Shown here one piece after another: positions 1-64,000 of a DNA stretch of 64,000 bases. A program made the translations under genes and the position numbers. Position 1 is the stretch's first letter; every line of letters begins with the position of its first letter. A model generated the notes under the pieces. It ran no database searches and was not told where the DNA came from. It worked only from the letters and a program-made list of their open reading frames with translations. This DNA comes from Mytilus edulis. Taxonomy: Eukaryota. Location of the stretch: positions 44,020,001-44,084,000 of the forward strand of contig NC_092351.1 in assembly GCF_963676685.1 (NCBI RefSeq), given 5' to 3'.

Positions 1-714
1 CAAATTCGGTTCCTTACTTCAAAGAGGAAGAACAGTTTTTTTAGAAAATTCAAAGAGTGCAAAAAACAGAAATGTCATTTCAAGTCAACTTCAAATAAAA
101 AGACCCATTTCTTGCAGGAAAGATTGATTTATATTAGTATAAGAAAAGTAAGATAATTAAAAAAAACCCAAGTTCATATAAATCAAAGCACTGGCAATTT
201 GATGTATACTAACAACAGCGGCAACTAACAAGTGCAAGGCAGTTACAGGGAGACAAAAGATAAAAAGGAACATTTTCCCTCATAATTCGAAAATAAATTG
301 ACAACGTTCAACTTCATTATGTTCATGGCTAAAAATTACAAGACCAACACTTAATAATAATTAGAAAGTTAAAGACTAAGCACCACGATTCCCAACAAAA
401 AGTTTGGTTGATCTCAGGTATTCCGGAAGGTTGAGCAGCTACTTATGTGTGGCACCAGGCACCAGGCATTTGACATTTTATGTTTGAGCAAAATTGTAAA
501 GGAATACTTCATCGGTTTAAAATACAAAAATCCCCTACAGATGATGCACTAAAAAAAGTTATAAAATTATTAAGACAAAAAAACCCAATATATTATGTGT
601 AAAATATGTGTATTTGATCAACAAATGTTATTCTATGTGTAACAATGTTTGACTGTTATACTGCTATACTGTTGTACTAGGTGTGACTGTTATATTAAAG
701 TATAAATGTCTTAC

Positions 715-1290
715 CTGTTTGGTAGGCATACTGAACGAGATAATTATATCATTCAATTGGTACCCTTTTAGGCGACAGAAGAAGCTCTGCTTCCTCTTTT
801 CTTTTTTCTTCAACGAATTTCCCAAGTTTATTGGCCCGTAATCTCCATGTCGCTTCTAAACAATGTCTCCAACACACAAGTTTGGGATGTAATGGTAAAA
901 GCATTGTAAATTCATTGAATTGATTCGTCGTTAGTGCTTTGTGGAGTGCGCCATGTCGTAAGTCGTTGATATCGACTCAACATTGATCACAGTGCCATTT
1001 GGGTGGTGGAAAATATTGTGCAATCGTCTTTGCCATAGAAATCCTAAAGTGGGCAACTGCAAACAGCACAGGAGAAATGTGATGCTTTACTGAAACCGTG
1101 TCCCAAATTTTCATCTTCAATGTAGTATAAAGAGGCAAAACTTCAACGAATGTCATCATTTCATCTTCATCTATTCCTCCTCTTGTACATATTTCTAAAT
1201 CTTGTGAACAGGAGCAATTCACAACATGCTCAGTTGAAGTTCCTTTCTCTTTGATACAAGTGTAGGTCTCTGAAAAAAACAGGTCATGAA
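715..1290 (-). pseudogene. Pseudogenised exon paralogous to exon 10354-11206 of the ankyrin-like/SOCS-box gene
   Basis: Translation matches gene A (CSCSQDLEIC..GIDEDEM, VKHHISPVLFAVAHFRISMAK, EAELLLSPK) and ends at the same phase-1 donor (CAG|GTAAG at 715/714). It lacks the INRLEIS...CPH...AGVY block and has in-frame stops, e.g. TGA at 977. Confidence 0.85.
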
Positions 1291-4200
1291 GTGAAGGAAT
1301 ACTATTGAGAATGGAAATGGGGAATGTGTCAAAGTGACAACAACCCGACCATAGAACAGACAACAGCAGAAGGCCACCAATAGGTCTTCAATGTAGCGAG
1401 AAATTCCCGCACCCGGAGACGTCCTTCAGCTTGCCCCTAAACAAATATATAATATACTAGTTCAGTGATAATGAACGCAATATACTGAAGTATAGGTTTT
1501 TTTTGTGTATTGAGATGTCTGTAAAAAATTAGTCTTGCCCCTTCCCTTTGAATAATCTATGACTTGATAATGCAGCGTTCACACAGTGCTGATTATGGCT
1601 TCCGTTTGAGTTCATACAGAACTAAGACACGATAGGTTAAAAGTCAAATTGGTATATTCAATGATCTGTAATGTCTTCCATTGTCTGAATGTATTCGTAT
1701 ACGTTCGTAACACATAATAACGCATAGAGAATGGTACGGAGGGGTCGGCTAATAATCCCGACAGTTAGGTGCGTCAGTCGACATTTAGCGATACTTTGCC
1801 AATTCTGTCTAGTCGGATTAGAATTATGATTATGTTGTGACAGATTAAGCTATATCGAACCAAAATTGTAACAATGTTCCATGTCTTCTGGACGGTGTCC
1901 TGTGGAACGGGCATGACCCGAAGAAATTTGCCAATACTATTTTTCTTTGTTTTGATTGAGCCCATATTGCATCCAGATCTTTGCGAATGCGAACTGAATT
2001 TGAATTTGTTTTATAATATTTTGACTATCAAATGCAACGTTTTTTGTAACGGATAATGCACGTCAACTGTATGGTCACTGTGTGATTTCTGATCGATCGC
2101 ATCATCAGACGCCATGTGTTTTACTATGTGAAAGATACAAAGCCGATTTGAATCGGATTAAAAAAACGGCTTTGATTGAAAACGGCTTAATTGAAATATC
2201 ATGTCTATATTTTCAAGCATGACGAAAGAAACGTGAAAACTGAATATTTAAGTCCAAGGACCATTTCTATGCACAAAACCATCATACCGGAACAAAAATC
2301 ACAGTTTATCTGTTACTTGCCATGGCAAAATTACAAGAATGAAGAAAAAAAAAGTGTGTAACTGATTATTTGAGTGAAATTTCTAAGTCGAACGACCATA
2401 TATCTGTACATATCATCAGACCAGAACAAAATTTGAACTTTATCTGAAACTTTTCATGATAAAAAAATACACAAAATATCAAATTAATATTTACAAGCGT
2501 GAAAATAACAAGTGTGTAAAAACTGATTGCCGGACAGACAAACAACCAAGCTGGGGCTGTGGTTTTTAATTCAGACTTTATGAACCATGAAATCACAAAA
2601 AGATTTATTTTTGTCGTATTGAACGAAAAAAATGTTTTAAAGGAGTTAACATTAGAACATAACTTAAATTATAATCCTTTCAAATACAAACAAATATCAT
2701 TAACAGTACTTTTATATTCAACCAACATGATTGAGTGTAATGCAAATATGATCAACGTTTTCTCCCGTCGGAATTTGAACTATATTAAAGCAGGGGTGTG
2801 TGTGAGAATGCCATAAGGATGTAGATAAATCGCCAAATAGGAAAGGCGATCCTTGAATTTTATGCCTCTTGCAGATTAAGTTCCTCTGTCTCTACATACA
2901 TTTAAGAACTATGAACATTGCCACAACAATTTGAGGGATCTGTTAAGGTGCAAGGCACAAGTTCTGAATCAAACCGCCTTATATTTGGTTTTGATTACCA
3001 ATGAGACAATTCATCACAAGAGACCAAAATGACACAAAAATTAACAACTATAGGTCACCGTTCAGCTTTCAACAATTAGCAAAGCCCATACCACATAGTC
3101 AGCATGACGTTTAGTGTTAAGACAAACTTTTGGTTGATGATAACCTTGTTTATTAATGAGTTGAAATTACTTTTGAACTTACTTTCAGCAAATGCAGTAT
3201 TCCTTGGCAAGGCGCAAAAATGAAAAAAATTGAACCACCCTGATAGTTTCAGCTAAAAAAGAATAAGCAAATGCAAAGCAATGCGCACAGTAAAACTCAA
3301 TTAAAAAAGTCCTAGTCCAATGTCAGAATATGTAACTGAATAACTATTTATAAGCAAAATGACAATGATACATAAATTAACAGAGGGCTTCTAGCTGATA
3401 CTTACATGAAAGCTCTAGACCTCAATCGAACTGATTGAAAGATTATTTCTTCACCATATGAAAATCAAGGACACTCCCTCATGTTAGGATTTTAATATCA
3501 TACCATGATAAAAAAAAAATATTAGAAAAACATAACCCGTATCATCCCAACTAATGGATTGAGAATAATGTGTTTGTTTCTGATGAAAAGACTTTATGAG
3601 CGAATCAATTAATTTTAAAGCATGAACTCTTTAATGACATGACAACAATATTGCGACTATGTTGTAACTATATCCCTTTTATATAAATATATGTTAAGGT
3701 TTTGTTAGCTTTTGAGGTGAATGACGACATTTTTGTCATTTGTATAGAATATTACAGCAGAAGATGCGATGTGATATAGACAACGTATATTCAATCAACA
3801 TATATCTAAACAGGTAAAAAAGGGTAAACAATTATATATATTATGTATGATTAAAGTGTTATAAATTTCAAACAGTATGCGGTTCATGTATACAATGATT
3901 TCGAGCTGTGTTTTATAGAAGAATAAATATGATTGAATATAGAAAGAAGATCAAACCAATAAAGAATAGAAAATTATGGATTGCAAAAGTATACAGTCAT
4001 ACCATAGATGTGTTTATTAAGGTATATACATTTTTATCATATGTTTAGTAGTAAATACAGTAGTTTTGCATATGTGATAAATAGCCTGCTGTTTAATCCA
4101 TATCGCGCAACTTTGATGCGCACCCTTTATCGCATACCCTTTATCACACCCCTACCCTTTATCGCATACCCTTTATCACATCCCTACCCTTTATCACACC

Positions 4201-4626
4201 CCTACTTTTTTTTTCTTTTTTTTTTAACATAGTCAGTTTTGGTTTTTTTTTTGCTTTTAAGAAAATTTTTCCTCAAAATAGGTAAATTTTTTGAATGACG
4301 TCATTGTTTGGTATGTGACGTCACGAACGTCTAGTTTTCACATTGTATGTGACGTCACGAACGTCAAGTTTTCATATTTTTTGGCACACTGAATGCAACT
4401 ATGAAAAATACAAAACACACAAATTAATACATTAATAAACAAAATATTTTTAAAACAACAGCATGCAAATTGTAAGGTAACCCAGGTGCTTCGGATAAGT
4501 AATTGAGCAGTTCTTTTAAGGCCTTTGAAACAAGACAAAAGTAGAACTGAAGGTAACCCAGTGCTATGGATCAGAAAACAGTTCATATAATATAATACTT
4601 TTCTGTTGAAATATATGATAAAGCGT

Positions 4627-4761
4627 ATAATACATGGCAAAATCCGTATCACATGCCGTATCACCCTCGACCAATATCATCCCTCGGGCCTAAAGGCCCT
4701 TGGGCTGATATTGATGTCTCGGGATGATACGACATATGATACGGATTTTGCCATGTATTAT
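4627..4761. repeat. ~135 bp imperfect palindrome (fold-back), probably from a non-autonomous DNA element
   Basis: Arms ATAATACATGGCAAAATCCGTATCA and TGATACGGATTTTGCCATGTATTAT; centre GGGCC-TAAA-GGCCC. Confidence 0.85.
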
Positions 4762-7700
4762 TCTCTATGTACATCTGGGTTTATATTCTTAAATCTCTTT
4801 GTACATCTATGAAATAACAGTAAACCATATAAGAATTAAATAGTATAATGCTGATTTCAGACATATACAATATACACAGTTAAGAAACCATACGATTATA
4901 TATAAATTTTGATTTGTATTTGTATTTAAATATTTTTGTGATGAATTTTACATAATCAGCACTACTTAAACGACAGAGGAAAACGAATTTGATTGTAATA
5001 AAAACAGATATGTAGGACCCATTCAGACCCCAATATACACTGTGAATGTACAAAAATAGATATGTTGTACATAAACAAAAACGACATACGTTAAATAACA
5101 AACTATTTTGTACTTACACCAGTTCAACTGTTTACCCTCGCTGTTTGCATATCGATCCTGTTGGTTACATGCGAGGTTACATGTACTACCACAATTGCCC
5201 ATCACCTCGCTTCAATTACCCCCATAATCATAACAAACACTGAGAAAAGGTATTTAGATATTTTAAGGAATGCAATGAATATGATTAACGGCTACATTTT
5301 CCTTTACAAATAATTATTGAATTTCACATCTTCTTCAACGTTTAATTATGATAAAGTGTATTGTGTATTTCTGTTGATCAATAAGCTGTAATGAGGGTCT
5401 ATAAGTCTACTATTATTTTAAACGTTTAAAATACATTGGTTTATCAGGGTCTATGTGACTGTGTTTCATCATGCGTTATATACATATAATATTAAAAGAA
5501 ATGCTGGACAACTCGGCCCGGAGTGATAGAAGACGACATCAGTTTAACTTTAATTTTATTCAAAATGCAAAAAAAGTGATTCACAGTCGTATTTCAATCA
5601 TGATAAATCTGAATGATAGCAACTAATATCATGAAGGTTGTTAATAATTTATCATTATCTTTTACGTCAGTTTGGCGTCTTTTTTCATTTCGTTAGAGAA
5701 ATCAGGATGAATGTTTTGTCGGAATAAATTAATACCATTATCCTTGTCAATTGTTTTTTCTCATACAAGCATATATGCTAATTTATATAGGTTGTAACCG
5801 GCATATTAAATGCAAACATCTCGTCATTGTATGAAGCCTTTTAAAATCGCCAAGATTTTAAGTGGAAATAGTATATTTTAAAGTTCCAAATATATATATA
5901 TGTTAGCAGCAATAAGTGAAATTAGGCATTAAGCTTAAATCCTAGGCAATAAGCTAACGCCTAGGCATTAAGTTATTGCCTGAAATTTTCAGGCATTAAG
6001 CTTACTTCCTGAAATCTGATGATGATTATTCATCCTATTGCCGAACATAATTTAGGCAATAAGTAAACTCTGGAATTTATGCATATTTGGTGATTTATTC
6101 TTGAGATAAAGTAGTCTCTTAATTATATTTCTAATATTACATGTATAAATATACATTCATTTGATAGATCTTCAAATTTAGAAAGTTTACTTATTTTAGC
6201 AGTTAATAAACATAATTAACTCATACAAATGCATTCATGTTTTCGTGGTAGTACAAAATATTAAAAAGATTTAAAAAAGTGATTGTATCCAATTAAAAAA
6301 GGGGGGAAATTCTTTAGAGTAATTTGAAAATTTGTACACTTTACCAATCGAGCTGGTTTGAACTGGTCAAAAGTTGATAAAATTAAAAAAAGATATTTGC
6401 TCAAATTGTTTCCATTTTTTTTTATTGGATAAGTAAATTTTCTTTGTATACCGTTCCGCAATTTGTGATAACAAAATGATTTGAACACAAATTTCTATCA
6501 AGTTTTTATATTTATAAATTATTATTTGATTTGAAGAACTGTTACCGACTGGAACAAACTACCGGATAACATTGTAAATTGCACTTTAGTAGACTCTTTC
6601 AAATCTTTAATTTCAAAGCATCAGTATTAACTCAAAACATCTTACAAAATTATACAAAACATGTTATTTTTTAAACTATTTCGTATTTTTTTTTAAATTG
6701 TACATTTTGCAATCTATGTCTTGTTGTAAGTTTCCTCCTGTGACATAATCTTCAATCTGTTGATGGCGGTTACTTAATGGTAGAATAGAAAAGAATATTT
6801 AAAAAGAAAAGAAATGAGGAACACGTATGAACGACATCAACAAATTGCAACCACCAAACAACAAGTTCCTGACCAGTAAGTATGAAAGTAAGTAACACAT
6901 GATGACACAAAGACCCTGATAAACCAATGTATTTTAGTGTTAAAAAATAAATAGCATCACATTTTAGTTTTAGAGGTGATATTATTAAATATATAATTCA
7001 ATATCAAATATTTTGAAAATAGTTAAAGGAATGTTTAATAGAATGTTTAAAAACATTGTATTAATAATCAATGAGATTTTGGATATTAATAGTTGCATCT
7101 ATTTTTGTAATTTTATTTCAAGAACTGCATGATAGGCTTTTTTCTTTTTCTGAATAACTTAATTTTCAGAATATTCTCTGATTTTTTTATGGAGTCCAAT
7201 TTAAAATGTTCAGTTCTCTGTCGACATTTTTCTGTGTCAGAATATACTCTTTGTAAAGTACTCTTTTTCGTAAATTGTTTTCTTATGAATTAGGCCTTGA
7301 GTTTTCTAAATCGATGTTTTTAGTACTTTTCATGTCAGAGCGTTTGTGCACGCGTAAAACTTGATTAGACACAACTTCATCATTTTCATATTGTACCTGC
7401 ACCTTTTCAGGCTAAACGGGCTATGGTTTGTTCAAATATTTGTTCGTATGAATCGGTGGTTGAAGGTTTGTACTCTGTTGTGTTGTATTTGTCCTGTTAC
7501 TAGGGTGATTTTCATATAATTCTCATAATCTAACATTGGACAAAATTAATTTGCCACTCCTTCAAACTGATATAAGACTTGTATAAGATGCAGTTCCAAA
7601 AAAAGTGAAAACACAAAAATACTGAACTCCGAAGAAAATCCTAGAAGGAAAGTACTATAATGAAATGGCAAAATCAAAAGCTCAAACACATCAAACGAAT

Positions 7701-8104
7701 TGATAATAATTATCATATTCCTTACTTGGTTCAGGCATTTTCTCATGGTGGATTAAATTTGATTTCTAGCTATCTAAACTTCTTACTTGAATGTCAGCCA
7801 ACAGTAATAACAGATATTTGTGAGAGTCAGCTTGCATGTGCAAAATATGGATCACAAGACGGAATAAAAAAGAAATTCGGATGCAAATATCCCTTTATCT
7901 AATAACATACCTTTGTAACAAGAAATGATTGTAACATTATGCTCTTACGAAGTCTCCTGAACAAAGTTGTAATTAATATTAAGTCACAAGGACTCTTTCT
8001 ATAATTCTTTAAACTCAATAGAATTGCCAATTTAAAAATAAGATAATTGTATACATTGAAACAGATATATTCACAGTTAAAGGCCAAGGCCATTATTTTA
8101 CACA

Positions 8105-8400
8105 AGTTTAGTTCATACTGATAAGGAGAGCATTTAGATACATATTTCTCCTCATTCTTTAGGTTTTTAAATTCGAATCATGCATGTTTAACATATACCG
8201 ATCAGGAGAGCATTTAAATACGTTTCTTTCTTCATTCTTTCTGTTTTTTCTATTCGAATCATGCAAGTTTAACTCATACTGATCAGGAGAGCATTTTAAT
8301 ACGTTTCTTTCTGCATTCTTTATGTTTTTTTCAATTCGAATCATGCAAGTGTAACTCATACTGATCAGGAGAGCATTTTAATACGTATTTCTCTGCATTC
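8105..8400 (-). repeat. ~81 bp tandem repeat (about 3.5 units) overlapping the stop codon of gene A
   Basis: GATCAGGAGAGCATTT-like cores at 8120, 8200, 8281 and 8363; each unit translates to a NxERxVxKCSPDxYxLxxHDSN-like peptide. Confidence 0.9.
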
Positions 8401-9379
8401 TTAGTCTTTTCTTCTATCTCTTTTAGTTCAGAATCAGGCAGTAAAAACTCTAGAAAATCTTGCATTGATAAATAGTTATGTATAGATGCTGGAACGACAG
8501 TTTTAATTGATTTCAAAAATACGACATATTTTGCTACTCTATATGTTGACCTGAAGAAACGACGACATATGTTTTTAAGTGACTGCGGTTTACCAATCCA
8601 ATCAACATACTTTGCCAAGTCTTCTTCGGACTTTCCAATACTTGTTCTTAATAAATTGTTTGTAAGGAGTTCCTCTTTGTTTGCATTAAGGTGATTGCTT
8701 GTAACATCATAAATCATATCAAGAACATTGGGTTCTGCAACAGTTTTTATAATATGTCGATATATTCCCTTTGTATAAAACTTTAGTATTGCATCGAACT
8801 TTAATTTTGCGTTTGAGCTTATTAATAAATGGAAGAATATAGGTACACGTCTGTCGTTATGGTCGAGTTTTTCCATAAAATATGAAGCATCACACCCTCG
8901 TAATAAAAAATATTTTATAATATCATACTGCATGTATTCGTACCTGAAAGCATTCTGAAACGCATCAAACGGCAAATAAGAGCACCTACCACTTTCACAT
9001 GCCTGGTGAATGATTGGTAACGGGTCAATGGCAGGGGAACGATATGACATACGTCTAAATACACCATGATTGATGAGGCAAACCAAAATGGGATCACCAT
9101 TATCATTTTTACGAAAGGATTTACTCGATTCCAAAACTTTGCAAACATCGTCATACGCCAAATATTCAGCCCATTTTAGGACTGTAATTCTAAGAAAAGT
9201 TGCATTGACATTAAATCCACGATTTACAAAAAGCTGGACAACATTAGGATCTCCTGAAAACACAGCCTTGACCATCAGTTCATCTAATGTTCTTGTCATA
9301 TGTACATCTTGTTTTCTTTTCAGGAACTGTCGATAAAACTTTGTGTCCCTCAAAACTTTATGGTAAATTGAATAACAAC
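8331..9379 (-). CDS. Gene A last exon: ankyrin-like repeats plus C-terminal SOCS box (ASB-like putative E3 adaptor)
   Basis: Acceptor TTTCAG|GT at 9380/9379 is in phase with the upstream donor. AVFSGDPNVVQLFVNRGFNVNA is ankyrin-like; PQSLKNICRRFFR...VPASIHNYL is SOCS-box-like. Frame is open to the stop at 8331. Confidence 0.8.
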
Positions 9380-9417
9380 CTGAAATATTTAGATACATGT
9401 ATCAAAATTTGAAATGT

Positions 9418-9982
9418 CTAGAAATTGACAAAGAGGATAGGTTGAAAACATAACTATACGACAAAAGAGATGATTTCAGTTTCCCAATTATGAACTTTCC
9501 ATTTCTAAGTAGCAACATTCCAGCAGCACCTGCATACGGAGTATATATCTCCAAATTGATACGATATTCCCGTGAAATAATCCCTTCGTAAATTTTACGG
9601 ACGCCATCACGGGTTGGTTGACCGTTATGGAATAACCGTTTAACAAATGATATCAGATATGTTTCTTACGTCATAACTACAATCCCTTTACCTTTCATGA
9701 ATGTGACCTACCGAATTAGACTATTGACCGGATTTGTTATAACATAAGCAACACGCGTACGACAGGTGCCACATGTGGAGAAGGATATGCTTACCCTTCC
9801 GGAGCACCTGCTATCAGACCCTAGATTTTGGTGGGGTTCGTGTTGCTTATTCTTTAGTTTTCTATATTGTGCTTATGTTCTTTTGTTAGTCTGTTTGTCT
9901 TCTTTCATTTTTAGCCAGGCGTTGTCAGTTTATTTTCGATTTATTAGTTTGACTGTCCCTCTGGTATCTTTCGTCCCTCTTT
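9418..9982 (+). mobile_element. Truncated Penelope-like retroelement fragment (RT C-terminus plus 3' region) in the gene A intron
   Basis: Translates LEIDKEDRLKT*LYDKRDDFSFPIMNFPFLSSNIPAAPAYGVYISKLIRYSR. Related 3' sequence recurs inverted at ~250-450 and ~35890-36220. Confidence 0.75.
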
Positions 9983-9984
9983 TA

Positions 9985-10330
9985 TACTAATATACTGTTA
10001 AACTGATATACTGTTATACCGTTATACGTTTTCTTTTTACACTGATATACTATTATACTGTTATACTGATATACTAATATACCGTTATACTGATATACTA
10101 TTATACTGTTATACTGATATACTAATAGACTGTTATACTGATATACTATTATACTGTTATACTGATATACTAATAGACTGTTATACTGATATACTATTAT
10201 ACCGTTATACTGATATACTATTATACTGTTATACTGATATACTATTATACTGATGTACTGATATACTATTATACTGTCATACTGATATAATATTATTCTT
10301 TTATACTGATAAACTATTATACTGTTATAC
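9985..10330. repeat. Minisatellite of ATACTGTT/ATACTGAT/ATACTATT units
   Basis: Direct reading of the tandem units; a shorter related run lies at ~650-700 beside the paralogous pseudo-exon. Confidence 0.9.
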
Positions 10331-10353
10331 TTTTAAAGGTATTCGTGTCTTAC

Positions 10354-11206
10354 CTGTTTCGTAGGCGTAATGAAAGAGATAGTTATATCCCCAAATTGGT
10401 ATCTTTTTAGGCGACAGAAGAAGCTCTGCTTCTACTTTCCTTTTTTCTTCAATGCATTTTCCAAGTTTCTTGGCCCAAAGCTCCCATGTCATCAGTAACT
10501 TATCATGGCACAAGTTATTATGAAATGGTAAAAGCGTTGTAAATCCATTGAATTGATTCGTCATTAGTGCCACGTAGAGTTCGCCATGTCGTAAGCAATC
10601 AAAACTTACCCAACATGGTTCACGGAACGTTAAGTCTTCTGGAAAATGTGGAAAGTTTTGTGCAATCATCTTTGCCATAGAAATCCTATAGTGCGCAACT
10701 GCAAACAACACGGGAGAAATATGATGCTTTACTGAAATCATGTCCTCAATTTTCACTTTCATGGTAGTGTAAAGAGGTAAAACTGCTTTAAGTATTTCAA
10801 ATTTGCAATACAGTATTAGTAAATGGATTAAATATACACCAGCACTAGGTCTAGATATATGTCTTACATTATTCGTTATATCACTGGTATCCCAAACTTT
10901 AAAAATTTCGGTTGATGTGATTTCTTGCTTACATGAAACACTAAGTCCATATTTGGCAAATATCAAGTGTGGACACATGCCATATGCAATGCTTATTTCT
11001 AATCTGTTTATCATTTCATCTTCATCTATACCTTCTTTTTTACATATTTCCAAATCTTCTGAACAGGAGCAGTTCCTCCTATCATGCAAAGTTTTGGTTC
11101 CATTCTCTATAGTACAAGTGTCGGTCTCTGAAAAACACGAAAGCAGTGATATAACCACTTGCATATCTATTGTGCCAGTATTTCGAACTATAATTTTATT
11201 CTTCAT
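10354..11206 (-). CDS. Gene A large exon: Cys-rich N-terminal region (CxC...CPH) plus degenerate ankyrin-like helices
   Basis: 293-aa ORF from ATG 11206 with donor ACAG|GTAAG at 10354/10353; homologous to ORF 61533-62414. Confidence 0.8.
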
Positions 11207-11678
11207 TTCTATAGATTGAGCTTTTTGTATGAAAGTCCATACCTACTACTGAAACATGTGAAATGATAGTTTTGTTTTTGTTTTTTTTAATGTTTATTGA
11301 TCATTTGGTGTTCAAACTACAGTGCATACATACGTTTTTACAATACATTTAAGTGAAAAACATGATATTTATGGAACTGTTATACTATTGATATTAGTAA
11401 AAATTTACAAGTAAATTAAATGATGTAACTAATGATAGTTTGACAGAAGTCTATAAAATAAAAAAGGACTGAGAAAAAAAATTAAAGGTTTCAATAGACG
11501 AGAAAATTGATGATGAAAGATTAACATAAGTTCATAAAACAGATTTAAAGCTAACAAGTTGTTGGCATTTGATTTATTACGACAAATAGGATCACGTATT
11601 TTCCTAATGCTAACTGAATACTTGCTCTCTATGAAAGGTCACTATTCTAAAGACCACATGTTCAGATAGTCGGTAAGA

Positions 11679-11786
11679 TTAATTACATAGTGTGCATGTG
11701 ACGTAACACGGAATATATATGGGTCCATATGGAATTTGCTGACCCAATATATACCGTATAATGTCAGTATCACACTATGTAATTAA
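11679..11786. repeat. ~108 bp imperfect hairpin (MITE-like)
   Basis: Arms TTAATTACATAGTGTG and CACACTATGTAATTAA, with inner complementarity (TATATGGGTC/GACCCAATATA). Confidence 0.75.
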
Positions 11787-13036
11787 GAAGAGTTGTTCAG
11801 GACGGGTAATATTATTTAAGTTTTTAAATTAATACAGATATAAGAAGATGTGGCATGAGTGCCAATGTGACAACTCTCAATACAAGTCACAATTATTAAA
11901 ATGAACCATTAAAGGTCAGACTACGGTCTTTTAACACGGAGCTTTGCCCACACCGAATACCAAGCAAGCTATTAAGGGCACCAAAATTAACAAATGTCAA
12001 ACCATTCAAACAGGAAAAACCAACGGTCTAATTAATAAAGGAAACGAAAAATGAGAAGCACTAATGAACAAACGACAACTACTATAAACATCCGCATCAT
12101 GACTCGGGACAGGTGCAAACAAATGCAGCGGGTTTAAATGTTTAAATAGGTACCAACCATCAACTTATCTGAAATCATGGTGTAACAACATAGAAAGGCA
12201 TAAAATAAATAAGCCAAGCTCCTCTCATTTTATAATCTTTGATTTGCTCAGTGAAACCCCAGAATTGATTCTAAAATTAAAAAAAAATATGAGGTTTTCA
12301 ATAGCATTTATATGATTAAGATTGTTAGAAAATTCCGATAAATTGTCATTATAAAGGGGGGTAAGAATAACCGATACCAAATGGACACCGGGTACCGTCA
12401 TCATACAAATAACGGACTTTGTGCAGTAACCTCAGAAAATATTCTTATAAAAAATGAAGGTGCACAATGTCGTTTTACCTTAAAAATTCGCAATATTATT
12501 ATAAGGGTTTAATAAAGAGTTTCAAGTGCACATCTATGTGCTTTAAACATATAGCATACGCATTCCAAATATGACCTGGAAAATTGTTAAAATGAAGAAA
12601 TCAAATAGAAGATGGACACATACATTTGTGAATGTTTCATACACTTTTGTCAAGCGTTTATATATCAAGGAGAAGTTGTGAACACAAACGTGCAAACGTG
12701 GGACAAAAAGACAAACGAACGGGCGGACTTCAGCAATACAACCCGTCTTTCTTGACAAAGCGGTGTCGGAAAATGTTAAAAATTAAAACAAAATGACTTC
12801 ATGAAAATACGCTTCTGAAATTTGTAGTAGAAACAATGCAAAAATTGTGTAGAGGAGGGATTTGTATGGTATTAATTTTAAATTTGTGTACTAAGAAAGC
12901 ACAAAATGATTTGCTTTTGGCGTTGGAAACGATAAACATGATATTTGTTTTGAAGAGGTAAACAGTAAAACACAACTTAAGTAATAATCCTTTTTAAATA
13001 AAAACTAATGGCACTATTACGGCTTCATTTTATATA

Positions 13037-14305
13037 CTAGAACACACCCGTGATATCGCGGGTCCGTGACTGAATTAAACATGTTAAAGTATATAACTAT
13101 GCGCAAGCCTTATTTTAGTATTAGCATTGTCATTTGATAAAGACATACCGATCATAAGATACACAGTTTCCTCTGCTTTCAAATCTTTCTGTTTATACCC
13201 GTCGAACTGGAACTTATTAATTATTGGTAATATTAATTATTTGGAAAACAAAAGGTCCTGGAATGGAGTATTTTTTAATCAACAGCATTGTCCTATATCA
13301 GTTATAAATAAAGTTGAATTATTTGATTCGCTGTTTTACGTCATGGCTGCTACCAAATTGAAAACTGTACCTATACGCCTTAGTTTTAGTCCAGATTTTT
13401 AGTATTCGTATTGTAATCTTAAAAAGTCTTACTGATTAAAATACTACAATAGGTAACAATTTGACAATTTAGTAGTGTCAACCCTGTGATTATGACCCGT
13501 GTATATAGCATATTAATTAATCCTGAATACACCGTTTGGTGGTGCGCCTGTCAGATGCGGAACGTACAGATAAGGTAGAGAGTCTTACTGATTAAAATAC
13601 TACAATAGGTAACAATTTGACTATTTAGTATTGTCAACCCGGTGATTAAGACTCGTGTATATAGCATATTAATCCTGAATACACCGTCTGGTGGTGCGCC
13701 TGTCAGATGCGGAACGTACAGATAAGCTAATACGTAACAGGTGAATATACTATTGGTATCGGTATCGGACTCGACCCGGAACTTCTTAATTTTTGGCAAT
13801 ATTAATTAAGTGGAAAACAAAAGGGCCTGGAGTGGTGTAATTTGTAATCTACACCTTTGTACTATATTAGTTATATATAAAGTTGAATTCTTTGATTCGT
13901 CGTTTTAACGTGATGACGTACAGATAAGGTAGATAGTCTTACTGATTAAAATACTACAATAGGTAACAATTTGACTATTTAGTATTGTCAACCCGGTGAT
14001 TATGACCCGTGTATATAGCATATTAATCCTGAATACACCGTTTGGTGGTGCGCTTGTCAGATGCGGAACGTACAGATAAGCTAATAGGTAACAAGTGAAT
14101 ATACTATTGGTATCGGTATCGGACTCGACCCAGAACTTCTTAATTTTTGGCAATATTAATTACGTGGAAAACAACAGGGCCTGGAGTGGTGTAATTTTTA
14201 ATCTACACCTTTTTACTATATTAGTTATTATATTGAATACTTTGACTCGTCGTTTTTACGTGATGACGGCTGACAAATTGTACCTCGTCATTTTAGTATT
14301 ATAGG
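13037..14305 (-). mobile_element. Non-autonomous Helitron-like element with internal direct duplications
   Basis: Minus-strand 3' end: hairpin ACCCGCGATATCACGGGT followed by CTAG|T. 5' end: (C)CTATAATACTAAAA. A ~150 bp core recurs at ~13425, ~13581 and ~13935. Confidence 0.7.
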
Positions 14306-14312
14306 TACTTAC

Positions 14313-14444
14313 CAAACCAAAACATGCATGATATTACCCAAGGATGCTCTCTTATAAATTTGATAACATCCTCTTCCGGTTTATTTTTTACTGCAAGCAA
14401 GAACTCGTACTTTTCTTTACGTGTCAGTTTCACTCTATCCGCCA
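14313..14444 (-). CDS. 132-nt phase 1/1 upstream exon of the gene A locus
   Basis: TTTTAG|TG...TTTG|GTAAG; encodes ADRVKLTRKEKYEFLLAVKNKPEEDVIKFIREHPWVISCMFWF. A homologous exon of the same length lies at 55668-55799. Confidence 0.75.
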
Positions 14445-14981
14445 CTAAAAATACAACGAATGGAAAATATAGGAATGATCGTACAGAAACACATAGATAT
14501 AATAAGATGTAGTATGAGTTCCAATGAGACAACTCTCCATTCAAGTCACAATTTGTAATATTAAACCATTATATGTCAAAGTACGTATCTTGGCTCACAC
14601 CAGTTAGCAAGCTATAAAGGGTCACCAACATGACTAGTGTAAAACCATTCAAACGGGAAACCAGCAGTCTTATCTTAATAAAATCAAGAGGCTGACAAGT
14701 GATATTAAACCGGATTTTTATGCAGAGGTCGAACCCTAAACATTTAAGATAGTATGGATAAAACATTAAAGCTTATAACAGTTCCGAAATTTGATTGTGA
14801 TTGCATGTTAAAAAAGATTATTATCTTATAAATAATGAAAATGATACTTGAAAATCTATACCCCAAACAGTATTCTGTAAAAATGAGAGCGCCAGCCAAT
14901 GTAGAATGATGAAATAAATATATTATAAGGATACGCACAGTAAAACTCAATTCAAAAGATATGCGAGTCCGATATCAAAAC

Positions 14982-16229
14982 TATGGCACGCCGTTTTCAT
15001 ATTTATTCAAATTTGAAGATTTCTTATTTATTTAACAAGATATCTTATTAAGTATTAAGATATCTTTAATTTTTATAAGATATCTTATTTAATTTGAAAG
15101 TAAATAAGATATCTCTATTAGTTTATAAGATATCTCTATAAGTTTATAAGATATCTCTATAAGTTAATAAGATATCTCTATTAATAAATAAGATATCTTA
15201 CTTCTTTATAAAGATATCTTTTAAATACATACTTTATAAGATATCTTATAAATTAATAGAGATAGCTTATTAACTAATAGAGATATCTTATTAACTTATG
15301 GAGATATCTTATATATTAAATAAGATATATGTGTAACCAATTAAATTAGATATCTCTATAAGTTAATAAGATATCTTTAAAAGTTTATAAGATATCTCTA
15401 TTAGTTTATAAGATATCTTATAAATTAATAGAGATAGCTTATTAACTAATAGAGATATCTTATTAACTTATGGAGATATCTTATATATTAAATAAGATAT
15501 CTGTGTAACCAATTAAATTAGATATCTCTATAAGTTAATAAGATATCTTTAAAAGTTTATAAGATATCTCTATTAGTTTATAAGATATCTCTATAAGTTA
15601 ATAAGATATCTCTATAAGTTAATAAGATATCTCTAAAAGTTTATAAGATATCTCTATTAGTTTATAAGATATCTCTATATGTTAATAAGATATCTCTATT
15701 AATTAAGAAGATATCTTATAAAGTATATAAGATATCTTACTTCTTTATAAAGATATCTTTTAAATACATACTTTATAAGATATCTTATTAATTAATAGAG
15801 ATATCTTATTAATTAATAGAGATATCTTATAAACTAATAGAGATATCTTATTAATTAATAGAGATATCTTATAAACTAATAGAGATATCTTATTAACTTA
15901 TGGAGATATCTTATTTAGTAAATAAGATATCTCTATTATTAACTATATAAAAGATATCTTATATAGTTAATAAGATATCTTATAAATTAATAGAGATATC
16001 TTATATTTTAAATAAGATATCTTATATATTTAATAAGATATCTTTATAAACATTTTAATAAGATATCTTATTTAATATATAAGATATCTTATTTAATAAA
16101 TCAGATATCTCAATTAATATATAAGATATCTCATTTTGTTATTTAGATATCTCAATTAGTTTATAAGATATCTTATTTAACTAAATAAGATATCTCGAAA
16201 TTGAATAAATATAATAACGGCGTGCCATA
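14982..16229. mobile_element. Non-autonomous IS3EU-type DNA element filled with AGATATCT repeats
   Basis: TIRs TATGGCACGCCGTT and AACGGCGTGCCATA; 6-bp TSD CAAAAC (14976-14981, 16230-16235). TAYGG termini with a 6-bp TSD are IS3EU hallmarks. Confidence 0.8.
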
Positions 16230-17330
16230 CAAAACAGATAACAGAATGAACTATAATCAACATGACAATGATACATACATTAATAAAGGACTTCTAGCAG
16301 TTACTGAAATGCCAGCTTCAGCCCTAAATTGAACTGATTGACAGACAATGTGTTTGTCATATATGTAAATCAATCGCAATCCCTCCCGTACGGGTTTTAA
16401 GATCATACATTAAAAAAAATATATAAGAAGAAGATAACTTGTACCATGCCAACAACTGGTTTTAGAATGCATTTATAATTATTTATTTCCGATTCAAAGA
16501 CCCTATGAGTGAATCAATATTAATTCCAAAATGTGCCATCATTAACCGACGTACGAACCTACATAAGGACGAAGTTTAAAGTGAATGCCTCCGCCGCTAC
16601 GGATGAACATAAAAATTACATAAAGAGTTTGATCATATATAGTCACATTCTAACTTTATAAACAGCCATTTGATTAGATGCTTTAATTTTTCTTAAAGAG
16701 ATTATGAGGCAAAGTGATATAATGGGCAGAGAACAGATACAAAATCAGCATGTTAAGCATGTAATTAAGTTCAAACTGCAAAGAATATGGCATTTATATC
16801 GTTTTTTGCCTGTGACCTTTTGATGTTGGTTTTTACACGTTGAACTACGTAAGAACAATATGAGGTTTATGTAAACATGATATTAAGATATGTGGTTAAC
16901 AGTAAAGAAATTAATGGTCCCAAAAATAATGATTGAATAGAGAAAGTTTAGCAAAAACATAATTGAGCCGCGTCGGATAGAAATCGACCTTATGCAAAAA
17001 AAAAATAAGTTTTGTTCATATTAATTTTGCTTTTAGTCATACAATTTGAATGCAAAAAACCGTTTTACTCTAGCTTTCTCTTTCAAAAGTTTCGCTATTT
17101 CAAAGTTGTGACGGCTACATATATTTAACTTCAGAATCTCACGACAACGTCGTGAAATTAGCATTATCGTGCATTAATTTTATTCTTTATCGGTCCTTTT
17201 CTCGTTATAGAGAGAGCCACGAAAACATGCATTGGTATACAATATTTAATTTATTTTATAAGATTGTTACAATGAAAACATAAATGATTCTCTAGTTTTC
17301 AATCCAACTGTAACCAGTACATGTGAAATG

Positions 17331-17663
17331 TTACTCCTCTGAAGCACGAGGACAAAATTCGTCACGGAAATTATACTGGAAAAAAGGACGGACTTCATTG
17401 TACAGATAACGCATTCTCTCCTCTGTCAGCCCTGCTGGCTGAATAACTTCTGGAAGTTTCGTGAGTAACTCCGGTACGTTTGTGCTTTCCTTAAGCAAAG
17501 CCAGTCTTTACTCCGGTTGATCAAGAGTTTCTCTCGCAAATACGACTCTAGTAAATCGGAAGTGATGGAATTTTCCTATACCTCTGGGTGGTTTGAAATA
17601 ATTAGTGAAGAAATTATCCCATCTGTACCACTTTTAAGCTGTGTTCGTCATCGTCATTTTCAT
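17331..17663 (-). pseudogene. C-terminal part of the Sola-type transposase
   Basis: Translates WYRWDNFFTNYFKPPRGIGKFHHFRF...PAGLTEERMRYLYNEVRPFF...DEFCPRASEE*; continuous with 23559-24420 once the Ngaro insert is removed. Confidence 0.75.
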
Positions 17664-17871
17664 ATTTTTTTCAAAAAGTTATTCTTGATTTGATTTGAGC
17701 TTTTCGTCGTTTGTTCATTTCTTCAGAAAGAATCATCGTTTATGTAACGAATTATATATAGTATTTATTCAACTTGAGCAGTTCGTCGTTTGTTCAATTT
17801 GTATCAACGCTTGTCGTCGTCGTTGAGAATTGTACAGCTTTTGTTACTTGTATTTAATATTTTCGTTAGTT

Positions 17872-19329
17872 ATGGATCGTCCTAAGAGAAAAGTGGGAAT
17901 AATAGACTATAAAAAATTTAATAATTTTGGAACTTCTTGTATAGATGACATGGCTTATGAGTATGTATTTCAGAAAATGGCCGATAATAACTCAGATCGG
18001 GATGAATTAGAACTGCATGCAGAGGAAGATGACATGCTTGATCTTATGTCAGATGATGAGAATAACAAGATAAATGAAGCCGCAGCATTGATCTTCACCA
18101 CGCCCCTCAAGAAAAATAGCAAAGAGAGTGAAGAGTTGAAACCTCGGGAGTCCGATGAAGAGCTGGAATTAAGAGTCAAGCTATTAGAAGAAAAGAAACA
18201 AAGACTCAAGAGGGAGCAGCTCAACCAACGTATCAAAGAATTGGAGGCGGAAGTGGATGGGCTGTCAAAATCAGAAGAAAAGCCCAAAAAGAAATCAAAG
18301 AAATCAAAGGGTGAGATCACTTTAACAAATTTAAGAGCTAATGATAAATTAAATAAAGAGGTTAATGATGAATTGAAGAGGTTAGGTTTGGATTTTGACA
18401 CTAAATTTAGTGGAAAGTCCGATCTCGCTGAAACTTCAAAAGAGAAAAACGTGAAAGTTAAAAGCGAAAAAGTAACAAATGAACAAGAGTTATTGCAGCA
18501 ATTGAAAAAGATGAATTTAGCTAAGGGTTCTATTTCTAAAACTACTTAACATAAGAAAAAACATTTGGATTCTAAATCTCATGATCAGAAGGTAGTACAG
18601 TTGCCTGAATCTGTATTGAGAGGGAACAGTAGTACCGAGTCTGAATCTGAAACAAGTTCAAATTCCAGCTCTGAGGATTCATCTGATTATGAATTGTCAG
18701 CGAAATTATCATCAAGGAAAAAGAGTAAAAAGTTAAAGTCAGGACTTAAAATAAAATCTGCAGATAAAGTTATAAATCCACAGTCTTTTCCACATAATTT
18801 TTTACAATATGAGTATGTGAGTAAGGATTTGGAGTTTAAGCAATTGAATTTTAAAATGCTTGTTGCAGGTGAACTTGAAATTATAAATAATTTCTGCAAA
18901 AATAAATTGGAAAAAGAAGGACGTTTAAAATTATTACAGAAAATCGCATACTTTAGCTCCATTTATAACTGGGCATCGGTTTTAGAATTTTACGCCGCTT
19001 GGTTAAGATTAATTGAATTAGGTAGAAAAACATGGTCTGATGACTCACAGATTTTGGAAAATGTTATGTTAAGTGGACAAAGTTTGCCAAAAGAAGTGAG
19101 GCAAGCCAATTTTAGTTCAGTGTCCAAAAACCAGAATGGTGAGGGGCAAATTTGGTTTTGTGTTAAGTATCAACGCAATAAATGTGAGCACAGCAACTCA
19201 ACTCACACTACAGTTATTAGAGGTATAACTAGAACCGTGCATCACATATGTGCTTCATGTTGGCAAAAAGAACATATCCAAAAAACACACCCTGAGTGTT
19301 CAGACAATTGCCCAAATAAAAAAGCCTGA
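17872..19329 (+). pseudogene. Gag-like ORF1 with C-terminal Cys/His finger, one premature stop
   Basis: ORFs 17830-18549 and 18565-19329 are in the same frame, separated by one TAA (18547-18549). C-terminus CVKYQRNKC...H...HICASC...HPEC...CP. Confidence 0.8.
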
Positions 19330-19368
19330 CTACTAAACGCATGTTTACATAAGAAAGATCATTGTAAA

Positions 19369-20165
19369 TTGTGTATTGCAGTTTTTGAAGTTATTTTACC
19401 AGAACAAAATTTTCTTTTGAATTTGCACAATTCCTTTATTGGCGTTCCAGGATATAATTTTGATTTATTTAAAGTTCCAGTTTATTCTAAATTAATAGGA
19501 AAACTGAATTTTATTGCTAGTTGTGTTCGACAAGGTCGTATTTTTATATCAAGAATTTTAAATTTTTTTAGGGAGTTTAAAAATGAGGATTGTATTTTAG
19601 AGGTTTCCGTGGAATTGAAGCATGATCTTCTCTGGTGGTCAGAATTCTTGGAGATATATAATGGTGTTTCACTGTTAAATCTTCAAGAGTGGACAGAACC
19701 AGACGAGTATATGGCTTCAGATGCATGTTTGGTAGGTTGTGGAGGAGTTTCGAATGGACAGTTTTTTCACTGTGTGTTTCCAGATTTCATTGTACAGCAA
19801 AGCTTACATATAAATGCTTTGGAATTATTGTCAGTTATTGTGTGTTTGAAATTGTGGGGACAGAGAGGCAGAAAGATATGTATTCAGTGTGACAATATGG
19901 TTTCAGTCCAAGTTATCAATCAAGGGAATTCAAGGAGTCGTTTTTTACAAGCTTGTCTTAGAGAATATGTTTTATTTGTGCAATTAAAGAATGTGAATTA
20001 AGAGCTATTCATATAGACGGTATTGAGAATAGGTTACCAGATATGTTGTCCAGATGGAGTTTGTCAGATAGTTACTCTGTGCAGTTTTATGAAGCAATTG
20101 AAGGTAGAAATTTTCAACATGTTAATGTAGATTCAAATTTTTTCAGATTCTGTCACAATTGGTGA
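19369..20165 (+). pseudogene. pol remnant: RT domain deleted, DIRS-type RNase H retained with a frameshift
   Basis: NFDLFKVPVYS is fused directly to KLIGKLNFIASCVRQGRIF. RNase H motifs ASDAC, HINALELL and CDN are present. After a frameshift near 19965 it reads RAIHIDGIENRLPDMLSRW...CHNW*. Confidence 0.85.
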
Positions 20166-20190
20166 ACTTAGTTTATCGGTAGATCTTCAC

Positions 20191-21138
20191 ATGCTTAAAA
20201 CACAAGCACAAGAATCTTTGAAATCTGCACACGCTTCAGGAACTAGAAAAAATTTAAAGATACAGTGGAAAGCCTTTTTCCTGTTTTGTCATTTTTATAA
20301 TTTAAAGACATTGCCTTGCGAGTTAAATACACTTTGCTTGTTTGCACAATTTTTAAGTAGATCATTCAAAAGTGTAGACTCAATCAGAAATTATCTGAAT
20401 GGAGTTAAGGTGTTACATCTACTTTTTGATCTACCTTTTATTCATTTTGAGTCATTCTATTTTAGATTGTTTATGAAGGGATTAAAACGATGCAATCCTC
20501 ACACAGTTCGGGCAGCTCTTCCAATCACACCTAGTATTTTATTAAAAATAAGGGAGGAATTAAATTTTGATGAGATCAATAGTTACACTTATTGGTGCAT
20601 TTTTCTTTTTGCTTTCTATTTGATTTGTAGAAAATCCAATTTGGTTGGGACAGTAGATGATAGCTCTAAATGTTTGCATAGAGAAAATATTTCAGTTTTT
20701 GAAGATTATTTACTAGTTCAGTTTCGTTGGTCTAAGACTATACAATTTGGGGAGAGAGTTTTAGAAATACCAATTGTTAAAAATTTATCCTCTCCGTTGT
20801 GTGCTTTTAGTGCATTTAAGGCCATGTGCGCAAAATTTCCTGCTTTAGCATCTTCCCCAGCTTTTCTTGTTTTATCTGGTAGAAAAACTAAGCCAGTGTC
20901 CTACAATATGTTACAGAATTTTTTGAAAAACATTGTGGAGAAAATTGGGTTAGATCCAACACAATATTCTTCTCATAGCTTCAGAAGAGGAGGTGCAACT
21001 TGGGCATTCCAATGTGGTGTATCTTCTGAACTCATTCAATTACAAGGGGATTGGAAGAGTGACGCCTATAAATTGTATCTTAGATATGGTTTAAATGATA
21101 AGATGCAAGTCTCGTCAAAAATGATGTGTCGACTGTGA
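20191..21138 (+). CDS. Tyrosine recombinase (YR) of the retroelement, intact frame
   Basis: 315 aa with catalytic-type motifs CRKSNL, SKT, HSFRRGGAT and GDWKSDAYKLY. Confidence 0.95.
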   Translation: MLKTQAQESLKSAHASGTRKNLKIQWKAFFLFCHFYNLKTLPCELNTLCLFAQFLSRSFKSVDSIRNYLNGVKVLHLLFDLPFIHFESFYFRLFMKGLKRCNPHTVRAALPITPSILLKIREELNFDEINSYTYWCIFLFAFYLICRKSNLVGTVDDSSKCLHRENISVFEDYLLVQFRWSKTIQFGERVLEIPIVKNLSSPLCAFSAFKAMCAKFPALASSPAFLVLSGRKTKPVSYNMLQNFLKNIVEKIGLDPTQYSSHSFRRGGATWAFQCGVSSELIQLQGDWKSDAYKLYLRYGLNDKMQVSSKMMCRL

Positions 21139-21199
21139 TATATGTTTTTTATTTGGTGTTATAATTTTATTAGTTAATAATTTAAATTATATTGTAGGT

Positions 21200-21727
21200 T
21201 TGAAGGCATGGGGTAAACCCAGTTTAGTTATTTCAGATTCAATTTTAAAGTATCTTCCAGAGATGAGGAATACGCAACTTCATGCCTTTGGGGGCCTGAG
21301 TTGTGAAATGCTTTTAAGGAAATTAAAAAACAGGGTATTCACCTGGTACCATTTTAATAATATAATTGTACATGTTGGTACAAATGATGTATTTAATATA
21401 AATGCTAATTTATTTGAAAAATACATTCGTGATATTATACATGAATTGAGAATTTGTAATCCAGATTGTGTTATTATTTTATCTTCTGTATTACCTAGAC
21501 CATGTGATTTTGATCAGTCTGAATTGTTCGTCATTAATTTTAACAATGTACTAAAACAGTTGGCTTCCTCTCTAACTGATGTCAAATACATGCAATGTGA
21601 GAAGACTTTTTATAGTAGAGTGAGAAAGCCAATTAACACTTTGTTTACAGTTGACAAATTACATTTGTCCACCACTGGTCTTAATAAAGTTTTTAGCTTT
21701 ATAGCTAATACTCTTGCACATGTTTAA
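21200..21727 (+). CDS. SGNH/GDSL hydrolase-like ORF of the retroelement
   Basis: Blocks VISDSIL, HVGTND and DKLHL. No ATG at the start; preceded by a possible acceptor TTGTAG|G at 21197/21198. Confidence 0.85.
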   Translation: MKAWGKPSLVISDSILKYLPEMRNTQLHAFGGLSCEMLLRKLKNRVFTWYHFNNIIVHVGTNDVFNINANLFEKYIRDIIHELRICNPDCVIILSSVLPRPCDFDQSELFVINFNNVLKQLASSLTDVKYMQCEKTFYSRVRKPINTLFTVDKLHLSTTGLNKVFSFIANTLAHV

Positions 21728-21918
21728 ATCCTTTAAGGTAGAATGAATTTTATTTGTGTTTGAAACTTGATTAAGAATTTAAAATTCAAATTTACTGGTA
21801 AATTGCAGCTTAATTTTAGGAGAAGGTTTACTCTTAATCTCCGCACGAGAGAGAGTAGACTTTTGATCCTGTTTTTTCTATTATTCTAGAAGGTTTACAC
21901 TGTTGACTCTATCATGCA

Positions 21919-21990
21919 TCCTTGTTAGTACAATGGTTAGTACACCTGTCCTTGTGATGGGGGATCGAGGTTCGAGTCCTCGACTTGGAT
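21919..21990 (+). tRNA. tRNA-like element (tRNA-Asp-like body, non-canonical anticodon loop) inside the retroelement
   Basis: A box TAGTACAATGG; B box GGTTCGAGTCC; D stem GTAC/GTAC; T stem CGAGG/CCTCG; anticodon stem CCTGT/ATGGG; acceptor TCCTTGT/ACTTGGA with two U:U mismatches. Confidence 0.75.
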
Positions 21991-22096
21991 TATAGAAGAT
22001 GGTGTAGACTCACTCTCTTATTATTTTAGAATTATTATAAAAGTTGCAATTTGCAGTTTCTGTGATTTGGTTATTTTTTTGGCGGACCTTCGGTTT

Positions 22097-23172
22097 GGCG
22101 GGTATGAAATTTATATTTCATTTGTATTTCATAGAATTTTTAATTTGTTATGCTTCATTCTTTAAATTTATGAAGATACTACTTAGTAGTTCTTTAATTC
22201 AGTTTATTTGTCAGTTATAATCTATGATCACTTTGTATTTCATTTGTATTATATTCTTGACATATGTATATATATGATTATGACTACCTGCTAAGCCTAA
22301 ATAAAAGTTTTTATTTAAACGGTATTTTCTTCTGAATTAATTTGTAAATTTTTGATTAAAAATGATTAATTAATGAAGAATCAGAAAAACAATTTAGTGA
22401 ACTGGTAAATGGACAATTGGTCTCACTTCATTTAACAGTGAGCACATATCTGGTCAAGGTTTAGTTGCTCTGCTTTCTAAATTAAATTAAACACGTTTTT
22501 TATTGGTCAAGCAGTACAGTAATTTATATTGGATAAAAATTTCAATTTAAAAGTAGAACTCACTATTGATTTTCACTTTTCAGAAACACCAGAAAACAGG
22601 TAGTCAACATTTTTAATAATTTAGAATTTTTATGTTTAAATATGTCTTAGTTTGTCGTTGAAACTTCTATCAGCGTAGCCAATTTGTTAAAGAACATTGT
22701 GTTTCGTCGTTTGTTCTTTTTTCAAAACCCTCCCTCCCATTCCCTTAAGGTGGAATATGTTTGTACGAGGCGGGTATGAAATTTATATTTCATTTGTATT
22801 TCATAGAATTTTTAATTTGTTATGCTTCATTCTTTAAATTTATGAAGATACTACTTAGTAGTTCTTTAATTCAGTTTATTTGTCAGTTATAATCTATGAT
22901 CACTTTGTATTTCATTTGTATTATATTCTTGACATATGTATATATATGATTATGACTACCTGCTAAGCCGAGGCGGGTATGAAATTTATATTTCATTTGT
23001 ATTTCATAGAATTTTTAATTTGTTATGCTTCATTCTTTAAATTTATGAAGATACTACTTAGTAGTTCTTTAATTCAGTTTATTTGTCAGTTATAATCTAT
23101 GATCACTTTGTATTTCATTTGTATTATATTCTTGACATATGTATATATATGATTATGACTACCTGCTAAGCC
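22097..23172 (+). repeat. Three 201-bp 'B' direct repeats (22097-22297, 22769-22969, 22972-23172)
   Basis: Copies read GGCGGGTATGAAATT...ACCTGCTAAGCC and appear identical by eye. Confidence 0.95.
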
Positions 23173-23564
23173 TTTTTTGAAAAAAGAACAAACGACGAAA
23201 CACAATGTTCTTTAACAAATTGGCTACGCTGATAGAAGTTTCAACGACAAACTAAGACATATTTAAACATAAAAATTCTAAATTATTAAAAATGTTGACT
23301 ACCTGTTTTCTGGTGTTTCTGAAAAGTGAAAATCAATAGTGAGTTCTACTTTTAAATTGAAATTTTTATCCAATATAAATTACTGTACTGCTTGACCAAT
23401 AAAAAACGTGTTTAATTTAATTTAGAAAGCAGAGCAACTAAACCTTGACCAGATATGTGCTCACTGTTAAATGAAGTGAGACCAATTGTCCATTTACCAG
23501 TTCACTAAATTGTTTTTCTGATTCTTCATTAATTAATCATTTTTAATCAAAAATTTACAAATTA
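22338..23564. repeat. 390-bp inverted repeat pair 'A' (22338-22727 and 23175-23564)
   Basis: TAATTTGTAAATTTTTG...GTTCTTTTTTCAAAA and its reverse complement. Confidence 0.95.
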
Positions 23565-24420
23565 TCCCATCTGTACCACTTTTAAGCTGTGTTCGTCATC
23601 GTCATTTTCATTATAAACTTCTGACCTATTGCATTTGGCAGAATTGTCAACAATTTAAACCAGTTGTGATCCAGTGTTTACGTCCAACTTTCTAAAAAAA
23701 ATTCAACATGCCAAAACATGCGTCACATAAACATTCTGTGTGCCCAGCAATCATAAAATGCAAATTAATAGTTTTGTGTAAACCCTTTGCGCACCTCCAC
23801 AACAGATAATGTAAAGTAGTTTTATTTTTGTTTTGTCCCACAGAATTATCAGCATGAAAATGACACGCCTTTTCATCGTAAGAATTACCATGCAGATAAT
23901 GGTGGAGCATGCTTAAAACAGCATTGGGTCCATGTGTCCGACTTCCATTTTCCCCGATTGTTTGTTGCTCATCAATAGAATAATTCGTTTGCATTGGAAA
24001 GTTTTCATCGCAAACTCCAAATATTTGAACCTTTCGAGGCGTTAAAAAGTAAATAGCTCCAACCTCTTGGGACGAATGTTGCAAGTTTATATATTGTGAA
24101 AAGTCAATAGTGTAATGAACATTTTCAAAAATTTTTGAACATGGAGTGTTATACTTTCCTATTGGAGACTAAGCCAACTAAATTCATCACGTGATCTTTG
24201 TGTACATAATTTATAATATTCACGCTGCGTCCGCGCAGACTGTATATGGTCAATTAATTTTTGAGTTCTCTCTTATTTCGCGTCTTCTGAAATAGATCCG
24301 GAAATATCATCCCTCAACTGAAAACGCGTTTTACACAGATCCGTCTTTGGTTTCATAAATTGAATATGAGGGACAGATGCATTCCAAACTTCTTTAAATA
24401 CGGTTAGTTGAACCATAGAT
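23559..24420 (-). pseudogene. Central part of the Sola-type transposase
   Basis: Motifs FKEVWNASVPHIQFMKPKTDLC, HYTIDFSQ, YFLTPRKVQIFGV, HADNSVGQNKN and FMIAGHTECLCDACFG, with stops and frameshifts. Confidence 0.8.
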
Positions 24421-26091
24421 GTAATACATAGGTATTACATCTATGGTTGAACATATTGTTGTTCTGAGTTAACGAATAAACTAACATTATAATTTGGAGT
24501 GTACTTATTTCTTGCTCTCGCTACAAGGTAGAAATTTACCACAACATTAAAAAGGAATGGAATTAAAGACAAATTGAACCAAGAGAATTTTTCGATACGA
24601 CTGGTTGTCGCGCTTTTTGCCATAATACATTGAATAGTTCAACAGTGATTTGTGACAGGTAGATCAAAATTCCAAGTACTATCTATTTAAATTATAGTAG
24701 TTCAAATTTCAAAATAAACGGGTTTTTTAGATGAAATTTTAGTTTATTATTTATTAATCCGACATCACAGCTTACATCTTTCAAAATTGTTACCTTAATC
24801 ACGCAGACGGACGGACGGACGCAAAATTGTAAGATCCACCGATGCATAGATCGGGAATTTTATTGCCCGACTACTAATTTTAAAGTTGTCGGGATATGAA
24901 AAAGGGGGTTTAAAAGGTTTTATTTTGAAAGTTATTAGTTTTCGAAATATGTATTATGCAAAAGTTTCCCTCTTTCTTTCAATTTCTAAATAAAAATGTC
25001 ATTGAACATAAATTACACGCAACATATTTCTAAATTTCTGAATAGCTATGAACAGATAAATTGCACGCACATAGTACAAAATCCACCTAGAGCACGGGTT
25101 GGTCTTTGTTTAATATTGTATATTTGTGTTGTTGTTTCTTTTTGGATTGTTCAAAATGCAACGGTACAATGATATGAATAACTTTTTAATTAATTTTGTT
25201 TTTGCGTGTCTCACTGTGTGTAGCGAAGTTTTGCAATACAGCACAAATTTCGTTTTATACTACCAGAAATAGTTTTTCAGAATATTACTTAAGTTTAGTT
25301 AAGCTTAAGAATTGCATACAATTATTTTTTTAAGCATGTTAAGACAGGTGTTACTTTCACTTTGTATAAAATGTAGAACGTATTAGGAAATACATACCTT
25401 AGCAAAACAATGTATTCCTGTAAGCCAAAACTGATACTAAGGTTGAGAAATATGTTATTTAGAAAAGGACAGGATTCAGGAAGAATTTTTTTATCAGATA
25501 ATTTGAAAATGTTCATGTCGGACCGGATAAAGCGGTTTCCGTGAAAGATTATCGGCATTTTTTTACTAAACTTATCAGAAATAATATACTAGTTTTGTCC
25601 TATATGTATGGAATACGTTAGCTAAAGGCTCGATTTAATAAGATTAAAATTGTAAGGTTTCCCCGTATATTTTTATTTTTACAAATTTCATATAAAACCC
25701 CACTAAAAAATGTGAAGGCATATATTATGTTGGATTTTCACCAGTACAGAGTTAAAAGACGCAGACTCGTCTAAAGTATACTAGTTTAATTTGTCATAGT
25801 TTTGTCGACCATAACTTTTGTTTCTCATGTTATGAACATGTATAACAGTTTTTACAATTTAATTTCGTTGAAATACACAAGAAATTTTTGAACAAAAACA
25901 ATACTGGTTATATTACCAAAAATTGAAAACGTTATACAACAAAAATCTATCCAAATAAACAAATATAACTGTGACAATTCTGCTTCTATTGGTACCTAGT
26001 ACATTAAAATCCGACCAGAAATGTCCCCACAATATTTTTTTGAAAAAACGTAGTTTTGTCAGAAAGCGACATGTTTTTTTTTATAACGTCA

Positions 26092-27452
26092 GCCATAAGT
26101 ATTCGTAAAAACAAAATGGCCGCCAGTCAATGTAAATCTGCACCTGAAAAAACTTGGAACTATTTAACAAGTAACAAAATAAAAAAATCCTACCTCAATA
26201 CTTTGTTATGTTTCCTTTGTTCCTCATTACTCGTAAAATCCTCCTTGGAATGCTGTTATACAACGATTTCAGGTAAGTAACAGTTAATTTGTCCCATATG
26301 TCACGAATTTCACGTTCCAGGTCTTTGGTATTATTTATGTCTTTGGTATTATTTATGTTCTGAGTTCGTTTTTGCAGTTCCCTTTTTAATACCCACCAAC
26401 AATGCTCTATAATATTGAGGTCGGGACTCTGAGCTGGCCAGTTCATACTTTTTAGACCCGTTTCCCTACGAAAATCTTGAACAGATCGGGCTCGATGGAC
26501 GGGGGCATTATCATCTTGAAAAACGTAGTTATCATCTGGAAAATGACGAACAACCACCGGCCACAAGTTATTGTCAATAATTTCAATGTATTTTAAGGCA
26601 TTTATATTACCTTCAACAACAGTAATAGTTCCGACACCATGGTAAGTGATGCATCCCCAGATCATTAAACTATACTTGCGCTGAGATGGAGGGCAAATAC
26701 AATCTGTCAGCCACTCTTCTCCGACCTTTCTCTAGACACTGACACGAGAATCCTGCCCAATGATTACCTTGCACTCATCACTGAAGATTACTTTACTCCA
26801 GTGTGCATTTACAGTTTTATGTAAATCCCCCCTGCAATATGCCACTCGTTTCTTCTTGTTGACCTCACGGATACGAATTTTTTTCTTTACTGACCGCTTG
26901 TGAAACCCATCAGAATGTAATTTACGTTCAACAGTTCGTTTAGAGAAAGGTCGATCAATGCTCTCATTAAAAATATTAGTAATTTCAGATAAAGATTTAC
27001 GGCGATGTTTTTTTACACAACGGGAAAGTTTTCTCATATCCCGGTCATGAAAGGATTTTGGTCTGCCTGTTCTCCGAAAGTTTCTATATCACCTCGGTGC
27101 TCATACCTCTTCAAAAAACTGTAAACAGTACTCTGTTTAATGCCTGTAAATTTGACGATTTCACTTTTTCTGTAACCTGCATCATTTAATGCAGCGAGAC
27201 GACTTTTCTGATCAGATGTTTGTTCTTTTCCCTTGCGACCCATTTTGTTTACATTAGATACAACGTAAGTGCAGACGCCTCTGACGTCATAACGCACGTG
27301 TCACATGACAACCACATGTTTTTCCACATGATCATCTATATATAGATTCATTGCCATCCCGATTGTGACATGGAGACGACGGTCAAATCTTGTTTACCCT
27401 TCCGTGACGTGACCGCCATTGTTGTTTTACGAATACTTATGGCGGAGTACTG
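26092..27452 (-). mobile_element. Tc1-family transposon (degenerate)
   Basis: Right end ...GAATACTTATGGCGGAGTACTG|TA; matching inverted core GCCATAAGTATTCGTAAAA at 26092. Left outer end is not resolved. Confidence 0.7.
26195..27243 (-). pseudogene. Tc1 DD34E transposase with a frameshift (~27075), a nonsense codon (26732) and an 18-nt duplication
   Basis: MGRKGKE start, FSDE, IWGCI, FQDDNAPVH, WPAQSPDLNIIE; 34 residues lie between the second D and the E. Confidence 0.92.
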
Positions 27453-27794
27453 TACCTGTATGAAAACTTGTGAAACTTTATCGTAACGTTACACGGTTTG
27501 ACGTCGATTTGCATAAGGTCGATTTCTATCCGACGCGGCTCATATAGAATAGAAAATAATGGGGTGCAAAAGTATAAAGTATAACCATAGAGGTATAATC
27601 AAAGGTTCATACATCTATGTTTATACATCTATGTGTATACATCTATGTTTATAGCTGTAATATGAGGAAGGCGCTACCTTAAATGCCAGCTTTGTACTAA
27701 GACAATGTCCTAAATATAGATTAGGTTGTTGGTTGTTTAACGTCCAGTGGCAAATATTTCATGCATGTTCAGAACGAATGTCCTAGGCTACATT

Positions 27795-28025
27795 GTGGGT
27801 CTCATTGGGGTCTAAGCGTGACGCGGGATTGACGATTTTTGTAAGCGTGACACGTGAAAGTCAAATAATTGTGTCGTGAAAACGGGAAATGAGGCCACGG
27901 TCTAGCGGGACCCGGGAAATGACAAAAATAATGAGAATTGCTTACGTACATAGTGTAAGCGGGATACGGGAATCTGACAAATCAGTAAGCAGGATCCGGG
28001 ATCGGAACCCCCCAATGAGACCCCC
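27795..28025. mobile_element. 231-bp MITE nested in the Helentron-like element
   Basis: TIRs GTGGGTCTCATTGGGG and CCCCAATGAGACCCCC; 6-bp TSD TACATT. Confidence 0.85.
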
Positions 28026-30699
28026 TACATTAATATATTGTTTATGTCTAAAATAAAATTATAAGTTCAGATGGAAAATGTGTAGGGAACGAACATTGAA
28101 CTTGAAAAGGCATGAGGGGTAATGGTATTTTTCCTGAAAAAAAATATTCTGATTCCCAAATTGATGAATAAAAAATCTATTCAAGCATACGACAAAAAAA
28201 ATATTTTGATATTGACCAAAAATGATTTTATCTTTCAGAAATGCAAAATAAATTGAACTTTTATATATCTAAAAACATAAAACTTCCCAAACCGCACATG
28301 TAACTCCGTACACAGTAGTTTTTAAGGTGATAATAAGGCTGTATTTGCCAATTTGTTATGATATACCTTTAAACTAGTGTTAAATTTTGACTAAATAAGT
28401 TTAATTGATAGCGCTGAAGGGCTTTCGTAAAAAAAAAATCAGACTCTAATAAACAAACATTTGTAATTCTGATCATCGTCAGTTTGTGAGTTCTACATCA
28501 ATTTTTTGTACTAATTAAGAGTCGGTTTTATGTTATTTTTTGCATATATATTTTTTTTTGTTACATGTACAGGATGTAGCTTACTTTTCAAGTTTTTAAA
28601 TGGCAGCAAAATAAAATTGAGAATGGAAATGGGAAATACAATTATTTTTGTATGTGCCTGTCCCAAGTCAGGAGCCTGTAATTCAGTGGTTGTCGTTTGT
28701 TTATGTGTTACATATTTGTTTTTCTTTCATTTTTTTACATAAATAAGGCCGTTAGTTTTCTTGTTTGAATTGTTTTACATTGTCTTATCGGGACCTTTTA
28801 TAGCTGACAATGTGGTTAAGGCTTTGCTCATTGTTGAAGGCCGTGTCATTTTTGTCTTTTGTGGATAGTTGTCTTATTGGCAAACATACCACATCTTCTT
28901 TTTTTAAAATACAAGCATACAAAAGTAATCATGTCATATTTTTGTGTCATAGTTGTTTTCAAGAAGACACATTTGGTTTCTAGACAATAACTTGAGTATA
29001 AGTGAATGGATCTCTATGAAACTTTAATACACAAAAGGAAGATTAGAATTGATTTTGGTACAACATTATTGGGGAGGGTTCTTTTCCAAATTTTGGGGTT
29101 TTCTTCCAAAAATTACCTTATTTACATTGATTATACTCGTCTAGTATTATATATAGATGCAACAAATAGTGATTTGGCAGGAGATGCACTCAAAATAGGG
29201 TATTTTTTATTTAATATTTTATCTGTAATTTGTGCACTTTTCCAATGATATGTACTTCTTGATAATGTCTATGTGAGTATCATGATGAAGAAAATATATT
29301 TAGTAAGTATATATTCACAATTGACCTGCTCAAGTGCACTGCAAAAGGATCTTCTTTCCCTTCAATTCCAAAAATTACACATGATTGTTTGTTCTCACAG
29401 AAACACATGAGTTATTTGGTAAATAAAACACTTGTCATTGTTTGAAACTTTCAATAATAAAAATTTAGTAAATAAAACACTTGTCATTGTTTGAAACTTT
29501 CAATAATAAAAATTTAGTTTAGCCTGTTTGAAAGTTTCAATGATTATGAACATTTTTAACAGAAAATGTACAAAACACTTGATAAAATTGCATTATCTGC
29601 AGAATTATTGATATCTTTCCTCACAATATATTCACAAGTACATTAGAACTAACATATTGTCCATGCTATTCTGATCTGAGTTTTTATTCATACATATACT
29701 GGCATGGCTGGTGCTGTTTTAAGTTCTCTTCTTTTTCTGTTTCTTGAGAAGTATTTGTTTAACCTGTTCAGTCACTATAAAGTGTTACAATTCTTATTTA
29801 GACGCAACACATAAATAGTGACCAAAAAGGTACTGCTTTCACATGAGAGAAGCTAGAAAAAAAATTAAATGTACACATTTTCAATATTTTTTTAGGACTT
29901 ACTATCATATGAAATTAAGGAGATATGTAGTTAGAGACTGCTGCTGAATAGAAATATGTGGGTTCACCTGATACCTGTTTTTAAATTAGTCCATATATTG
30001 AAGTTTAAAGGATCCAAAACTAAAACATGTTTGATTCTAACTGACATAAATATATTTTATATGCTAAACATACATCTGAGGTTGTATCAGGCTGTGCATG
30101 GTGAAGCATTTTATTGCCTTTAGGTTTGTACTTTTTTTTGTTTTGGTCATGAAAACAAATTTGTAGTTCTGATGTACTAGACAAAAGTTTATTCTATGCT
30201 AATTTTGTAGACTATCCTTGTTTACAATATAGATACATCATTTTAATTTTGAGTCCATGTAGAGTCATTGAAAAATGGGTTTGAAATTACATCTAAACAA
30301 TCCATGATACTGTAATGAGGTGAGTACCCAAATTCCATACATCATTACATGTATGGTTACTTTCAAATCCTTAAAACTGGGATATAAACATAAATTTTGT
30401 TTTATTTCTTCAAATATTTCAAACAATTTGACATTATTTAATACTTTAAACTATTTTTTTTTAAGAAAACTCAAAAGGATGCTGGTAACAAATTTAATTT
30501 GCTCATTTTAAAAAGATGATAATAAGATAACTTCACATGGTGAAAGCAAACTTAGTAAAATTTTTGAAGGTTTTTTTTGCTGAATAGGTGCAATTTGGTC
30601 ACTGAGTATAATTTTGGTACTGTGAGGTTATATAACCATAAGTGTGTATTGCTAAATAGGTTGAAATGTGAACCTGATAGTGATATAGCGATAAAGTAC

Positions 30700-31065
30700 T
30701 TGGTAGAGTGAAAATGTTTTGATTAGGTTTAAACTGATGCATAAAATATGCAGGCCACTGTTGCAGCTTGAATTTTAAAGGATGTAGCCCACATACTTCC
30801 AAGTAACATGCCCTGTATATACCTATCAAAGTTCTCATTCTCATGGGTTAAAATAAATCCATCTTCCAATAAAATCCAATTTTGGACAATATGGGAGCAT
30901 ACAAGGCCCATACAATATATACAGTAGTCAGTTCTAAATGTACTACTCAGACACAAGTTTCCTTTTATGAATAAACTAAGAGGGAGAAAACAAAACAGTT
31001 TCCATCTCCTGGGACTGTACATACTGTATATGGTGTGACATAATCATAGAAAAGATTTGTTGAGA
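30700..31065 (-). pseudogene. Frameshifted OTU-like cysteine protease domain
   Basis: VCTVPGDGNCF (core at 30995-31015), then in another frame SLFIKGN...VCSHIVQNW...FDRYIQGMLLGSMWATSFKIQAA. Confidence 0.7.
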
Positions 31066-32789
31066 TTTTGCCAAAGAAGTACAGAATTAGAAGATTGTGA
31101 ATTATTTGAATATTTGTTTGTGTTCTAAACTTTTGTTAAGTTTTGAATTAGTCTGTGGGCTACCATAGGATCCAGAGGGGGCGGTCCGTGGGGAAAAAAT
31201 GTTGATTATACAGGTAATCACTGAAGCCTGAAGCATGACTGGAGCACCCCGTCAGCGCCCCCCCCCCCTTTTATGAAAAATGCTGGATTCGCCATTGACT
31301 CCATGAATAACCGTGACAACCAGTCAACAGTATAATTATCACTGTTCCTTGATTTGGGGAATAATGTGGCAGATGAACATAAGTAGTCGTGGTCAACCAA
31401 TTCACCGAAGTTTACCCCGCATGCCGCATGGCCATTATAAAAAAAAAAATCCGAAATGTATTGCTTGCGGAGTTCTTTTCTGTGTTCCCATGCCTGGACG
31501 GAACTTTTACACTAAATATGTTATCGTTAACTGAGATTGTGTGACTTTTAAATGAAGTACCTGTGATTTTTAGGTAATTTGTTTTGACTTCACTGATAAT
31601 GGAATGTTGAAGCAGACGAAACATGGCGTCAGATGTTGTTGTCCTCACTTCGGTAATTTCCGTGGTACAATTAAATTTAGATAAGCTTCACAAGTTACAA
31701 AAATTTCTGAATTCTTGTTTTTGCAAACAAATAGAAATTCATGTCGTATTAAACATTGTAATTTTTCCGATCTGTCCCGTTTTTACAAGATCGCGTTGAA
31801 ACGTTAAATTTGGCCGCCATTAAAAAAATAAAATCGTACGAGATTTAACGAGAGTGACGAAACTTTTCAGATGGGTCGTCTAGAAAGAGTTATCGTTCTT
31901 TGTCCCAAAACGATGCTTCTACCATAAGTGCCAGCATAGCTGGCATATAAGCATACATGTATAAACTTTGAATCTTTTTTATTAGACGAAACGCGCGACT
32001 ATAATCCTGGTATCTATGATGAGTTAATTTACAACCAATGGGTCGATGCAACTACTGGTAGAGTTTGAATTCCCCGAGGGTATCACCAGCCCAGTAGTCA
32101 GCATAGAAATGAATTTATCATTGATATGGTCATATTTGTGATATTGATATATTTGTATTTTTTGTCGAAAATAGTTATTTAGGTAAACTTAGTGAGTATC
32201 CGTTATATAACAATCATTTGCAAATCGAGTTGTAAATGCATCAAAACATTATTCAATGCAAATACCAATTATTAAAAAAAGCGAATAATGATATTAATTG
32301 ATATATTTGAAATTCTTGTTTTCAAATTGGCCATCATCCAATATAGCCACCAGTACTTCAATATCCAAAGTCCTCAGATGATAGTCTTTGTCATTAGTGA
32401 TTACTCTACCAAATACGATCAAAAAACTGGTGAAGCTATTAATTATTTTTGTGATTTCTGTTGATTGATGGAGGCCATTTTAAATTGGGCGCCAAGAGCG
32501 GCCATATTTATATTCTGATTTGGGTGCATAGCTATAAATGTTGGTTATGACCTACACTTAAACTCTGCAAAGTTTGATGTTTTTACCACAATCTTAACAA
32601 TTGTTTCACAACTCAATGCTCTTCAACTTCGTACTTTATTTGGCCTTTTTAACTTTTTTTAATTCGAGCATCAATGATAGGTCATTTGTAGATGAAACTA
32701 TCGCGTATAAAATCTGAATCTTTTTTACTAGACGAAACGCGCGACTGGTGTAAATTCAAGTTTTAATCCTCGTATCTATGATAATTTTA

Positions 32790-33126
32790 TTTATACATCT
32801 TTGTCTATACATTTTTGTTTAAACATCTATGTTTATACATCTATGTCTATACATCTATGTTTATACATCTATGTGTATACGTCTTTGTGTATACATCTAT
32901 GTTTAAACATCTACGTTTATACATCTACGTTTAAACATCTACGTTTATACATCTATGTGGATACATCTCTGTTTATACATCTATGTGTATACATCTATGT
33001 TTATACATCTATGTTTAAACATCTACGTTTATACATCTATGTTTAAACATCTATACGTTTATACGTTTATGTGTATACATCTATGTGTATACATCTATGT
33101 TTATTCATCTACGTTTATACATCTAT
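32790..33126. repeat. 12-bp minisatellite (TTTATACATCTAYG-like); duplicate at ~40722-41102
   Basis: Tandem units read directly; unit number differs between the two duplicated copies. Confidence 0.9.
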
Positions 33127-33134
33127 ATATCGAA

Positions 33135-33350
33135 AAGAAGATGTGGTATGATTGTCAATGAGACAATTGTCCACAAAGGACCAAAATGAAACAGACATTA
33201 ACAGCTATAGGTCTCCGTACGGCCTTCAAAAATGAGCAAAGCCCATAGCGCATAGGCAGCTATAAAAGGCCCCGATAAGACAATGTAAAACAATTCAAAC
33301 GAGAAAACTAACGGCCTTATTTATATAAAAAAAAAAATGAACGAAAAACA
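33135..33350 (+). repeat. Abundant dispersed repeat (AAGAAGATGTGGTATGATTGCCAATGAGACAA...). Other copies at ~2995, 11840, 14500, 28640-28880(-), 38995, 41108, 54850 and 62485
   Basis: The same ~200 bp motif is seen at many positions in both orientations. Confidence 0.8.
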
Positions 33351-34406
33351 CATCCGTATGTTTATACATCTACGTTTATACATCTACGTTTATACATCTA
33401 CGTGTATACATCTATGTTTATACATCTATGTATGTTAAAGCATCTATGAAATTACAGTGAAAAATATGAAAAATAGATAATATAATACTGATTACAGAAA
33501 TGTACAATGTTTAAAGTAAAGAAATCATACGATTACAGATAAATTTTGATTTATAGTCATACAATGTCATTATGATTTTACATCATTCTTTTGAGGATTC
33601 ATAAATAAATAATAAAGAAACTAGAGGTTCCCAATAGCATGTGTCGCTCACCTGCATCTACTGTTGTTTTCGATATCATGTAAAATAAGTTTAAAACCAT
33701 AATTAATAGTCTAAGATACCCTAATATTAATTGAGGCAATTCTGTTGGCCCAGTGGTTAAACAAAAGCAGGTCCTCCCATTGTAGTCTTATAATAGTTAC
33801 TGAAGACCCCTTATTGAAATTAGTTTCAAAGTTGTGACATTTGCAATAGTTTTTTTTTCCATTGTAGACCCCAAGGTTTTATTTAGCCTTTGCAGACATG
33901 TTGGTTGGATGACTGGCGCATTTGACACATTCTTCAGTCAACATACCTTATTTAAAATTGGTGCTAATTTAACTTTTATTCTATTTGGACCAGTAGATTA
34001 AGTGGTAAATCTTTTGTAAAATATTACACAAATTTACGAAAAAAATGATATAAAGGGCAATAACTTCATAAGGAATCAATTGAAAATTTAAACTGGAATC
34101 CGCTTGTATTACGCTTCACTTAAACAACCGCTATGGCCCGATTTTTGCCCTGGAGATTTTAACGAGATTTCACGTTACTATGTTACATAGCAACGTCACT
34201 GTACCACATCCGGAATATTAACAAAAATGTAAACAAAACAGACGACAGTAGTTTTTAACAATTAACAAGAATTGAAAGAAATTTTAGAATCAGACTAGAG
34301 AAAAACATTAATATACATTGTAAAAATAGAAGCAAAAGAAATTATTACATGTAACAATGGAGAAAATGTTGAAAATCTTACACCTTCATCACCGAAATCA
34401 ACCCAC

Positions 34407-35237
34407 ATGTCAACTTCCAGTAATATTTCAACACCACAAAATTGTAACACTGTGAGAAAACAGCTTGGGGACATATCAAATATTACATGCACGCCAATCA
34501 GACCCAAGCATGATACGCTTAATGATTCTGGGATATTACTGTCTACACCTGAAATTGAAACAAATAGTCTTAATAGGAAAAACAAATCAAATAGTACAGT
34601 TACATGTAGTAAAGAATTATTTAAGGATACACCTATAAATGTTGAATGTCATGATCACATCTATAGTGTTGTTAGTACACACAGGAAGAGATTAAAAATT
34701 AAGTCTACAAAAGAAACTTTACCCAAAGAAGAAGAGACATTAGCAGTGAAAAGTCTGAAAAAAATAATAGTCAAACAACAACAATATGATAATTTATCAC
34801 CAATAGAATTCTAGCTGAAATCGTGCCACTTGGATCCAGATCTGCACTTGTATATAAACTCTTTTAAAGTATGATTCCTTCAAACATCTTATAACTGATG
34901 AACTGATGAAAATATTATCCAACCAGCATGATATTTAAAAAAACAGAAAAAGAGGCAAACTTAGTGTATGGGAAATCATTTGAGGATATGATAAATTTTA
35001 ATTGGAGTCAAATTGTAGAAGAACTTTGTGATGAATTCCCAGTTTTATGTCGCACAATATTGAATTTTATGCTACCAGATAACTTGACAGAAAAAAACAA
35101 AGTCTGATCGAATTACATCAATGGTCCCGAGGATAGGGTTTATTTACTCTTTGCTTGCACAGAGTCGCAACCAAGAATTGAACAAGGTTCAGCACGTGAT
35201 TAATACAATATTGTTTGACAACTTGTGTGAACTAAAG
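34407..35237 (+). pseudogene. Degenerate transposon-like coding remnant (duplicate at 42365-43193)
   Basis: Broken frames FNWSQIVEELCDEFPVL and MVPRIGFIYSLLAQSRNQELNKVQHVINTILF end at AG|GTAAA. The resemblance to DUF6589/Academ-type N-terminal regions is from memory only. Confidence 0.4.
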
Positions 35238-37414
35238 GTAAATTAAAGTTAATATATATACACTAAGGCCCTAAAAGGGGTGGGGGTGGGGGAAGGGGGG
35301 GGGGGGGGTTACTATGAATTTACTGCGATTTTTATTTCAAATTTCTAAATAAGTTATGATACACATTATAACACAATTACTTAATTACTTAGTCCATGAA
35401 TTTAGACTTAAAATAAAATATATATATAATACAATTACAATAGGGATAATATAACTTTATTCCCCAAAAAGCATATGATAAATCAAATCAAATTTGGGTT
35501 AAATGTACCTGCTTTGAGTCTATTTTAAATCAACTAATTTGTTTTCTTGAAACATGAAACATGAAACATTTCATTACACTAAAGGCCTCTCATGAGGCAT
35601 GATAGTACAACAATATAACAAATAAGATATAATGCATGAACAAACATATTTACAAATGCATGAATAAATGGGAAGGTAAATATCATTTGTAAATTGACAT
35701 TACAATTTTACAGAACTTGGCTAAGCCAACAAGAACAAATTTATCTTTGCTGTTCATTAAATTGGAGAAACTCATAGTATTTTTAACTTTACAAATTCTT
35801 ATTTTACTCAAATTTGTATAAGAGTTACCTCCCATTCAATATAAAAAAAATCAGATAAAAAATCAGATTTGGCGTAAAAGAGCTGGGACATAAGATACCA
35901 AAGGGACAGGAAAACTTGTAAATCGAAAATGAACTGACAACGCCATGGCTAAAAAGAAAAAAGACATACAGAAATAATAGTAAACATGTCATAACATAGA
36001 AAACTATAGATTAAGCAACACGAACCCCACCAAAAACTGGGTGTGGTCTCAGATGCTCCTTAAGGGTAAAACAGATTCTACTCCACATGTGGCACCCGTC
36101 TCAATGCTCAAGTTATTATTAATCCGGTAAATGGTCTAATTCGGTAGGCAACATTCGTGAAAAGGGAAGGGTTGTAGTTATGGCATGAGGAACATATCAG
36201 ATATCATCTGTGAAACGGTTATAGGACACATTTCTAAAACTAAATACTTTATTGATGATTGTAGCCAAATGTCGTAAAATTTGAGCCAGCAGTTTTTTCA
36301 GGAAAAATCTTTTTTTTTTAATTTAACAGAGGACGACGACGGACGACGGACGACGGACACAAAGTGCTGAGAAAAGACCACTGGCCCAATGGTCCAGGGG
36401 ATTTAAGAGAAATGTCAGACCCAATCCTGACTCTCATATTCACACTAAAGAAACATTAATACATCTGTTCAAACAGAAACACAAATAACGTACGTTAAAT
36501 TACATGCTTGTCTGTACTTACACCAGTTAAACCGTTTACCATACTCGGAATATGGATCGAATAGGATATTACCACAATACATCCCTTCAGTTTCATAATC
36601 TACATAAACATAACAAAGACAGTGAGACAACTAGTTATTTTGAGCAAAGCGATAAATATGATGAACATCTGTTATCTTATACTTCAAAGTTCAATCATGA
36701 TAATGAATATGTGTATTTTCGTCGACCTATAATAACTTTTTATCAATTGAAATTAGGGGCAATATGAGTGTTTCTATTGAAATGTTTAAAAAACAGAAGT
36801 TTATCATGATACTGTAATGAGGGTCTAAATGTGCGTTATCGTGTGTTATATCTACATGACATTGTCTAATCTGAAAACAACATTGAAACCTAGCACGACC
36901 ATTGACGATTGCTAAATAACATGAATAAATGGAGCACAAGACGTAACATTATAATTGCATCTTGGTTTTTTTTCCAACCAGTTTAAGTAGAACAACCAAA
37001 CAGTGTCCAGATGAAATCCTTACTCGTCATTAAAAGAGATTCAAGACAAATATTAAAGTGCCACTTCCGCAGTAAACACAATCTACCCACACATGTTTGA
37101 TGTTATCAAATATTTGTTAAACATATTTTTGACACTGTTGGTGGAATCCCCCCCCCCCCCCCCCCCCCCCCGAGGGTATCACAAGCCCAGTAGTTAGCAA
37201 TTATGTGTTGAGTTGAGCTCTCATTAATATGTTCATAATTATAAATTGACTGTTTACAAAACTTTGAATTTTTGAATTTCTAAGGCTTTTCTACCTCCTC
37301 AGAGTCTACCTCAGGAATAGATTACCTTTATTAGCTGTATTTAGAAAAAACTTTTGGTCCTCAATGGTCTTCAACTTCGTACTTTATTTAACCTTTTTAA
37401 AAAAATTTATTCGA

Positions 37415-37458
37415 GCGTCACTGATGAGTCTTTTGTAGACGAAACGCGAGTCTGGCGT
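37415..37458 (+). ncRNA. Minimal type I hammerhead ribozyme
   Basis: Stem I GCGTCA/TGGCGT; core CTGATGA; stem II GTCT-TTTGT-AGAC; GAAA; short stem III AC-GCGA-GT; cleavage triplet GTC. Confidence 0.85.
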
Positions 37459-40400
37459 AAATATAAATTTTCAATCCTGGTACATATGATGATTGTATTT
37501 GCAGTTGTCTCCCTTCTAATAACAACTAATCGATACACAGAAGTCAGATAAAAACATATGCAGACGACCGTCGAAAAACATATAATATATAAGTGTTTAC
37601 AAACATTTTGGTAAAACAAAATTATACATTTGCTGCACGCGAGGGTGGATTTACGTAATGAGTACACAACATTCAAAACGAATGGAATCTTCTTTTAATT
37701 ATGGTAAGAGTTAAACTGTTTACATTTATCATGTTTATAGTTAGTGCATCAACCATGTGTATTGATTTTAATTAGTAATGCGAAGATAATATAATCATGC
37801 GATGGGAAAAGTCATTCGAATTTATTATTCATAATCAATTAACTTGTATATAAAACACATGGTTTTCGAGGGGTTGAATTCATTATTGAGTATGATTGCT
37901 TCGCGAGTCAATGTAAATTCCCCCCTTGTATTTTCCTTACTACAGGCCGGAGTTTTACGCATTTTTCCTTTAAAATTAAATGCTAGGAAAATTCCTACGT
38001 AATCAAAATTGATCGACACTACATTATTTTATGAAAGAAGCTTTAGAAGTTTTATGCAATTTGATTACATGCAATCTGTTTAGCTCATTCAGTAATGCTA
38101 TAAAGATAAATCATTCTATTTTTACAGAAAATACATTATTATGTTAACAATATCAATATAGAGAATATACGTAAATTATACCAAGTCTTCTCGCAACAAC
38201 CACATTATGTTCGTATGTGAATGCTAAACATTTCAATATGTGCATGCATGCCTTGATATCATATGTTTGTTTGAACTATTGGATTTAACTTTTGTGTTTC
38301 GGTCACATGTATATGTATAAAATAAAAAAAAATTAAAACTTTTAATACGTCATTTCTATACGTATTAAAAGTTTCCAGCACTTTCAGACTCTTCATTCCG
38401 GCTGTAGGTTAGTATAGAAATATTTTATGTTTACGACACGTAATCTTGATTCCCGTAAGACTGTGGGTATTTTAAATATTTTGTGCAGTATAAAATCAAA
38501 CCCTTTCATCCGTTTCCTCAACATATGATGGGAGTGACGATTTCTACATTTTGTTTACATAGCGATGGAAGTCACATGACAGATAAAACTCAAGGCAGCT
38601 CACCGGAACTCCCGTTTTGTTATACTAACATCTTTTTTTTATGTGTTTTGAAATGCATTTTTTGTATTATTTCATTTGATCTGTTAAAAGCTGATGTTTT
38701 CAACTGTCTCGTATATGCCAAATTTAAATAAAGCTTGTATGTCTTAGAGCTGTTTGCTGTTTGCTAAACGAAAAAAAAGGGGTTCTTTAAAATTGATAAA
38801 TCAGGATGGGAAGAAGACTTTTGGACTTACACTGAACAAATGGGTAGGAGTGAAATTATGGCCTAGAAACCCCAAAAAATGTTGATCCCAATGATCTTCT
38901 GTAACAAAACAAAAATACTTAAATGCCATGATATGGCTTTTTTCACAAATTTGCAGACTAAAAATGTTCGACTTAATTTCAGATGAATATAAAAAAAGAA
39001 GATGTGGTTTGATTCCCAATGAGACAACTATCTACCAAAGGTCAAATAAAGTGGATGTAAGAAATTGATGACAACTGTACGGTCTTAAACAATGAGACGA
39101 AGTCCATAGTCGGCTATAAAACCCCAGACATGAACAATATGAAAGAAAAAATCAAGTGAGAAAACTAGCGGGCTTATTTTGTAACAAAACAATTTACAAA
39201 AAAAACCCCACAAATATGACAGATGTGAACCAGAGACAACTACTGAAACTTTAGACTCCTGTCTTATGACAAACTTAAAAAAAATAGGTGGGGGTAGACA
39301 TGTATGTGAGCTCTTAATCCTCCCCCAACCTGGGACATTGATGTAACAGCACAAGACCAGAACACACTATAAAAAGCAGTTGAAAAGGGTTGAACTCAAA
39401 AGATCGAAACAAAGAAAATCAATCATCAAAAACACAGTCGAAGGATGTGGGAGGGTATATATCCATCCTTCGTCCGTAACAACACTTTGCTAATGTTTTG
39501 TGTTGCATGCATTTATGAATAAGACCAAGTGCAAAAGTCCTTAACATTTTGACTTTCAATTTTAATCCCTTCGCTCAAATGTTGCGAACATTGTAGACCT
39601 GAAATTTGACCATATATATAACATACATACATGATTGACAAGTAAGAAATATCAAAATAAATAGAAGAATTTACTTTATTGTCAACTTTTGTGAAACTTT
39701 ATCGTAACGTTACACGGTTTGACGTCGATTTGCATAAGGTCGATTTCTATCCGACGCGGCTCATATAGAATAGAAAATAATGGGGTGCAAAAGTATAAAG
39801 TATAACCATAGAGGTATAATCAAAGGTTCATACATCTATGTTTATACATCTATGTGTATACATCTATGTTTATAGCTGTATAAGCATACATGTATAAACT
39901 TTGAATCTTTTTTATTAGACGAAACGCGCGACTATAATCCTGGTATCTATGATGAGTTAATTTAAAACCAATGGGTCGATGCAACTACTGGTAGAGTTTG
40001 AATTCCCCGAGGGTATCACCAGCCCAGTAGTCAGCATAGAAATGAATTTATCATTGATATGGTCATATTTGTGATATTGATATATTTGTATTTTTTGTCG
40101 AAAATAGTTATTTAGGTAAACTTAGTGAGTATCCGTTATATAACAATCATTTGCAAATCGAGTTGTAAATGCATCAAAACATTATTCAATGCAAATACCA
40201 ATTATTAAAAAAGCGAATAATGATATTAATTGATATATTTGAAATTCTTGTTTTCAAATTGGCCATCATCCAATATAGCCACCAGTACTTCAATATCCAA
40301 AGTCCTCAGATGATAGTCTTTGTCATTAGTGATTACTCTACCAAATACGATCAAAAAACTGGTGAAGCTATTAATTATTTTTGTGATTTCTGTTGATTGA

Positions 40401-43400
40401 TGGAGGCCATTTTAAATTGGGCGCCAAGAGCGGCCATATTTATATTCTGATTTGGGTGCATAGCTATAAATGTTGGTTATGACCTACACTTAAACTCTGC
40501 AAAGTTTGATGTTTTTACCACAATCTTAACAATTGTTTCACAACTCAATGCTCTTCAACTTCGTACTTTATTTGGTTTTTTTAACTTTTTTTAATTCGAG
40601 CATCAATGATAGGTCATTTGTAGATGAAACTATCGCGTATAAACTCTGAATCTTTTTTACTAGACGAAACGCGCGACTGGTGTAAATTCAAGTTTTAATC
40701 CTCGTATCTATGATAATTTTATTTATACATCTTTGTCTATACATCTTTGTTTAAACATCTATGTTTATACATCTATGTTTATACATCTATGTGTATACGT
40801 CTTTGTGTAGACATCTATGTTTAAACATCTACGTTTATACATCTACGTTTAAACATCTACGTTTATACATCTATGTGTATACATCTCTGTTTATACATCT
40901 ATGTGTATACATCTATGTTTATACATCTATGTTTAAACATCTACGTTTATACATCCATGTTTAAACATCTATACGTTTATACGTTTATGTGTATACATCT
41001 ATGTGTATACATCTATGTGTATACATCTATGTTTATACATCTACGTTTATACATCTATATTTATACATCTATGTGTATACATCTATATTTATACATCTAT
41101 ATATCGAAAAGAAGATGTGGTATGATTGTCAATGAGACAATTGTCCACAAAGGACCAAAATGAAACAGACATTAACAGCTATAGGTCTCCGTACGGCCTT
41201 CAAAAATGAGCAAAGCCCATAGCGCATAGGCAGCTATAAAAGGCCCCGATAAGACAATGTAAAACAATTCAAACGAGAAAACTAACGGCCTTATTTATAT
41301 AAAAAAAAATGAACGAAAAACACATCCGTATGTTTATACATCTACGTTTATACATTTTCGTGTATACATCTATGTTTATACATCTATGTATGTTAAAGCA
41401 TCTATGAAATTACAGTGAAAAATATGAAAAATAGATAATATAATACTGATTACAGAAATGTACAATGTTTAAAGTAAAGAAATCATACGATTACAGATAA
41501 ATTTTGATTTATAGTCATACAATGTCATTATGATTTTACATCATTATTTTGAGGATTCATAAATAAATAATAAAGAAACTAGAGGTTCCCAATAGCATGT
41601 GTCGCTCACCTGCATCTACTGTTGTTTTCGATATCATGTAAAATAAGTTTAAAACCATAATTAATAGTCTAAGATACCCTAATATTAATTGAGGCAATTC
41701 TGTTGGCCCAGTGGTTAAACAAAAGCAGGTCCTCCCATTGTAGTCTTATAATAGTTACTGAAGACCCCTTATTGAAATTAGTTTCAAAGTTGTGACATTT
41801 GCAATAGGTTTTTTTTCCATTGTAGACCCCAAGGTTTTATTTAGCCTTTGCAGACATGTTGGTTGGATGACTGGCGCATTTGACACATTCTTCAGTCAAC
41901 ATACCTTATTTAAAATTGGTGCTAATTTAACTTTTATTCTATTTGGACCAGTAGATTAAGTGGTAAATCTTTTGTAAAATATTACACAAATTTACGAAAA
42001 AAATGATATAAAGGGCAATAACTTCATAAGGAATCAATTGAAAATTTAAACTGGAATCCGCTTGTATTACGCTTCACTTAAACAACCGCTATGGCCCGAT
42101 TTTTGCCCTGGAGATTTTAACGAGATTTCACGTTACTATGTTACATAGCAACGTCACTGTACCACATCCGGAATATTAACAAAAATGTAAACAAAACAGA
42201 CGACAGTAGTTTTTAACAATTAACAAGAATTGAAAGAAATTTTAGAATCAGACTAGAGAAAAACATTAATATACATTGTAAAAATAGAAGCAAAAGAAAT
42301 TATTACATGTAACAATGGAGAAAATGTTGAAAATCTTACACCTTCATCACCGAAATCAACCCACATGTCAACTTCCAGTAATATTTCAACACCACAAAAT
42401 TGTAACACTGTGAGAAAACAGCTTGGGGACATATCAAATATTACATGCACGCCAATCAGACCCAAGCATGATACGCTTAATGATTCTGGGATATTACTGT
42501 CTACACCTGAAATTGAAACAAATAGTCTTAATAGGAAAAACAAATCAAATAGTACAGTTACATGTAGTAAAGAATTATTTAAGGATACACCTATAAATGT
42601 TGAATGTCATGATCACATCTATAGTGTTGTTAGTACACACAGGAAGAGATTAAAAATTAAGTCTACAAAAGAAACTTTACCCAAAGAAGAAGAGACATTA
42701 GCAGTGAAAAGTCTGAAAAAAATAATAGTCAAACAACAACAATATGATAATTTATCACCAATAGAATTAGCTGAAATCGTGCCACTTGGATCCAGATCTG
42801 CACTTGTATTCAAACTCTTTTAAAGTATGATTCCTTCAAACATCTTATAACTGATGAACTGATGAAAATATTATCCAACCAGCATGATATTTAAAAAAAC
42901 AGAAAAAGAGGCAAACTTAGTGTATGGGAAATTATTTGAGGATATGATAAATTTTAATTGGAGTCAAATTGTAGAAGAACTTTGTGATGAATTCCCAGTT
43001 TTATGTCGCACAATATTGAATTTTATGCTACCAGATAACTTGACAGAAAAAAACAAAGTCTTATCGAATTACATCAATGGTCCCGAGGATAGGGTTTATT
43101 TACTCTTTGCTTGCACAGAGTCGCAACCAAGAATTGAACAAGGTTCAGCACGTGATTAATACAATATTGTTTGACAACTTGTGTGATCAAAAGGTAAATT
43201 AAAGTTAATATATATACACTAAGGCCCTAAAAGGGGTGGGGGTGGGGGAAGGGGGGGGGGGGTTACTATGAATTTACTGCGATTTTTATTTCAAATTTCT
43301 AAATAAGTTATGATACACATTATAACACAATTACTTAATTACTTAGTCCATGAATTTAGACTTAAAATAAAATATATATATAATACAATTACAATAGGGA

Positions 43401-45352
43401 TAATATAACTTTATTCCCCAAAAAGCATATGATAAATCAAATCAAATTTGGGTTAAATGTACCTGCTTTGAGTCTATTTTAAATCAACTAATTTGTTTTC
43501 TTGAAACATGAAACATGAAACATTTCATTTCACTAAAGGCCTCTCATGAGGCATGATAGTACAACAATATAACAAATAAGATATAATGCATGAACAAACA
43601 TATTTACAAATGCATGAATAAATGGGAAGGTAAATATCATTTGTAAATTGACATTACAATTTTACAGAACTTGGCTAAGCCAACAAGAACAAATTTATCT
43701 TTGCTGTTCATTAAATTGGAGAAACTCATAGTATTTTTAACTTTACAAATTCTTATTTTACTCAAATTTGTATAAGAGTTACCTCCCATTCAATATAAAA
43801 AAAATCAGATAAAAAATCAGATTTGGCGTAAAAGAGCTGGGACATAAGATACCAAAGGGACAGGAAAACTTGTAAATCGAAAATGAACTGACAACGCCAT
43901 GGCTAAAAAGAAAAAGACATACAGAAATAATAGTAAACATGTCATAACATAGAAAACTATAGATTAAGCAACACGAACCCCACCAAAAACTGGGTGTGGT
44001 CTCAGATGCTCCTTAAGGGTAAAACAGATTCTACTCCACATGTGGCACCCGTCTCAATGCTCAAGTTATTATTAATCCGGTAAATGGTCTAATTCGGTAG
44101 GCAACATTCGTGAAAAGGGAAGGGTTGTAGTTATGGCATGAGGAACATATCAGATATCATCTGTGAAACGGTTATAGGACACATTTCTAAAACTAAATAC
44201 TTTATTGATGATTGTAGCCAAATGTCGTTAAATTTGAGCCAGCAGTTTTTTCAGGAAAAATCTTTTTTTTTAATTTAACAGAGGACGACGACGGACGACG
44301 GACGACGGACACAAAGTGCTGAGAAAAGACCACTGGCCCAATGGTCCAGGGGATTTAAGAGAAATGTCAGACCCAATCCTGACTCTCATATTCACACTAA
44401 AGAAACATTAATACATCTGTTCAAACAGAAACACAAATAACGTACGTTAAATTACATGCTTGTCTGTACTTACACCAGTTAAACCGTTTACCATACTCGG
44501 AATATGGATCGAATAGGATATTACCACAATACATCCCTTCAGTTTCATAATCTACATAAACATAACAAAGACAGTGAGACAACTAGTTATTTTGAGCAAA
44601 GCGATAAATATGATGAACATCTGTTATCTTATAATTCAAAGTTCAATCATGATAATGAATATGTGTATTTTCGTCGACCTATAATAACTTTTTATCAATT
44701 GAAATTAGGGGCAATATGAGTGTTTCTATTGAAATGTTTAAAAAACAGAAGTTTATCATGATACTGTAATGAGGGTCTAAATGTGCGTTATCGTGTGTTA
44801 TATCTACATGACATTGTCTAATCTGAAAACAACATTGAAACCTAGCACGACCATTGACGATTGCTAAATAACATGAATAAATGGAGCACAAGACGTAACA
44901 TTATAATTGCATCTTGGTTTTTTTTCCAACCAGTTTAAGTAGAACAACCAAACAGTGTCCAGATGAAATCCTTACTCGTCATTAAAAGAGATTCAAGACA
45001 AATATTAAAGTGCCACTTCCGCAGTAAACACAATCTACCCACACATGTTTGATGTTATCAAATATTTGTTAAACATATTTTTGACACTGTTGGTGGAATC
45101 CCCCCCCCCCCCCCCGAGGGTATCACAAGCCCAGTAGTTAGCAATTATGTGTTGAGTTGAGCTCTCATTAATATGTTCATAATTATAAATTGACTGTTTA
45201 CAAAACTTTGAATTTTTGAATTTCTAAGGCTTTTCTACCTCCTCAGAGTCAGGAATAGATTACCTTTATTAGCTGTATTTAGAAAAAACTTTTGGTCCTC
45301 AATGGTCTTCAACTTCGTACTTTATTTAACCTTATTAAAAAATTTTATTCGA

Positions 45353-45396
45353 GCGTCACTGATGAGTCTTTTGTAGACGAAACGCGAGTCTGGCGT
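45353..45396 (+). ncRNA. Minimal type I hammerhead ribozyme (duplicate copy)
   Basis: Identical to 37415-37458. Confidence 0.85.
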
Positions 45397-46416
45397 AAAT
45401 ATAAATTTTCAATCCTGGTACATATGATGATTGTATTTGCAGTTGTCTCCCTTCTAATAACAACTAATCGATACACAGAAGTCAGATAAAAACATATGCA
45501 GACGACCGTCGAAAAACATATAGGCCTAGTTCGATCATCAACCGTAGTTACAGTGGTGAAACCAAAGTGTGATCGAACTAGCTCTGGTTCGACTAAAGTG
45601 ATGTCAGCGCCCGACTAGGGTTCAACCATTTGAAAGCGTGGGTTTCTCTGGATCCAACATGGCGACATGAGGTGAGTTTGTCCAATTGTCAATATTGAAA
45701 AATGGGGAAATGTTTTTATACAGTAGACAATTAGTATTACAAAGAAGTAGAACTGATACCAGAAAACACATAGCGAACTAAGATATGTTTGTATGGAAAA
45801 TAAATGCGTTTTCGTTCGGAAAATAAGCATGATAGACTTCGCATATTCCGAGTGACATTGATTTTCGAGAACGATCTCTCTTAAACCATGTTACATTGTA
45901 GGTAGTTCTACAATATATGCCTTTGCAATATCTTTGCCCTCAGTCAAGTCCATGAGGGGGGGGGGGTTGGACAATCAATGCATTTGAATGGGAGCATATA
46001 GTTGGAACCCCCCTCTCCCTTTACTCTGGGTTGGGAACCCCCCATTTTTAAAATGGCTGGATACGCCCCTGGAGTCTGACGCCTATTAACACCATTACAA
46101 CTGAGCCTTTGAAGACGTCATAATTATTTGGACTAACTCGGTATATGCCTATTTCTATCGCTTATTATAGTAGACTTATTATTCTTTATTAGCTCTTGAC
46201 TCATAGGGCGCATACCTGTAGCCAGGGGGTTTGGGGGAACCCCCCCCCCCTTGAAAACAAATAAGCACGTTTAAAGGCAATGTTTTGTTCGAATTGTGAC
46301 TGTTAAAGTCAAGTTTGTGAGTCCAGCCACTCTAACTCAAGACTCATTAAATCCATGAAAAGTGAATTTCTCTTGTTATTATCAAAATTCTGCAACATCA
46401 ATATATTTTTTTTCAG

Positions 46417-47486
46417 ATGGAATCAAAACTAAGCCAAATGCAAAAGTGGACTTGCTTCATTTGCCAAAAACCTCCACTGAGTATTGAAAGTCTGGAACGT
46501 CAAGAGAAGTCGGGTGTCATCATATATATTGATTGGGATTACAGGTATGAATCTGTCTATCTGTATGTAACACAAAAAATATATGTATACAATTAATAGT
46601 TGTTACTGAGCTAATAGTCATTACGGTTGCATATCACATTTCTACAGTCATGATAAGAGAACAAACATTTAATATTCTAGGGGGAGCCAGGATTTTGTTT
46701 CAGATGAGTTATTTATACATGTACTTTTTTTTTCTAAGCTGGTTGTATTTATTTTTCATGGCTTTGCCGCACAATTATTTTCAAACAACTGAATCCTGTA
46801 TTTTCCTAGTATATGGGGGACAGAGTTTTCATTTTCATCCTGCTATTTCCAGTTATTGGCAGGCTCATTACCAGTTCAAAATGTTGGTATATTTTTAAAA
46901 TTAAAATATATATATATTTACATATAAATAAATAAATTTTCCCATTTCAATAATGACAATTAGACAAACTCACCTCATGTCGCCATGTTGTACTTTCAAA
47001 CAAAATGCACAAAGGTACACTTTTGATCATGATGATTCTTTATCACAATTTATGCACAATTCTGATTACTAGTAGTCACTACATACATTTGTGTAACACA
47101 GCTCAAGTTCGAAATTGGGGTGTTGTAACTGTTATTGTTCTGCCCCCGTTTAAGATGTTCGTACATGTAAGCAGGGTCATCTGTGTCACATAAACACATT
47201 CTCCATTTATTCTTATTTCCTGTTTTCATCTTATTTTACAAATGGAGAACATGACTTTTTATGAATGAGGTGGTCCATTGCATCAATTTATTTTATCTAA
47301 CAAAAATGTGTGTTTGTAGCATAGTTTTAAACAGAATTTCATTTTTATTTTAGGTCAATTTTGAGGTGTTCATCGTGCATGAATTGTTTTCACGCTGATT
47401 GCGCAAAGTTTATAGATCTTCTTGAATTTTTCAACACTAAAGAAATACAAGTTGTAACTTGTGAACCCTGTGCAACAGCAAACTAA
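46417..47486 (+). CDS. Predicted 86-aa PHD-finger protein (exons 46417-46544 and 47354-47486) inside the Harbinger
   Basis: Canonical GT-AG splicing gives MESKLSQMQKWTCFICQKPPLSIESLERQEKSGVIIYIDWDYRSILRCSSCMNCFHADCAKFIDLLEFFNTKEIQVVTCEPCATAN*, a C-x2-C...C-x2-C-x4-H-x2-C...C-x2-C pattern. Confidence 0.75.
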
Positions 47487-48325
47487 GGTACTTGTACTTT
47501 ATTTAGACACAATCTTGTTGGTAATGTCTTAAAAATGTAGTGACGTAAACTTCAACTTGTTGAAGGCGGTTATTATATAGTAGAAATGTCAAAACACAAC
47601 TTTCACTATAAGAATATCAGCATCTGAAAGGCAATTTATAAGGAACATGGCAACATTAAAAAAACACAACAATGAAAGGAAAACAATGATCCAAATTTAG
47701 ATTTGAAGCTAATGTAAATCATAGAGATACAAATTCTTAACAGAAACTACATAGAATAGATACAAATTATTATTGAACAGTGTTTTTATTTCTGTTCTTC
47801 ATCTTGAAAGTCACTGTAGAATCTTAAACAATGAACGAATCATTCATATACCAGTCATCCAGTATATATCAAATTTGAGATGTAACACTCTCTTCATACA
47901 AAAAGAAAAGTTTTGATAAGACTTAAAAGGCAATATACCGAAACTCAAAGTTGCAGTGTAAATATACTGCACACCAAGTTAAAACATGGACGGTCATAAT
48001 TTCCAAGACACTGTGATTAGGATAGTCACACACTAAATGTGTTCAAACAAAAAATTATAAAAAAGCAATATCCTTTCATATATATATATATATGAGTCTG
48101 AAAATTACACCAAACAGTGTTAGAGTTAGATTTTCTGCTGACAAATTTTGTCCGTATATATAAAGTCTGAAAATTACACCAAACAGTGTATGTATATATA
48201 TAAATGTTAAGATCTACAAGGCACTTAATTGAAGTACTCTGGTCATACCATTTGCTATGTTCTGGTTGTGAATTGATTTTGATTTATTCATTACAAAATG
48301 ATAACTTTTATCAATATGTTGTAGA

Positions 48326-49598
48326 ATGAAGACAATTATAATGAAGTCAAAGACAAAGGAAGGGACAGACTACAAATTGCAATGTACTGATGACATTGCC
48401 AAAATTTTGCTGTCTAAAGACACAGGTATATAAGTTAGAATTTAAAATCTTCAATGTTGATTTAGATATTTAAATATCCAGTGGAATAAAAAAAAACATG
48501 AAAGTTGTGTTAAAACTCCTTATCCAATGAATTTTCATTAATAGTTTTGTGCTATATTCACTTAATCCACAAAAAGAACTGTTCATTTTCAATCACGATT
48601 TGTTACATGTTTTTCGAGGAAGTTTCTGTGACCTACATTTTACCCTTTATTGACCTAGGTTTATCCTATATTTTGCTGATTTGTGATAAAATACTACAAG
48701 ATTTCCATTGGTTTCTATGTGCCCCAAATTATCTATGTTATTGTGATCATTGATATCTTTTTTTTTTTCAGACCCGGCTGTTAAAGAAATTATAGTCAAT
48801 GGCCTTATGCCATTAGCACAGGTAGATATGCACTCTAATACTTCGCCAGATGATATGGCATCTGCATCATCATATCACGCAAATACACCATCTACATCAT
48901 CATGTAACCCAGACACACCATCTACATCATCATGTAATGCAGAAACACCATCTACATCATCATTTAATGCAGACACACCATCTACATCATCATTTAATGC
49001 AGACACACCATCTACATGTACTAGTAGCACCAGTAATATTCATCTTTGGACAGACAAACAAGAAGATATGTTAGTTCATTTAAGACATGAAAGACATGAT
49101 GCATTTGGTAAAACCCGAAATCACAATACATTATGGAAAGACATTGCAAACGAAATTAATAGCACTTTCAAATGTAACATTACTGCAACCCAAGTGATGA
49201 ACAAGTACTTCAATCTAAAAAAGAGATGGAAAGAGGTACTTGATGGTGCAAGAGGGTCAGGATCAGAGGCTAAATATTTCAGGCTAAAAGAAGATTTTGA
49301 TCAACAATATGGCACAAAGGCCAGTAGCAGACCTGCCTATCTGCTTGATACAATTGCAGATAAAGATAAAAATAAAAACGCAAAAGAAACGAACGAAACT
49401 GAAAATCCAGCATCAAAAGTTACCAAGGGACAGGGAGAAGATGGAAAAGGGAAAAAAAGAAAAAGTACAGATGTTGTTTGTCTTCTTGAAAAGCAAAACA
49501 CTGATTTCATGAATAAAATGGAAGAATTCCATAAAGACAAAATGAACAGATTTGATAAACTGCTCGATCTTTACAAAAAAGATCTAGATCGTAAATAA
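48326..49598 (+). CDS. Harbinger Myb/SANT-like (trihelix) DNA-binding protein, 308 aa (exons 48326-48425 and 48772-49598)
   Basis: Motifs WTDKQEDMLV...LWKDIANEI...QVMNKYFNLKKRWKE; phase-1 intron CAG|GTATA...TTTCAG|AC; 30-bp TPSTSSxNAD repeats. Confidence 0.88.
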
Positions 49599-51649
49599 AT
49601 GATTGAAAGAAATGGGAAATATTTTTACCTGTTACAGAATTTATTAATTTTAATTTCCTTGTGTAGAATGAAGGAGAACCTGTCATGCCAGTCGTATTAT
49701 TATGTTATTATTTGATAAACCTCAGGGAGAAACTCTGTTAATATAGTACAATAAATGTACGTTGTATTTAATTGTTAAGGAAAATATTTACATTTGAATT
49801 ATAATTTCTTTCTAGTCATATTTTCTAGTTAAATAAAGACTTATAAGGAGACTCATGGGTTTTACATGTTTAAATCTTTCAAAATTATTGGCACTTTATT
49901 ATTTTTCTTATTGTATAAAAAAAAATGGATAGAAATATAATTTGGCAAATTCAATTAAAATCTTATATATATTATATCGAATGTTTCAATTGTCTTTGAA
50001 ATATCAATGAAAAACAGTTAAAATCTGTATTAAATGGCTTTTCATGCTCCTAAATGACTCTTTATTGAATACGGAAGTCTAACATGTAAATTTTTGAAGG
50101 AGTTCCTATTATTTTGTTTTTAGATTGTTTTACTAGTGAACCTCTTTAAATGTAAGTTAGCATGCTGAAATACATGTATTATTCCCATTCATTTAGCTAG
50201 CTTGGTTAGGTGAATAAGATTTTTTGATGAGCATAATATATTTGTTTGTTATATGCTGTTTATTTTAAATTTACCATAAAGAAAATGGTTGTTTTTGATT
50301 GAATGTTTTATTTTTTTATGTTACAATAAAATCTGTTGAAAGGATGTTTAAAACTAGTATAACCTGCCATATTCATGTGTGTCTGTCCTTAGCAAAAAAT
50401 CTTTGTTGTTGTTTTACCTGACCGAGTTAGGGTAAGCTTTTGCAATCATTTTGCGTCTGTTGTCGGTCTTTAAACCTTTTGTGCATAACCTACAGTAGGA
50501 AATTGGCATTTTGTTTTCTGATATGTGTGTCCGTCTGTCACAGGTCAGGTCACATTTTTTGGTCAAGTTAGTTTAAAAAGAAATAAAAGTCACATCAACT
50601 TACTTAGTACACATGTTGATTTAAATGGGATTTTTTTTAATTCTATGCCAAATAACGGTCTAGATCCCAATTTTATAGTTCACTTAACTTCGAAATGTGA
50701 GTGCAAAAAACTTGATTTCAAGTTACAGGTTTTGGTCAGGTAGCTATAGGTTATTGTGAAATAGAAGTCACATCAACTTGAAACTTGGTACATATGTTTC
50801 TTGTGTTGAGGTCTTTCTTCATTGTATGCTGATATATTGGATTGGCAACGGTTTTACTGTTCACTAAAATTACATGTGAAAGGTAGTTAATAAAAAAGTA
50901 CATTTTCAGTTGTAGTTTTTGGTCAGATTAGTTTATAATGATGTTCATATTACATATATCATGATGTGATCTTTCAGAATTGTAGGCTCAATTTAGGTTT
51001 GTACAACGTTTTGAACATAGAAATTAAAATTGTGATTTGCCGATTTGTCTCGCCTGAAACATAAGGATAATGATCTGGTGTGCCCATTCTTGTTACTAAA
51101 GAATGATGAAGTTTTTTTTCAGAAGGTAGACGACCTGGATGTATACTTTGTATATATACTAGTATATAGATGCGTTATGTTACAATGTTTCTTTCTGTCA
51201 TACATGGCATGTTCATTTGCATTGACCTTGACCTCATTTTCCTTGTATGGTCTATTTCTCAGATACTACTATAAGCAGTCCATTTATATTTGGTGTATTG
51301 AATGGTTGAAAGTTATAAATGTCCGTCTTTCAGTAATCATCTGACCTAATTTTCATAATTTATTGGTCAATTTAATCTTTGGTGTGGTTACTTGTAACGC
51401 GTACATGTCTGTCTGTCTAATAATGCCAAGACGTATGTTTACTTGACCTTATTCTATGGTTCATTTGTCAAACTTCAGTTAACAAGATTATACTATAGAA
51501 CATAAATATTAAGAAACTTTCCCTGAACCTAATAGAAATTAAAGTAATTGATACAGAAAATAGTATTTTATTTAAACAGCAACAGATTTATTTGCATGTA
51601 TCAGAATTACACAATATACAAACATCCAATGTAATGTTAATTGTAAAAT

Positions 51650-53329
51650 CTATGGTATATTAACAAGCTGTAAACGCCTTAGAACACCAGCATGTCCATT
51701 TTGGTAAACATTTGGAAAGTTATTGGGATCTTCTTCCTCATATTCAATGTATCCTTCAACATCATCCTCATTAATAATACACAAGTTATGTAAGACGCAA
51801 CAAGCAATAATAAGATTGCAAACTTCTTTATGATCATGAAGAGGCACATCTCTGAGTCTGCGAAATCGCCCTTTAAGATGACCAAAGGCTCTTTCAACTG
51901 TTTGTCTCACACCTGATAACCTTTTGTTAAATTTAATTTGTTGCCTTGTCAGATTTCCAAAGTTCTTAAATGGCGTAACTAACCAATTACGAAGAGGATA
52001 TGCATTGTCCCCGAAGATGTGATAATTTTGTGAAAATAGCTCGCCAGCTTCAGCTTTGATGTATACACTTGAGTTTCTTAAAACGCGTGCATCATGCACA
52101 CAGCCTGGCCATCCGGTGTAGGCATTAATGATTTTCATATTGTTGTCCACCACTGCCTGCAAAACATCAATGAAATAATCATGTAAATTAGAATAAAGAA
52201 TTAAAAACTGTTAAAGAGACAACAACTTTACCAAAGAAAAGAAATGTGTAAGTTGTTAATTGCATAAAAACTTTGGGACCAACCAATGAGCCTGAAGGAA
52301 GACATGACAAAAGTCTTAATGGAAGTTGTAATCGGTTGGATGAAAATCAGAAACCCCATATACAAACATCTTTGTACATGATTAAACTTTACTTCAATTA
52401 AAATTTGTATAGCTACTAATGAAAGATCTGTGATATGTTTTACCTGCAACTGAATAGATGGATACCCTTTTCTATTATAGTAGTCCCTTTCACCACCAAT
52501 AGCAGCTGACAGTCGAATATGTGTACCGTCTATGAAACCTGTCACCCCAGGCAAAGAGCATACTGCTTCTACCTCAGTTGCGATTTCTGTTTGTTGTCTA
52601 GGTGATGGCCAACGAATAATCTAAAAAAAAAACCACATGTTACATTATTAGCATTTGATTATATTGTTTAAATTGTAGATACCAATTCAGAAATATGCTA
52701 TGGTTACTAATAACTATGGTTACTAATAACTAACCTTTTCCCCCATAAATCGGCTAAAAATTGTAAACAAGATGTCAAGAATTAAGAATAAGATCAATTA
52801 AAATTTTCTAGCGCAATATAGTACACCAAAAATAATATGGTCCAGAGTTAGTTTTCCTAGGTCACTGACATTTTCTTACCCTATCACGCAGATTAACCAG
52901 AATATTACACACTTCTTTAATGATCTGATGCACTGTCGACTTCGACAGATTAAAGAAATGTGCAGTTTCCCTCATAGACTGGTTTGTCGCTAAATAGCTG
53001 ACACATACTAGAAGCTGTTTCTCTGGGGTGACAGTGTCATGTGGCCCCCTTCCTCCTCGAATTAATAAGTCTTGAACGCTTTCCAATATGATATGAAAAA
53101 CATCTCTGCTGATGCGGTAATGCATTTTAAAATCATCTATGTGCTGAGGGACCGCCATTTGTCCGACTACTGCCATGTAATCCGTCACTTTTGGCATGAA
53201 ACTTCTTCTGGTCGTCATATTAATCACACTTAATGTATTTATTGATCTCTTGGCAAGCAAGCGATGAATATCTTCGTCTTCGTCATCAAACATTTCCAAT
53301 ATACACATTTTTCGTAAAAACGCCGCCAT
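51650..53329 (-). CDS. Harbinger (HARBI1-like DDE) transposase, 377 aa, exons 53329-52880, 52620-52444 and 52156-51650
   Basis: Two phase-0 GT-AG introns join an uninterrupted frame with IIRWP, FIDGTH, YNRKG, WPGCVHDARV, GDNAYPL, VERAFGHLKGRFRRL and ACCVLHN. Confidence 0.95.
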
Positions 53330-55667
53330 ATTAACTTACTAAACTGGTACCAAAGTTAGTTCGATTATTCAATTAACCAGACATGCGCACTAATACCAAC
53401 AAAACTAAAGTATGGTTGGTGATCGAACTAGGCCATAATATATAAGTGTTTACAAACATTTTGGTAAAACAAAATTATACATTTGCTGCACGCGAGGGTG
53501 GATTTACGTAATGAGTACACAACATTCAAAACGAATGGAATCTTCTTTTAATTATGGTAAGAGTTAAACTGTTTACATTTATCATGTTTATAGTTAGTGC
53601 ATCAACCATGTGTATTGATTTTAATTAGTAATGCGAAGATAATATAATCATGCGATGGGAAAAGTCATTCGAATTTATAATTCATAATCAATTAACTTGT
53701 ATATAAAACACATGGTTTTCGAGGGGTTGAATTCATTATTGAGTATGATTGCTTCGCGAGTCAATGTAAATTCCCCCCTTGTATTTTCCTTACTACAGGC
53801 CGGAGTTTTACGCATTTTTCCTTTAAAATTAAATGCTAGGAAAATTCCTACGTAATCAAAATTGATCGACACTACATTATTTTATGAAAGAAGCTTTAGA
53901 AGTTTTATGCAATTTGATTACATGCAATCTGTTTAGCTCATTCAGTAATGCTATAAAGATAAATCATTCTATTTTTACAGAAAATACATTATTATGTTAA
54001 CATTATCAATATAGAGAATATACGTAAATTATACCAAGTCTTCTCGCAACAACCACATTATGTTCGTATGTGAATGCTAAACATTTCAATATGTGCATGC
54101 ATGCCTTGATATCATATGTTTGTTTGAACTATTGGATTTAACTTTTGTGTTTCGGTCACATGTATATGTATAAAATAAAAAAAAATTAAAACTTTTAATA
54201 CGTCATTTCTATACGTATTAAAAGTTTCCAGCACTTTCAGACTCTTCATTCCGGCTGTAGGTTAGTATAGAAATATTTTATGTTTACGACACGTAATCTT
54301 GATTCCCGTAAGACTGTGGGTATTTTAAATATTTTGTGCAGTATAAAATCAAACCCTTTCATCCGTTTCCTCAACATATGATGGGAGTGACGATGTCTAC
54401 ATTTTGTTTACATAGCGATGGAAGTCACATGACAGATAAAACTCAAGGCAGCTCACCGGAACTCCAGTTTTGTTATACTAACATCTTTTTTTTATGTGTT
54501 TTGAAATGCATTTTTTGTATTATTTCATTTGATCTGTTAAAAGCTGATGTTTTCAACTGTCTCGTATATGCCAAATTTAAATAAAGCTTGTATGTCTTAG
54601 AGCTGTTTGCTGTTTGCTAAACGAAAAAATAGGGGTTCTTTAAAATTGATAAATCAGGATGGGAAGAAGACTTTTGGACTTACACTGAACAAATGGGTAG
54701 GAGTGAAATTATGGCCTAGAAACCCCAAAAAATGTTGATCCCAATGATCTTCTGTAACAAAACAAAAATACTTAAATGCCATGATATGGCTTTTTTCACA
54801 AATTTGCAGACTAAAAATGTTCGACTTAATTTCAGATGAATATAAAAAAAGAAGATGTGGTTTGATTCCCAATGAGACAACTATCTACCAAAGGTCAAAT
54901 AAAGTGGATGTAAGAAATTGATGACAACTGTACGGTCTTAAACAATGAGACGAAGTCCATAGTCGGCTATAAAACCCCAGACATGAACAATATGAAAGAA
55001 AAAATCAAGTGAGAAAACTAGCGGGCTTATTTTGTAACAAAACAATTTACAAAAAAAACCCCACAAATATGACAGATGTGAACCAGAGACAACTACTGAA
55101 ACTTTAGACTCCTGTCTTATGACAAACTTAAAAAAAATAGGTGGGGGTAAACATGTATGTGAGCTCTTAATCCTCCCCCAACCTGGGACATTGATGTAAC
55201 AGCACAAGACCAGAACACACTATAAAAAGCAGTTGAAAAGGGTTGAACTCAAAAGATCGAAACAAAGAAAATCAATCATCAAAAACACAGTCGAAGGATG
55301 TGGGAGGGTATATATCCATCCTTCGTCCGTAACAACACTTTGCTAATGTTTTGTGTTGCATGCATTTATGAATAAGACCAAGTGCAAAAGTCCTTAACAT
55401 TTTGACTTTCAATTTTAATCCCTTCGCTCAAATGTTGCGAACATTGTAGACCTGAAATTTGACCATATATATAACATACATACATGATTGACAAGTAAGA
55501 AATATCAAAATGAATAGAAGAATTTACTTTATTGTCAGTCATTGAAGTTGTGTTGCTTTTTTTATTAGTCATATGTATATATTACAATTTACATGCATAA
55601 AAGAACAAAGGTAAGGAGCAATTTTTCCTTCGTATATATATGCTATAAACAAAGTTATCCATTGCAG

Positions 55668-55799
55668 ATTTGTATTTCCGTCAGTTGTCTAGGAAAGAGA
55701 AATGCGATCTTTTCAATGATATTCGAAACGACACGGATGATGAATTAATTAGAAAGTTCAAGGATAATCCACTATACTTGTCATGTTTGTTTTGGTTTG
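55668..55799 (+). CDS. 132-nt phase 1/1 upstream exon of the gene B locus
   Basis: TTGCAG|AT...TTTG|GTAAGT; encodes LYFRQLSRKEKCDLFNDIRNDTDDELIRKFKDNPLYLSCLFWF, homologous to 14313-14444. Confidence 0.75.
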
Positions 55800-58729
55800 G
55801 TAAGTAATTTTGACTCTTTCGTTGTACATGACGTATCATATATATGTATTGTAACGAAATGGGGGTCCCTTGGAATGGAACTTGTTTTCCCTAAAATTGT
55901 GTGATGATGTTGTTAAATACTTACCGTTAATTGACTGTTCCTATTATATATTTCTTGTGTAACTATGTTTGTTAACTTTTTATTATTCTTTTCTATGTTT
56001 TTACAATCGGAACAGCTGTGTTTACTTCAAATGACGTACACCACAATGACGTCATAACCTATTTTTGTTATGACGTCGGCTTTAGATTTTGTAATTTCGG
56101 TGAATGGTAAGCCTAACAGTTGGAAAGCAAGTCCTTGGAAACGTCCGTTGTCGTCAAGCTTTATCAGCTATAATAGCAGGGGGAATTAATTAGGTGGCGC
56201 TACGGTCGTCCGTAACGTCAAAAAGTCCGCCAAATCAATCGGCTAAAAGATTGACGTTTAAAGTATTTTTTGCAACTTGTCATGCTTTTATTACAATTAA
56301 ATTTTAAAATTTGTAGGTTTTGTGACCAATATAATTTCTTTACGACATACAAACATTACAAAAAATAGCTTGTTATTGCTATTCCCTTATCCTGTCCGTC
56401 TTTTTAAAAAAAAAAATCGATTTTTCCTAATTTGACGTTTGCGTATCCAAATACAGAAAAGAACGGTTATAATCTTAAATGAAACCGGGAAACCTATTTC
56501 AAATTTATGCACTGTTTTGAAGCCATCATTTTTTACTTTTATACATCAATTTTAGTGACCACCAGCCATGTCAATTTTTATCTGGTTTTAGCTACGTTTC
56601 TACTTTAAAACAGTAAAGTTTAGCTTCTTTTCATTGTACCTGTTTCAAAGTGTTCTAAAATACTGATTTTATTAAAGACATGAATGAAATTTTGATTAAA
56701 AGTTGTGGATTTTCACAATTCCATACGATACTTGTATTTTAAAGTAACTAAAACCCCTTTTGATCCCCTACACAAATTGACGGTGACATTGTTTTCTTTT
56801 TTCAACATACGTCATGTAACGTTTATAACAAAATATGTGTCAGGGTCATGTGCATAGTAAAAATTTACACATTGGAGTGAAACAACAAACAAAGATCTTC
56901 TTTATTGCGTTTAAAGCTAAACGTCTTGGAAAATTCTGACAGATCTGACAAATTATTGATAGCCTACTGTATGGATGGACAAAAGCACAAAAATAGCAAT
57001 TGAAAATGAATTGCAAAGAAAATTCTGTAGGAAAATAACATATGAAAAAAGAAAATGAAGGTCAGTTAATAAAATCTTGCTTATATTATTATCTCTTTAC
57101 TTAGTAAGCTATATTTCCATTCTCAATTTTATAGAAATAAGACCAAAAACTAGCTTATCAAGCCAAGTCAGCCAAACAAGAAGTTTATTCATAGAGATGT
57201 GTTCTTACAAAATTGAATTTTTTCAAAAGACAAATTCTTGTCAAATTTAAGCATCTTTGATCATTATTGAAGTAAAATGCACAAAATTTGTCCCACCAGT
57301 TTCATTTCATTTCCTATTACTAGTATTCATGAAAAGTATATATACAATACTTTGTTTATAAATATGTAATTATTTAAAGAAGCTGATACAGCAACCTGTT
57401 CAAGAGAAGAAGCCCCATTTTTTCCAAAAAGTTTACTTTCATAATCTATAAAATACCCTGAGAAATAAGACAAAGGGCTACTGTGCAAGCTAATCTAATA
57501 GTTTAATTTTACAATAATCATGATTCTGAAATTCAAAATTGTGTCACTTTCACTTATAATTTAAAGCATATTTTTTTACAGAACTTCTGTCAATATTTTT
57601 GGTATAAAACTTATAAATCCCTTTTTTGTATTTTACTGTTCAACTAAGAAACATAGGCTTGAGTTTAAAGGCTCTCTTAATTTGAAGAAATTTGTTGTGA
57701 CTCTTGGTCACACTTTATAGAATATAAAATATATATGATCAGTACTATTTATTTAATAATTATATCAATTTTCAGAAAGATTATTGAAATTGTATAAACT
57801 ATGTTTTATTGCATTAAATATAATCAGAAGTGTTTAAAAAAAAATTCTGCTAGGAATGATTCCACATATAAAAATTACATGTAGTATATTTCATCCGCCA
57901 GATCTAATTTCTTTCAATATAGCTAGGTTTTTAATTTTGTAGGTGTCATTATCCACATTTCTGAATTGTTTTTTTTTTACTGCAGTAATATTTTGTCTTT
58001 TAATATTTACATTTAGTCCTTCTCTGAAAAATAGGGGGAAGTATCTCTTCTTTATATTATCATAACATAGTTATAAATCGAGTTTCGTTTATTTTCTTTC
58101 TAATTTTTGTAAAGTAAACTCCTTTTTTAATTTTTATGCATTTTGCTGGGTTTTTATTTTTGACTGGTGATATTAAGGGGAGATAACCACTTGCACAAAT
58201 CGGCATAAAAACCACCGCTTCGGTTTGAAATCAATTTGACGTTTGCGTATCCAACATTCTATTGCCGAGATATTCATATCGAGTGTTTGTCTTAATGAGA
58301 TGCTTTATCAAATTTAAATTCAGCCCATCATTTTTAGTTTCCTCGTAAATATTTAGATTTTTCGTTCAGGAGACTTGACAATTTTCACCCAAACTCCAAG
58401 TTTGCAGATAAAATAAAGAATAAAGGACTTTGATTTGATGTGTGAGCTTTGACGAGAATAAACTATGGATACTCAAGATTAGTTAGGTTAATAAGTTTTT
58501 ATTACGACAATAGTATTCAGTGAGTTAAAATGAGGTTTGTCTCATCCGGTTTTTTACTGAATTTTCACGGTCACGTGACTCTATTGTTGCTGATAAACTT
58601 GGGGTCAAACCGTGACCTGCTTTCCAACTGTAAGTATAAATACGGTGGAGAAAATGGATAAGACTTCAGAACGACTTTACCCTGGTCAAGTAACACACGC
58701 TAATTCCAAGCGATTTTTTAAAATATATA

Positions 58730-59363
58730 ACGTAACGGTACCCAAATTGCACCGAGTACCCAAATTGCACCTATTTTATAGCAAAACTAGCAGCGAAAAT
58801 CTTACAAGAATTCCTAGAGACTAAACAATTTGTATTTTTATGATTTGATACTTAGCACATCTTTCAACACAGGTAAAACTATTTAGATATGGACAAAACG
58901 TTCACAGTATTTATCAACAGATGAAGTATTTACTGAAAAAGCAAACTGTACTGAAACGTCGCCATGCGACGTCATCAAAACGTCATCTTTTTAAAATGAG
59001 CAAATACAATATGTTACAAGTATCCATTTAAAAAATAATAAAGAGTAAGCATAGACTAATATCTAATTGTTCAAAATATTTGAAGAAATTAAACAAAAGC
59101 TCTGTTATTAGACTTTTGACGATGTGAATTTATGCATGGATGCAATTTGGGTACTCCTCATTTCAGAATCATTGCCGGTTTGGAGGTCAGTTAAGACCAA
59201 TTTTTCTATGATTCCATATGGAATAAAAATCAAATTGGTGTACCTTTATAATAAAGAAGGATACAGCTACAAAATAAACACAGAATGGACATGTCTGTCT
59301 TTATCATTAAAAATCGTAGATGAAAAAACCGTCAAAATAGGTGCAATTTGGGTACCGTCACGT
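58730..59363. mobile_element. TA-flanked MITE (Tc1/mariner-like)
   Basis: TIRs ACGTAACGGTACCCAAATTGCACC and GGTGCAATTTGGGTACCGTCACGT, with TA on both sides. Confidence 0.8.
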
Positions 59364-59371
59364 TATACATG

Positions 59372-61280
59372 TGTAACAGGAGACGGTTTAACCTCAGTAT
59401 TTTTCTATGTATAAAATATCTTTCTTTTATTAACTCTGTGTTTTATTTGTTAAAGTCAGCTATAATGTTAACTCAGCCTCTAAAGCTACAGGTATTTCTA
59501 CATTGTAATGACGAGTTCCTTTTTATCGTGTGTCCAAATCAACAATACTGTAAATACGTGTGTCTACTCTTCGAACACACCTTTACCTATAAGTACACAG
59601 ACAAATCAATACTTGACATTGACCTCAATATACCTAAGTTAACTACAAATTGAAACACCTGTAATCGGACAATTATATTAAATCAAGCGTAATTGATCTT
59701 ATGGCTCGGAAATGATTAATTCCCGAAACACAAGTCTACTTGATATTTCCGACTATAAATTGTATAAAACCGTCTGTTAACCTTATGTAAAGGTTCGAAC
59801 CACTGGGCCCTGAGTCTCCTTGTCTGAAGAGATCGAGATAAGTAAGTTTATATAATTTAATAAGGTCTCTCAAAATATCAACAGATGTAAATTATATTGC
59901 AATAACAATACAAAGTATCAAAGTCACATAAAATATTACATTGTAAAATAATGTAAAAACTCCTATAAAAAATGTAAAATGAATATTTAGTTTCGGCTTC
60001 TAAACAAATGGCATTTTACCGTAAATACCCTAAACGGTGAAACTCTATCGTAATCTCATTAAATCTTAAATTCAAACCCCCAAAATATAAAAGCTTCTTT
60101 ACTAAATTCTTACTAGAACACGCTATGGACTAAAAGCGGACCAAATAAAGCAACGAACAATCACCCTAAGAAATAAAGCATATCGGTTTTATTCAAACCA
60201 AGTTGCAGTGTCTTATTCAGACATCGGGGTATACAAATGTAATACACCCGTAAGCCCTTAATAATAAAGATAAACAACGGCGGTTTTATTCAAACCAAAT
60301 GTCGATTATGTCTTATACAGACCTTGGCTTTATACGATCAAGCGGCCGAATTAATAAAATATCTACTTTATATACTAATTACAGGTGAAGAAATAACAAC
60401 TTTAACCAACCACGTACTTCGATACAAACTTGTATATAAAGGTGCACTCGAATATATTTTAATCCAAACAACTATTGATTACTACCGAGAAGGAAAGAAA
60501 AGCTTTTTATCATTTATCTTATGTAAAACACCGAGAACCCTTAGTGATTAACCAATGGAAATCAACTACACTTTTTAGTTTACCCTAGATACGAACATGT
60601 AAGCAAAATAATAACAATGAAAATGAATTGTAAATTGAAATAAGCAATCTAACATATAATTTTAGATATATAAAAACCGATTCCGCTACACATGTACCGA
60701 AACCATTAATATATACCAGACTAAGTAGTAACCAGACTACTTCCGTATAATGTGGGCTTGTTAATTCTTTAACAAGTTACATTTAGATAATAACTTCTTG
60801 AGAGAAACGTTATCTTTTGACATTGAATTTGATTTACCATTTGCCGATAACTAAACTAAACTTTTGAGGTATTTATATTTCCGCCTCAGATTTCCGCTAT
60901 CCATTTTCTTTACGATATTCTAATAAAATAAGGTATTTATTTGTAAGACTAGAATACTGTTAAGCCATATACTATTTGTATAAATTATAGATATTTAACG
61001 CATCTTAAACAGTTGTTAAAGTTAATTCAAGTTGATTTTTATTTAACGAGTCTGTTATTCTTACAAAAACCTAAACAGAACCAAACTAAGATCTACCAGA
61101 ATACCACTAAGTACCACAAAACCTATACAGAACCAACCTTAGATCTACCGGAATACCACAAAGTACCAGGATACCAGAGTACCACGCTACCAAAGAAGGG
61201 TCGCCAGTTATAACTTAAGTTCATATATACTTATACATTGGTATAAAACACATCCTTATAGCAACACACTAAGGGTTACA
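59372..61280 (-). mobile_element. Possible LTR-retrotransposon remnant
   Basis: Bounded by TGTAAC and GTTACA; near-TSD CATG/CATT; PBS-like TGGCGACC on the minus strand at 61199-61206; no coding remnant seen. Confidence 0.35.
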
Positions 61281-61532
61281 CATTTATAGTTTAACACCAA
61301 AGCCTGACTGCTCGGTTTTCGTTACAGTATATATATTCGTCTTTCAGTATTATGAAACACTCAAGTAGTATTTTTTTTTAAATTATACCTGAAACATTCA
61401 GATGTGAGCGTAGAGTGTAAACAAACTATAAACTTTTAAACAAATCCTGCTACACGTGTAGCATCCGCTAACATTGTCACGTGTTTACATCTACATGTTA
61501 CGCATGCACTAACCTATTTATAGTCTTTCATA

Positions 61533-62394
61533 ATGCTTTTTCTTCAGCATAAATGTTTTGGTCCATTTACAGAAATCCAAACAACTGACAAATCGATAAA
61601 AAATTGTGGATGCTCACACTATTTAGAAGGAGGATTTAAAGATGGTGTTTCAAAACAAACTATTTTAGATATTCTTGAAATAAGTATTTCGTATTGCATG
61701 TGTCCTCACGTTTTACAGAATCAGGGTTTTGCGCAGGTTACCAAGCGATGTGACGATTCGTATGTCGATACGGAAAATCACGCAAGTATGCCACAAGATA
61801 TTTTTGAATCATGGAAATTGAAAAGATGTGATAAGAATTTTCCTCCATGTAATAAAAGAATACGTAACTCAGTGAAACAGGCGGCTGGAGTTTACTGGAC
61901 TCACTTGGCTATATTTTTTGGAAAGAATAAATTTATTGTGTCCATGTTGAAATATTGCAAGAAAAAAATGTATGATGTACCTTTATTTACACTTCTACAT
62001 CATTTGTCAGTACCGTTATTGTCCGTTTTGCATGAAAACTCTTCCATAATGTACGAAGTTGTATCGAACTACCCAAGATCTATATTAAGTGCTCCGATAA
62101 ATTGCACCGTAAACAAAAATGGAAGAGTGTTGAATTGTGATTATGGCACATTTTCTTTGGTTTTAGAGCTTACAATGATCCACGATTTTAAAATGCTCTA
62201 CAAGATTATTCGTAAGGATCGGTGTTTATTAAGAGAAGCGAACGTTAGCGGCATGGAGTTTTGTAATTTACTGAGTGACACGATGAATAACCTTATCATA
62301 CACAAGCATGTAGATGACCTGGAATATTTACTTTCTGTAAAGAAATTACCATTAGAGTCTTACGTATCATTGTTTCATTTGATATACAAATCAG
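61533..62394 (+). CDS. Gene B large exon (Cys-rich N-terminal region), paralog of 10354-11206
   Basis: NCGCSHYLE...LEISISYCMCPH...AAGVYWTHL...HHLSVPLLSVLH; donor TCAG|GTAAT in phase 1. Confidence 0.8.
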
Positions 62395-63043
62395 GTAATT
62401 TAAGACTCGTCTAAATGAAGTATGGCGACTGTATGGTTCGAAACACAATATTTTCAAATAGTTATTGTTATATACTAAAATATAAGAAGACTTTGCCAAT
62501 GAGACAACTCTCCATTCAAGTCAAAACTTGTTAAAAGTAAACCATTATACGTCAAAGTAAAGCCTTCAACACGAAGTCTAGGCTCACAGCAAACATCAAG
62601 TATCAAAAGGCCTTACCAAATGACAGTGTAAAATAAAATCACAAAATAATATATATATATTTATATACCGATGCCTGAGTGAAATTAAAAACAGAAAGTT
62701 CCTAATTAAATGGCAAAATCAGAAGCTCAAACAAACAAATGAAATTGAGAATGGAAATGTGGAATATGTCAAAGAGACAACAACCCGACGAATGAGCAGA
62801 AAAATTACGTTTACCTTAAGCTTCCGAAAATGAAAAATCTCTTCATTCGTACACATCAGATTGAAAACGATATTTATTATAGCATAAGAAGTTCAAGTGA
62901 CTTTTTTTTAGACTATATTAAAACTTATATCGAACAACTGATCATTATTTGCTTTCTTTCAGACGTTTGCATTATTTAAATATATATCACTATTTGATAT
63001 GGTCTGACAATATTGATGTATCAATTTCTTGTTTTTGTTTTAG

Positions 63044-64000
63044 ATGCAAGGTGGATTTATTCAACCATATTTGACAAATCAGATTTCTGTTCAAGATTTC
63101 TATCTTGGAAAACGAAAATAATTAAAAAAGAATCAAAGCTTTTTAGGGAAATATTGTTTACTTCAGTTCTGCATGGTGATACTGTTGCATTCAACAAATT
63201 TGTGGAATATGGGTTTAATGTAAATACAGAAGTTAACGAATGTAGTATTCTTGTCTGGGCCGAGCAGCTAAATTTTCCAGAAATTGTTGCGTTACTTTTG
63301 AAGGCAGGTGCACGGCGTGTAGCCAATCCAATGTACAAGGAATTTAAAAATGTAATAATAACGTATGAAGATTATTACGCTACATTAGCAGACCCAGAGT
63401 ATAATCGTGTATCTATTCTCCATCGTCTATATGAAAATACTACCTCAAGCGTGTTTTTCGACACTAACCGAGCCCCTCTTACGTTGAATAGCGCTATTCC
63501 ATCATTTCATGTCATCAAATATCTTCTTCTCCATGACAAAGGTTTAGGGAACATTGACGACTTCCTATTTACGTTGCCGTATCACCAATCTTTCATAAGT
63601 GATACACACATGTTTCATCTAATAATTAGATCTAATTCATCAATGCGACTTCAGGCCAATGATATAGATAGAATAGTAAAGTTTAAATCACTGAGTTTTA
63701 ATTTAAACAACGATACATTATTTGACTTGCTGTCAGAAATAACTAATTATTCTCTGTCAACTGACGAAATAAAAGCTTTTGAAAGATTTACTTTAACCGA
63801 GTTACCTTGCCTACCAGTGAAAACGTTAAAAACTTTTTGTAGAAACAAAATCCGACAGCACTATATGGGCTACAAACTTTTCAAGTTTTTAGATATAATG
63901 AATGAACAAATTCCGTCATCTGTATGCAGTTTTCTTCTGAAGGAGGATGTTTTAAAGCTATTTTTATCAGACAAACAATTGAATAGAATGGACGAAGACT
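63044..64000 (+). CDS. Gene B last exon: ankyrin-like repeats plus SOCS box, runs off the window (absent from the ORF track)
   Basis: Acceptor TTTTAG|AT; frame open to 64000 with SVLHGDTVAFNKFVEYGFNVNT, IVALLLKAGA and PVKTLKTFCRNKIR...IPSSVCSFL. Confidence 0.85.

Follow-up and report, generated by a model that had tools for sequence, protein, structure and literature searches.

A full-length PIF/Harbinger DNA transposon of Mytilus edulis carries two frames in succession on one spliced RNA: a small zinc-finger frame and the Myb frame, with the stop of the first and the start of the second 2 nt apart. The element occupies positions 45523–53434 of the window, which is the whole 64,000-nt stretch of M. 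edulis DNA analysed (contig NC_092351.1). The finger frame, 86 codons interrupted by a single confirmed intron, lies upstream of the Myb frame of 308 codons. The features are collected in Table 1.

Table 1. Features of the element, in window positions
Feature	Position	Strand	Remarks
Left target site duplication, ATA	45520..45522	.	3 bp; identical ATA beyond the right end, 53435-53437
Left TIR of the Harbinger element	45523..45549	+	27 nt, 89% complementary to 53408-53434
Inverted repeat, left arm	45655..45700	.	46 nt, 96% complementary to 46945-46990; includes mini-frame and donor-like site
Mini-frame ATG GCG ACA TGA, then G and consensus donor-like GT	45659..45673	+	No donor use seen
'Intron 1' of the initial annotation	45672..46416	+	In RNA contigs at exon-like depth; 15 ATGs; two high-copy repeat pieces
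Finger frame, part 1	46417..46544	+	42 codons + 2 nt; Cys13, Cys16; donor joint 46544^47354 in X1, X3
Intron within the finger frame, GT..AG	46545..47353	+	Joint 46544^47354 in X1 and X3; holds inverted-repeat right arm 46945-46990
Finger frame, part 2	47354..47487	+	Cys48, Cys51, Cys54, His56, Cys59, Cys79, Cys82; stop TAA 47484-47486
Intron separating finger and Myb frames, GT..AG	47488..48324	+	Joint 47487^48325
Myb first coding exon	48325..48425	+	ATG at 48326, one base 3' of acceptor, A at -3
Intron of the Myb gene, GT..AG	48426..48771	+	Joint 48425^48772; 100 nt on shorter side of joint
Myb second exon	48772..49598	+	Myb/SANT-like domain; five 30-nt tandem units 48859-49047; stop TAA 49596-49598
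3' untranslated part	49599..49867	+	AATAAA 49832-49837; X1 contig ends at 49867
Harbinger transposase gene	51650..53329	-	Three open blocks 53329-52862, 52554-52228, 52162-51650
Right TIR	53408..53434	-	Target duplication ATA next, 53435-53437

The element and its spliced RNA

The element is a full-length PIF/Harbinger DNA transposon. All three hallmarks of the superfamily were found, namely a transposase matching DDE_Tnp_4 (PF13359, E 1.3e-31), a Myb/SANT-like gene, and terminal inverted repeats with a 3-bp target duplication. The transposase also matched HTH_Tnp_4 (E 2e-6). A second copy, copy B, is flanked by AGT on both ends; the duplicated triplets of the window copy (ATA) and of copy B differ from the often-cited TWA. 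The RNA contigs derive from another copy of the element, and 45522 is the exact point at which they pass into a different flanking sequence, matching the left edge. The family is tiny in the M. edulis genome, with 3–4 copies of the finger and one full-length element. The DNA matches in the own genome all extend into the adjoining introns and none is confined to exons. No host parent gene of the finger was found in the own genome, where only the 3–4 copies of the transposon family matched. An Rfam scan gave no match within the element. Diverged Myb-like pieces on contig 11 are short and decayed, lack both finger and transposase, and are of no use as a conservation test.

Splice junctions were read from the RNA contigs of two runs, X1 and X3, which belong to two separate studies and are labelled as a sister species. 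These contigs confirmed three GT..AG joints, 46544^47354, 47487^48325 and 48425^48772. Contigs lose rare variants, and the complete exon chain was assembled from several of them. The raw RNA reads X21 and X24 covered the exons too thinly to reveal joints. The joint 47487^48325 was present at a depth of 65.9 in X1 and 43.6 in X3. A 334-nt contig extended from the last 28–30 nt of finger exon 2 through the complete first Myb exon into the second, of which it covered 206 nt, and the contig spanning the finger-Myb joint had a depth equal to that of the Myb exons. The spliced RNA therefore reads UAA-GA-AUG. The initial annotation had proposed this TAA-GA-ATG link from the genomic letters, TAA G/GTAC at 47484–47491 with the stop one base 5' of the donor and tag/A ATG at 48322–48328. 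Both sets of letters are correct, and the GT..AG joint in two studies confirmed that the donor at 47488 is used.

The same annotation had placed a mini-frame, MAT*, at the head of a polycistronic chain MAT*-PHD-Myb; the finger-Myb link of that chain holds, and the MAT*-finger link was not found. The letters themselves are present, with ATG GCG ACA TGA G/GTGAGT at 45659–45677 and the finger ATG at 46417 immediately 3' of cag. The junction 45671^46417 was missing from the X1 and X3 contigs, which read through both donor and acceptor. A contig covering 45522–45899 (depth 25–30) was unbroken across the donor-like site at 45671, and another covering 46282–46546 was unbroken across the acceptor at 46416. 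The depth of these contigs, 25–36, was like that of finger exon 1, compared with 0–10 in the confirmed introns, and TGA-G-ATG is therefore unsupported. The 45671^46417 spliced form is probably not the main RNA; a minor spliced form is possible. The mini-frame ATG and the donor GT are mutated in copy B. In the window copy, both lie in one arm of a 46-nt inverted repeat (duplex energy -70.5 kcal/mol), which copies B and C retain. The leader seen in the RNA contigs spans at least 895 nt 5' of the finger AUG and includes 18 ATGs; its 5' end is outside the element, within a flanking repeat.

The zinc-finger and Myb frames

By the order of its ligands, the 86-codon frame spells a predicted cross-brace zinc finger with C4HC3 ligands, of the PHD/C1/RING kind. 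The ligands are Cys13, Cys16, Cys48, Cys51, His56, Cys59, Cys79 and Cys82, in the order expected of a PHD finger and with the spacing C-x2-C-x31-C-x2-C-x4-H-x2-C-x19-C-x2-C. The finger exons, scanned separately against Pfam, gave 18.6 bits for PHD_2 (cut-off 28) and 14.6–16 bits for PHD (cut-off 24). The scores for PF00628 and its clan thus lay under the curated cut-offs in this exon-by-exon scan, as did the matches to C1_1 and RH_dom; a weak match to PHD_4 was also seen. The earlier name 'PHD' fits the C4HC3 pattern and is too firm as a label, every Pfam match being under its cut-off. No homologue of finger exon 2 was found among 1.84 billion representative proteins, and a 51-aa open frame enclosing that exon gave no candidate among the proteins of 28–89 aa in a collection of 5.8 billion clusters. 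PHD and RING clusters were nearest to the finger in the ESM Atlas, with all scores below 0.9, which is a lead only.

The finger frame stays open across its confirmed intron. The window copy and copy C differ in this frame by five synonymous and two non-synonymous changes. This corresponds to a dN/dS of about 0.09, with p 0.003 by Fisher's test and p 0.03 by a binomial test with a lenient null, from 7 changes only. In finger exon 1, all three base changes against copy C are synonymous in this frame only, and the protein is identical. Divergence between copies is similar for exons and introns, a comparison that is uninformative because the copies are young. The ligand spacing, the open frame and the excess of synonymous changes give the frame the look of coding sequence, the selection test on seven changes being weak.

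The Myb domain matched Pfam Myb_DNA-bind_4 (PF13837) above the cut-off, with an E value of 1.2e-12. Homologues of the Myb protein were found in Mytilus, Saccostrea and Pinctada. The M. galloprovincialis RefSeq model P0002 begins at the Myb ATG 48326, the first Met of Saccostrea P0004 aligns with the Met encoded there, and P0007 opens with the same residues. Judged from these alignments, the Myb start at 48326 is old.

Translation of the two frames and competing readings

The finger exons hold three ATGs, all in frame and all in weak context, with C, C and T at -3. Out-of-frame ATGs are absent from them, where 3.4 would be expected (P 0.03). With A at -3, the Myb ATG has a better context than the finger ATGs. 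This is the arrangement expected for leaky scanning, though 18 ATGs precede the finger AUG. The AUG pattern is no less compatible with leaky scanning than with reinitiation. Restart after 86 codons without TURBS-type aid is usually inefficient. No TURBS-like UGGGA was found within 90 nt of the finger stop; the sole copy is at 46534, 136 nt upstream. In viruses, restart behind a long frame succeeds if no more than about 20 nt separate the stop from the start (PMC10275272). The UAA-GA-AUG spacing lies within this range on one RNA, in a chain pieced from several contigs. The crowded leader, with its many ATGs and its start outside the element, would be a poor setting for translation of the finger by scanning.

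The chances are about evenly balanced that the spliced RNA of this Harbinger Myb partner gene bears two successive frames that are both translated, finger and Myb. Both proteins would then be made from one spliced RNA. Some ribosomes would bypass the three weak in-frame finger AUGs and reach the Myb AUG by leaky scanning, and others would restart there directly after terminating at UAA. The initial annotation had proposed that either mechanism could set the finger-to-Myb ratio. The finger protein would be produced alongside the Myb protein and in excess, and may serve as a chromatin- or protein-binding helper for the Myb-transposase complex. The MAT*-then-splice link would have no part in the main RNA. 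A more specific proposal is that splicing makes UAA-GA-AUG and that Myb is translated only by ribosomes that finish the finger or skip its weak AUGs. The finger would then be a third transposon protein of the chromatin-reading type, its ratio to Myb would be set by translational coupling across the exon junction, and restart would also shield the RNA from nonsense-mediated decay. This version is unlikely on the present evidence.

The 86-codon frame could instead be a non-working uORF in a long multi-exon leader, perhaps derived from a captured pair of exons that has since decayed, whose sole effect is to lower Myb translation; we regard this as rather doubtful. The stop adjoining the donor would follow simply because the donor consensus AAG/GT has a T before it. 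The finger has no homologue in the protein collections searched and no Pfam score above cut-off, its AUG lies behind 18 others in the observed leader, the family is tiny with a single full-length copy, and exons and introns diverge similarly among copies, all of which agree with a non-working frame. However, eight zinc ligands in exact C4HC3 order, including three C-x2-C pairs, are very unlikely to arise by chance. The frame is also maintained over a confirmed intron, five of its seven changes are synonymous where about 1 in 5 would be expected, and its exons are free of out-of-frame ATGs, all of which speaks against a non-working frame. A quite improbable arrangement is that finger and Myb are on separate RNAs, with Myb made mostly from starts in or near 47488–48324 or from other leaders, and the joined form a minor or read-through product of an outside promoter. 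The sampled RNA does start in a flanking repeat outside the element, and the depth of the finger exons (20–36) is below that of the Myb exons (41–66). Against this, the contig with Myb exon 1 continues into finger exon 2 with no break at 48325, and RNA depth across 47571–48071 is 0 in both X1 and X3; contigs do not reveal RNA starts.

Finger-Myb fusions by alternative splicing were also considered, in which 46544 or the GT at 47408 is joined to 48325 and the two-frame RNA is one isoform of several. The routes 46544^48325 and 47407^48325 are both in frame, as computed from coordinates, and the two contigs that cover finger exon 2 in X3 both stop at 47409. Fused proteins were found solely as M. 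edulis gene models: P0003 joins 46544^48325 and skips finger exon 2, and P0011 avoids the stop via a 71-nt mini-intron, 47408–47478. These follow fusion-type routes; however, their joints are absent from the listed X1 and X3 contig junctions, and the entries, named 'unnamed protein product', are presumably automatic gene models built for one frame. A fusion would hold a partial finger, with two ligands if exon 2 is skipped and six if the 47408 donor is used, and the Saccostrea and RefSeq proteins begin at the Myb Met, not in the finger. Fusion is therefore very unlikely. A single fused PHD-Myb ORF in homologues, which would have spoken against the two-frame arrangement of the initial annotation, was not encountered as a genuine protein among the homologues examined.

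Relation to known systems and significance

Harbingers are textbook two-gene DNA transposons and have repeatedly donated chromatin-linked genes to host genomes. The canonical two-ORF plan is that of Harbinger3_DR of zebrafish (PMC9392472). The mussel element shares with it the DDE_Tnp_4 transposase, the separate Myb/SANT-like protein, the short TIRs and the 3-bp duplication, and differs by adding a small zinc-finger frame on the Myb RNA, directly before the Myb start. Full-text literature searches revealed neither a Harbinger with a PHD frame nor one with a bicistronic Myb RNA; in two papers the PHD matches meant the academic degree. In its ligand order and its weak PHD_2, PHD_4, C1_1 and RH_dom matches, the finger resembles the cross-brace fingers of the PHD, C1 and RING kinds. 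Its first loop of 31 residues is, however, longer than usual, no aromatic residue precedes the seventh ligand, and it is under every Pfam cut-off and without a sequence homologue.

ORF1 and ORF2 of some non-LTR retrotransposons are also coupled by termination-reinitiation. Termination-reinitiation after a long frame is known from calicivirus VP1/VP2, influenza B M1/BM2 and the hypovirus CHV1 UAAUG (PMC10275272). As in the viral cases, a single RNA has its stop and start a few nt apart, and the length of the upstream frame exceeds what ordinary uORF-type restart allows. In contrast to them, the mussel RNA lacks a TURBS-like motif in the usual place, its stop-start pair is formed only by splicing, and its host is an animal DNA transposon, known here from sequence and RNA contigs. 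Polycistronic mRNAs translated by leaky scanning are widely reported in green algae and fungi. The mussel RNA is similar to these in its weak upstream AUG, its upstream frame without out-of-frame AUGs and the better context of its downstream AUG, and differs in having two more in-frame AUGs in the path and an AUG-filled leader.

If the finger frame is untranslated, the Myb gene is an ordinary transposon gene whose spliced leader is long. If it is translated, a third, chromatin-reader-type frame on the Myb RNA would be a new kind of accessory factor for the Harbinger superfamily, and its expression would be a rare operon-like case in an animal DNA transposon. The splice-made stop-start pair would then be a natural system for restart after a long frame in animal cells.

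RNA joints along the finger and Myb frames

The initial annotation described an operon-like chain, in which a MAT* mini-frame, a PHD frame and a Myb frame were spliced so that only 1-2 nt separated each stop from the next start. The letters were as described, with ATG GCG ACA TGA G/GTGAGT at 45659-45677, TAA G/GTAC at 47484-47491, tag/A ATG at 48322-48328, and the ATG at 46417 immediately 3' of a pyrimidine run and cag. Assembled contigs of two different studies with a sister species label (RNA contig sets X1 and X3) were compared with the window. They behaved as RNA, with joined forms having GT..AG ends and with high exon and low intron depth (Myb exons 41-103, introns 0-10, 47571-48071 exactly 0). 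Three joints were present in both X1 and X3: 46544^47354, which removes the intron of the finger frame; 47487^48325, which links the last finger exon to the first Myb exon; and 48425^48772, the Myb intron. These joints therefore confirm the second and third links of the chain and show that the mature RNA reads UAA-GA-AUG. One 334-nt contig began in the final 28-30 nt of finger exon 2, included Myb exon 1 in full and extended 206 nt into Myb exon 2. Its start, about 30 nt before joint 47487^48325 (the assembly word of 31, less one), was read as an assembly fork between spliced and unspliced forms. The contig was unbroken at 48325, where a break would be expected if other leaders commonly joined Myb exon 1.

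The splice from the mini-frame to the finger frame (TGA-G-ATG) was unsupported. Joint 45671^46417 was absent among the joints of the X1 and X3 contigs, which lose rare forms, so that a minor isoform is possible; the contigs read through both donor and acceptor. A single contig (depth 30.5 in X1, 25.7 in X3) ran from an unlike flank into the terminal repeat at 45522, past the donor and on to 45899. An X3 contig from 46282 crossed the acceptor, entered finger exon 1 and spanned the next splice. RNA depth in the unique parts of the proposed intron 1 (45672-46416) equaled that of finger exon 1. The expressed copy retains the mini-frame ATG and the donor GT, because no differences were listed there. 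Its flank is a repeat with 279 matches in the window's genome; this flank is read into RNA, and therefore the RNA start lies outside the element in the X1 and X3 samples. With intron 1 retained, 18 ATGs lie upstream of the finger AUG. The stop-splice-start observation was two-thirds confirmed at the RNA level.

The inverted repeat I1 has a computed duplex energy of -70.5 kcal/mol as RNA and is kept in the incomplete genomic copies B and C. Its left arm includes the unused consensus donor and its right arm lies within the finger intron. One idea is that I1 pairing might mask the first donor. The arms flank finger exon 1 on both sides.

Several repeats were also observed in the introns. The proposed intron 1 holds two high-copy pieces with G/C runs, which have dozens of 90-93% matches over all chromosomes and RNA depth >1000. 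RNA reads over the direct-repeat region of the finger-Myb intron pile up to 48149 and then continue into tRNA-like letters, as if part of an abundant SINE-like transcript lay in this intron.

The Harbinger element and its copies

The stop-splice-start stretch is enclosed by a full-length PIF/Harbinger transposon, whose features are collected in the table.

Features of the element and its surroundings
Feature	Position	Strand	Size, score or remark
PIF/Harbinger element	45523-53434		7,912 bp
Terminal inverted repeats (pair I3)	both ends of 45523-53434		27 nt
Target duplication ATA	both flanks of 45523-53434		3 bp
Myb/SANT-like domain gene		+	PF13837, E 1.2e-12
DDE_Tnp_4 transposase and HTH		-	E 1.3e-31 and 2e-6; convergent with Myb gene
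Finger exons	46417-46544, 47354-47487		86 codons
Myb exons	48325-48425, 48772-49598	+	308 codons
Inverted repeat I1, arms	45655-45700, 46945-46990		46 nt, 96%
Repeat pieces in intron 1	45967-46071, 46211-46325		
Direct repeat, finger-Myb intron	48072-48189		26 nt, two occurrences
Tandem units, Myb exon 2	48859-49047		five of 30 nt
X21 raw RNA reads	49742-50242		depth 15-48
Type I hammerhead match	45353-45396	+	27.5 bits, below gathering score 34; E 0.002
Hammerhead-bearing repeat	about 45249-45440		~190 nt
Second copy of that repeat	37286-37532		97% identical

The genome, of 1.37 Gb, consists of 14 large pieces. The window copy was the only full-length one, and several lesser copies were found (B, C and a few fragments). 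Copy B (~95% identity) lacks 49502-51978; copy C (~92%) lacks 49806-51707 and is truncated at its left end. In copy B the mini-frame ATG is CTG, the first donor GT is TT, finger exon 1 has a TAG, and AA replaces AG at the third acceptor. In copy C the second acceptor AG is AA. Both copies, on contig 11 at 12838614-12844176 and 60929524-60935731, are non-autonomous. Both have lost the element middle, which holds the 3' ends of the two converging genes, and both retain the finger exons and element ends.

The X21 reads, with the first mate always on the + strand, carry fixed differences and a common loose end at 50155. Their source is a different copy or a related element, and the RNA could be of either strand. 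The hammerhead match lies 130 nt outside the left end of the Harbinger, in a dispersed repeat for which a first look gave thousands of candidates across the genome. The second copy of this repeat is 7.9 kb upstream.

The finger frame and the Myb homologues

The finger exons, read separately, gave Cys13, Cys16, Cys48, Cys51, His56, Cys59, Cys79 and Cys82, matching the C4HC3 order found in PHD-type cross-brace fingers. Across the RNA-confirmed intron 46544^47354 the reading frame was intact. However, exon-by-exon Pfam matches to PHD_2, PHD, PHD_4, C1_1 and RH_dom were all below cut-off, so the frame annotated as PHD is better called PHD-like. In the finger frame, the window copy differed from copy C by 5 synonymous and 2 non-synonymous changes. 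The frame's dN/dS was ~0.09 on these 7 changes only (Fisher p 0.003; binomial p 0.03 with a lenient null), compared with 0.41 for Myb exon 2. All three changes in finger exon 1 were synonymous, in the finger reading frame only. Finger exon 2 had no match among 1.84 billion representative proteins or the small proteins of a larger collection, and within the genome the finger was found only in this element's own copies. On balance, the frame more likely than not encodes a real, lineage-restricted zinc-finger protein.

The closest proteins were from Mytilus galloprovincialis and M. edulis, and the Myb homologues had no PHD domain. The RefSeq M. galloprovincialis model P0002 begins MKTIIMKSK, corresponding to the ATG at 48326. 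The starting Met of P0004 (Saccostrea) aligned to the same ATG, with the alignment ending at the same exon boundary motif, and P0007 has identical opening residues. Two M. edulis models fuse the finger to Myb: P0003 skips finger exon 2 with the frame kept, and P0011 bypasses the stop by a 71-nt mini-intron (47408-47478). Neither joint was found in the X1/X3 RNA contigs, and both entries ("unnamed protein product") were taken for automatic models built for one frame. No true fusion was recognized among the homologues. Splicing of the GT at 47408 to 48325 could also fuse the frames; both X3 contigs covering finger exon 2 stop at 47409. The tandem units of Myb exon 2 encode a serine/threonine-rich decapeptide repeat, and their number varies among genomic copies and between the Mytilus entries P0001 and P0002.

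Possible translation of Myb from the shared RNA

The three ATGs of the finger exons are all in frame, each with a pyrimidine at -3. Where 3.4 out-of-frame ATGs would be expected, none was found (P 0.03). At the Myb ATG, position -3 is A. This pattern is the signature expected of leaky scanning. In viruses, restart after long frames works at stop-start distances of up to about 20 nt (PMC10275272), and the 2-nt spacing between finger stop and Myb start is within this rule. UGGGA was absent from its usual place upstream of the finger stop; the sole one was 136 nt upstream. Coupled reinitiation is a putative mechanism, one of two live ones for Myb translation. Two proteins from one RNA are plausible, with chances about even. 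A stop with a further exon junction downstream should mark an RNA for nonsense-mediated decay. With an exon junction 100 nt 3' of the finger stop, the RNA would face decay unless ribosomes proceeded to Myb. If decay were escaped by Myb translation, the fates of the finger and Myb frames would therefore be coupled.

Follow-up and report, generated by a model that had tools for sequence, protein, structure and literature searches.

A complete PIF/Harbinger transposon in the mussel genome

The window, the whole 64-kb stretch of Mytilus edulis DNA analyzed here, contains a PIF/Harbinger element of 7,912 bp, whose inverted ends were placed at 45523 and 53434 by an inverted-repeat search. Its terminal inverted repeats, at 45523–45549 on the plus strand (starting GGCCTAGTTCGATC) and at 53408–53434 on the minus strand, form a 27-nt, 89% complementary pair, and the triplet ATA directly adjoins both element ends as a 3-bp target-site duplication (45520–45522 on the left, repeated at 53435–53437 on the right). 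A second copy, at 12.84 Mb on C11, has the same termini, including an identical left end, and is flanked by AGT on both sides; the duplicated triplets ATA and AGT differ from the classical TWA. Because of the 3-bp duplication and this second copy with the same termini and other flanks, the 7,912-bp unit is the mobile unit, and the zinc-finger exons described below therefore lie inside the element. The family in this genome comprises the window copy, two further copies and one fragment.

On the minus strand, the element carries a DDE transposase gene (51650–53329). Our model of this gene, whose splice sites were predicted from the sequence alone, consists of three phase-0 exons (53329–52880, 52620–52444 and 52156–51650) with frames open throughout and 377 codons; Pfam placed HTH_Tnp_4 on the first exon and DDE_Tnp_4 (PF13359, E = 1.3e-31) on the last. 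An intact gene on the plus strand, the exons of which are given below, matched Myb_DNA-bind_4 (PF13837, E = 1.3e-12). No Rfam family matched in 45000–54000. Three features of the PIF/Harbinger superfamily were looked for and found, namely a DDE_Tnp_4-type transposase, a Myb/SANT-like gene, and terminal inverted repeats with a 3-bp duplication. On these features, we classify this mussel element as a complete and autonomous PIF/Harbinger transposon, and the placement of the small zinc-finger frame inside an intact Harbinger, proposed in the earlier note, is borne out by its ends, its ATA duplication, its intact Myb/SANT gene and its open three-exon transposase model.

Two short high-copy repeats, at 45967–46071 and 46211–46325, lie in the 5′ region of the element and have dozens of genomic matches at 87–93%. 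Contig word depth over them ranged from thousands to more than ten thousand, with many loose ends at 45967, 46071, 46104, 46135 and 46325. Since both repeats are found in all three element copies, they were gained before these copies diverged. Outside the element, tandem and palindromic short repeats at 40724–41163 give rise to repetitive pseudo-ORFs of the ‘CLYIYVYTS’ kind.

A two-exon reading frame with a C4HC3 pattern

A further reading frame inside the element, that of a putative zinc finger, is split over two plus-strand exons. Exon 1 (46417–46544) begins with an ATG at 46417–46419, directly 3′ of TTTTTTTTCAG, and holds codons 1–42, with the first C-x2-C, and two nucleotides of codon 43. 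Exon 2 (47354–47487) holds the motif C-x2-C-x4-H-x2-C...C-x2-C and closes with a TAA at 47484–47486 and one base before the donor. Between them lies an 809-nt GT..AG intron (46545–47353), with GTATGA following the exon 1 end at 46544 and TTTTAG preceding the exon 2 start at 47354. Translation exon by exon yields 42 aa, a split codon AG|G and 43 aa, giving 86 codons with the ligand spacing C13-x2-C16-x31-C48-x2-C51-x4-H56-x2-C59-x19-C79-x2-C82 and an additional C54. The coordinates that the earlier note had given for two canonically spliced exons with an 86-codon C4HC3 frame proved exact, and the GT..AG joint between them is present in a transcript contig, as detailed below.

The exon 2 motif was reproduced in none of 200,000 shuffles of this exon, in which six cysteines stand against 1.4 expected (P = 0.0017). 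The six-frame translation of the 64-kb window contains the core motif in an open frame at a single place. The shuffle test, the cysteine excess and the single open occurrence rule out a chance ORF.

The zinc-finger and Myb frames share one spliced RNA

Four public runs were compared with 45500–51400: assembled contigs from X1 and X8, two different organisms for whose runs the RNA label is a guess, and raw RNA reads from X21 and X24. The intron 1 joint 46544^47354, which skips 809 nt between GT and AG, was found in one X1 contig (depth 11.6; shorter side 26 nt), so that the junction for which the earlier note had wanted reads is present. Intron 2 (47488–48324; 837 nt, GT..AG) is removed by the joint 47487^48325 in X1 at a depth of 65.9 and in X8 at 20.7, and intron 3 (48426–48771; 346 nt, GT..AG) by the joint 48425^48772 in both. 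A single 334-nt X1 contig links the last 28 nt of exon 2 to the whole of exon 3 and to 206 nt from exon 4. Exon 3 (48325–48425), 100% identical in three genomic copies, has one base before the Myb ATG at 48326 and carries 33 codons; the coding part of exon 4 (48772–49598) supplies the remainder of the Myb/SANT-like protein (Myb_DNA-bind_4) up to the stop at 49596–49598, beyond which the 3′ UTR extends.

A genome search returned three occurrences of exon 3 and four of exon 2, always within element copies together with their introns. Because neither exon has an intron-less copy in the genome, the joints derive from RNA, and a processed retrocopy was ruled out as their source. The raw reads of X21 and X24 gave no joint at the reporting threshold; coverage was thin and intron depth was about equal to exon depth, and expression in those samples is therefore low.

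Several further features of the runs were observed along the element. A 459-nt X1 contig matches inward from 45522, and its first 28 nt differ from the window flank; it may represent another insertion site or another copy in the X1 organism, consistent with recent mobility. Within intron 2, RNA depth peaked sharply at 48061–48257 (75 in X21, 425 in X8 contigs), and 307 reads depart from the window sequence at 48149 and continue into a sequence that ends in GGGATTCGAACTCAC and resembles a tRNA-derived SINE; this suggests that the intron 2 fragment is common to an abundant repeat. The Myb 3′ region at 49637–50227 was covered by roughly tenfold more X21 reads than the coding part. Since nearly all of these reads share fixed differences (49749, 49783, 49898, 49927, 50068 and 50112), they come from another, more strongly expressed copy or allele.

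As exon 2 is spliced to the first coding exon of Myb, the zinc-finger frame is the 5′ cistron of the Myb mRNA and not an independent gene. The stand-alone third protein gene of the earlier note is thus retained as a third element-encoded frame and given up as a separate gene. The zinc-finger stop ends 1 nt before the donor and the Myb ATG stands 1 nt after the acceptor, and the mature RNA reads TAA-GA-ATG. A single mature RNA thus bears both frames, and only 2 nt separate the stop of the first from the start of the second; the X1 and X8 contigs place them within the distance of about 20 nt expected of a termination–reinitiation dicistronic mRNA. All three genomic copies share the stop-G|GT and acceptor-A-ATG arrangement without change, and by a rough estimate a stop flush with a donor and a start flush with the acceptor that follows would coincide by chance about once per several hundred cases. 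A hairpin at 47400–47474 (−18.2 kcal/mol, z = −2.27; 3 of 200 shuffles fold equally well) ends about a dozen nucleotides before the stop.

From 48326, the Myb frame stays open across exon 3 and leads into the exon 4 Myb ORF. Its start coincides with the Met of the RefSeq model P0002 (M. galloprovincialis), and the same N-terminus is found in the oyster proteins P0004 and P0007 and in the transcript-derived P0005, agreements that identify 48326 as the genuine start of Myb; homologues came, by name, from Mytilus galloprovincialis, M. edulis, Saccostrea and Pinctada. The C-terminal 31 residues of P0002 match an alternative frame of 49297–49512, and the Myb gene of the P0002 copy is for this reason frameshifted relative to the window copy.

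The reading that we favor, and to which we give about an even chance, is that of an autonomous Harbinger with a spliced dicistronic Myb mRNA, the first cistron of which encodes a small PHD-type cross-brace zinc finger. Several points count against it. The intron 1 joint has been seen in a single contig, from a single run with a guessed RNA label, and the oyster Myb relatives are annotated from the Myb ATG onward. Unless a dedicated RNA element assists them, ribosomes normally re-initiate poorly after a frame of 86 codons. The 5′ limit of exon 1 is not fixed by the contigs, an X1 contig being colinear from 46286, and should exon 1 reach further upstream, an out-of-frame ORF of 26 codons from 46355 would overlap the zinc-finger ATG.

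An upstream inverted-repeat arm at 45655–45719 (plus strand, 65 nt, present in all three copies, 46 nt of it at 96%) is a candidate non-coding first exon with its donor, and carries a 3-codon mini-frame, ATG-GCG-ACA-TGA, followed by G|GTGAGT. No joint from this ‘MAT-stop’ exon (45659–45671, donor 45672) to 46417 was found in the transcript contigs, and one X1 contig reads straight through the donor. The second arm lies within intron 1 at 46928–46990, and the inverted repeat (46–65 nt), which thus brackets zinc-finger exon 1, is kept in the three copies. It could affect start-site choice or exon skipping.

The position of the frame also accommodates another reading, possible but rather unlikely in our judgment, in which the 86 codons are a regulatory upstream ORF or a relic that would mainly throttle Myb translation; the peptide would be functionless and its pattern left over from an older coding sequence. 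The frame lies wholly in what RefSeq treats as the Myb 5′ UTR, with P0002 beginning at the exon 3 ATG. However, a stop and a start flush with splice sites look like coupling and not like mere obstruction, and a throttle has no need of a complete eight-ligand, PHD-spaced pattern, which would decay fast. Evidence from the other copies, given below, bears on both sides of this reading.

The splicing pattern bears equally on a reading that we regard as quite improbable, in which the small frame is an optional N-terminal module of the Myb protein, reached by skipping exon 2 or by a −1 shift within the final 19 nt of that exon. Exon 1 and exon 3 would join in frame, because exon 1 ends with two codon nucleotides and exon 3 has one base before its ATG, and the M. 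edulis model P0003 has this join. The Myb frame is, moreover, the −1 frame of the zinc finger, open from 47465 over the last seven codons of exon 2, and P0011 fuses the two frames by a mini-intron inside exon 2. P0003 and P0011 are, however, computed gene models without read support in the transcript runs, and the sole joint seen into exon 3 starts at the end of exon 2, stop included. Skipping exon 2 would leave a single C-x2-C and therefore no zinc finger, and by inspection no canonical slippery heptamer precedes the stop.

The predicted small protein as a candidate PHD finger

The C4HC3 ligand order and spacing of a PHD finger are present in the predicted protein, with Phe55 directly before His56, as is typical of most PHD fingers. 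Some features count against a PHD: the C16–C48 loop, at 31 residues, is long, and Val77 stands two positions before the seventh ligand, where an aromatic residue is usual. Cys54 occupies the position of the usual Trp (‘x-W-x-H’), so that Cys54 and Val77 fall at the two aromatic positions typical of methyl-lysine readers.

With exon 2 alone, all Pfam matches were below threshold, namely PHD_2 (18.6 bits, E = 0.0013; cut-off 28), PHD_4 (17.1; 30.6), PHD (14.6; 24), PHD_ash2p_like and C1_1. The matches of P0011, which contains the first 59 residues of the peptide, were likewise sub-threshold and comprised the Rubicon homology domain, C1_1, PHD (16 bits) and zf-HC5HC2H. Among Atlas feature look-alikes of exon 2, the best named clusters were PHD (scores 0.81–0.89), with a recognition value of 2543, typical of real families. 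Atlas structure neighbors of P0011 were of RING, PHD and B-box types, at TM 0.44–0.53 from a poor model. A PDB sequence search with exon 2 stayed at chance level, epiregulin appearing at E = 0.24 and the PHD fingers of AF10, KAP1 and KAT6A at E of at least 1.9, and AlphaFold gave exon 2 alone a pLDDT of 54. From these sub-threshold matches and look-alikes, assignment to the PHD class is plausible, and the small protein probably adopts a cross-brace fold of the PHD/RING type.

Copies of the element and selection on the frame

The zinc-finger frame is intact in the window copy, which is the sole complete element. Both further copies are internally deleted. In that at 12.84 Mb on C11, exon 1 of the zinc-finger frame is interrupted by a stop; that at 60.93 Mb on C11 has an intact frame with the exon 2 acceptor changed from AG to AA. 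The fragment, at 29.75 Mb on C11, has a 5-bp insertion in exon 2. The earlier note had tied its case to conservation of the Cys/His pattern in related elements, and the outcome is divided: both other two-exon copies keep the pattern, with a stop in one and the acceptor lost in the other. That the frame is broken in three of four copies fits an upstream ORF or relic.

Between the window copy and the 60.93-Mb copy, the ORF differs by only seven changes, five synonymous and two non-synonymous (pS 0.10, pN 0.01). With about 81% of sites non-synonymous, this 5:2 skew has P of about 0.004, rising to about 0.02 when transition bias is allowed for generously, and it speaks against a functionless peptide. 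The Myb exon has the same skew in this pair (pS 0.09, pN 0.025). Over all copies, the ORF changes are six synonymous and four non-synonymous, one of the latter being the stop. Substitutions per site in the two exons versus the introns were 1.5% versus 1.6% in one comparison and 2.7% versus 2.7% in the other; this equality counts against constraint and in favor of the upstream-ORF reading. In both genes, divergence at synonymous sites exceeds that of the introns, which may reflect recombination between subfamilies. With small numbers that are in conflict, the signal of purifying selection on the zinc-finger frame is suggestive, not secure.

Relatives of the frame and the origin of the exons

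We searched the exon peptides against the 1.37-Gb genome at E up to 10 and found no match outside element copies, and no host parent gene. With phmmer, exon 2 had no match among 1.84 billion representatives, and word-index protein searches returned only the M. edulis computed models P0003 and P0011 and a 59-aa unspliced read-through, P0012. Because the queries were short (42–43 aa for the exon peptides, 42–61 aa for the protein databases), these blanks weigh little. Within the genome and protein databases searched with them, the frame has no relatives outside the element family or outside Mytilus, and this, too, is compatible with an upstream ORF.

Two sets of Myb-related loci were set aside. 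Eight loci on C11 (L042–L048), which resemble 48522–49221 at 72–81%, are degenerate fragments without transposase or zinc-finger exons, and none of three distant Myb_DNA-bind_4 loci (C7, C14 and C3) is preceded by a Cys/His frame. The segment 48522–49221 comprises part of intron 3 and the start of Myb exon 4; its fragments listed are all on C11, and one pair is inverted (L046).

The restricted distribution bears on an improbable origin, in which the two exons were captured from a host PHD gene and ride as neutral cargo in the Myb transcript. DNA transposons are known to carry gene fragments, and here the family is small and the ORF is confined to it. Against such capture, a search of the 1.37-Gb genome up to E = 10 yielded neither a parent gene nor a paralogue, the domain is complete and not truncated, and the frame opens with an ATG of its own immediately at an acceptor-like site and closes with its own stop at a donor.

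Comparison with known systems and a proposed mechanism

Harbingers are textbook two-protein DNA transposons, whose domesticated descendants are repeatedly found in chromatin complexes (HARBI1/NAIF1, ALP1/ALP2 and HDP1/HDP2). The mussel element resembles two-gene members such as zebrafish Harbinger3_DR and rice Ping/Pong in its DDE_Tnp_4 transposase with HTH, its Myb/SANT partner, its short terminal inverted repeats and its 3-bp duplication. It differs from them in an added 86-codon zinc-finger frame upstream of Myb on one spliced mRNA. The Harbinger descriptions in the papers searched give two ORFs only (PMC2836001, PMC5543537, PMC13668399). Full-text literature searches turned up neither a Harbinger with a PHD or a third ORF nor a bicistronic Harbinger gene. 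The earlier suggestion of a third element-encoded frame beyond transposase and Myb is upheld, with no Harbinger counterpart in the literature searched. Nor did we find a description, for an animal DNA transposon, of a 2-nt stop–start spacing made by splicing that serves two proteins from one promoter.

A parallel is offered by RAG1/RAG2, a Transib-derived recombinase in which the RAG2 PHD finger reads H3K4me3. Both systems would pair a cut-and-paste DDE enzyme with a non-catalytic accessory that bears a PHD-type finger. The superfamilies are different, however, and the RAG2 finger is the C-terminal domain of a large protein, whereas the mussel finger would be an 86-aa protein of its own, known from sequence. 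In methyl-lysine cages a Trp usually precedes the His, and in the mussel finger this residue is Cys. The cysteine-rich domain of the piggyBac transposase is a PHD-like cross-brace finger that binds transposon-end DNA, an example of a PHD-like fold in a transposon protein that need not read histones. That finger is fused to its transposase, whereas the mussel finger would be a free small protein.

If the favored dicistronic reading is right, the small zinc finger would be translated first from the dicistronic mRNA. Its eight ligands would form one zinc site from C13, C16, H56 and C59 and another from C48, C51, C79 and C82. The protein would act as a third transposition component, most likely by contacting other proteins or chromatin beside the DNA-binding Myb. 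Of the ribosomes terminating at its stop, a fraction would re-initiate at the adjacent Myb AUG (UAA-GA-AUG, across the exon junction), which would fix the ratio of zinc finger to Myb and hold Myb low. Myb might also be made by other routes, from Myb-only transcripts with another start site or by exon skipping.

In several viruses and in the SART1 retrotransposon, ribosomes are established to re-initiate after a long ORF when the next start lies no more than 20 nt from its stop (PMC10275272). The mussel arrangement is like that of SART1, calicivirus and influenza B segment 7 in having two non-overlapping frames with stop and start a few nucleotides apart, here 2 nt. It is unlike them in that splicing alone joins stop and start, in a DNA transposon, and in that the candidate RNA element is a modest hairpin in the last 88 nt of the first frame.

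Extended to a three-protein machine, in which the DDE transposase and Myb act with a free PHD-type reader that steers insertion to a particular chromatin state or shields the element from it, in a reader-to-Myb ratio set by termination–reinitiation and in parallel with the RAG2 PHD, the proposal becomes unlikely. The gene structure is real and unusual; the chromatin-reader role in targeting or anti-silencing that the earlier note had suggested for the predicted zinc finger is unproven, as are the function of the frame and its breadth. Were the frame a leader ORF only, it would represent a neat translational self-limitation of a transposon cofactor. If the small protein is functional, an active-looking element would supply its own zinc-finger subunit and with it a direct handle on how such elements select or defend their chromatin surroundings.
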